Assembly: GCA_051888595.1 (NCBI GenBank)
Contig: JBJFBU010000004.1
Location: 1-30,577 of the forward strand
Reading direction: 5' to 3'
Origin: Candidatus Gastranaerophilaceae bacterium
GTDB lineage: Bacteria > Cyanobacteriota > Vampirovibrionia > Gastranaerophilales > Gastranaerophilaceae
Length of the DNA: 30,577 bases
A model generated the notes under the pieces. The model did no database searches and was not told the origin of the DNA. It worked only from the letters and a program-made list of their open reading frames with translations. How positions within the stretch are numbered: the first letter of the stretch is position 1; every line of letters begins with the position of its first letter. A program made the translations under genes and the position numbers. Shown in pieces: positions 1 through 30,577 of this stretch.

Positions 1-278
1 GTCCACTATATATGAAAGTATATAGAATGAACTCCTTTAATTGCTGGAAGTCCCTTAGAGCATATATGCTACAGCATAAATATGAAATATGATTAAGTGC
101 GAAAGTTGAAAATATATATGATTGGGTAATCAGCAGGGAAGCTCCGAATAGGAGAACCTTCAACGACCATTGACTGAAATGTCAATAGAAACAAGCGTTT
201 CGAAATGGGGAGAACCTAAGTTTTATATTTATAAAATATGGTTAAGATATGGTCTACTCTTGTAAGAAATTTACAAGA
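1..278 (+). ncRNA. Group I ribozyme catalytic core
   Basis: P2 ctatatat-GAAA-gtatatag (6-25). P4 tgctg 42-46 / cagca 131-135. P6a ctcc-gaata-ggag. P7 gacca 165-169 / tggtc 250-254 (compensatory change versus the usual GACTA/TAGTC). Two hairpins between P7 and P3' (attgac..gtcaat; gaaac..gtttc). P3 ctcc../..ggag. P8 aacc..ggtt. P9 tcttgtaa/ttacaaga 258-278. Confidence 0.9.
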
Positions 279-324
279 AAATATATTAACAACTTTATTA
301 ATATTATAAAAAAGGAGGTGTAAT

Positions 325-1263
325 ATGTTAAAAGATACCTTAATTAAAATAGATTTGAATAAAAATCATGCAAGAAATAGGTATAAAAATATGGGATATG
401 ATGTATCAAATGATATAATATATGTCAACGTCAACGACTTACCTAAAAATTCTAAAGAAATAATAAATGTCGTCTGTGATTATTGTGGGAGAGAATACAC
501 TACTACCTACCAAATATATAATATGATAATTAATAAGTCTAACCCAAAATGTGCTTGTTCAGACTGTATTAATATTAAAAAGAGGGAAACAAATATATTA
601 AAATTTTCTACGGAATACGCCTCTCAAAATGAAGAAATTAAATTAAAGGTAAAAAATACTGTATTAAATAAATATGGCGTAGATAATATATCAAAATTGG
701 CTGAAATAAAAAATAAAAAAATAGAAACTTCAATTAGTCATTTTGGGGTTGAATATCCAATGCAAAATAAGGATATATTAAATAAACAGATACAGACTAA
801 CATGACAAAGTATGGATGTCAATATCAAGTATGCAGACTGGATAACAAAGACGAAAGAGTTGCTAATATTAGGAAGTCTTTGTTTAATAATCGCTCTGTA
901 ATTTCTAGTAAGGCACAACGTTATGTCTGTAGTTTGTATAACGGGATTTTAAATTATCCTTTTGACAAGTATAATTTAGATATATTATTGAATGATAACA
1001 TTGTGATAGAATATAATGGTAGTGGACATAATATACCTGTTAAGAGACATATAATGACAGAGGAAGATTTTAATAAAAAGGAAGAAATAAGACATCGTAC
1101 TTTAATTAATAATGGTTTTAAGGTTATATATTTTGATAATTTAAGTGACAAATTACCAGACGATAATACTTTATTGGAAATTAAAAATTATTGTTTACAA
1201 TATCTTCAAAACCATTCTACAATAAGAGTTAATTTAGACGATTATTTAAAAGAAAGTTGTTAA
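325..1263 (+). CDS. Intron-encoded homing endonuclease: N-terminal Zn-binding motif, three short repeats, C-terminal Vsr/DUF559-like (EDxHD-type) nuclease domain
   Basis: Strong RBS aaggaggtg. CDYCG...CACSDC. Repeats TVLNKYGVDNIS / TSISHFGVEYPM / TNMTKYGCQYQV. Nuclease-like LDILL..IVIEYNGSGH..GFKVIYF. Located inside the intron. Confidence 0.8.
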   Translation: MLKDTLIKIDLNKNHARNRYKNMGYDVSNDIIYVNVNDLPKNSKEIINVVCDYCGREYTTTYQIYNMIINKSNPKCACSDCINIKKRETNILKFSTEYASQNEEIKLKVKNTVLNKYGVDNISKLAEIKNKKIETSISHFGVEYPMQNKDILNKQIQTNMTKYGCQYQVCRLDNKDERVANIRKSLFNNRSVISSKAQRYVCSLYNGILNYPFDKYNLDILLNDNIVIEYNGSGHNIPVKRHIMTEEDFNKKEEIRHRTLINNGFKVIYFDNLSDKLPDDNTLLEIKNYCLQYLQNHSTIRVNLDDYLKESC

Positions 1264-1305
1264 TATATCTTATACAAAGTAGCGAATTGTATAAGTAATA
1301 TAAGG

Positions 1306-1452
1306 TTTAAGCATTTTAGTGAAGAGAAAAACTTAAAAGAAAAAAGTGATTATGCGGACAGACTTAGAGAAAAAGCTAGTCAGGATATGGTTAATTATGG
1401 CTTATCCCATACACCTTTTGAAGAATGGGCGGTGGGTAATTATGGATTATAA
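1306..1452 (+). CDS. 3' exon (48 aa, FKHFSEEKNLKEKSDYADRLREKASQDMVNYGLSHTPFEEWAVGNYGL) of an intron-split virion gene, probably a head-tail connector/adaptor; not in the ORF track
   Basis: Open frame with no start codon or RBS, beginning right after the predicted omega-G. Its stop overlaps the next gene's start, as in a coupled operon. The product call rests on position and my recollection of a DFKx(Y/F)S motif in such proteins. Confidence 0.7.
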   Translation, partial: FKHFSEEKNLKEKSDYADRLREKASQDMVNYGLSHTPFEEWAVGNYGL

Positions 1453-1753
1453 AGTTGAACTTAATAAAGAAGATTTAAATAAATATTTAGATAGATTAGT
1501 AAATAAAATATTTGCAATTTTAGGCATATATGAAGATTGTGACGAAAAAAAAACATATGATGATTTTTTTATATATTTAGATAGATTATGTCTTGAAATT
1601 AAAGGATGCCAATATTCTTTAGAAATAGAAAATTTTTTATCTTTGTATAATGTTTTATTAGGTATATCTCGTTCTGAAATAATGGAGCATAAAAAAATCA
1701 AATCATTAGTTTTTTATTGTATTTCTGTTGTAAAAAAAATGAAGGTGGTTTAA
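1442..1753 (+). CDS. Hypothetical protein in the neck region (true start likely ATG 1442, MDYKVELNK, not 1346)
   Basis: SD-like gcggtggg upstream of ATG 1442. The longer 1346 start overlaps the 3' exon in another frame. Confidence 0.75.
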   Translation: MDYKVELNKEDLNKYLDRLVNKIFAILGIYEDCDEKKTYDDFFIYLDRLCLEIKGCQYSLEIENFLSLYNVLLGISRSEIMEHKKIKSLVFYCISVVKKMKVV

Positions 1754-3003
1754 TGGCATATTTTGATAGTTTTATGTCAATTATAAAATCACCAAGAGAA
1801 GTTTATAAACAACAACAACAGGAAGTTATTAATAACTTGTTTGAAAATGCGCCAACTTATTATGAAGATGTTAAAGAAGAAGACAGTTTTGGAACTCTTA
1901 CATTTCACAAAATTAATGTCAGAGTAAATAATTTGGTTGATGCTAAAACAGGACAAAGAGTTAATGATGATTTTAAAAAGCTTATTTTTGAAGATGTAAA
2001 TTATATGCCACCATTAGGGACTAGATATTATTTTAATAATAATATATGGATAGTATTTTCAACTGATAACGTAAAAACCGATACAGCAAGTGTCTATGTT
2101 AGAAGATGTAATAATACTTTAAATACCCAAGATGAGTATGGTAATATTCATCAAGAACCTTGTTATATTGATTATAGTCTCACTGAGACACAAATTTTTA
2201 AAGAATATTCTATTGATATAGCCAGAGGAAGAATAGAAGTTGGTTGTCAACTTAATCAGTATACAAAGAATATAAATATTAATGATAGGTTTATATTTGG
2301 TGATGATGCTTATAAAGTCAGAATCAGAACTAAATTTGATAGGAGAAACACTTTTGATAATAACACAAATATGTTTTTAAAATTGCAATTAGATTATGAT
2401 AATATCGCAGAAGATGATAATTTAGAATTTCAAATTGCAAATTATAAAAATTATAACTATGTTTTTGAAACAGAGACTGAAATTACAGGTATTATAAATA
2501 ATACTGGTAAAATATCGCCAAGAATATTACTAAACGGTACTGTTATGAGTGATTTGAGTGTTATATGGCACACTACTAATGAAAATGTTATTATTATAAA
2601 TGAATCTTCTGGTGAATATAAAATGGTTGGAATAGGAGAATGTGAGATAGTTTGTACTTTATTAGAAAATACTTCGATATCACATTCTATATCTGTAAAG
2701 GTAACTGAACAACCAGAACACGATATTGTTTATAACAAAATATTACCAAATATTAGTTATATTAAATTAAATAGTCAGCAAGAATATGTTGTTAATGAAT
2801 ATACCAACAACAATATCACAGATACTAAATTTGATATTAAATTTTATAATGTACCAAAAAGAAATTACAGTGTTTTAGTTGATGGAAATAAATTTGTAAT
2901 AAAAAATTTAAGAACGACAGAAGAACCTCTTTGTGTAATATGCACTAATTTAAGAGATGACTCAACTGTTGAGTTTTATGTAGAATTGGGGGGATTATTT
3001 TAA
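1753..3003 (+). CDS. Probable head-closure/neck protein with C-terminal Ig-like domain(s) (start likely ATG 1753, MAYFDSF)
   Basis: RBS aaggtggt and TAATG stop/start overlap. Big_2-like segment SVIWHTTNENVIIINESSGEYKMVGIGECEIVCT. Position between connector and tail genes. Confidence 0.6.
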   Translation: MAYFDSFMSIIKSPREVYKQQQQEVINNLFENAPTYYEDVKEEDSFGTLTFHKINVRVNNLVDAKTGQRVNDDFKKLIFEDVNYMPPLGTRYYFNNNIWIVFSTDNVKTDTASVYVRRCNNTLNTQDEYGNIHQEPCYIDYSLTETQIFKEYSIDIARGRIEVGCQLNQYTKNININDRFIFGDDAYKVRIRTKFDRRNTFDNNTNMFLKLQLDYDNIAEDDNLEFQIANYKNYNYVFETETEITGIINNTGKISPRILLNGTVMSDLSVIWHTTNENVIIINESSGEYKMVGIGECEIVCTLLENTSISHSISVKVTEQPEHDIVYNKILPNISYIKLNSQQEYVVNEYTNNNITDTKFDIKFYNVPKRNYSVLVDGNKFVIKNLRTTEEPLCVICTNLRDDSTVEFYVELGGLF

Positions 3004-3620
3004 TGGCGTATTATGAAGAACTAGATGACATACTTAATATAGTAATAGGTGAATATATTCTAAAAAATCAAAATATATGTAAATTGTTATATTATTTTCC
3101 AGAAGAATACTCGTTAAATTATGACCCTTTGAAAGAACCAGATATTCAAGATACAAGTAAATTGCTATTAGAACATATATTTCCTTTACCTAAAAGTCCT
3201 AACACAGAAACAAAACAAAAAGGATTCATGACAGTTGTTTTAACTGGTGGTGATTATGCTAACACATTAAATGGATATAGGACAGTAAATTTAGTATTTG
3301 ATATTGTATTTCATCTAAAAAGTTGGATTATAAAAAATTCCTACAGACCTTATAAAATTCTCGAAGAAATAGATAAAATTTTTAACAATCAGGTTACAAC
3401 ATTACCCATTCAAGGAGTATCTAAATATTATGGATTTACAGTAAAAGATTATTCTAGTGCTTATTATGGTATACAAGTCATTTATGAACTTACACTTAAT
3501 AGCAATATAGAATGTATGCCAACTCCTAAAAATCTAAATTTAAAACCTTCTGAAATTCCAGAAAATGATAAACCTATATTTATTTCTAAAGTATTAGGAA
3601 GAGAAAATAATGGAATTTAA
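3003..3620 (+). CDS. Probable tail terminator/completion protein
   Basis: Coupled TAATG junction. Position two genes upstream of the tail tube. Motif LVFDIVFH..W....YRPYKILEEIDKIFN. Confidence 0.5.
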   Translation: MAYYEELDDILNIVIGEYILKNQNICKLLYYFPEEYSLNYDPLKEPDIQDTSKLLLEHIFPLPKSPNTETKQKGFMTVVLTGGDYANTLNGYRTVNLVFDIVFHLKSWIIKNSYRPYKILEEIDKIFNNQVTTLPIQGVSKYYGFTVKDYSSAYYGIQVIYELTLNSNIECMPTPKNLNLKPSEIPENDKPIFISKVLGRENNGI

Positions 3621-4452
3621 TAATTTAAGCTTACAAAGAAATAAAAAGCCTGTTAAGTTAGGTAACATATCTTTGTTACAACCAACTTTAGCAGAAATTG
3701 ACGATATAGGTTGGGATATTTATCAAAAATATTTATATATCATAATATCTAATTCAAAAGATATTGCAGATATATTATGGTTTGAATATAAGATTTGGTA
3801 TGAAGATATAAAGGACGAATGGGATTTTTTTGTTCAGAAATGTGTATCTGGAACAAAAGAAGTAAAAATAAGAACTATAGATGGAAGAACTGTTGTTGGT
3901 ATAGGTATATTAGATGATTTTAGAGATGCTATAAATTTTTTTCTTCATACAAGTGGAGAGTTTGTTGTTATGGATAAAAAACAAGGTAATAAACAAGAAG
4001 TATATTTGTGTAATGTTACACCTATTGACGATGAAGATAATATATATTTTTTAGATGTAGATAACTTTAAATTAACTTGTGCTTTTTATCACATATTAGT
4101 TGAGTATTTAGAAAAAATAAACTGGATAATTAGAGATTATACGTTTATACATGGTGGGACTAAACGTGCTAAAAAATATATTTTAAAACATGACTATGAA
4201 GAAAGAAAAAAGAAGCCGAAGGAATCAAATATTACTATCGATAGCATTGTTTCATCTATTATTGCTAAATCATGCCCTTATAATGATATTTGGGATTATC
4301 CTATTTATATGATTTATGATTTATATTATAGGCATGTTAAAATAGACGATTGGAAAAATACAATGGATGCACTTCATAATGGTTGTATTGATGTTAAAAA
4401 AACTCCAATTAAATGGGAAGAAATAAATTGGAGTAATGTTATAAAACAATAG
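3610..4452 (+). CDS. Phage morphogenesis protein of unknown function
   Basis: 280-aa ORF overlapping the previous gene, directly upstream of the tail tube gene. Confidence 0.55.
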   Translation: MEFNNLSLQRNKKPVKLGNISLLQPTLAEIDDIGWDIYQKYLYIIISNSKDIADILWFEYKIWYEDIKDEWDFFVQKCVSGTKEVKIRTIDGRTVVGIGILDDFRDAINFFLHTSGEFVVMDKKQGNKQEVYLCNVTPIDDEDNIYFLDVDNFKLTCAFYHILVEYLEKINWIIRDYTFIHGGTKRAKKYILKHDYEERKKKPKESNITIDSIVSSIIAKSCPYNDIWDYPIYMIYDLYYRHVKIDDWKNTMDALHNGCIDVKKTPIKWEEINWSNVIKQ

Positions 4453-4475
4453 AAAAATAGAAGGAGGAAATAAGT

Positions 4476-5279
4476 ATGGTAGCTACACCTAAAAAGTTCG
4501 CCATGCAACAGGTTTTTGAAATGCTTTTAAGAAAACCTACAGACAAGCGTATAATTGCTTATTTAACAGACGTTAAAACTTCTGGACTTGACAACACCGT
4601 TGAAATGGTATATCCTGCTGGTGCTAGAGGTAATGTATATATAGGTGCTGGATTTGCTCATTCAAGAAGAGCTACATTTAATGTAACAACAGCTACATGG
4701 AATACAGAAGTTATGGCATTACAGAATGGTACAGAAATTCAGCAAGACACATCAGAGGTTACATATTATGACCTTATGCAAGTAGAAGCTGATGGAACAC
4801 TTAAGACTAAATTTACTGCTCTTGGTGCTTCTGGTACAGAAATTGGATATGTTTATAAACTTAATGATGATGGTACTCATTCGGCTGAATATGAACAGGA
4901 CACTACAACAAGTACAGGTAAATTTACTTATGCTACGGCCACAAAGACATTTTCATTTGATGAATCTGAAAAGCCTATAGCTGGTGATTATTATGAATGT
5001 GCTTATACATTCAAGCCTGCTGGTAGCCAGAGAATTACACTTAATTCAGATGCAGTTCCTGATGTTGCATTAGTTACAGCGTTTGGTCTTGCAAGAGATA
5101 TCTGTAATGGTGAATTATATCCTGCACAGATTGAAGGTCAGGTTCAGATTGATGGTAACTGGTCATTTGACGTTTCTGCTGATGGCGACCCTGCTGTACA
5201 AAATCTTAATATGGAATTTGTTAAAGGATGTCTTTCTAAGAAACTTTATGACTTCACTGTGTTTACAGAGGAAGAGTAA
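4476..5279 (+). CDS. Major tail tube protein
   Basis: Strong RBS aaggagg. Higher GC and highly-expressed-type codon use. Beta-rich Thr/Gly/Ala composition, about 267 aa. Position ahead of the tape measure and followed by a strong hairpin. Confidence 0.75.
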   Translation: MVATPKKFAMQQVFEMLLRKPTDKRIIAYLTDVKTSGLDNTVEMVYPAGARGNVYIGAGFAHSRRATFNVTTATWNTEVMALQNGTEIQQDTSEVTYYDLMQVEADGTLKTKFTALGASGTEIGYVYKLNDDGTHSAEYEQDTTTSTGKFTYATATKTFSFDESEKPIAGDYYECAYTFKPAGSQRITLNSDAVPDVALVTAFGLARDICNGELYPAQIEGQVQIDGNWSFDVSADGDPAVQNLNMEFVKGCLSKKLYDFTVFTEEE

Positions 5280-5287
5280 ACTATATA

Positions 5288-5325
5288 AATTTTAGATACT
5301 AGGGGTTTCCCTAGTATCTAAAATT
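5288..5325. terminator. Perfect 17-bp inverted repeat after the tail tube gene (terminator or mRNA-stabilising hairpin)
   Basis: aattttagatactaggg-gttt-ccctagtatctaaaatt. No clear U-tract after the stem. Confidence 0.65.
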
Positions 5326-5345
5326 ATGAAATAAAAGGGGGTATT

Positions 5346-7163
5346 ATGATGACTATAACAGCATTATGTATTGTTAAAAATGAAGAAGAAAATATCGAAC
5401 AATCTATTAATAGTTATAAAAATGCTGTTGATGAAATTATAATAGTTGATACTGGCTCTACAGATAATACAAAAGAAATTTGTAAAAATTTAGGGTGTAA
5501 GATTTTTGATTTTGAATGGACAGATGATTTTTCGGAAGCTAGAAATTTTGCATTAAGCAAAGCTACTGGTGATTGGATTTTATTTTTAGATGCTGACGAA
5601 TATTTCTTACATGATTTAGATGAAAATTTTAAAGACTGTCTTATTGAATTAGAAAACAATAATGTTGATATATTAAAAATATTAACTTATAATATAGATA
5701 AAAATACAAACAAACAATTGCATACAAGTTATGGACTTAAAATATTTAAAAACCATAAGAATTTTAAATATAAAAATGCAATTCATGAGGTTTTAGATTA
5801 TCCATGTAATATATTAGGCTCAATCACAAATGAGTTTACTATTGTACATACTGGTTATAGTTCTAACATAATTAGCGAAAAACCAAAGCGAAATTTAAAA
5901 ATATTAAAACAAAAAGAAAAAAATAATAAAGAATCACTTACTACAAGTGATTATTTTTATTTAATGCGAGAATCTTTGTCATTAAATTTATATGAAGAAG
6001 CCAAAAAATACAGAGATATACTTTTTAGCAGAAAGGATTTTTATGATTTTATTCATTTAATGGATATTGGATATTTGTCATATATTTATTCTTATCATAT
6101 TATGTGTAAAGAAAACTTATCATTTGATGAGAAGCTAAATTTTCTATCAGAAGCATTAAATAATGTTGATGTCCCTGAAATTTATTATAATATAGCTATT
6201 CTGTATTTAAAAAAGGATTATAAGAAATCGCACGAATATTTAATTAAAGCAATACAAAAAAATAATGATTTAATAAACACAGAAAGATTTAGTACATATT
6301 GTTCGTATGAACCAAATATATATTATTTATTAGCAAAAATAGAGTTTACAAATAAAGATTACGATAATGCTCTTAGGCATTCTGTTGTATCATGTATGTT
6401 AGACAAACAAAGTACGAATTATTTAGGATTGTTATTAAGAATTTGCTCTAAATTTAAACCTAAAAAAGCTTATAATATATTATTAAAAACTTATAATCCA
6501 AAAACAAAAAATGATTATGAGTTTTTAGTTAATAATCTTGTTAATACCGATTTGTATGAAGTATTTAAAAAAATAGCCATAACTTATAATGTTGAATATG
6601 ACGGTGGCAATGCCGCTGTTTTTATGGCAATGATATTGGATAAACAATACGAAATAGCAACAAAAACAGCATATACTATATATAAAAATACAAATGACAA
6701 TTATTATATATTTATATTAATGATTATATTATTATATGCTGACAAAAAAGAATTATATAATAAATATTATATATGTTTAGATGATACTTACAAAGATATC
6801 ATTAACAGTTTTATTAATAAAGATAATAAAATAACAAAAGAAGAATATCATGTTTATGTTGATATTATGATTAGATTGCTTTATTTAGACTGTGATAGAT
6901 TTATAAAAACTGTTGATATGAATTTGATAAACAATGATGATTTAATGAGGGTAATTATTGTTCTTGAAAGTATAGGTAAATATAAATATATTATTAATAT
7001 AATTGAAAAAATGGAAAATATTAAAGATATAAATATAATAGGATATTATTTAAGTGCTTTGTATTTTACAAATAAAAAAAATAAATTATATAGCGTATAT
7101 AAATATTATATAAATAACGGAATGGATTTAAGTGATTATGAATATTTAATTAATTTAAAATAG
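5346..7163 (+). CDS. GT2-family glycosyltransferase with TPR-like helical C-terminus (architecture of protein/flagellin O-glycosyltransferases)
   Basis: ALCIVKNEEENI..DEIIIVDTGSTDNT..FEWTDDFSEARNFAL..GDWILFLDADE (DxD), then IHE and IVHTGY motifs and TPR-like repeats (PEIYYNIAILY, PNIYYLLAKIEF..DYDNALRH). RBS aaggggg; start may be ATG 5349. Confidence 0.9.
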   Translation: MMTITALCIVKNEEENIEQSINSYKNAVDEIIIVDTGSTDNTKEICKNLGCKIFDFEWTDDFSEARNFALSKATGDWILFLDADEYFLHDLDENFKDCLIELENNNVDILKILTYNIDKNTNKQLHTSYGLKIFKNHKNFKYKNAIHEVLDYPCNILGSITNEFTIVHTGYSSNIISEKPKRNLKILKQKEKNNKESLTTSDYFYLMRESLSLNLYEEAKKYRDILFSRKDFYDFIHLMDIGYLSYIYSYHIMCKENLSFDEKLNFLSEALNNVDVPEIYYNIAILYLKKDYKKSHEYLIKAIQKNNDLINTERFSTYCSYEPNIYYLLAKIEFTNKDYDNALRHSVVSCMLDKQSTNYLGLLLRICSKFKPKKAYNILLKTYNPKTKNDYEFLVNNLVNTDLYEVFKKIAITYNVEYDGGNAAVFMAMILDKQYEIATKTAYTIYKNTNDNYYIFILMIILLYADKKELYNKYYICLDDTYKDIINSFINKDNKITKEEYHVYVDIMIRLLYLDCDRFIKTVDMNLINNDDLMRVIIVLESIGKYKYIINIIEKMENIKDINIIGYYLSALYFTNKKNKLYSVYKYYINNGMDLSDYEYLINLK

Positions 7164-7180
7164 TAAAAGGTGGTGCAATA

Positions 7181-7564
7181 ATGCCAAAGGCTAATAGAAA
7201 ATGTAGAGTATGTGGTCGAGAGTACTATGTCTGTTGTTCTTGTATTAGCATCCATTCATGGAAACATCTTGCCTGTTCCCCAGAATGTTATCGCAAATTA
7301 ATGACACAAGATAAAATTAGTGCAGAACCTTTAGTTATTCAGCACACAGAACAGGAGGAAAATAGGGTGTTACTTAGAGTTAAGACAAAAAATAAAAAGA
7401 CAAGAAATATAATTGGTTATGATATAGAATTAGGCAGATTTGACTGTGATGATAAAACTACGCTAGTTTTCGATGATATTGATGAGTTTATTATTCCGAC
7501 AGATGAAATGAGAAAGATTTCTGAGATTATTAACGAGTGTATTAGCAGTAAAGCCAGTGAATAA
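7181..7564 (+). CDS. Cys-rich putative Zn-binding phage protein
   Basis: CRVCGREYYVCCSC...WKHLACSPEC. RBS aaggtgg. Confidence 0.7.
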   Translation: MPKANRKCRVCGREYYVCCSCISIHSWKHLACSPECYRKLMTQDKISAEPLVIQHTEQEENRVLLRVKTKNKKTRNIIGYDIELGRFDCDDKTTLVFDDIDEFIIPTDEMRKISEIINECISSKASE

Positions 7565-7572
7565 GCCAATTT

Positions 7573-7604
7573 TAAGACTATCAGAAATGATAGTCTTATT
7601 TTTT
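7573..7604 (+). terminator. Rho-independent terminator
   Basis: taagactatca-GAAA-tgatagtctta followed by tttttt. Confidence 0.85.
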
Positions 7605-7703
7605 AAAAAGTGAATGTATAAAATTGCAGTTTTATCCGCAATATTAATGTTCAAAAATTGTATGAAAAATATATAGTTTTTGAATTTAAGAGGTTGTAAA
7701 ACT

Positions 7704-8159
7704 ATGGGTGAAAAAAACAAGAAATATACTATAATTATAGATAATACTATATTAAATAAATATACAGAATATTATTTTCTAAAATATCCCAGACGAAAAA
7801 AAGAGCCAATTTCTAAACCAATTACCCCCTCAATAAATCAATGGATGGTTATGATAAGACCACAAATGAATAAAGTTAAGCAAGATTGGAAAGAATTTAT
7901 AGTATGGGTTGTTGATTTTTATGGATATACTAATGCCAATATACAACATTGTAATATGGAGCTTAACATATATTTTGATACAAAGAGAAGGCACGATAGT
8001 GATAATTATTCACCAAAATTCATAAATGACGGATTGACAGAAAGCGGTATGTTGGTCGATGATGATTTTAATCATATCCATAAATTAACTATATCTGGTA
8101 GTTATGATAAATTAAATCCTAGGATGGAAATAATATTGACAGAAATAGATATAGAATAA
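7704..8159 (+). CDS. rusA: RusA-family Holliday junction resolvase (start likely ATG 7704)
   Basis: RusA catalytic pattern RRHDSDNYSPKFINDGLTESGMLVDDD (D-x-D-N..K...D). RBS gaggt upstream of 7704. Confidence 0.75.
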   Translation: MGEKNKKYTIIIDNTILNKYTEYYFLKYPRRKKEPISKPITPSINQWMVMIRPQMNKVKQDWKEFIVWVVDFYGYTNANIQHCNMELNIYFDTKRRHDSDNYSPKFINDGLTESGMLVDDDFNHIHKLTISGSYDKLNPRMEIILTEIDIE

Positions 8160-8168
8160 GGTGATTGT

Positions 8169-9284
8169 TTGAGTAGAACTACTTTTAGAAAAGTAATAAC
8201 ATCCGAGGAATTAATATCACAAATTAATCCCAAAAATGTTAAATTAATGAATAGATTTTTAAAAAATTTTAATACAAAAAGGTCTGATAAATCAGTAAAA
8301 GTATATCATTCTAATTTTAATATATTCTTTTGTTGGAATGTCGAAAATAATGATAATAAATTTTTTGTAGACATTCGTAAATCTGAATTTGCTGACTTTT
8401 TTGATTATTGTGTTTTGGAATTAAAATGGTCGCCAAATAGATATGCAAATATGTGGAGTTCTTTAAATTCATTAAGCAACTTTATAGAAAATATACTTGA
8501 TGATGATTATCCTGATTTCAGGAATCAAGTAAAAAAAATAGAAAAACTTCCTAAGAATACAGTTAGAAAGAAGACTGTTTTAACTGACAAACAAGTTGAT
8601 AATTTAATGTATTATTTATCTGAAACTGAGAACAAACCTCAGGAAGCTTTATTGTTAGCCCTAGCTATTTCTTCTGGCGCAAGAATAAGTGAGCTTTTTA
8701 GGTTTACAACGGATTTAATAGATGAAGAAAATACCGCTTTTAACGGTTTGTTTTTAGAGACAAAAGATATGATAAAGACCAAAGGTTTTGGTAAACAAGG
8801 AGAACTTAAATATAAATATATTATTAAAGATATTTTCCTTCCTAAATATAAAGTATGGTTGCCTATTAGAAAAGAGATAATGAAAAAAAATAATCAAAAT
8901 CATAATTATATATTTATTAAAAAAGATGGAAGCCCTGCAACTCCTGAAACCGCAAGAGTATGGATGAAGAGATGGGAAAAATTTCTAACAGAAGATAAAG
9001 ATTCTAATCCTAATGGCGAGGTAGTAAATTTATATCCACATTGTTTCAGACACAGAATTGTAACTTATTTGAGCAAGCTTGGCTTAGAAGCAGATTTTAT
9101 AATCGAAATCATGGGATGGAAATCTAGAGATATGTACGACATTTATAATGACTTAACAGCTAAAGATAAAGAATGGAAAAATCTTGATGTTTTAAAAAAT
9201 ATATTAGAACAAAAAAACATAGAAGAAGAGAATAAAACTAATAAACAAAACAGCAAAAAAAATAATAATAAGAAAAAGAAATGA
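8169..9284 (+). CDS. Tyrosine recombinase (Xer/integrase fold, no obvious arm-binding domain)
   Basis: Complete catalytic set: SGARISE (R), KTKG (K), YPHCFRH (HxxR), IMGW (W), MYDIY (Y). TTG start after aaggtg. Confidence 0.9.
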   Translation: MSRTTFRKVITSEELISQINPKNVKLMNRFLKNFNTKRSDKSVKVYHSNFNIFFCWNVENNDNKFFVDIRKSEFADFFDYCVLELKWSPNRYANMWSSLNSLSNFIENILDDDYPDFRNQVKKIEKLPKNTVRKKTVLTDKQVDNLMYYLSETENKPQEALLLALAISSGARISELFRFTTDLIDEENTAFNGLFLETKDMIKTKGFGKQGELKYKYIIKDIFLPKYKVWLPIRKEIMKKNNQNHNYIFIKKDGSPATPETARVWMKRWEKFLTEDKDSNPNGEVVNLYPHCFRHRIVTYLSKLGLEADFIIEIMGWKSRDMYDIYNDLTAKDKEWKNLDVLKNILEQKNIEEENKTNKQNSKKNNNKKKK

Positions 9285-9297
9285 AAGGGGTAATATA

Positions 9298-9876
9298 ATG
9301 GATAATGTCTTTGATGAGTTATTAAAAAACATAGAGGAAGTAAATACTGGACACATAGACGAATCTATATTATTAAAGTGGTGTCAAGAAAATATTATCG
9401 TGAAAAAATATATACCAGTAAAGGAAAAGTATGAAATTATATCAATAATAAAAGACAGATTTGTTGAAGAATATATTAATAAGGATGAAACTTTTATAAA
9501 AATTAATTTTGATGACATTTATTTACAATATGAAATAGTTACAAGATTAAGAATATTATTTTATTATACCAATGTAACATTACCAACTACTTATATTAAT
9601 AGTACAATATATGACATGATAACAAATAGTTCTTTTTATGATTATGTTATGAAATTATGTAAAACAGATTATGAGAGATTTGTTAATAGTTGTGACAATG
9701 TTATTAATATTAATATGTTAAATATAATATATTCAATTAACTCAGTAATAGAATCTAATATTGAAGATTTTTCTAAGGCTGTAAATTCCTTAAATAATTT
9801 AGATAACGAAAAATTAATTGCTCTTGCTGACATTAATAAACTTAACAATCCTTTTATTAATGATAAAATAAAATAA
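9298..9876 (+). CDS. Hypothetical helical protein, possible tail assembly chaperone
   Basis: RBS aaagggg. Position shortly before the tape measure. Function by synteny only. Confidence 0.5.
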   Translation: MDNVFDELLKNIEEVNTGHIDESILLKWCQENIIVKKYIPVKEKYEIISIIKDRFVEEYINKDETFIKINFDDIYLQYEIVTRLRILFYYTNVTLPTTYINSTIYDMITNSSFYDYVMKLCKTDYERFVNSCDNVININMLNIIYSINSVIESNIEDFSKAVNSLNNLDNEKLIALADINKLNNPFINDKIK

Positions 9877-9897
9877 ACCTAAAAGGGTGATGTTTAT

Positions 9898-10395
9898 ATG
9901 AACAGTTTAGCCAATAATATATATAATTATTCAAAGGGCAAACTTAATAGAATGAAAAGGGGTCTTGATAGAGAAATTAAATCTAGACTTAATAAATTAG
10001 GGCAAAGAACAGTTGAACAACTTAAGTCTTTTACTAAAGTATGGTATGATACATACTCTCCAACATCATATATTAGAACCAATGAGTTCATTGATTCTAT
10101 AACATATAAAATTGAAAACAATCGTGTGTATATATATTTCGATGTTTCAAAGATTAAAAGCGTTAGTTCTGATGCTGGATGGAATACACATAGAGGATTT
10201 GATGGTGTTGATTTTAGAGAAGGTTTAATTGATTGGATTGAAAACGATAAAATAAATAGTGGAGTTCGAAGTAATCCACGAAAAACACATAATGGTGTAT
10301 ATATGATTAAAAACACACAGGAATGGTTACAAGATTATTTAGATTCTGAATCAGAAAGAATAATTGATGCTGTTGTTCAAAAATACTTAGAATAA
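9898..10395 (+). CDS. Probable HK97-gp10-like tail component
   Basis: Basic N-terminal helix, then WYDTYSPTSYIRTNEFIDSI (Y.RT..L..SI-type motif). Adjacent to the tape measure. Confidence 0.45.
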   Translation: MNSLANNIYNYSKGKLNRMKRGLDREIKSRLNKLGQRTVEQLKSFTKVWYDTYSPTSYIRTNEFIDSITYKIENNRVYIYFDVSKIKSVSSDAGWNTHRGFDGVDFREGLIDWIENDKINSGVRSNPRKTHNGVYMIKNTQEWLQDYLDSESERIIDAVVQKYLE

Positions 10396-10412
10396 GAAAG
10401 GAGGTGTTTTGA

Positions 10413-13400
10413 TTGGCGTATAGTAAGAAAAATTTTGATATTGCAATTACCTTTGCAACACAAGTAAATGATAGCAACTTATTAAATCAGCTTCAAAAAA
10501 TCGAAAAAGAAGTTAATAAAGCGCAAAAAGCAATCAAATTAGATGTTACTGATAAAAACGCAGTAGATAATTTAAATAAGTATAGCAAACAATTTGACCT
10601 CTTATTTTCTACAATATCCGAGGGTTCAAAAAAAATAGAAAACCTACAGAAAAGATTTAACGTTCTTGGGCAGTCTTTACCTAATGTTGGCAAAAATTTA
10701 AATATAGATAAATACTTAGATAAAGCCGAAAAGAAAATAGAAAAATTAGAAGCATCTATAAATGTTGTTAGAGAGAGAGCGAATGCTTTAAATATAGATT
10801 TGCCAGAAATTCAAGCTGGACAGGATATAAATCAATATATCAAAGATGCTAATAAAATGCTTAATTTGCAAGAAAAAATTAATGATGCAATAGATATATA
10901 TAGGAAAAAATATGAAGATATAGGCGAAACAATGCCGTTATATGATACATCGAAAACATTAAAAGAAAACAAAAAATTATGGGATAGTAATATTGCATCA
11001 ATTGAAAGATATATTAAGTCACAAAATCTTGTACAAACCGCAGTTGGTGATAAAGTTACAATATCAGATGCAGACAGAGGTTTAAGTATTGCGGAGAATG
11101 TAACTAAATGGACTAATGAAATTCGTTCTGCTATTGGTGGATTAGCTACGGTAAATATTAATGCTAACCAATGGAGAGTTTACGAAGTAGAAGTTACAAG
11201 AGCTTTAACTGGTTTAGGTGTCCAAATAAAAACATTTACTGACAATGGTGTTACAGAAATAAGAAAGCTTTCTGATGCTGGTAGAGATTTAGCTCAAACA
11301 TACATCAACCTTTCAAGAACAACAAGTGATGGTATAGCTTCCTTTTTTAGAGGTATTGATATACAAGACGAAGCAAGTGTCTTACAGGCATTTTCTGACG
11401 CTATAGGTTCAACACAGCTTACTGCATATACTGAGCCGCAAAATTTACTTGGTAGAGAAACTTTAAAAATGAATATATTTGATGGTGTGCGTGACCAAGT
11501 AAATGAAGCCAATGAAATAATCAAACAGTTTAACGAAGAATTAGTTCGTCAAGGTTCAACAACGATAGAAGAAGCTCAGAATATTGCAGAACAATTTGGT
11601 ATGAAGTTTAATCTTGGGCAAGTTGTTGTTGACGAACAAGGACGTATACATCAATCTTTTGAGCTTATCAAAGGCGATATAAAAGCTATGGGTAACATCT
11701 CTTCCTATATTGATGAAGAGACTGGTATTCGTGGCTTAAGTATAGGAAGTTCAACAACAATTGCAAAAGATAATTCTTTATACAGTGAATATAATAAATT
11801 AAAATCAGAAAATTTAAAATTAACACAAGAAATAGAAGCGGCTGAAAGAGCTGGGCAAACAAATAGACAATCTTATTTACAAGCTGAATTAGATGCTAAT
11901 AGACAAAAAATACAAGATATTCGTGACCAAGTTCAGGCTTATCAGGGGTTAGGAGAAGTTCAGAGCAGAGTTTCTAGAGAACTTGACAGAATAGATGCCG
12001 AAATTGCTCAGTCAGAACAAAGATATCAGTTAGACAAACAAGATATAGCAAACTCAGAAGCGATAGACAGATTACTTGTTTCTTATAATAAATTAAATCA
12101 AGCTAAATTAGAAGTGTACCGCACTACCCAGTCTTCAACAAGTACAGATGAACAAAAAGCTAGAGCGCAAGAATATTTAACAGAAGCACAACAAGAATAT
12201 TTATCTATTTTAAAACAAACAAATCCTGAACTATTAAATAACAAAAAATATGTTGATGGTGTTGCTAGTTCAGACGAAAAACTTCAAGAAGAACAAAATA
12301 AAGTAAATAAGTCAATTAGAGAAGCACAAAGCAATTTTAAGACATTAGGTCAAAGAATTTTAGATACCGCTAAAAATGTTTTGACTTACAGAATAGCATG
12401 GCAAGCATTACAAAAAATTGGTCAGGGAATTACTGAATCTGTTGAATTGGTTCATGAACTTGACACAGCGATGACCAATATGAGAATGGTTACTGGTCAA
12501 ACAAAAGACGAAGCAATAGATACAATAGATACATATTCTAAACTTGCTAAAACTTTAGGCGTTACTACAAGAAGTGTAGCAGAAGGAAGCTTAGAGTGGC
12601 TTAGACAAGGTAATAGCATTGAAGAAACTGCTAAATTACTAGAATCTTCAACTAAATTATCAACATTAGGTATGTTAGATTCTACCGAAGCAACAGAGTT
12701 AATGACTGCTACTTTGAATGGTTTTAATATGACAGCAGACCAATCAGAAGATATAGTAGACAAACTTGTTAAGGTAGATATGGACTACGCTACAAGTGCT
12801 GGTGAAATTGCAACTGCTTTACAATATACAGCAGCTTCTGCTGGATTAGCAAATGTTAGTCTTGATGAAATGATTGGTATGGTAACAGTAGTTTCGTCAA
12901 CAACAAGACGTTCTGCTGAATCAATAGGTCAGTCGTTTAAAACAATATTCTCACGTTTACAAAATGTTGCCGCTGGTAAAGAGCTTGATGAAGAAGGCGA
13001 AGCACTTAACGATGTAGAAAAAGCTTTAAACAGAGTAGGTATTGCCACAAGAGATAGCATTGATAAATGGAGAGATGCTTCTGATATTTTTGATGAAGTT
13101 GGCTCAAAATGGAAAACAATGTCTGATACAGCAAGGTCACAAGTAGCAACAGCTCTTGGTGGCACAAGACAAAGAGAAAACCTTATTGTTTTATTTGAAA
13201 ATTGGGACAAAGTTAGACAGGCTACAGAAGAATCAACAAATGCGGCTGGTACTGCTGAAAAGAAATATTCAATATATCTTGAAAGTATTGATGCAAAAAT
13301 TAATCAATTTACAGCAACATGGGAACAATTGGTTAATAATCTAAATCAAAGTGGTACATTTGCTGGAATAGTAGAACTAGGAACGCACATATTATCATTA

Positions 13401-16400
13401 GTAGATAAATTACATTTAGTAGAAATTGCTGTTGGTGGAGCAGTAGCAGGATTTGCGTTGTTTGGTGGTGCTAAAGTCCTTGGTAATATAGACAAAGTAA
13501 CGCAATCAGTAAATAATTTATATACCACAATCAAAACAATTCCTGCAAATATAGGTAAAGCTTTTTATAATATAGAACAACTTCAAACCACTGTCAAAGG
13601 CATTTTTACCAACATAGGTACTGGAAGTTTTAAAGGAATACAAAGTTTAATCTCTACACTTAAAGGTAAGAATTTAAGTGGTGTTGGTTCTGTTTTTACA
13701 AAAGGTATTAGTGAATCTAATATACAAGGTTTAGAAACTTTAAAGAAATATACTGATGATTATGTAAAAGAAACAGCAGAAAATCTTAAAAATGCTAAAG
13801 ATAATTGGCAAGAAATGTTTGATGCTGTAAGTAAAGGTGCTACCGTTACTAAATCTGGATTAGTAGCATCTGATACTGCGTTAAAAGTTGCAGAGGATGC
13901 CGTAACTCAGGCGCAGTTAGCAAATACAATAGCTACAGAAGCTCAAACCATAGCAACCAATCAGTTATATTTAGCAAAGTTTAAGTTATATGCTGGTGAA
14001 ATATTATTAGCTACAGGAATCATACTTGCCACAAAAGCACTTTATGACTTTTTCGAAGTAACAGAAAAAGAACATTGGGATGCTTTTTCAGATGCAAAAG
14101 ATTCAGCTAACGAAACAGAACAATCAATAAGTTCTCTTAATGATGAGTTAGAGACAACAGCAAGTAGAATAAAAGAGCTTGAAGAGAAAAAGGATTTATC
14201 TTTAACAGAAGTCAATGAGTTAGCGGATTTAAAACAAAAAAATAAATTATTAGAACAACAAATAGATTTAGCAGAAAGACTTTTAAAAACACAACAAGAA
14301 ACGGCAGCAAAAGAAGCTATGGATGCTCTTACTGATATGAACGACTATGAGAGCGTAAATAAAGAAATTGGCGAAGATGCAAAAGTAAACCTCACTGGAA
14401 GTATAAAAGAACATATTGATTTGTTAAATCAGTATAAAGAGCAAATTACAGAAATAGAAAATCAGATGGCAAATCCTGATATTTCTATCGCTGAATATAA
14501 TAAATTAAAGAAATCACATGAAGAACTTACAAATACCTTAAACGAAGAAAGCACTTCTACAAACGACTTAATTTCAAAAGCTCTTGAATATAAAAGTGCG
14601 TTATCAGAAAATATTCCAGAGCAAAAACAACAAATTGACATTATTGACAATTTGGTTGATTCATATCTATTAGCAACTGATGCTGTTGGTTATTTTAATA
14701 ATAAAATTGAAGATATTGGTTCTTTAGATATTGATACTACAGAGTATATAAATGCTGTAAATGATTTGATAAATGACTTAATTAGCACTTCACAAGGTCA
14801 CGACATTTTAAAAGAAATGGGATTTAATGAAGATGCTATTAAGGATATGCAAGATAATTTTGAAGGATTTCTTGCAGGGACTTTAGATGATGAAGAAGTA
14901 GAACAATTTTTTGAAAAACTAAAAGAGTTAATAAAAGATAAAGTCGTAGGTGTTAAGGTTAATCTCGAACCAGAACAAACAAGTGTAGATACGGCGTTAA
15001 CATCTATAGAGGGTACAGAAAAAAAAGTTAAATCACTTAAAGGCGCTTTTGATGATTTAAGTGATAGTGGTGCGATTAGCGCCGCAACCATAAAAGATAT
15101 TCGTAGCGAATTTGGTAATCTTTCTAATATCGAAGAATATACTGATAAATTAATGGATGCTAATCTGTCAACAAGCAAACTTAAACAAATCACCGTTGAT
15201 ATGATGAATGATTATATTGACGAAGAAAAGATTTTAGATGGATTAACAGGCAAACAGCAGGAATATATGCTTTCTGTTTTAAAATCTGCTGGTTATACTA
15301 TATCAAATTCAGCTAACTTACAAGCAAACACTAAAGCGAAAGTAGACAACTGGGTTGCTACAAAAGATTTATCAAAGGTATCTGGCGATGATTTAGTTAA
15401 GGCTCTTAATTTATCAGGGCAAGAAGCTATTTATGCTAAACTTGAATTTTTCAAACTACAATCACAAATGATTGCTACAAGCAATCAAAAAATGAATTTT
15501 TCACAACAGATGTCTGCTCTTAAAGATTTAGCAACACAAGCTGGACTTACATCTGCACAAATTAGTGGAATTTTTAATGGGACTTTTGCAGTAGACCAAA
15601 CTTCTATCAGGCAAGAAATGCAAGCGACTGGTAAGAGTTATGAAGAAGTTGTAAATATTTTATATGGAAATAGATTAAAAGCTATACAAAATACAGTAAC
15701 TAATAATACTCCTACAGTAACTGGATATACACCACCATCTAGTAGTAGCGGTTCGTCTAAAAGTTCTGATGATGCTGTTAAAAAAGCATTTGAAGCAGAA
15801 TTAAAAGCATTAGACCACGACTATGAAATGGGATATATCTCTAGAAGAGAATATTATGATAAGTTAAAAGCATTAGATGCTAAATATTATAAAGGTAATG
15901 CTAAATATTTAGAAGAACACAATTCTAATCTGGAAAAAATGCGTGACCTTCAAGAACAAATTTATAATGATAATCAAGATGCTCTTGATGTACAAATAGA
16001 AATTCTTGAAGCACAAGGTAATAAAGAAGAAGAAATAATAGCATTATTACAACAAAAGAAAGAAAATGCTCATGGATGGGCAGAAGCATTAAGAGCCGCT
16101 GGTGTAACCGAAGATTCAGAAATGATTAAAAACGCACAAGCGGATTACAGAGATATTAGTGAAGAAATAAAACAATATCAAAAAGATATAGTTGATAACG
16201 CTATCGAACAAAAAGAAAAAGAATCAGACTATCTTGAAGCTGTAGGTAAATTAGAATTACAGACTGAATTAGAAATAAATAAAGAAAAACTAGACATAAT
16301 AAACGAATATGCGAAAAAAGGTTATTTGACAGAAGAAGAATACATGGAACAATGGATAGACTTAGTTAATGAACGTAAAGAAGTTTTACAATCCATGTAT

Positions 16401-18101
16401 GAAACAGCTAAAAATTACAATGTTAAAATTATAGAAGAGCAGATTGATGCTTTAGAAAAACAAAAAGAAGAAGAATCTAAACAATACGAAGAAAGAATTA
16501 AACAAATACAAGAACAATTAAATTTATTAGACGAAGAAGAAACAAAACGTGATAAAATTCTTGATTTAGAAGAAAAGCAACTTGCTCTAGCCAAAGCAAG
16601 TTCTCAAAAAACAGTCCAAATTTATAGAGAGGGCATTGGCTTTGTGTGGGAATCTGACCCTGACGAATTAAGAAATGCTCAAAAAGATTATAACGACACA
16701 AAACGAGATTATGAGAAATGGAAACTTGAACAACAATTAAATGACGAAATTGATGCCTTACAAAATGCCAAAGAAGCCGTTGAAGATAGTTTTGATGCCC
16801 AAATAGATAAATTAAATGAGTTAAAAGATAAATGGGAAGATGTATTAGATATATCAGACGAGGTTGATGGATTAACAAAAGAGCTTAAAAGAATGTTATT
16901 AAATGGCGAAATGTCTTTTGATGACATGAGCGATATTCTTGATGAGTTTACACAATCTTATTTAGATGACCTTGATGAAATAGAAAATAGGACAGAAAAC
17001 GTATTTAAAAAATCCCCCATAGAGCAAGAAAATATCTCTAATACAGGAAAAACTTGGTATGTAAACAAAAATGGTCAAGCACCTTCACAAGCTGATATTG
17101 GTGACAAAATAATAACAACCAATGGTATATATCAAATAGTTGCACCAAATACACAAGGAGCAAGTTATAATCCAGAAACAAAAAGATGGAGTAAACAATT
17201 AACCGATGTTAAACAAGTTATTTCTGATAGTCAATGGGGAACAGAAGTTCTTACAAAGAACGTAAAAATAAATTCTGATTATTTAGATGCAAATACTGAT
17301 TCTAATATAGATTTAGATAAAAGTGTGTCTAAAAACTCTAATACTGTTGGTAATAATACATATTCTAACAATAGATTGAAATCAAGCATAGACGACCTAA
17401 ATGATACGATACAAAACACAGACTTTGTTATTGGTTCTGGTGATAGTAGTTCTAGCGGTAGTGGTAGTTCTAGCGGTAGTGGTAGTTCTAGTAGTGGTTC
17501 TAGTGGTAGTTCTAGTAGTGGTTCTAGTAGTACTTCGTCTGTTCAAAAATATATTGATAGACTTCCAGAAGATGCTCCTTATAGAGAAGACCCTAATAAT
17601 TTATTACCCTCAACACAAGATGTGGCAATATATGAAATAACAAAATATCTTTCAAAAATATATGCTGAACAAGGTGAAGCTGAATACGAAAATATAAGAA
17701 CAACGTATAATAAAATATGGGCTGGAATAAATACATTTGCAACTGGTACATATAGTTCGCCAAAAGGATTAGCACTAATAGACGAAGAGGGTGCAGAGCT
17801 GACAGTCAGACCTAATTCACAAGGACGTTTAGATTATTTAGGATTAGGCACTGGTATTGTTCCTGCTGATTTAACAAAAAAAATAATAGATATAGCAACT
17901 AATCCATATCAGTTCTTTGAGGATGAGTTCGGAAAAATAACTCAAAGATATGGTACTTACAATATGGTAAACACACAACAGCCTGTACAAATTAATATAG
18001 GTGATATTCAATTGTATGGAGTGCAAGACACTGATAGACTTTCGAAGGCTATCATTAGTAATCTTCCCAATAAAATAATTAAAGATTTATATCGAAGATA
18101 A
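10413..18101 (+). CDS. Tail tape measure protein (TP901-type core), 2562 aa
   Basis: RBS aaggaggtg with TTG start. Core LDTAMTNMRMVTG..AKTLGVTTRSVAEGSLEWLRQG..TELMTATLNGFNM..IVDKLVKVDMDYATSAGEIATAL. Long coiled coils. C-terminal FATGT..GLALIDEEGAEL motif. Confidence 0.95.
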   Translation: MAYSKKNFDIAITFATQVNDSNLLNQLQKIEKEVNKAQKAIKLDVTDKNAVDNLNKYSKQFDLLFSTISEGSKKIENLQKRFNVLGQSLPNVGKNLNIDKYLDKAEKKIEKLEASINVVRERANALNIDLPEIQAGQDINQYIKDANKMLNLQEKINDAIDIYRKKYEDIGETMPLYDTSKTLKENKKLWDSNIASIERYIKSQNLVQTAVGDKVTISDADRGLSIAENVTKWTNEIRSAIGGLATVNINANQWRVYEVEVTRALTGLGVQIKTFTDNGVTEIRKLSDAGRDLAQTYINLSRTTSDGIASFFRGIDIQDEASVLQAFSDAIGSTQLTAYTEPQNLLGRETLKMNIFDGVRDQVNEANEIIKQFNEELVRQGSTTIEEAQNIAEQFGMKFNLGQVVVDEQGRIHQSFELIKGDIKAMGNISSYIDEETGIRGLSIGSSTTIAKDNSLYSEYNKLKSENLKLTQEIEAAERAGQTNRQSYLQAELDANRQKIQDIRDQVQAYQGLGEVQSRVSRELDRIDAEIAQSEQRYQLDKQDIANSEAIDRLLVSYNKLNQAKLEVYRTTQSSTSTDEQKARAQEYLTEAQQEYLSILKQTNPELLNNKKYVDGVASSDEKLQEEQNKVNKSIREAQSNFKTLGQRILDTAKNVLTYRIAWQALQKIGQGITESVELVHELDTAMTNMRMVTGQTKDEAIDTIDTYSKLAKTLGVTTRSVAEGSLEWLRQGNSIEETAKLLESSTKLSTLGMLDSTEATELMTATLNGFNMTADQSEDIVDKLVKVDMDYATSAGEIATALQYTAASAGLANVSLDEMIGMVTVVSSTTRRSAESIGQSFKTIFSRLQNVAAGKELDEEGEALNDVEKALNRVGIATRDSIDKWRDASDIFDEVGSKWKTMSDTARSQVATALGGTRQRENLIVLFENWDKVRQATEESTNAAGTAEKKYSIYLESIDAKINQFTATWEQLVNNLNQSGTFAGIVELGTHILSLVDKLHLVEIAVGGAVAGFALFGGAKVLGNIDKVTQSVNNLYTTIKTIPANIGKAFYNIEQLQTTVKGIFTNIGTGSFKGIQSLISTLKGKNLSGVGSVFTKGISESNIQGLETLKKYTDDYVKETAENLKNAKDNWQEMFDAVSKGATVTKSGLVASDTALKVAEDAVTQAQLANTIATEAQTIATNQLYLAKFKLYAGEILLATGIILATKALYDFFEVTEKEHWDAFSDAKDSANETEQSISSLNDELETTASRIKELEEKKDLSLTEVNELADLKQKNKLLEQQIDLAERLLKTQQETAAKEAMDALTDMNDYESVNKEIGEDAKVNLTGSIKEHIDLLNQYKEQITEIENQMANPDISIAEYNKLKKSHEELTNTLNEESTSTNDLISKALEYKSALSENIPEQKQQIDIIDNLVDSYLLATDAVGYFNNKIEDIGSLDIDTTEYINAVNDLINDLISTSQGHDILKEMGFNEDAIKDMQDNFEGFLAGTLDDEEVEQFFEKLKELIKDKVVGVKVNLEPEQTSVDTALTSIEGTEKKVKSLKGAFDDLSDSGAISAATIKDIRSEFGNLSNIEEYTDKLMDANLSTSKLKQITVDMMNDYIDEEKILDGLTGKQQEYMLSVLKSAGYTISNSANLQANTKAKVDNWVATKDLSKVSGDDLVKALNLSGQEAIYAKLEFFKLQSQMIATSNQKMNFSQQMSALKDLATQAGLTSAQISGIFNGTFAVDQTSIRQEMQATGKSYEEVVNILYGNRLKAIQNTVTNNTPTVTGYTPPSSSSGSSKSSDDAVKKAFEAELKALDHDYEMGYISRREYYDKLKALDAKYYKGNAKYLEEHNSNLEKMRDLQEQIYNDNQDALDVQIEILEAQGNKEEEIIALLQQKKENAHGWAEALRAAGVTEDSEMIKNAQADYRDISEEIKQYQKDIVDNAIEQKEKESDYLEAVGKLELQTELEINKEKLDIINEYAKKGYLTEEEYMEQWIDLVNERKEVLQSMYETAKNYNVKIIEEQIDALEKQKEEESKQYEERIKQIQEQLNLLDEEETKRDKILDLEEKQLALAKASSQKTVQIYREGIGFVWESDPDELRNAQKDYNDTKRDYEKWKLEQQLNDEIDALQNAKEAVEDSFDAQIDKLNELKDKWEDVLDISDEVDGLTKELKRMLLNGEMSFDDMSDILDEFTQSYLDDLDEIENRTENVFKKSPIEQENISNTGKTWYVNKNGQAPSQADIGDKIITTNGIYQIVAPNTQGASYNPETKRWSKQLTDVKQVISDSQWGTEVLTKNVKINSDYLDANTDSNIDLDKSVSKNSNTVGNNTYSNNRLKSSIDDLNDTIQNTDFVIGSGDSSSSGSGSSSGSGSSSSGSSGSSSSGSSSTSSVQKYIDRLPEDAPYREDPNNLLPSTQDVAIYEITKYLSKIYAEQGEAEYENIRTTYNKIWAGINTFATGTYSSPKGLALIDEEGAELTVRPNSQGRLDYLGLGTGIVPADLTKKIIDIATNPYQFFEDEFGKITQRYGTYNMVNTQQPVQINIGDIQLYGVQDTDRLSKAIISNLPNKIIKDLYRR
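17433..17540 (+). repeat. Ser/Gly low-complexity tandem repeat within the tape measure
   Basis: agttctagcggtagtggt twice plus degenerate agttctagtagtggt units, encoding GSGDSSSSGSGSSSGSGSSSSGSSGSSSSGSSSTSS. Confidence 0.95.
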
Positions 18102-18116
18102 GAGGTGAGCATAGTA

Positions 18117-18611
18117 TTGAAAACACAAGATAGAGCTATTCAAATTATGTCCTCAAAAATAAATGATGCTATTGAGAAATCAATAGCATCATCTTCTTTT
18201 GATAGAAGTGTACAAGGTATAGTTAAAACAAATCTTGGTGGGGGCTGCTTTGAAATTGATGTAAAAAATAAAACGTATAGAATAAAAACAGATTTTGGAT
18301 TATTGATTAATCAAGTTGTTACAATTATAATTCCTCAAAATAACCCATCAAATATGTATGTTTTACCGCCTAATCCAGTCAATAAGATTGTATTAACAAA
18401 TCCTGAACTAATTCCAACAGATAATAAATGCGTTTGGGAGTGTGTTCATAACAAAAACACAACAGACATACTTAGTTTATTAATTAATACTATAACAGGA
18501 GAATATGTCGTAGACCCTGACATAGTTATTGCAAATACAAATTCTGTTTATGTGAGACTTAACAGCGCAGATAATATACCAGCAGGAAAATATAAGATAA
18601 TAATCATTTAA
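18117..18611 (+). CDS. Probable tail tip/baseplate-associated protein (start likely TTG 18117; the track's GTG 18105 sits inside the RBS)
   Basis: aagaggtg 9 nt upstream of an in-frame TTG. First gene after the tape measure. Confidence 0.55.
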   Translation: MKTQDRAIQIMSSKINDAIEKSIASSSFDRSVQGIVKTNLGGGCFEIDVKNKTYRIKTDFGLLINQVVTIIIPQNNPSNMYVLPPNPVNKIVLTNPELIPTDNKCVWECVHNKNTTDILSLLINTITGEYVVDPDIVIANTNSVYVRLNSADNIPAGKYKIIII

Positions 18612-18623
18612 GGAGGTGTAATA

Positions 18624-19691
18624 ATGGCAACGCTAACATATAAACCTGTGTTATATTTAGTGCCAGCATTTGATGCTACAAAAGATTTTACATTCTCTTT
18701 TACTTATTCATATGGTTCTTTACAAGATAATACAATCTTAATAAAAGATAATAGTAACAACAATGAAATATACAGAAACAAAGTTATAACTAAACAATTA
18801 AGACAAGTTGTCCCTGCGAACACATTAAGTAATGGCAAAGTATATACTGTACAAATACAAGTCACTGATGCAAATGGTGATATTTCAGCATTTAGTGACC
18901 CTATAATAATTTATTGTTTTACTGAGCCTGAGTTTAGTTTTACTAATATATCAAACGAACAAACAATAACATCTTCATATTATAAATTTAATTTGAGTTA
19001 TACTCAAATAGAAGATGAATTACTAAATCAATATACTATTATATTATATAATGGCAATAAAACAGAGATAGTAAATACTGGTAGTCTTTATAATGTTGAT
19101 GATTTAAGCTACACTTTTTATAATCTTATTAACAAAGATTTTTATTATATAAGAGCAATAGGAACTACAGTACATAATATGACAATTGATACTGGATATA
19201 TATATTTTAATATTTTATATGAAACACCGCCTGTCCAAACATTGTTAGGATTAGAAAATTTGCCTAGTGCTGGTGCTGTTAGAATTTCGCCAAACATTAG
19301 GGTAGTTGGAGCAACCTCTAATCCTACAACACCAATATATATAAACGAATCAAAAGTTGACTTAACATCTGATGGTTCTTATGTTAAATTTGAAGACGGA
19401 TTTAGTATTATAAACGATTTTTTGATTCAAGCTATTGGTGAAAATATGATAGAAAATTCTACTGTTATGGTTTTAGATAACAACATAAATCAAATAATTG
19501 TAAATTTTAGAACAGGAAAATTTGAAGGTCAAGAAACTATAATGGCGTATTTTGAATTAAAAGTATACAATTCGTTAACTAATTATTATTTAACAAGTAA
19601 CTATTTTCCTGTTCCGTCTTCTAGTAACCAAGTTTATTTTTGGATTAGAAGAGTTGGTTCAAGATACGAAATTAAAGCAGAAATATTATAG
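18624..19691 (+). CDS. Tail tip protein with FN3/Ig-like beta-sandwich segments
   Basis: RBS aaggaggtg. TLSNGKVYTVQIQVTDANGDISAFSDP and NLINKDFYYIRAIGTT are FN3-like. Confidence 0.6.
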   Translation: MATLTYKPVLYLVPAFDATKDFTFSFTYSYGSLQDNTILIKDNSNNNEIYRNKVITKQLRQVVPANTLSNGKVYTVQIQVTDANGDISAFSDPIIIYCFTEPEFSFTNISNEQTITSSYYKFNLSYTQIEDELLNQYTIILYNGNKTEIVNTGSLYNVDDLSYTFYNLINKDFYYIRAIGTTVHNMTIDTGYIYFNILYETPPVQTLLGLENLPSAGAVRISPNIRVVGATSNPTTPIYINESKVDLTSDGSYVKFEDGFSIINDFLIQAIGENMIENSTVMVLDNNINQIIVNFRTGKFEGQETIMAYFELKVYNSLTNYYLTSNYFPVPSSSNQVYFWIRRVGSRYEIKAEIL

Positions 19692-19702
19692 GGGTGGTTC
19701 TA

Positions 19703-20626
19703 ATGGTTTTTTGTGGAAGAACATTTTGTGGAGATAGAAATTCATTAGATTATACAACTACTAATATTTCTAATATTAAAAGCGTAACTGTACAAAATGG
19801 TATATATGATAGATTGTATGTAGATTCTAATGGAAGTAAAACATATACGACAGATATTCCATCAGAATGGGAATATAGTACTATAATGGATGCTCATTTT
19901 GATGGAAACTTAAATGCTGGAAATGTTAATTTTGTTTTTGAAAACGTAAATTCTATATTAATAAAAAGAGAAAAAGATGGAACAGGACAATGGATTACAT
20001 TATTTAAGATTGATATTAATAATGAAAGTGATTTTAATTTTACAAAATTAGACAAAACAGTAAGAGCAAACACAAAGTATAATTATTCTTTAGTCCCTAT
20101 AATAGCAGGACAAGAAGGTGAGATGAATATTTCTTCAATATTTGTAGACTTTGAAGGATTATTTATAATGGAAAAAGATGTAACATATCACGCTCTTATT
20201 AATATAAATATGACACAACAAAAAAACAGACCTTCTGCAATTATTAATACTATAGATAAAACATATCCATATGTTGTAACAAATGGTAAAAATAATTATT
20301 GGTCTGGAACATCATCAGCAGTATTCATAAAAACAATTGATAATGATTATGATTGGCAATGGTATGATAGTTATGAATACCGAGAAGATATATATAACTT
20401 TTTATGCGATGGCAAACCTAAAATATTAAAGCATTTTGATGGAAGGATGTATTTAATATCTATTGTTGATAATCCTACACATGACGAAACAACAAGTAAT
20501 TATTTCCCCACCACTACATTTAATTGGGTAGAAATAGGTAATGCAGAAGATAGTCAAGATTTATATAATAATAATATCGTAGATTATAATAGTAAATTAA
20601 CAGATGTGATAAATGAGGTGGTATAA
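19703..20626 (+). CDS. Distal-tail-like/FN3-containing tail protein (start likely ATG 19703)
   Basis: RBS aggggtgg. DKTVRANTKYNYSLVP (FN3-like). C-terminal FLCDGKPKILKHFDGRMYLISI. Confidence 0.6.
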   Translation: MVFCGRTFCGDRNSLDYTTTNISNIKSVTVQNGIYDRLYVDSNGSKTYTTDIPSEWEYSTIMDAHFDGNLNAGNVNFVFENVNSILIKREKDGTGQWITLFKIDINNESDFNFTKLDKTVRANTKYNYSLVPIIAGQEGEMNISSIFVDFEGLFIMEKDVTYHALININMTQQKNRPSAIINTIDKTYPYVVTNGKNNYWSGTSSAVFIKTIDNDYDWQWYDSYEYREDIYNFLCDGKPKILKHFDGRMYLISIVDNPTHDETTSNYFPTTTFNWVEIGNAEDSQDLYNNNIVDYNSKLTDVINEVV

Positions 20627-20628
20627 TT

Positions 20629-22740
20629 ATGGCTTATATACCTACACAAACTGATATAGAATTATTATATCAAAATAAACTTGATTTATTTATTATTATT
20701 AATCTTTTAAATAAAAATTTTCAAACCGTAGAAACATTACAAGGTGAGTTATTAGATGATAATTACAATATAGAAGCAGATTCTGATATAAGAAGAAATT
20801 TTGATTTGACCATGTTTGTTAAAGACAGTTCTTTTTTAATTGGTAACGACACAAAGATATGGCTTGATAAATATATACAAATATATATTGGAGTAAAAAA
20901 TCAAAGAACGGAAGAAATAATATATTATAATATGGGAATATATTTATTTAATGAAATAGGTTATGAATATAATACTACAACAAAAACTTTATCTTTAAGC
21001 TGTGTAGATTTAATGGCAAAATTTACTGGACTAAGAGGCGGTCAGGTTAGAGGTCTTCAAACTATTATATATAGCGGTTCAGATATTAGAAAAGCAATGA
21101 TAGATACAATAACATATGATGATAAAAACTTTAAATACAGAATAGATAACAGAGTAAAACCTAAAACTATAGAAAATATATTTAATAAAGATTCTGGCTC
21201 TATAGAGTATATAAATACTTATTTTCAAAATGACCGTTTCAATAGACCGTCTTTATTTTTTTCAATACCTTCAGGAGAAACAACAGCTAGTATTACTTAT
21301 TATGATATGTCAAAATTTGAGTTCGGAGAAACATATACAATTCCAGAACCCCCATGTATAATAACAGAAAATGTTAATGATGAATTTTATTTTACTATTA
21401 CGTTTTTTGGGAAAAGTAATAATGTGGACAAAACACAAGTTATATCCCCAGAATCTTCTAATCCTTTTGAGATTACTATTGATAAAGATTTTACACAGCT
21501 AAAATATATGAAAATAGAACTAACTCTGTTATCAACAAATGAAGATTTAACTAAATTTGAAATGCAAGAATTTTGGATATTTAAGGGTTCTGGATATAGT
21601 GTATATAATTTGCCAGCATATATAGCTTATGATGCCACTGGGACTGTACCTTATGACTTAGAATTTAATGTTGGTGCTACGCAATATGACATAATTAAAG
21701 AGTTGAATGAGCTGGAATCAGGATGGGAATTTTTTATAGACATAGATGGAACTTTTATTAATCAAAAAATTCCAACTACAGAGCAAGATAGTTATATACT
21801 GGATTGGGAATTATTAAATTCATTGATTATAAATGAGCATTTGGAAACTAATTTCGAATCAGTTAAAAATTCAACTAGGATATGGGGTAAGTGCATTGAA
21901 CCAGACAGAATAGGTATTGTGACAACAGAAGAAACTTTTTATGGCGTTGAAATGGATTATTTGATTGGAAGTAATCAACCTGATATAGATGATGGTTTAT
22001 TGATTGCTTTAACTTTTCCTGATGGTAAAAAAGATAATATAAATAGGGTTATTTTTGTTGATAAATATGCGAATCCTCAATTTGTTGATGACGAAATACA
22101 ATATGATAGATTCGTTCGAACATGTAGATTAAGTGGAGTTAGTAATATGGGAGTAACTAGCACTGATATTGAAGCTGGTAAAACTTATGTATTTAAATAT
22201 TCTGAGGGTACTTTATATTTACAAGGACAAGAACAGGTTTGTTATGTTGTTAAAGAATATAATGAATTACCATTAGCAGAAGGTCAAACAAAAGAAGATT
22301 GGATAAAAAAAGATAAAGAAATAGAAGGAACAAATAATGTAAAATATATTATTAATTCCGAATCTGATAAAATCACGCCTAATATGACAGAAGCTGAAAA
22401 AAGAGAGTACTACAACCCTTTTGCAATAGATGAAATCGGAGAAGTTAGAAATGTACTTGGGGATGGCGATTATGAAAAAATATATGCAGATGATTTAGCA
22501 AGACAAAGGGCAGAGTATGAAAATTGGAAATCAATGAGATTGAATACTACTCTCACTTTAGAATTAAAACCTATTTTTTGGCTGGATGTAAATCAAAAAA
22601 TTCAATATAAAAGCAAGGTAACTGGGAAAATCGAAGAATATATAATTAAATCCATTAGTTCGTCAAGTACATCTGGGACAATGACAATAGAAGCAGTTAA
22701 ATTTTTTCCTTTATATCCTTTTATTGTTGATAATGATTAA
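20629..22740 (+). CDS. Tail hub/Tal-like baseplate protein with an inserted domain
   Basis: RBS gaggtgg. IEADSDIRRNFDL, LSLSCVDLMAK..G.RGG, WEFFIDIDGTFI, C-terminal PIFWLDVNQKI..YIIKSIS...MTIEAVKF are typical of phage hub proteins. Confidence 0.65.
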   Translation: MAYIPTQTDIELLYQNKLDLFIIINLLNKNFQTVETLQGELLDDNYNIEADSDIRRNFDLTMFVKDSSFLIGNDTKIWLDKYIQIYIGVKNQRTEEIIYYNMGIYLFNEIGYEYNTTTKTLSLSCVDLMAKFTGLRGGQVRGLQTIIYSGSDIRKAMIDTITYDDKNFKYRIDNRVKPKTIENIFNKDSGSIEYINTYFQNDRFNRPSLFFSIPSGETTASITYYDMSKFEFGETYTIPEPPCIITENVNDEFYFTITFFGKSNNVDKTQVISPESSNPFEITIDKDFTQLKYMKIELTLLSTNEDLTKFEMQEFWIFKGSGYSVYNLPAYIAYDATGTVPYDLEFNVGATQYDIIKELNELESGWEFFIDIDGTFINQKIPTTEQDSYILDWELLNSLIINEHLETNFESVKNSTRIWGKCIEPDRIGIVTTEETFYGVEMDYLIGSNQPDIDDGLLIALTFPDGKKDNINRVIFVDKYANPQFVDDEIQYDRFVRTCRLSGVSNMGVTSTDIEAGKTYVFKYSEGTLYLQGQEQVCYVVKEYNELPLAEGQTKEDWIKKDKEIEGTNNVKYIINSESDKITPNMTEAEKREYYNPFAIDEIGEVRNVLGDGDYEKIYADDLARQRAEYENWKSMRLNTTLTLELKPIFWLDVNQKIQYKSKVTGKIEEYIIKSISSSSTSGTMTIEAVKFFPLYPFIVDND

Positions 22741-22758
22741 TAGAAAGGAGTGATTCAG

Positions 22759-23541
22759 ATGAGTACATTATATCCAGATTATGATAACAAATTTCCATCA
22801 GAGGGTATAGATGATTTTGAAAAATTTATTGACCCTGATATAGCTTCAATACAGGCTATAAATCTATATTATCAATATTTTGATGCTGGAAATATATCGA
22901 GCGCAAATTCTGTATTAGAAAATAATCCACAATTAAAAAGAATGATTATTAATGCAGAGAATCTTAATAAATTGAGAGATGCTATAATGTCTATTGAACA
23001 ATTTTATTTAGACGATATTCAGCAATATCTTGTAAATATAGTAAAATACAGAAATGAATATGCGGCGAATGTAAAATATAATAAATATGATGTTGTTGCA
23101 TATGGAAGTGGTACTACAAAAGAGGTATATATGTGCGTATCAACATCGACACCTATAGGAACGTCACCAACTAATACAACATATTGGATTCCTTTAGCTG
23201 TTAAAGGAGATAAAGGTGATGCTGGTATAGGATTGTCTTTTCAAGGTGAATATAATCCATTTAAGACGTATCAAGCAAATGATTGTGTTCAATATTTAGG
23301 AAGTTTGTATGGAGCATTACAAGAAACAACAGGCAATACACCTACTGAGGGTGGAAGCAATGATTACTGGGCGTTAGCTTGGAGTTTTCAAATACCTGAT
23401 AATTACATAACGATGAATATGTTATCAACAGAAGTACAACAAGCCATTTTAAATGCTGGAATATTTAGTGATGATACCACAAGTGCAACTTATAGATTTG
23501 GTGCAGATAACGGTGTGGTATATATAGAACGAATATCTTAA
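22759..23541 (+). CDS. Tail fibre/receptor-binding-like protein with two small carbohydrate-binding-type repeats (start likely ATG 22759)
   Basis: RBS aaaggag. EYAANVKYNKYDVVAY and EYNPFKTYQANDCVQYLGSLY repeats flank the collagen-like KGDKGDAG. Confidence 0.6.
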   Translation: MSTLYPDYDNKFPSEGIDDFEKFIDPDIASIQAINLYYQYFDAGNISSANSVLENNPQLKRMIINAENLNKLRDAIMSIEQFYLDDIQQYLVNIVKYRNEYAANVKYNKYDVVAYGSGTTKEVYMCVSTSTPIGTSPTNTTYWIPLAVKGDKGDAGIGLSFQGEYNPFKTYQANDCVQYLGSLYGALQETTGNTPTEGGSNDYWALAWSFQIPDNYITMNMLSTEVQQAILNAGIFSDDTTSATYRFGADNGVVYIERIS

Positions 23542-23593
23542 AGAACTTTTAAGTTCTTTAAGTGTATATTATATTATTATTATTATATTATTT
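23537..23593. repeat. 26-bp near-perfect palindrome followed by a TAT/TATTA microsatellite
   Basis: cttaaagaactt-tt-aagttctttaag (23537-23562), then tatattatattattattattatattatt. Confidence 0.8.
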
Positions 23594-23608
23594 AAGGAGG
23601 AAATTATA

Positions 23609-24001
23609 ATGAGAGAATTAAGAACAATGGAAATAGCTAGAAAAGACAGACATGATGCAAGTGAAATTACAGACGTAAAATATGTTTATATTGATAAATA
23701 TGGTATTTTACACGCTAGTGATTTTGAAGATTATGCTTATGCTTATGGTAACGGTAAATATGTGGCAACAGATGAGGTTGGCACAGCTCATGGATTTATT
23801 GTAATCAACGATGTACAAGTTAAAATTTATGGTGCTGGCGAAGGTTATGTTTACAGAAGTAAGGAAGCCAAGGAAAAAGACATTAGACTTAATGTAACAG
23901 ATGGTGTTATCGAGGGTACTACTTTTGAACACGTCACTCTTTTACCTGAGATAAAAGAAGTATATAGAATTGCCAATGAATTTTATATGATGTTAAAGTG
24001 A
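23609..24001 (+). CDS. Hypothetical protein
   Basis: Strong RBS aaggagg, 130 aa, no motif recognised. Confidence 0.75.
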   Translation: MRELRTMEIARKDRHDASEITDVKYVYIDKYGILHASDFEDYAYAYGNGKYVATDEVGTAHGFIVINDVQVKIYGAGEGYVYRSKEAKEKDIRLNVTDGVIEGTTFEHVTLLPEIKEVYRIANEFYMMLK

Positions 24002-24012
24002 TTTTATTATAT

Positions 24013-24045
24013 TATATAGAGGGGTATTATTTACCCCTCTATATA
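24013..24045. terminator. 14-bp inverted repeat upstream of the holin gene
   Basis: tatatagaggggta-ttatt-tacccctctatata. Confidence 0.65.
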
Positions 24046-24065
24046 TGAAAGGATGCTAAGGAATA

Positions 24066-24461
24066 ATGATAGATTTATTAATAACTAATTTAACACACAT
24101 TGGAATTGCTGTTGGTTTATTTGCAATAGCTTATTTTGCTAATATATGTTTTAGTATATATTATAATATTAAAATATTACAACAAGATTTTGATATAACA
24201 AAATTAAGAAATGGTATATTAAAATCAATAGCAATATGTTTAGGTATTAGTGCTTTAACAATTGTGATAACTTTACTCCCTACATTCTTAGAAGTAATGG
24301 GAATAGCATTACCAGAAGATTTTATAAGCAGTTTTAATATTATTGCAATAATTGGAGCGTTCTCAAACAGTATATATAAGTATATCAAAGAAGCATTTGT
24401 TACATTGCAAGATATTTTAAACCCACAAGAAGGCTCAGATAAACCGAAAGAAGTGGACTAA
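24066..24461 (+). CDS. Probable holin
   Basis: Three hydrophobic segments, charged C-terminal tail (PQEGSDKPKEVD), immediately upstream of the lysin. Confidence 0.7.
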   Translation: MIDLLITNLTHIGIAVGLFAIAYFANICFSIYYNIKILQQDFDITKLRNGILKSIAICLGISALTIVITLLPTFLEVMGIALPEDFISSFNIIAIIGAFSNSIYKYIKEAFVTLQDILNPQEGSDKPKEVD

Positions 24462-24464
24462 ATA

Positions 24465-25094
24465 ATGACAAATTATGAATTAGTTGAATTTGCAAAATCT
24501 AAAATTGGCACACCTTATGTATATGGTATGAAAGGTGAAATTCTAACATTAGAAAAATATAAAGAACTAAGAGCTGAATATGGATATAGGATATGGAATA
24601 GTGATATAAAAAAAGTTGGAAAAATTTGTTGTGACTGTTCTGGTCTTATTTCTTGGGCAACTGGTATTATGAGAAGTTCTACAAATTATAAAGAAATTGC
24701 TGATGAAATACACTCTATAAGCACAATAAAAAATGCACCAATAGGTGCTTTAGTTTGGAAACAAGGTCATATAGGTATATATACAGGAATAGAAAATGGA
24801 ATACCATATTATATAGCAGAAGATGGTTCTGCATATAACTGTAGAAAAAATAAAATAAGTAATGCAAGTTTTACACATTGGTTCTTGTGTAAAGATATCG
24901 AATATATAAAAAAAGAAGAGAAGGATGAATATATGGTAACTCAGGCAAAAATAAAGGTTAATGGAAAAGAATATATAGTTAATCGTATATTATATAATGA
25001 CAAAAATTATATCGAATTAAGAAGCTTAGAACAGGCTGGTTTTAAAGTCGATTATATCAATTCAACACCAATATTAGATTCGCCAAAGGAGTAA
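24465..25094 (+). CDS. Endolysin: NlpC/P60-type cysteine hydrolase with a short C-terminal binding domain
   Basis: FAKSKIGTPYVYG, CDCSGLISW (catalytic C), GHIGIY (H). C-terminal KIKVNGKEY..KNYIELRSLEQAGFKVDY. No signal peptide. Confidence 0.8.
   Translation: MTNYELVEFAKSKIGTPYVYGMKGEILTLEKYKELRAEYGYRIWNSDIKKVGKICCDCSGLISWATGIMRSSTNYKEIADEIHSISTIKNAPIGALVWKQGHIGIYTGIENGIPYYIAEDGSAYNCRKNKISNASFTHWFLCKDIEYIKKEEKDEYMVTQAKIKVNGKEYIVNRILYNDKNYIELRSLEQAGFKVDYINSTPILDSPKE
24918..24935 (+). promoter_or_regulatory. Candidate internal RBS and in-frame ATG (24933) inside the endolysin gene
   Basis: gagaagga-tgaatat-ATG GTA ACT CAG at the catalytic/binding-domain linker; 24933 is in frame with 24465. 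Confidence 0.55.
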
Positions 25095-25099
25095 ATGAT

Positions 25100-26104
25100 A
25101 TGAGAAAAGAAATGGAATTAAACTTACAGAAATCACCAGAAAGTGAATTAGATTGGCACGTTTCTAATATATTAACAGCCCCTTCAAAATTACCTAGTCA
25201 ATATAGTTTAAAACAGTATTGTGGAAAAGTTATGAATCAAGGAGCTGCTGGTCTTTGTCACTCTTATGCTGGTGCGGCATTTAAAGAAATACAAGAACAT
25301 ATTGAAACTTCTAAAGAGATGAATATGTCTCCAATAGCATTAGCTAAAGAAGTAAAAAAAATAGATGGACTTCCTACGCAAGAAGGAAGTGATATTTTGA
25401 GTGTGTTCAGGGTACTTTATAAACAAGGAACTATAAAAGATGAAGACTATCCTTACACTTATGAACCCAAAAGTCTTAAATTTAAAGACGTTGAAAACGA
25501 AGAAAATCTTCCTCATTATAGAATTGGAAATTATGCTAGATGTGATACTCTTGAAGATATTAAATATGCCTTAACTCTTAATAAACCAGTAGAAATAGGA
25601 ATAATCTGTTTTAGTAATTTCTATGATATTTGGGATGACCCTTTCTGCCCCATGCCTAAAGGAAGGTCGATAGGTGGTCATGCCATGACTGTTGTTGGGT
25701 ATGATGATAATTTAACGCATAAATATTCTGACGGAACAACTTGTACTGGCTATCTCCATGTTTTAAATTCATGGGGTGAAGAATGTGGCGATGGTGGATT
25801 TATTTATATTCCTTATGATTATATAAATAAAAAGACTAATGATGAATTAAAAATGTCTTATATGCCAGATGCTTATACAGGAATTGATATTCAAAATGAC
25901 CCTATAAACCAAGATGTCGTGGAAATGTGGATTGGTAAAAATGAGATGGTCGTTAATGATAAAACAGTAATTCTTGACCAAGCACCTGAAATTGACCCTG
26001 AAACTTCAAGAGCTTTAATTCCAGTAAGATGGGTAGAATCTTTAGGCTATAAAGTTTATTGGAATGATAAAGAAAAGAAAATTACAATATTAAAATATAA
26101 TTAA
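25100..26104 (+). CDS. Papain-like (C1A) cysteine peptidase fused to a C-terminal copper-amine-oxidase-N-terminal-type domain
   Basis: NQGAAGLCHSYA (oxyanion Q and catalytic C), GGHAMTVVGYDD (H), LNSWGEECGDGG (N). C-terminal MWIGKNEMVVND..LDQAPEI..RALIPVRWVESLGYKVYW. No signal peptide. RBS aaggag. Confidence 0.9.
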   Translation: MRKEMELNLQKSPESELDWHVSNILTAPSKLPSQYSLKQYCGKVMNQGAAGLCHSYAGAAFKEIQEHIETSKEMNMSPIALAKEVKKIDGLPTQEGSDILSVFRVLYKQGTIKDEDYPYTYEPKSLKFKDVENEENLPHYRIGNYARCDTLEDIKYALTLNKPVEIGIICFSNFYDIWDDPFCPMPKGRSIGGHAMTVVGYDDNLTHKYSDGTTCTGYLHVLNSWGEECGDGGFIYIPYDYINKKTNDELKMSYMPDAYTGIDIQNDPINQDVVEMWIGKNEMVVNDKTVILDQAPEIDPETSRALIPVRWVESLGYKVYWNDKEKKITILKYN

Positions 26105-26105
26105 T

Positions 26106-26600
26106 TTAAAATAAATCTTTTTTATTTTTATATGGAAGTATTACATTAATATCAAATGGTTCTGGAACTAAATCACGAACCATTTGACTTTTTTCTTTAG
26201 TGTCACAATATATATCAATTTCTAAAGCTTTGTTTTTATGTTTGTTATATATTTTTTTAGTAGAAATGGCAAGATTGTTTTCTCTTAATCTATCAGCGAA
26301 AATTTTACCATTTTCTAAATTATCTGACACTATATTAAACTTCCATAGCTTATCGCCTTCAGATTTTTTTATGATGAAACTTGGAATCAATGTGCCTAAA
26401 AGTGTAGCAATACACATGGCAACTACAGAATATATATTAGTGCTTTTGGCAATTTTGACAATTGCTAAAAGATAAAATAAGGTGCTTAACGCATTAAATA
26501 TCGAAGCTGTGATATATTTGTCTTTGGATAAGTATATAGTTTTTAATGTGCTTAATGCGTTATCTATAAGTTTTAAAATAAATACAATTATAATTTCTAT
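26106..26600 (-). CDS. Membrane protein of DUF5698/DUF2179 (UPF0316-like) type, 164 aa, apparently starting at a non-canonical ATA
   Basis: Frame is open 61 codons upstream of the track's ATG (IEIIIVFILKLIDNALSTLKTIYLSKDKYITASIFNALSTLFYLLAIVKI...). RBS aagggg lies 9 nt before ATA 26600. No in-frame ATG/GTG/TTG before the stop at 26667-26669. Confidence 0.7.
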   Translation of the reverse strand: MEIIIVFILKLIDNALSTLKTIYLSKDKYITASIFNALSTLFYLLAIVKIAKSTNIYSVVAMCIATLLGTLIPSFIIKKSEGDKLWKFNIVSDNLENGKIFADRLRENNLAISTKKIYNKHKNKALEIDIYCDTKEKSQMVRDLVPEPFDINVILPYKNKKDLF

Positions 26601-26626
26601 TTTGTTCGTCCCCTTTTTTATTATAT

Positions 26627-26660
26627 AAGAGGTACTATTTTTTAATAGTACCTCTTTTTT
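26627..26660 (+). terminator. Rho-independent terminator with its U-tract on the + strand
   Basis: aagaggtactatt-tttt-aatagtacctctt followed by further T residues. Confidence 0.75.
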
Positions 26661-26815
26661 TATGCCTTATATTTGCAATTTTGACATAAATTTTTTATAT
26701 CACACTCTTCTTTATATGCTATGACACTTTCACCGCATTCTAAAATAAAATATTTTCCCTTCCAATAACTATATATTTCTTTACCGCACTCGCCACTACC
26801 AACAAAGACTAACAT
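26660..26815 (-). CDS. Small Cys-containing hypothetical protein (51 aa, MLVFVGSGECGKEIYSYWKGKYFILECGESVIAYKEECDIKNLCQNCKYKA); below the ORF-track cutoff
   Basis: RBS taggaga upstream of the ATG. Overlaps the end of the phosphoesterase gene. Hand translation. Confidence 0.6.
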   Translation of the reverse strand: MLVFVGSGECGKEIYSYWKGKYFILECGESVIAYKEECDIKNLCQNCKYKA

Positions 26816-27557
26816 TGCCATCATCTCCTAATTTTACAATATCTTTATACAAAAATCTTATATTATCTATTTGTTTGTCGCAATGCCAATGACCGCAAAA
26901 CCATTTTTTATATTTTGTATTTTCTTCTACATAATCTAAAAAATCTTCCGTTTTTCTGTCAACGGTTTCTTGTTTTATATTAGGTAAAAACATTTCTGTA
27001 GGTATATATTTTGATGGACAAGTATGAGTTAATATATATTCGAATTTATATGGCTCGTTTTTAATCGAAATCTGGGTACAACTTTTTTCAAATATATTTG
27101 GTTGCTCGCTTGCAAACCATTTATAATCTGTAAAACCTTGTTTAAATTTTTCCAACCTGTATTGTTTATCTACGGAGTAAGCACCGCCAATAACATAAAA
27201 ATATTTATCATCTAGGATAAAATAACTTGCATTACTAGCAAATAATATATTAGGATATTCTTTTTCGTACCAAAATGACCCAAACACATCTTCTGTATCT
27301 ATTGTAGTACGTTTATATGTAGAAATATTTTCTGGTCTTTCTTCGTGATTACCTTGTATACATATAAAGGATATAGGGATATTAGAAACATATTTTTTTA
27401 AAAAATAATCTCTATCATCACAATAGTAATTTAATCCGCTATCACCAAGAATTATCATAACATCCTTATTTTTTGTTGTTTCATATTGCTTACAAAAAAG
27501 TAATATGTTTTGAAATCTATTTTTTTGTCCATGTATGTCACCTGTTAGATATATCAT
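26796..27557 (-). CDS. Calcineurin-like metallophosphoesterase
   Basis: GDIHG, ILGDSG, GNHE, THTCP and GHWH motifs. Confidence 0.9.
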   Translation of the reverse strand: MIYLTGDIHGQKNRFQNILLFCKQYETTKNKDVMIILGDSGLNYYCDDRDYFLKKYVSNIPISFICIQGNHEERPENISTYKRTTIDTEDVFGSFWYEKEYPNILFASNASYFILDDKYFYVIGGAYSVDKQYRLEKFKQGFTDYKWFASEQPNIFEKSCTQISIKNEPYKFEYILTHTCPSKYIPTEMFLPNIKQETVDRKTEDFLDYVEENTKYKKWFCGHWHCDKQIDNIRFLYKDIVKLGDDGNVSLCW

Positions 27558-28014
27558 TTAACAATCTTCCTTCCAATTCATTATATAATGAAAAATATTT
27601 ATTTTTAATATCGTCTAAATTAATTTCGCTATTATTTAAACTATCTAATTCAAATCCAATATCAATTACATTATTTCTGATATCATATAAACTTTTAGTG
27701 ATATTATTAAATTTTTGCCTTTCTTTTGTTTTAGAATTTGCCTGTCTTATAATATCATCGTCTGGTTTATTTATAAATAATCCTGTAGAAATTTCAAAAT
27801 CAGAGTTATTAATAGGATTATATTCGATATATGAAGTAGGGAATAAAAGTAATTTATCGCTATTTTGATTTATTAAATATACATATTTTTTATTAATATA
27901 AGCAACTTTACGTTTTTCGCAACAATATTCTTCTTTTTTGTTTTTATATATATGATATACAAATTTAATTCTATTTATAACTTCTGGATTTTCAAAATCT
28001 ATTTTATTATTCAT
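27538..28014 (-). CDS. Hypothetical protein
   Basis: 158-aa ORF overlapping both neighbours in a coupled operon. Confidence 0.65.
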   Translation of the reverse strand: MNNKIDFENPEVINRIKFVYHIYKNKKEEYCCEKRKVAYINKKYVYLINQNSDKLLLFPTSYIEYNPINNSDFEISTGLFINKPDDDIIRQANSKTKERQKFNNITKSLYDIRNNVIDIGFELDSLNNSEINLDDIKNKYFSLYNELEGRLLNDISNR

Positions 28015-28313
28015 ATTCCTTTCTCCTTGTATTTAGTTCTGTCAGAAAGTTTTTTATTTTTGTCATAATCTCTGATATCACAACAGTTACTATATTTGCA
28101 TTTTGGATTATCGTTATTTAAGTTAAAAAAAATACAATTTTTACACGAAACATTTTTATTTTCTATAGCTTCAAAACCAATAAGTTTACCTTTCTTATAT
28201 TTCATCGAAGTTATCCAATATTCTTTGTTATTGATATATACTACGGCTTCATCATGTGCCGTGGTCTTCATCGGTTGAACACCGATTTTTTTATATATAT
28301 TTAGAAATTTCAT
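28011..28313 (-). CDS. Hypothetical protein with a Cys cluster (CKNC..CKYSNCC)
   Basis: ATGA-type overlaps with neighbours. Confidence 0.6.
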   Translation of the reverse strand: MKFLNIYKKIGVQPMKTTAHDEAVVYINNKEYWITSMKYKKGKLIGFEAIENKNVSCKNCIFFNLNNDNPKCKYSNCCDIRDYDKNKKLSDRTKYKEKGI

Positions 28314-28501
28314 AAACTTACCCCATTTATCTTATTTAATATGTCATTTATGCAATTTATCCATTCTTTTATGTAATAATCCATAGTTTTAAATTCCCCA
28401 TCAAAATAAGGACACATAAAACACTTTTTTGTATTATAACATTTTTCATTACTTTGTTTTTGTAAGCAATATAAATTTTTTAACACATCTTTCAGTGTCA
28501 T
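28310..28501 (-). CDS. Small Cys-rich hypothetical protein (start likely ATG 28501)
   Basis: RBS gagagg 8 nt upstream. KCYNTKKCFMCPYF. Confidence 0.6.
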   Translation of the reverse strand: MTLKDVLKNLYCLQKQSNEKCYNTKKCFMCPYFDGEFKTMDYYIKEWINCINDILNKINGVSL

Positions 28502-28596
28502 ACAATACACCTCTCGCTTCGTATACGCTGCTGTGAGCGTTTTTTTATTACATTCGACTTATTAATCATATAAAAATTTAAACTCTAATATTAGCT

Positions 28597-29088
28597 TTAA
28601 AATAATGAATTAGATGTTTGGATTTGTTCATATGATTTGCAATCAAATATAACGTCTTTTATGTAATCTTTTTGTTTTAAAACATTTCTGACTGCTTCGT
28701 TGTAGTAATTTCTTACCTTACCTGTTTTTGTATACGAAATATTCGCATAACCACCAAACCACTTACCTTTATATGTAGCACAGAACCCACATAATACTAC
28801 AATGTGTTTAGGATATAAATTTGGATTCTTTTTAACATCCGTATAAAAATCTTTTGTCATGACTATGTCGTTTAACGGATTCCATCCATTTTGTATTTGT
28901 TTCCAGAATTCTATTAAATACTCATTATTGTCATATCCAAATTTATTATCACAAACTATGTGTTGAATTAAATTGCCCCCCCCAACAAAAGGCTCTATAT
29001 AAGTAGAGATTTGTTGTTCTTGTATTATATTGTTAATAATACTGCTTATATCTTTTGCAACTCTGCTTTTACTTTCAACATATTTCAT
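28597..29088 (-). pseudogene. Truncated Dam-family (D12-class) adenine methyltransferase: N-terminal part only
   Basis: MKYVESKSR (usual G replaced by E) and YIEPFVGGGN (motif I). The frame stops at SNSLF*, exactly where xYCDPPY should follow. No DPPY codons in the downstream 86 nt. Confidence 0.75.
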
Positions 29089-29097
29089 ATTTACACC

Positions 29098-29922
29098 TTA
29101 TTTCAAATACAAACTTTCGTAAACAATACTGTCTTTGGATTTACCGATAGTTCTTTTAAAACTGCTATTACCGCTTAATAAATATTCATGCTTTGTATAT
29201 ATATCTTTTGGAACATCATATGTATTATTTTCTTTTCCGCTAATACCATCAAAAGATAGTGCATATTTACAAGACAGGCTTCTTAACCAATCCCATAACT
29301 TTTCATAATCAATTGTGCCATAATACATACCTTTTGTATTTGCGTAAGGTGGGTCGCAATATACAAAATCGTCATCTTTCGGCTTGATTTTTTCATAAGA
29401 ACAAGTTATAAACTTAACATTATTCTTATTTAATAAATTGCTCCATTCGTAAATAATTTTTTCTAAAGCAACAGGGGTAATACCATTTCTTGTTATATGG
29501 AATGAATTATTAAACTCTTCATTACGATTATATCTTGGCATACCATTAGTCGTGGTTCTCATAATAAACATGAAATCTAATGGATTATGATTTTTATTAT
29601 ACCTTTCTCTAACCGTATTAAAATATTCTTTCTTGCGTTGTTTATTGTTATCTGCATTTAATTCGTTCCATAATTTCTTATAATGTGAAGAAACTTATTC
29701 AGGATGACTAATAATCTCGTTCCATAAATCAATTAATCCTTTGTTTATATCACTACAAATATAATGGTTTACTTTTATGTTACTGCTCAATAATCTTCTG
29801 AGGACTGACGCTCCCCCACAAAACGGTTCATAATATGTATCAATTTCTTTTGGGAAATATGTCAATATGTTTTCTGCCTGACTTCTTTTACTTCCACTCC
29901 ATTTAATTACTGGTTCAAACAT
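29098..29922 (-). pseudogene. Dam-family adenine methyltransferase interrupted by a single in-frame TAA (29697-29695)
   Basis: IKWSGSKR..YYEPFCGGASV then HPE*VSSHYKKLWNEL...YFNTVRERYN..PLDFMFIMR continues in the same frame to VYCDPPY. Joins track ORFs 29695..29961 and 29098..29571. Confidence 0.85.
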
Positions 29923-29977
29923 TTTTCCACCCAGAGCAATTAGTATGCTTACACCTTTCATACTTATACTTTTTTTA

Positions 29978-30577
29978 TTAATAATTAGTTATTAATATTT
30001 CTTTATCTTCTTCTTTATTATTTTTATGATAATTACAATTATTATAATTTATATTTAAAATATGTAGATTATATTTGTCTTTCCAAGAATCTAAAACAGG
30101 ATTTTTGTATTTTAGATTGTTTGAAAGAGCAAATTTAATACCCTTTTCATTAAAACCATCTAAAATGTTTAATAAATCTATTTCGTCTTTTTCGTTCCAT
30201 CCATTTTGTTCGTTATAAGTTGCTGTACTGTTATAGTACGGAGGGTCACAATAAACAAAATCACTATCTGTTAAAATTTGATATGGAAAACATCTAAAGT
30301 CAAAGTTTGTGAAATCACATTCTAATCTTTGCAAGCTTTCAACAAATAATATAAATCTTTTTCTTAACATCGGATTAAAGGAACTTCTATTTTTACCAAA
30401 AGGCATATTATATTTTCCTTCATGATTAAATCTTATCTGATTATTAAAGGCATAACATAATAATATATAAAAAACCATAGGATTTGAATTTTGATTATTA
30501 TAATAATCTCTTAAATTATTATAACCATCTTGATTCTCTTTGGATAACTTAAATCTATAAATAATATTGTCTGCTTC
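29978..30577 (-). CDS. T4-Dam-like adenine methyltransferase, 5'-truncated by the window edge
   Basis: Frame is open to the window end (EADNIIYRFKLSKENQDGYNNLRDYYN..PMVFYILL..AFNNQIRFN..G.YNMPFG). FVYCDPPY, FALSN and KEILITNY motifs. Confidence 0.85.
   Translation of the reverse strand, partial: EADNIIYRFKLSKENQDGYNNLRDYYNNQNSNPMVFYILLCYAFNNQIRFNHEGKYNMPFGKNRSSFNPMLRKRFILFVESLQRLECDFTNFDFRCFPYQILTDSDFVYCDPPYYNSTATYNEQNGWNEKDEIDLLNILDGFNEKGIKFALSNNLKYKNPVLDSWKDKYNLHILNINYNNCNYHKNNKEEDKEILITNY

Follow-up and report, generated by a model that had tools for sequence, protein, structure and literature searches.

A group I intron with a predicted Vsr-like homing endonuclease in a virion-module gene, most likely that of a head-to-tail adaptor, of an SPbeta-like pig-gut phage

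The window analyzed here, the whole stretch of 30,577 nucleotides, is one entire contig (C4) of a 125-contig MAG and carries an SPbeta-like siphophage of the pig gut. Its start falls within a group I intron, to which positions 1-1305 belong, followed by the second exon of the interrupted host gene and by the next gene of the phage (Table 1). The first 17 intron bases (TGACTCGTGAGAGTTAA) and all of exon 1 lie off the 5' end of the contig and are missing from the window; a search of the window's own MAG assembly found no exon 1, and no contig end of this MAG overlaps the window start. Both missing parts are supplied by L003, a near-identical 37.8-kb contig (SRR30616792) with 1 mismatch in 1500 nt; another locus, L004, possibly derives from the same sample as the window. 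The order exon 1 - intron - exon 2 is found in the independent assemblies L003, L007 (SRR27143251), L019 and L023/L024 and also in L008 (ERR3179202), where the contig stops inside exon 2, and an independently assembled contig, L018 (ERZ1026856), has exon 1 joined to the intron.

Table 1. Features at the intron-bearing locus, in window coordinates.
Feature	Position	Strand	Basis or remark
Group I intron, bases 18-1322 of 1322	1..1305	+	Rfam RF00028; boundaries from intron-less alleles L005/L006
Internal guide sequence GUC, 3' strand of P1	1..3	+	pairs with exon-1 end GAU; G1.U(-1) wobble
Ribozyme core	6..276	+	covariance-model alignment; RNAalifold on 5 same-site introns
P2	6-13/18-25	+	GAAA loop
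P3	32-37/207-212	+	sequence and alignment
P4	42-47/130-135	+	sequence and alignment
P5	52-54/124-126	+	long P5 insert
P6/P6a	136-159	+	sequence and alignment
P7, guanosine-binding helix	165-169/250-254	+	GACCA/UGGUC
P7.1	170-185	+	hairpin with covarying pairs
P7.2	188-201	+	hairpin with covarying pairs
P8	213-243	+	sequence and alignment
P9	260-276	+	loop GAAAU, begins GAAA
Shine-Dalgarno AGGAGG of intron ORF	313..318	+	read from sequence; 6 nt upstream of ATG 325
Homing endonuclease gene (predicted), 312 aa	325..1263	+	downstream of P9, outside catalytic core
3'-terminal intron hairpin P9.x, 9 bp	1269-1277/1287-1295	+	after endonuclease stop codon
Terminal (omega) G; 3' splice site 1305|1306	1305..1305	+	comparison with intron-less allele
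Exon 2, 48 codons and stop, residues 105-152 of 152-aa protein	1306..1452	+	tblastn, homologues
Next gene, 103 aa, phrog_5523, yomY position	1442..1753	+	ORF list, PHROGs; ATG at 1442

The intron was identified by a match to Rfam RF00028 (Intron_gpI) over window positions 1-276 on the + strand (54.5 bits, E 1.1e-12, flagged as 5'-cut), and the match in L003 (5652-5952), where the intron is complete at 1322 nt, scores 58.5 bits (E 6.9e-14, model positions 1-253). Both the 5'-cut window copy and the complete L003 copy lie above the gathering threshold of 50 bits for this family, bearing out an initial annotation of the window, made from the sequence, that had proposed an unannotated group I intron; two same-site relatives, L023 and L008, score 62.8 and 51.7 bits. 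Rfam scans over the whole 30.6-kb window gave no intron match at the gathering threshold nor at E <= 0.05; the speed filters drop this AT-rich intron and its large inserts except where the search is confined to a short stretch, and the introns of L019 and L021 were not reported by Rfam in a 14-kb multi-locus scan.

Its structural elements are those the initial annotation had listed, with the ribozyme core, the P9 hairpins, the terminal G1305 and a start-less exon frame coupled to the next gene all present in the sequence. Across five same-site introns, RNAalifold found compensatory changes in 25 of the 58 predicted pairs, with at least two pair types each in P3, P4, P6, P7, P7.2 and P8 (2-4 in P3, P4, P6, P7.2 and P8). 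The compensatory change already noted in P7 is real: the helix reads GACCA/UGGUC in the window versus GACUA/UAGUC in the Rfam consensus and three relatives, such that the pair C168-G251 alternates with U-A, being C-G in two and U-A in three of the five aligned same-site introns. L008 preserves the P9.x hairpin at the 3' end by a double change from C-G to U-A, whereas L021 and L019 have it with different sequence. From the extra helices P7.1 and P7.2 between P7 and the 3' strand of P3, the intron is predicted to be of subgroup IA type.

The splice sites can be placed exactly. In L003 exon 1 ends in ...CAATGAT, where an end in TGGAT had been predicted, and an in-frame TGA stands at the first intron codon; GAU closes exon 1 ahead of each same-site insertion read, and the GAU/GUC pairing together with the U(+1)-A pair is invariant in five aligned same-site introns (L007, L008, L019, L023 and L024). 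At the other end, the last base is G in every same-site intron with a readable 3' end, and U at -1 plus G at the intron end are satisfied by this boundary only. P1 has only three exon base pairs plus the U-A pair, and the 17 intron bases missing from the window fold as a GNRA-capped P1 extension hairpin (GACUC-GUGA-GAGUU). The covariance model's own P1, which pairs intron GACU with AGUC, was rejected, as L008 retains the hairpin (with a GAAA loop) and disrupts the alternative pairing. An extended P1, with C4-A5-C6 pairing to the exon, was also rejected: since the exon ends in CAATGAT, with CAAU before GAU, only G1-U2-C3 pair with it, so that of a P1 drawn from positions 1-6 the U.G wobble at G1 and the pairing of G1-U2-C3 with GAU survive and the pairing of C4-A5-C6 with the exon does not. 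Similarly, the suggested pairing with the TTTAAG of exon 2 can form in the window intron as a UUAA/UUAA P10, a pairing that L008 and L023 do not keep. Neither the 5' junction nor P4 was matched when viral_contigs was scanned for exact patterns.

Comparison with intron-less alleles defines the interrupted gene. Exon 1 comprises 104 codons, the last of them ...AAT GAT as read in L003, and together with the 48 codons of exon 2 gives a 152-aa protein with the junction D104|F105. The intron-less allele P0001 (152 aa, pig-gut metagenomes) reads ...NDND|FKHFSE..., has 99% identity over exon 1 and equals exon 1 plus exon 2 save two residues, and the intron-less DNA of L005/L006 reads ...AATGAT|TTTAAA... 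across the junction; judged against these alleles, the predicted joint GAT|TTT AAG CAT (D-F-K-H-F-S) was exact in both DNA and protein. The 48 aa of exon 2 also form the C-terminus of uninterrupted 149-183-aa ORFs in MT835481.1 and Enterocloster phage PMBT24, and with the 152-aa allele they establish, as proposed, that the intron splits a longer gene. The frame of exon 2 is open throughout, with no ATG, GTG or TTG between the endonuclease stop (1261-1263) and 1306, and its end overlaps the ATG of the next gene by 11 nt, an overlap seen in the intron-less loci too. That ORF calls miss exon 2 was confirmed for gene callers, and automatic calling gives a 104-aa stub; with the 48-aa exon lost, an essential-looking virion protein is mis-annotated in the window phage and likewise in related protein clusters, about a dozen in number. 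Between the intron-bearing L003 and L007, exon 2 shows 13 synonymous and 3 non-synonymous codon differences, with 15 of 18 base differences at third positions, and by this pattern it is evolving as coding sequence under purifying selection between intron-bearing genomes. The window allele has synonymous markers of its own near the junction (C at -7, C at -10, G at +6), with T at +15 and G at +21 as further markers; C at -7 was considered as a marker of intron-bearing alleles and rejected, with T found there in L019 and L023.

The intron ORF is a predicted Vsr/EDxHD-like homing endonuclease in which a Cys4 zinc ribbon at the N-terminus is followed by DUF7487 helical repeats and, at the C-terminus, by a Vsr-like nuclease domain (~191-307). 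It matches Pfam DUF7487 (1.4e-13) and phrog_12131, annotated as 'homing endonuclease' (9e-37), and PDB sequence searches returned no meaningful match and none to I-Bth0305I (3r3p). In its AlphaFold2 model (pLDDT 93.3), residues 191-307 match the fold of Vsr (1cw0, Z 10.6; 1vsr, Z 10.2) and of I-Bth0305I (3r3p, Z 9.4, 91/97 residues). Seven residues (C51, C54, C78, C81, D219, E229 and H235) do not vary among 35 homologues, and in the window protein itself the spacing D219-N231-H235, a candidate part of the EDxHD site, is close to that of D196-N208-H213 in I-Bth0305I. I-Bth0305I, which a Bacillus phage encodes within a group I intron in recA, is the prototype of EDxHD (Vsr-like) homing endonucleases (PMC3239194, PDB 3R3P). 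Like it, the window endonuclease is the product of a Firmicute phage intron, its predicted C-terminal domain superposes on 3r3p and the Asp...Asn...His spacing is similar, whereas N-terminally I-Bth0305I has NUMOD/HTH motifs in place of the Cys4 zinc ribbon and DUF7487 helical repeats. The DUF7487 family thereby gains a likely role as Vsr-like homing endonucleases.

The same site is occupied well beyond this phage: 8 loci carry an insertion directly behind this GAT, and their host proteins range down to about 45-48% identity. These same-junction introns are homologous and span several diverged lineages, some with the endonuclease, one with it partly deleted and others without it, and the core is essentially identical among L003, L007 and L018, which were assembled independently, and keeps every conserved helix. 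The ORF-loss derivatives (L007, L018, L008) come from metagenome contigs only. One site thus provides a natural series of intron-less, intron plus endonuclease, decayed endonuclease and ORF-free states that could be used for turnover studies in gut phages. An intron of the Streptococcus thermophilus phage lysin gene and its deletion derivatives were reportedly described by Foley et al. in 2000 (cited in PMC8541194). That intron is widespread at one site as a full form and as ORF-less derivatives. It has in common with the window intron a single site and both full and ORF-lost forms, and differs in host gene.

What the host protein does is suggested by fold and position. Its only family match is phrog_3853, a family with no assigned function. 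Pfam searches with two full-length homologues gave nothing at E <= 0.1 (Phage_connect_1 included), P0001 has no precomputed Pfam domain, PDB sequence searches gave nothing meaningful, a search of AlphaFold DB clusters returned unnamed proteins only, and Foldseek with the predicted model found no PDB match at E <= 0.001. That model is helical (pLDDT 84), and in VIA-align most of the best 24 of 48,161 chains belong to phage tail, neck or connector assemblies, with residues ~2-149 covered; the adaptor chains score Z 9.7-6.1, a range in which values can be unspecific, since chance matches of helical proteins may score Z 8-13 and anything below about 13 can arise in this way. The matches include Sf6 gp7, P22 gp4, the Mu neck subunit (Mu gp36) and HK97 gp6, all of which we take to be head-to-tail adaptors; SPP1 gp15, a head-to-tail adaptor, is not among the matches listed. 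The gene itself sits between capsid-position and tail-tube genes, in the order yonB family (capsid position), one gene, host gene, 103-aa gene, yomX, yomW, yomV and the tube gene yomU, and some Bacillus phage homologues are annotated as 'putative structural protein'. A literature search on structural work on SPbeta YomU/YomV gave nothing useful, so the label 'yomZ position' for the gene derives solely from the Pfam names of its neighbours.

Judged from the predicted fold and this gene order, the host protein is most likely a head-to-tail adaptor that would dock on the portal. It resembles HK97 gp6, P22 gp4, Sf6 gp7 and Mu gp36 in size, in helical fold (predicted here) and in capsid-to-tube gene position, and, unlike the HK97 gp6/P22 gp4 class, has neither a Phage_connect_1 nor another sequence match; the 'neck' label of the initial annotation draws support from fold matches and gene position, and not from any connector family named from sequence. 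The intron reading could be right with 'neck gene' a mislabel, if the host were a different small helical protein that acts in head completion or assembly, which would suit a protein whose sole family is functionally unassigned, whose Pfam, PDB and Foldseek searches stayed empty and whose Z scores lie where helical chance matches are attainable. We regard this as unlikely, though deserving of some weight, given top VIA-align matches that are mostly phage tail, neck or connector chains over nearly the whole protein, the gene's place, second after the capsid-position gene and before the tube gene, and the structural label of the Bacillus phage homologues. As a likely adaptor, the protein would lend phrog_3853 a likely role, that of head-to-tail adaptor, and complete virion production should then depend on splicing.

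In the proposed course of splicing, folding of the late transcript would bring the exon end GAU onto the intron guide GUC, with a U.G wobble, guanosine would attack after the exon-end U, and the freed exon 1 would attack after G1305, joining ...AAT GAT to TTT AAG... and restoring the 152-aa frame. The endonuclease, with its own ribosome-binding site, would presumably cut intron-less alleles near the insertion site in mixed infection, upon which the intron would be copied in. Four metatranscriptome runs, compared as contigs only with window positions 1-3000, yielded no ligated-exon joint. Short contigs lie over the intron core (1-246, 138-302 and 53-203) and show neither splicing, transcription nor excised-intron accumulation, one RNA-library contig spans the 3' splice site unspliced (1169-1397), one represents the endonuclease-less form with 311 joined to 1257, and there is little else over 1400-3000.

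Combining these lines of evidence, we are strongly inclined to read the locus as a 1322-nt IA-type intron at Asp104/Phe105 of an SPbeta-like virion-module gene, adaptor most likely, in which splicing would restore the 152 aa and a homing endonuclease is carried aboard. An intron that has ceased to splice here, leaving a split and dead gene in what would be a defective phage or a prophage fragment, would account for the lack of spliced RNA among the contigs of the RNA libraries, for a contig drawn from a fragmented MAG and for the short P1, but it sits poorly with the conserved core and helices of L003, L007 and L018, with the predominance of synonymous changes in exon 2 between intron-bearing alleles (13 versus 3) and with a remaining structural module that is intact, and we consider it very improbable. 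The split might also be an assembly artefact, an intron fragment chimerically joined to an unrelated structural module, as the contig begins inside the intron and exon 1 is absent from the MAG. We give this practically no credence, the identical arrangement in separate samples' assemblies (L003, L007, L008, L019, L023/L024) and the exon 1-intron joint of L018 already contradicting it.

We think it quite unlikely that the intron is more than a passenger. It holds exactly one codon junction of the host gene throughout SPbeta-like gut phage lineages, with repeated gain and loss of its endonuclease, and a further role might lie in competition between co-infecting phages, where the endonuclease would cut the adaptor gene of a rival and co-convert flanking markers, or in splicing that gates head-tail joining. 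If it were more than a passenger, the synonymous differences clustered within 30 nt of the junction would mark recent homing.

Phage introns of subgroup IA with an ORF outside the core include those of T4 td, nrdB and nrdD and of SPbeta bnrdE/F. The window intron shares with them the Intron_gpI core, P7.1/P7.2, the U.G 5' splice site, the terminal G, a stop codon in frame directly behind the 5' splice site and, in the periphery downstream of the core, an endonuclease ORF with its own Shine-Dalgarno sequence. They differ in that the T4 and SPbeta introns lie in nucleotide-metabolism or polymerase genes and encode GIY-YIG/HNH enzymes, whereas the window intron has an adaptor-like host, a Vsr-like enzyme and splicing that we infer. 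It is a familiar element type in a less usual host gene, and the understanding of group I intron mechanism is unchanged by it. The initial annotation had overstated how unusual the host gene class is, since the literature already reports introns in such virion genes: Cluster J mycobacteriophages have them in capsid and tail genes (RT-PCR confirmed) and Tuc2009 in its capsid gene (PMC3706429). Common to those cases and the window are a group I-type intron in a late structural host gene, an exon-final U, an intron-final G, discovery via intron-less relatives and an endonuclease in some copies. The window case differs in phage lineage (SPbeta-like, low-GC gut), in host gene and in endonuclease family, and also in the occupation of its site across lineages as diverged as the eight loci above.

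The window begins inside a group I intron that splits a 152-aa virion-module gene between Asp104 and Phe105, which we regard as a sound annotation correction. Searching window positions 1-1500 with Rfam, we found that Intron_gpI (RF00028) matched at 1-276 (+) with 54.5 bits (E 1.1e-12, flagged as 5′-cut), above its gathering score of 50 bits and in agreement with the group I intron proposed in the initial annotation. Owing to a filter effect, the Rfam scan of the full 30.6 kb missed this intron, though it exceeds the threshold in the 1.5-kb search, and other AT-rich introns on similar contigs could be overlooked likewise in full-length scans. A motif check of positions 1-30577 for J8/7-P7 revealed one exact match, the intron's own (244-255), and one match with a single mismatch (17945), with no convincing second copy in the window.

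The core elements were evaluated by comparison with the introns occupying the same site in relatives (see table). RNAalifold on five same-site introns recovered P2-P9, with 25 of 58 pairs held through two-sided changes and with 2-4 pair types each in P3, P4, P6, P6a, P7.1, P7.2 and P8, and the P1 pairing (GAU/GUC) was unchanged across all five. The compensatory P7 change noted earlier is present, the window reading GACCA/UGGUC versus the consensus GACUA/UAGUC.

Intron elements in the window (read from sequence) and same-site introns on related metagenome contigs
Feature	Position or length	Strand	Remark
P2	6-13/18-25	+	GAAA loop
P3	32-37/207-212	+	
P4	42-47/130-135	+	
P5	52-54/124-126	+	long insert
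P6/P6a	136-159	+	
P7	165-169/250-254	+	
P7.1	170-185	+	
P7.2	188-201	+	
P8	213-243	+	
P9	260-276	+	loop GAAAU, starts GAAA
Terminal hairpin, 9 bp	1269-1295	+	
Last intron base G	1305	+	
L007 intron	1728-2109 (382 nt)		core as in window; ORF cleanly removed (window ~316-1256)
L018 intron	contig stops inside intron	-	endonuclease ORF internally deleted; copy downstream of junction
L008 intron	364 nt		without ORF
L019 intron	365 nt		without ORF
L023 / L024 introns	291 / 281 nt		without ORF
L021 intron	1230 nt		DUF7487 endonuclease gene of 317 aa; probably P0022, a homologue with 46% identity

The window is the entire contig C4 of a fragmented assembly (1.2 Mb, 125 contigs), and its start falls within the intron. 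None of the assembly's contigs had an end overlapping the window start, and exon 1 coding sequence was not found elsewhere in that assembly. The 5′ part was instead read from L003, a 37.8-kb Logan contig that encodes the intron ORF's exact protein and shows a single mismatch to the window over 1500 aligned bases. On this contig, ...AAC GAC AAT GAT closes a 104-codon ORF, after which TGA CTCGTGAGAGTTAA leads into window base 1; therefore only 17 intron bases are absent from the window, forming a hairpin (GACUC-GUGA-GAGUU) stacked on P1. The complete intron (L003 5660-6981, 1322 nt) scored 58.5 bits (E 6.9e-14) across the whole Rfam model. The window and L004, a 2346-nt Logan contig, begin at the identical base inside the intron, and the sample may be common to both. 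Co-occurring phage lineages with one common intron but different exon 1 sequences could have caused the assembly break.

Downstream, the exon 2 frame (1306-1452) proved start-less as described, extending open as far as the preceding stop (1261-1263) and overlapping the next gene's ATG (1442). Its 48 aa align end to end with the C-terminus of an unbroken ORF both in MT835481.1 (183 aa; ...TD|FRRES) and in Enterocloster phage PMBT24 (149 aa; ...TD|FKHY). Searching with exon 1 recovered P0001, a 99% identical 152-aa protein reading ...NWALNDND|FKHFSEEKNL..., whose pig-gut contigs (L005/L006) run uninterrupted through ...AATGAT|TTTAAACAT... with no insertion; exons 1 and 2 (104 and 48 aa) sum to exactly 152 aa, and two residues differ from P0001. 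Because T is the first base of both intron and exon 2, a one-base boundary slide is possible, and we chose this boundary because only there does the intron end in G and an exon U face G1. Together, intron-less alleles and boundary constraint cleanly confirm in silico the predicted junction GAT|TTT AAG CAT, and the U.G wobble expected at G1 was also correct. The longer P1 predicted from an exon ending TGGAT did not hold, as the exon ends ...CAATGAT and GAU alone pairs, with G1-U2-C3.

Exon 2 is open and conserved across every intron-bearing lineage where it is fully readable, with codon differences being 13 synonymous and 3 non-synonymous between L003 and L007, and 20 and 11 between L007 and L023. 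This pattern lends indirect support to the predicted splicing, because such constraint would make sense only with the exons joined and translated. Among contigs from four RNA libraries were intron-core pieces and one contig spanning the 3′ splice site unspliced, with no ligated-exon junction, an outcome that counts neither for nor against splicing. One RNA-library contig (run X17, one copy) carries a 311-to-1257 joint, the endonuclease-less form seen in L007.

Several representative host-family proteins end directly past the same Asp and continue into unrelated sequence, and in their contigs the same GAT is followed by homologous introns (RF00028 scores of 62.8 bits for L023 and 51.7 bits for L008). 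All readable 3′ ends are G preceding TT(T/C)AA(A/G)CAT. The endonuclease-less form resembles the decay stage in a homing cycle. In another lineage (L022 550-635), an unrelated-looking insertion starting TATAATACACAACAATAACGG... follows the same Asp codon, the contig stopping 86 nt in. Between L003 and L005/L006, 7 of 13 differences in 200 nt of junction fall within 30 nt of the insertion site; each of the seven is a synonymous change at a third codon position (Fisher p = 0.001; window side 1311, 1320, 1326), and this cluster could represent either a homing co-conversion tract or endonuclease target-site variation.

Group I introns bearing homing endonucleases are classic in phages. Here, the intron ORF (325-1263, AGGAGG 6 nt 5′ of its ATG) matches Pfam DUF7487 and phrog_12131 'homing endonuclease', and among its more than 400 relatives one is source-named 'very-short-patch-repair endonuclease'. 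Conserved in 35 homologues are Cys 51, 54, 78 and 81 plus D219, E229 and H235. The C-terminal domain (191-307) of the AlphaFold2 model (pLDDT 93.3) could be superposed on Vsr endonuclease, with Z 10.6 and 10.2, as well as on the catalytic domain of I-Bth0305I (3r3p; Z 9.4, 91/97 residues). A recA intron in a Bacillus phage encodes I-Bth0305I, which serves as the prototype of EDxHD homing endonucleases (PMC3239194). We call the predicted enzyme Vsr-like and EDxHD-related rather than a proven EDxHD family member, because sequence search found no match to I-Bth0305I and the two proteins differ in N-terminal architecture. The intron ORF is in frame with exon 2, with one stop and 14 sense codons between, probably by chance (1 in 3).

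The sole family match for the 152-aa protein was phrog_3853 (unknown function), with no Pfam family for two full-length homologues. Large Firmicute siphophages (Tsamsa-like Bacillus, Staphylococcus 'SPbeta-like', Lactococcus and Enterocloster phages) carry homologues, a few annotated 'putative structural protein', and all homologues from cultured phages are unsplit. Pfam assigns the adjoining genes to YonD_N, YonB, YomX_C, YomW, YomV_2nd and YomU_Tube; the locus is an SPbeta-like structural module in which, judging by position, the split gene would occupy the place of yomZ. Foldseek on the P0001 AlphaFold2 model (83 sequences; pLDDT 84, pTM 0.76) gave nothing significant. In VIA-align (48,161 chains), the leading entries were from phage tails, necks and connectors at Z 9.7 to 6.1, values not decisive where a protein is helical: Pa223, KHP30, Moo19, A4, SU10, Carin1, GP4, DEV, 812, P1, Sf6 gp7, VP1, crAss001, P22 gp4, Milano, Mu and HK97 gp6. 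Of these, Sf6 gp7, P22 gp4, Mu gp36 and HK97 gp6 are head-to-tail adaptors; the others were identified by entry titles alone. Because of this enrichment and the gene position, a head-to-tail adaptor is the best reading of the host protein, and a likely one.

We found no literature report of a group I intron in an adaptor-type gene. Structural-gene introns have been reported before, both in Cluster J mycobacteriophages, where RT-PCR proved those in capsid and tail genes, and in the Tuc2009 capsid gene (PMC3706429), and a citation within PMC8541194 describes a widespread intron with deletion derivatives in lysin genes of S. thermophilus phages. Our phage collection search revealed introns with 72-83% identity to the window's P3-P6 core in Bacillus phage SP-15 under an annotated major capsid protein and in Lactococcus phages AM1-AM8 under an annotated tail tape measure protein, such that other structural genes also seem to house related introns.

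Follow-up and report, generated by a model that had tools for sequence, protein, structure and literature searches.

A papain-family protease with interchangeable, putative wall-binding modules recurs in the lysis cassettes of uncultured phages

Introduction

Models of lysis by phages of Gram-positive bacteria normally end at a holin and an endolysin. The modular endolysins of these phages include two-activity lysins, which combine a CHAP or NlpC/P60 domain with an amidase or glycosidase and a binding domain. Elsewhere the lysis cassette holds an extra gene that removes a layer the endolysin leaves untouched: spanins in phages of Gram-negative hosts, LysB in mycobacteriophages.

Two bacterial C1 peptidases are of interest in this context. 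Cwp84 of Clostridioides difficile is anchored on the wall by a dedicated region and matures the S-layer protein. It is a host housekeeping enzyme with a signal peptide, a propeptide, a lectin-like domain and CWB2 repeats. Xylellain of Xylella fastidiosa (PDB 3OIS) is a short bacterial C1A enzyme. Tailed phages have acquired xylellain-type C1A genes (Kordis and Turk 2023, PMC10380794), a report that says nothing on lysis or cell walls. Our literature search returned no report of a C1 protease that forms part of a lysis cassette. Here we analyze such a gene in a phage contig and in its relatives.

Results

The lysis cassette of the window

The DNA analyzed here (the window, 30,577 nucleotides) is a whole contig of a genome bin and a fragment of a phage of ~100 kb. 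Three plus-strand ORFs follow one another at 24066-24461 (131 aa), 24465-25094 (209 aa) and 25100-26104 (334 aa), separated by 3 and 5 nt, confirming the tight linkage of holin, endolysin and C1A peptidase genes that an earlier note on this DNA had described. The protease gene, 5 nt after the lysin gene, stands at the end of the late operon, downstream of the tail genes. Directly 3' of the tail-fiber gene, a palindromic hairpin with an 11-bp stem (23537-23562) forms a terminator-like site on both strands and possibly marks where the tail operon ends and the lysis unit begins. By inspection, no spanin-like gene adjoins the cassette and the flanking ORFs carry no lipoprotein signal. When the cassette was searched as nucleotides against cultured phages, the sole match was 81 nt long and lay in Enterocloster lysin genes.

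A 130-aa protein of no assigned function is encoded at 23609-24001 on the plus strand and appears to be a companion of lysis cassettes. It has no match in Pfam, PHROG or NCBIfam. It is homologous to an 84-aa ORF that is placed between protease and lysin in the prophage L008 (37% over 57 aa, E 1e-7), and equivalent ORFs of 130-134 aa occupy the matching position in L002, L005 and L035.

The first cassette gene (24066-24461, plus strand) encodes a holin-like membrane protein with two strong transmembrane segments, a weaker third and a charged C-terminus, as seen in a hydropathy scan. We found no match to it in Pfam, NCBIfam or the annotated PHROG families, and hhalign detected no similarity to a bona fide Phage_holin_4_1 protein. 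By language-model features, 91 of its best 100 matches fell into one set (score 0.92) whose listed ESM-atlas cluster is 'Holin family protein', PF05105 (Phage_holin_4_1) occurring in 16% of the members. At the equivalent position, L002 and L005 encode homologues that are 55-61% identical. Because no curated family is matched, it is topology and the position directly upstream of the lysin that carry the assignment, from which we infer that the protein is a holin. The earlier assignment as a holin is thus upheld by topology, charged C-terminus and adjacency to the lysin, but not by membership of a described holin family.

A modular NlpC/P60 lysin

The second gene encodes a lysin whose catalytic domain (24465-24908, plus strand) adopts an NlpC/P60 fold, with Cys58 at 24636-24638 and His102 at 24768-24770. 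The match to Pfam NLPC_P60 (PF00877) has an E-value of 0.08 and 13.4 bits, below the cut-off of 23, and a precomputed PF00877 match is present in 3 among 120 listed homologues. All 25 homologues compared keep the motifs DCSGL and GHIGIY unchanged, and with them Cys58 and His102. The lysin profile matched no PDB sequence, so the fold had to come from modeling: the model has a pLDDT of 89.6, and its best Foldseek matches are the NlpC/P60 domains 3I86, 6B8C and 8ER5 (TM 0.64-0.71 by target). The conserved motifs and the modeled fold therefore support the NlpC/P60 endolysin proposed earlier, despite the sub-threshold Pfam score. Lysins of Enterocloster phages share 49-50% identity with the domain over their N-terminal part.

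The C-terminus of the lysin (24936-25079, plus strand) is a putative wall-binding module made of one Cu_amine_oxidN1-type repeat. In a profile-profile comparison (hhalign) it aligned to the C-terminus of the protease with a probability of 96% and an E-value of 4.8e-9, in agreement with the earlier view that the two modules are versions of each other: the repeats are homologous. A near-identical module sits on the Amidase_3 lysins of L002 and L005, and P0019 and P0041 carry the lysin-type module in 2-3 tandem copies. An alternative lysin C-terminal module (EVP.WG...LSEDMLR) was considered SLH-like and then dropped, having no Pfam match even at E 10.

A leaderless C1A protease

Judged by sequence and modeled structure, the 334-aa protein is a complete C1A cysteine endopeptidase of the xylellain-type short form. 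Its catalytic domain (25190-25885, plus strand) matches Pfam Peptidase_C1 (PF00112) over residues 40-240 with 52.3 bits (cut-off 20.7). The residues of the Q/C/H/N set, already read as intact from the sequence, are Gln47 (25238-25240), Cys53 (25256-25258), His194 (25679-25681) and Asn223 (25766-25768), all invariant in 13 homologues. In 112 wider relatives, every one of which matches PF00112, the Cys, His and Asn are invariant and the Gln is kept in 106. The AlphaFold model (pLDDT 89) has xylellain 3OIS as its best solved match (TM 0.79, Foldseek probability 1.0); cathepsins and Der p 1 are also matched with probability 1.0. The profile match to xylellain covers residues 7-247 with an E-value of 6.9e-37, whereas the Cwp84 chains 4D59 and 4CI7 are matched at 2.4e-15, no better than cathepsins. 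The parallel with Cwp84 drawn in the earlier note finds no support here, the protease being xylellain-type and not Cwp84-like.

Across the family, a profile search returned 1,831 cluster representatives at E <= 1e-30. Peptidase_C39_2 is also touched by 20 of the 112 relatives, and the fold of the protease weakly resembles that of mycobacteriophage Lysin A (E 1e-4). Of the 50,697 phage records searched, which come mostly from cultured phages, 4 contain a related C1 domain; in just one of these is the phage cultured and the domain part of a lysis gene. The protease alignment, used as a pattern against 185,579 species genomes, yielded no confirmed relative.

The protease begins with an extension of ~30 aa (25100-25189, plus strand) that carries the conserved motif SP.S.RDW; Asp18 of the extension is conserved in 101 of the 112. 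The catalytic Cys, residue 53 here, has a median position of 53 across the same relatives. Pfam detected no inhibitor_I29 match in the protease, which has this short extension instead of an I29 prodomain; the extension may be a short pro-segment with an inhibitory role. A hydropathy scan revealed no hydrophobic N-terminal segment, and the same holds for 109 of the 112 nearest family representatives, in keeping with the earlier claim that the protease has no signal peptide. With no hydrophobic segment it also has no membrane anchor of the kind expected of a spanin.

At its C-terminus (25907-26089, plus strand) the protease carries one Cu_amine_oxidN1 repeat, a putative wall-binding module. PF07833 is matched with 41.8 bits (cut-off 24.2) by residues 270-330, and the match spans model positions 49-108 of 108, which corresponds to one repeat of the copper-amine-oxidase-N-type domain recognized in the earlier note. 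CWB2 (PF04122) has no match on the protease. Relatives have a full domain, two full repeats, SPOR, SLH or PASTA in place of this single repeat: among the 112 nearest representatives we counted Cu_amine_oxidN1 in 60, SPOR in 12, SLH in 3 and PASTA in 1. SPOR, PASTA and PG_binding_1 are peptidoglycan binders and so place the enzyme on peptidoglycan, a point against a protein substrate. For Cu_amine_oxidN1, binding to the cell wall is supported indirectly, by its occurrence on the Amidase_2 lysin of L029 and by a preprint (10.64898/2026.09.23.753664) that lists it as a predicted wall-binding module in hydrolases of Paenibacillus. An enzyme that has a wall-binding module and no leader can get to its site only through lysis or a holin. 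The protease is thus very probably a wall-targeted enzyme released at lysis.

The earlier suggestion that both enzymes dock on the same ligand is matched in the window by the module type common to lysin and protease, but it does not hold in general. In L008 and L025 the C-terminal module of the lysin differs from that of the protease, and in L029 the lysin carries Cu_amine_oxidN1 and the protease SPOR. As a test for a shared host ligand, we searched the bin for Cu_amine_oxidN1: the phage gene was the sole match. Among 30 related genomes the domain exceeded the Pfam cut-off in two, G020 and the same-genus G014. The match in G014 is a secreted protein.

Lysis genes beside the protease in related phages

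The C1 peptidase lies in a lysis cassette, or is fused into a lysin, in 10 of the 13 contexts examined; L009, L010 and MW202426 have no clear lysis setting. Found together with C1 are four holin families, XhlA and six types of wall hydrolase (NlpC/P60, Amidase_3, Amidase_2, Peptidase_M15_4, glucosaminidase and GH25-like muramidase). Because the linkage recurs in unrelated phage backbones, it is not due to chance.

The gene order differs from cassette to cassette. In the window a holin-like protein and an NlpC/P60 lysin precede the C1 gene; two further groups (L002/L003/L004 and L005/L006) have a holin-like protein, an Amidase_3 lysin with the same C-terminal module, and C1. L022-L027 combine Phage_holin_4_1 and M15_4 with a C1 protease that has two Cu_amine_oxidN1 repeats, and L030 shows M15_4, C1 and Cu_amine_oxidN1. 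Two small ORFs separate Amidase_2 from C1 in L007, and in L029 they separate an Amidase_2 lysin with Cu_amine_oxidN1 from C1 with SPOR. The C1 gene of the prophage L008 comes between Phage_holin_5_2 and the 84-aa ORF, which is followed by Peptidase_M15_4 and an integrase. Fusions are found in L028, where XhlA, a C1+glucosaminidase protein (P0431) and Phage_holin_6_1 follow one another, and in the Alicyclobacillus phage MMB025, where C1 is fused to Big_1, a glycoside-hydrolase-like domain and PG_binding_1.

Across the cassettes the catalytic domain of the lysin is swapped while the C1 protease stays. Alongside C1, every cassette seen encodes a peptidoglycan hydrolase, either as its own gene or in fusion; C1 never stood alone as wall hydrolase. 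Two sister phages, L035 and L037, share the NlpC/P60 domain at 64-78% identity yet lack the protease, showing that the protease is a dispensable add-on.

The host of the phage

The host of the window's phage is uncertain because its nearest cultured relatives infect Bacillota although the bin belongs to the diderm Gastranaerophilaceae. For the neck, the baseplate hub and the lysin, the closest cultured relatives are Enterocloster, Enterococcus and Bacillus phages, and named lysin-family members trace to Lachnospiraceae and Anaerotignum. The holin families of the related cassettes are, we presume, those familiar from Bacillota phages. The bin itself has an RpoB that is 91% identical to that of a named Candidatus Gastranaerophilaceae genome; Omp85/BamA was found in 15 of 15 genomes of its genus and SLH proteins in 18 of 18.

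No GATC occurs in the window, and in the remainder of the bin the motif reaches 0.19 of expectation; since binning is composition-based, this shared depletion is not independent evidence. The tetranucleotide correlation of the window contig, 0.935, is the lowest among the large contigs of the bin. Searches of 150 further genomes in the order gave no member of the lysin family, and 20 further genomes in the genus gave no protease. The bin contains no CRISPR array and no spacer-like match to the phage, and a DNA search of 200 Gastranaerophilaceae genomes gave no spacer-like matches, only chance AT-rich matches and a conserved methyltransferase gene.

Discussion

Taken together, these results suggest an explanation that we hold tentatively, a little short of probable: the protease would be a third, holin-dependent lysis enzyme. 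It would accumulate in the cytoplasm, possibly restrained by its conserved N-terminal extension of ~30 aa, and exit through holin lesions along with the NlpC/P60 lysin. It would then dock on the wall through its repeat, the lysin of the window's phage using a repeat of the same kind, and cut peptide bonds beyond the lysin's reach. The preferred substrate would be a protein attached to the wall, for example an S-layer or another wall-bound protein mesh, and the outcome would be a faster collapse of the envelope, or virions that are not trapped. The three-part lysis system of the earlier note is supported in part, by a protease that is a conserved, leaderless cassette component with a wall-binding module, in keeping with an exit through holin lesions; given the fusions, a second lysin acting on peptidoglycan peptides is about as likely.

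That the substrate is an envelope protein rather than peptidoglycan is quite possible, although we stop short of calling it probable. The closest relatives by sequence and fold, xylellain and cathepsins, are proteinases, which we counted in favor of a protein, and to our knowledge all characterized C1A enzymes cut ordinary L-peptide bonds. A peptidoglycan peptide as the substrate is possible but rather doubtful: C1 would be a new catalytic module that attacks stem peptides or cross-bridges and complements an NlpC/P60, amidase or M15 lysin. We know of no C1-family member that cleaves peptidoglycan, and stem peptides, with their alternating L- and D-residues, suit papain-type clefts poorly, easy substrates being L-amino-acid or glycine cross-bridges only. 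Such a second endolysin would nonetheless have counterparts in multi-domain lysins, in their CHAP or C39-like cysteine peptidase domains, and a catalytic domain joined to a swappable wall-binding module (Cu_amine_oxidN1, SPOR, SLH or PASTA) is the typical endolysin layout. The fusions argue for it as well: the C1+glucosaminidase protein of L028 fills the lysin slot between XhlA and the holin, the MMB025 protein is annotated as an endolysin (PMC13141910), and glucosaminidase and muramidase-like fusions match two-activity endolysins in which both domains attack peptidoglycan. Peptidase_C39_2, touched by some relatives, is listed as an endolysin catalytic domain in a survey of gut endolysins (PMC13284279), and the similarity to Lysin A points the same way. 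Elsewhere in clan CA, the NlpC/P60 and CHAP families act as peptidoglycan peptidases (PMC10318531), which makes it conceivable that C1 has switched substrate. However, neither Peptidase_C1 nor Cu_amine_oxidN1 is mentioned in that gut survey, and no cassette relies on C1 alone to open the wall.

The remaining explanations are all improbable. Docked on wall fragments after lysis, the protease might destroy proteinaceous receptors and spare the progeny from loss on debris or infected cells; this has the same architecture and timing as a lysis enzyme, and dispensability in sister phages fits a fitness-enhancing accessory gene, but the conserved cassette placement and the glycosidase fusions fit a direct role in lysis better, and we give it little credence. 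Still less credible is a release of the outer membrane in a diderm Gastranaerophilaceae host, with the protease replacing spanins by cutting the SLH-domain tethers between outer membrane and wall. The RpoB of the bin, the Omp85/BamA and SLH proteins of the genus, the GATC depletion and the lack of a neighboring spanin-like gene would agree with it. Against it stand the lysin and protease searches in the order and genus, the missing spacer-like matches, the cultured relatives, lysin kin and presumed holin families that point to Bacillota, and the low tetranucleotide correlation, the GATC depletion being tied to binning. Very slight chances remain for two further roles. Proteases mature the capsids of many phages, and this one is encoded behind the tail genes, where the late region ends, so it might activate the lysin, mature virions or act as a virion-associated entry enzyme. 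A wall-binding module would be superfluous for processing in the cytoplasm, the gene follows holin and lysin instead of lying among head or tail genes and encodes no structural-protein domains, and partner lysins from six unrelated families argue against a specific role in lysin activation. A passenger (moron) gene unrelated to lysis could have been inserted at the operon end, since late operon ends are common insertion points, and L009 and L010 have no clear lysis context; this was already disfavored by a position that varies across unrelated backbones, before, between or after holin and lysin or fused into lysins.

By analogy with spanins and LysB, leaderless wall-docked C1A proteases could represent a new functional class of phage lysis protein that cuts a protein layer of the envelope once holin and endolysin have done their work, a serious possibility that we advance with reserve. 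The layer would be an S-layer or wall-bound mesh in monoderm hosts or, in the very unlikely case of a diderm Gastranaerophilaceae host, the SLH tethers of the outer membrane. Whichever substrate applies, many uncultured phages keep a papain-family protease with exchangeable, putative wall-binding modules among their lysis genes. A protein substrate would add a new step to lysis and provide a direct way to ask if virion release is hindered by S-layers and wall proteins. If the substrate is peptidoglycan instead, a catalytic family unmentioned in PMC13284279 joins the endolysins, and Cu_amine_oxidN1 may serve in probes and engineered lysins against anaerobic Clostridia.

How does the protease compare with the systems described so far? 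Xylellain resembles it in profile, in fold and in the short N-terminal extension that replaces the I29 prodomain; unlike the phage protease, xylellain is cellular and single-domain, with neither a wall-binding module nor a link to lysis. Cwp84 was the functional model of the earlier note, from which the phage protease differs in being leaderless and in having Cu_amine_oxidN1 in place of CWB2. With spanins and LysB it would share only the logic of an extra cassette gene for a further layer: the former are membrane proteins, the latter is an esterase, neither is related to the protease in sequence or structure, and the protein-layer target is hypothetical. In cultured phages, a related C1 domain occurs in a lysis gene of MMB025, CDS0095 (753 aa), which is 23% identical to the window protease and differs in its fusion to Big_1, PG_binding_1 and a glycoside-hydrolase-like domain of the Rv2525c type. 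The modular endolysins of Gram-positive phages are likewise leaderless, carry an exchangeable module, lie beside a holin and include glycosidase fusions; C1, by contrast, has no established place among the peptidoglycan hydrolase families and is mostly an extra gene beside a complete lysin.

The putative lysis genes form a close-packed cassette

The window covers contig C4 in full; the contig belongs to a 1.2-Mb, 58%-complete bin. On its plus strand, a tail module encoding a 2,562-aa tape measure protein, a DUF5048 baseplate protein and a tail fibre precedes three genes: a 131-aa ORF (24066-24461) ends 3 nt before the 209-aa lysin ORF (24465-25094), which ends 5 nt before the 334-aa protease ORF (25100-26104), all on the plus strand and exactly as an earlier note had placed and spaced them. 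The coding strand flips past 26104 and the GC skew flips at the same point.

The lysin falls below the Pfam NlpC/P60 threshold (E 0.08). Its Cys and His motifs are invariant among homologues, and NlpC/P60 domains are the best structural matches to its model (pLDDT 89.6). Its last ~50 residues are homologous to the protease C-terminus (hhalign probability 96%, E 4.8e-9), confirming a resemblance the earlier note had pointed out. The 131-aa protein combines two or three membrane segments with a charged tail; it matched no described holin family, and language-model features alone led to clusters carrying Phage_holin_4_1.

Other lysins, both NlpC/P60 and Peptidase_M15_4, share a second C-terminal module of ~60 aa (EVP.WG ... 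LSEDMLR ... DR.G), found in related phage loci (L008 4840-5052; L025 3800-4010) and at the C-termini of P0022, P0025, P0027, P0052 and P0071. A Pfam comparison at E 10 still gave no match; the module is probably an undescribed wall-binding domain.

The window also lacks GATC (0 found, 76 expected), CCGG and CGCG, and contains one GGCC. Four successive minus-strand ORFs at 28597-30478 each partially match the D12-class N6-adenine methyltransferase profile (in order, model positions 110-246, 1-63, 113-202 and 4-88); they could be methyltransferase genes that have been split, permuted or interrupted, in a phage free of GATC.

The protease is of the xylellain type

The protease matched Peptidase_C1 (52.3 bits, residues 40-240) and the second half of the Cu_amine_oxidN1 model (41.8 bits, residues 270-330). 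All 13 homologues of identical architecture conserve Gln47, Cys53, His194 and Asn223. A library-wide profile search gave 1,831 representatives (E <= 1e-30); the catalytic Cys, His and Asn are invariant in the 112 nearest, and the Gln is present in 106. The N-terminus is not hydrophobic: it is an extension of ~30 residues in which an SP.S.RDW motif is conserved, and a classical prodomain is absent. The intact catalytic set, the missing signal peptide and the copper-amine-oxidase-N-type domain of the earlier note all stand.

Xylellain (3OIS) is the closest structural match to the AlphaFold model (pLDDT 89), ahead of cathepsins and mite allergens. The sequence profile matched xylellain at E 6.9e-37 over residues 7-247 whereas Cwp84 reached just 2.4e-15, placing the protease much further from Cwp84. 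Because xylellain leads by both measures, the protease is, by profile and predicted fold, a short, xylellain-type C1A peptidase.

Among the 112 nearest representatives, the added domains are Cu_amine_oxidN1 (60), SPOR (12), SLH (3), PASTA (1) and glucosaminidase (1), and just three have a hydrophobic N-terminus. One homologue (P0310, 694 aa) carries a LAGLIDADG_3 domain between its C1 and SPOR domains, possibly as an intein or through insertion of a homing endonuclease.

Protease genes are linked to lysis genes in diverse phages

The earlier note had proposed surveying phages for holin-lysin-C1 synteny. Of the 13 contexts surveyed, 10 link the protease to lysis, whereas the setting is not clearly lytic in L009, L010 and MW202426. 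Close protease relatives (67-69% identity) lie on 114-118 kb contigs that keep both the holin-like gene and the protease. Their lysin is an Amidase_3 enzyme whose C-terminal module is nearly that of the window lysin, showing that the catalytic domain was cleanly swapped.

Distant relatives occur in other phage backbones. Amidase_2 is followed by two small ORFs and C1 in L007, and Amidase_2+Cu_amine_oxidN1 by two small ORFs and C1+SPOR in L029. The order is Phage_holin_5_2, C1, an 84-aa ORF and Peptidase_M15_4 in L008 (a prophage with an integrase); Phage_holin_4_1, M15_4 and C1 with two Cu_amine_oxidN1 repeats in L022-L027 (viral contigs, 55% GC); M15_4, C1 and Cu_amine_oxidN1 in L030 (a TAG-recoded phage); and XhlA, a C1+glucosaminidase fusion and Phage_holin_6_1 in L028. 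The cultured Alicyclobacillus phage MMB025 has a 753-aa 'endolysin' combining C1, Big_1, a glycoside-hydrolase-like domain and PG_binding_1.

In sister phages L035 and L037 the NlpC/P60 domain is the same, but it is joined to another C-terminal module and the protease is missing; the protease is therefore an accessory gene. In the window's lineage it co-occurs with the Cu_amine_oxidN1-type lysin module. The suggestion that both enzymes dock on the same envelope ligand fits this lineage, where the module type is shared, but not L008, L025 or L029.

A small protein with YIDK.G and G.GEGY motifs lies beside lysis cassettes of unrelated backbones (window 23609-24001; L008 4194-4448; L035 3433-3837) and could be another factor associated with lysis. 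In L035 (394-3016) and L037 (382-3006), the cassette is preceded, a few genes upstream, by one or two radical-SAM genes. The recorded protein at L030 787-1990 is obtained only with TAG read as Gln, and the C1 and Cu_amine_oxidN1 domains there are called as two genes.

The host is probably not the bin's organism

The bin itself is Gastranaerophilaceae (RpoB 91% identical to that of a named genome), and the genus is diderm (Omp85 in 15/15 genomes, SLH proteins in 18/18). Observed/expected GATC is 0.19 in the rest of the bin and zero in the window, a shared depletion that cannot be treated as independent of binning by composition. A search of 150 further genomes of the order did not recover the lysin family, nor did one of 20 further genomes of the genus recover the protease; no spacer-like link joined the phage to the bin or to 200 genomes of the family; and contig C4 has the lowest tetranucleotide correlation among the bin's large contigs. 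The phage fragment (relatives 114-118 kb) has Bacillota phages as its nearest cultured kin: three separate genes point to phages of Enterocloster, Enterococcus and Bacillus. Lysin-family members with a named source belong to Lachnospiraceae and Anaerotignum. For these reasons a Gastranaerophilaceae host is disfavoured, and a monoderm Clostridia host seems considerably more probable. The binning of C4 is doubtful, probably an error, or else the host is unusual.

A genome of the bin's genus (L014, G014:C114) has an ORF (913-1782) whose 289-aa product carries Cu_amine_oxidN1 behind a signal-peptide-like N-terminus; the ORF adjoins a 140-aa one resembling, on inspection only, a ToxN/AbiQ-type toxin.

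What the protease cuts

We tentatively favour a protein substrate. To our knowledge, every characterised C1A enzyme is a proteinase cutting L-peptide bonds, as are the protease's nearest relatives; a separate or fused peptidoglycan hydrolase is present in every one of the cassettes examined, and the protease gene is dispensable. That the enzyme cuts peptidoglycan itself is a somewhat weaker possibility, to which its endolysin-like architecture, the peptidoglycan binders among its partner modules and the C1-glycosidase fusions (recalling CHAP in two-activity lysins) all point; other clan CA families cleave peptidoglycan (PMC10318531). Receptor clearing, diderm outer-membrane release, phage-protein processing and a passenger gene share the small remaining probability.

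A probable modular lysis enzyme

Kordis and Turk (PMC10380794) reported that tailed phages had taken up xylellain-type C1A genes and did not address their function. A 2026 survey of gut phage endolysins (PMC13284279) mentions neither Peptidase_C1 nor Cu_amine_oxidN1, we found no published description of a protease-assisted lysis cassette, and a related C1 domain occurs in only 4 of 50,697 phage records. The protease would belong with the modular lysis enzymes, and there is a fair chance that it adds a new functional step to lysis. A leaderless enzyme with a putative wall-binding module would reach the wall solely upon membrane breach. Because this is the logic of holin-dependent endolysins, we consider it very likely that the protease, like them, is a lysis enzyme targeted to the wall.
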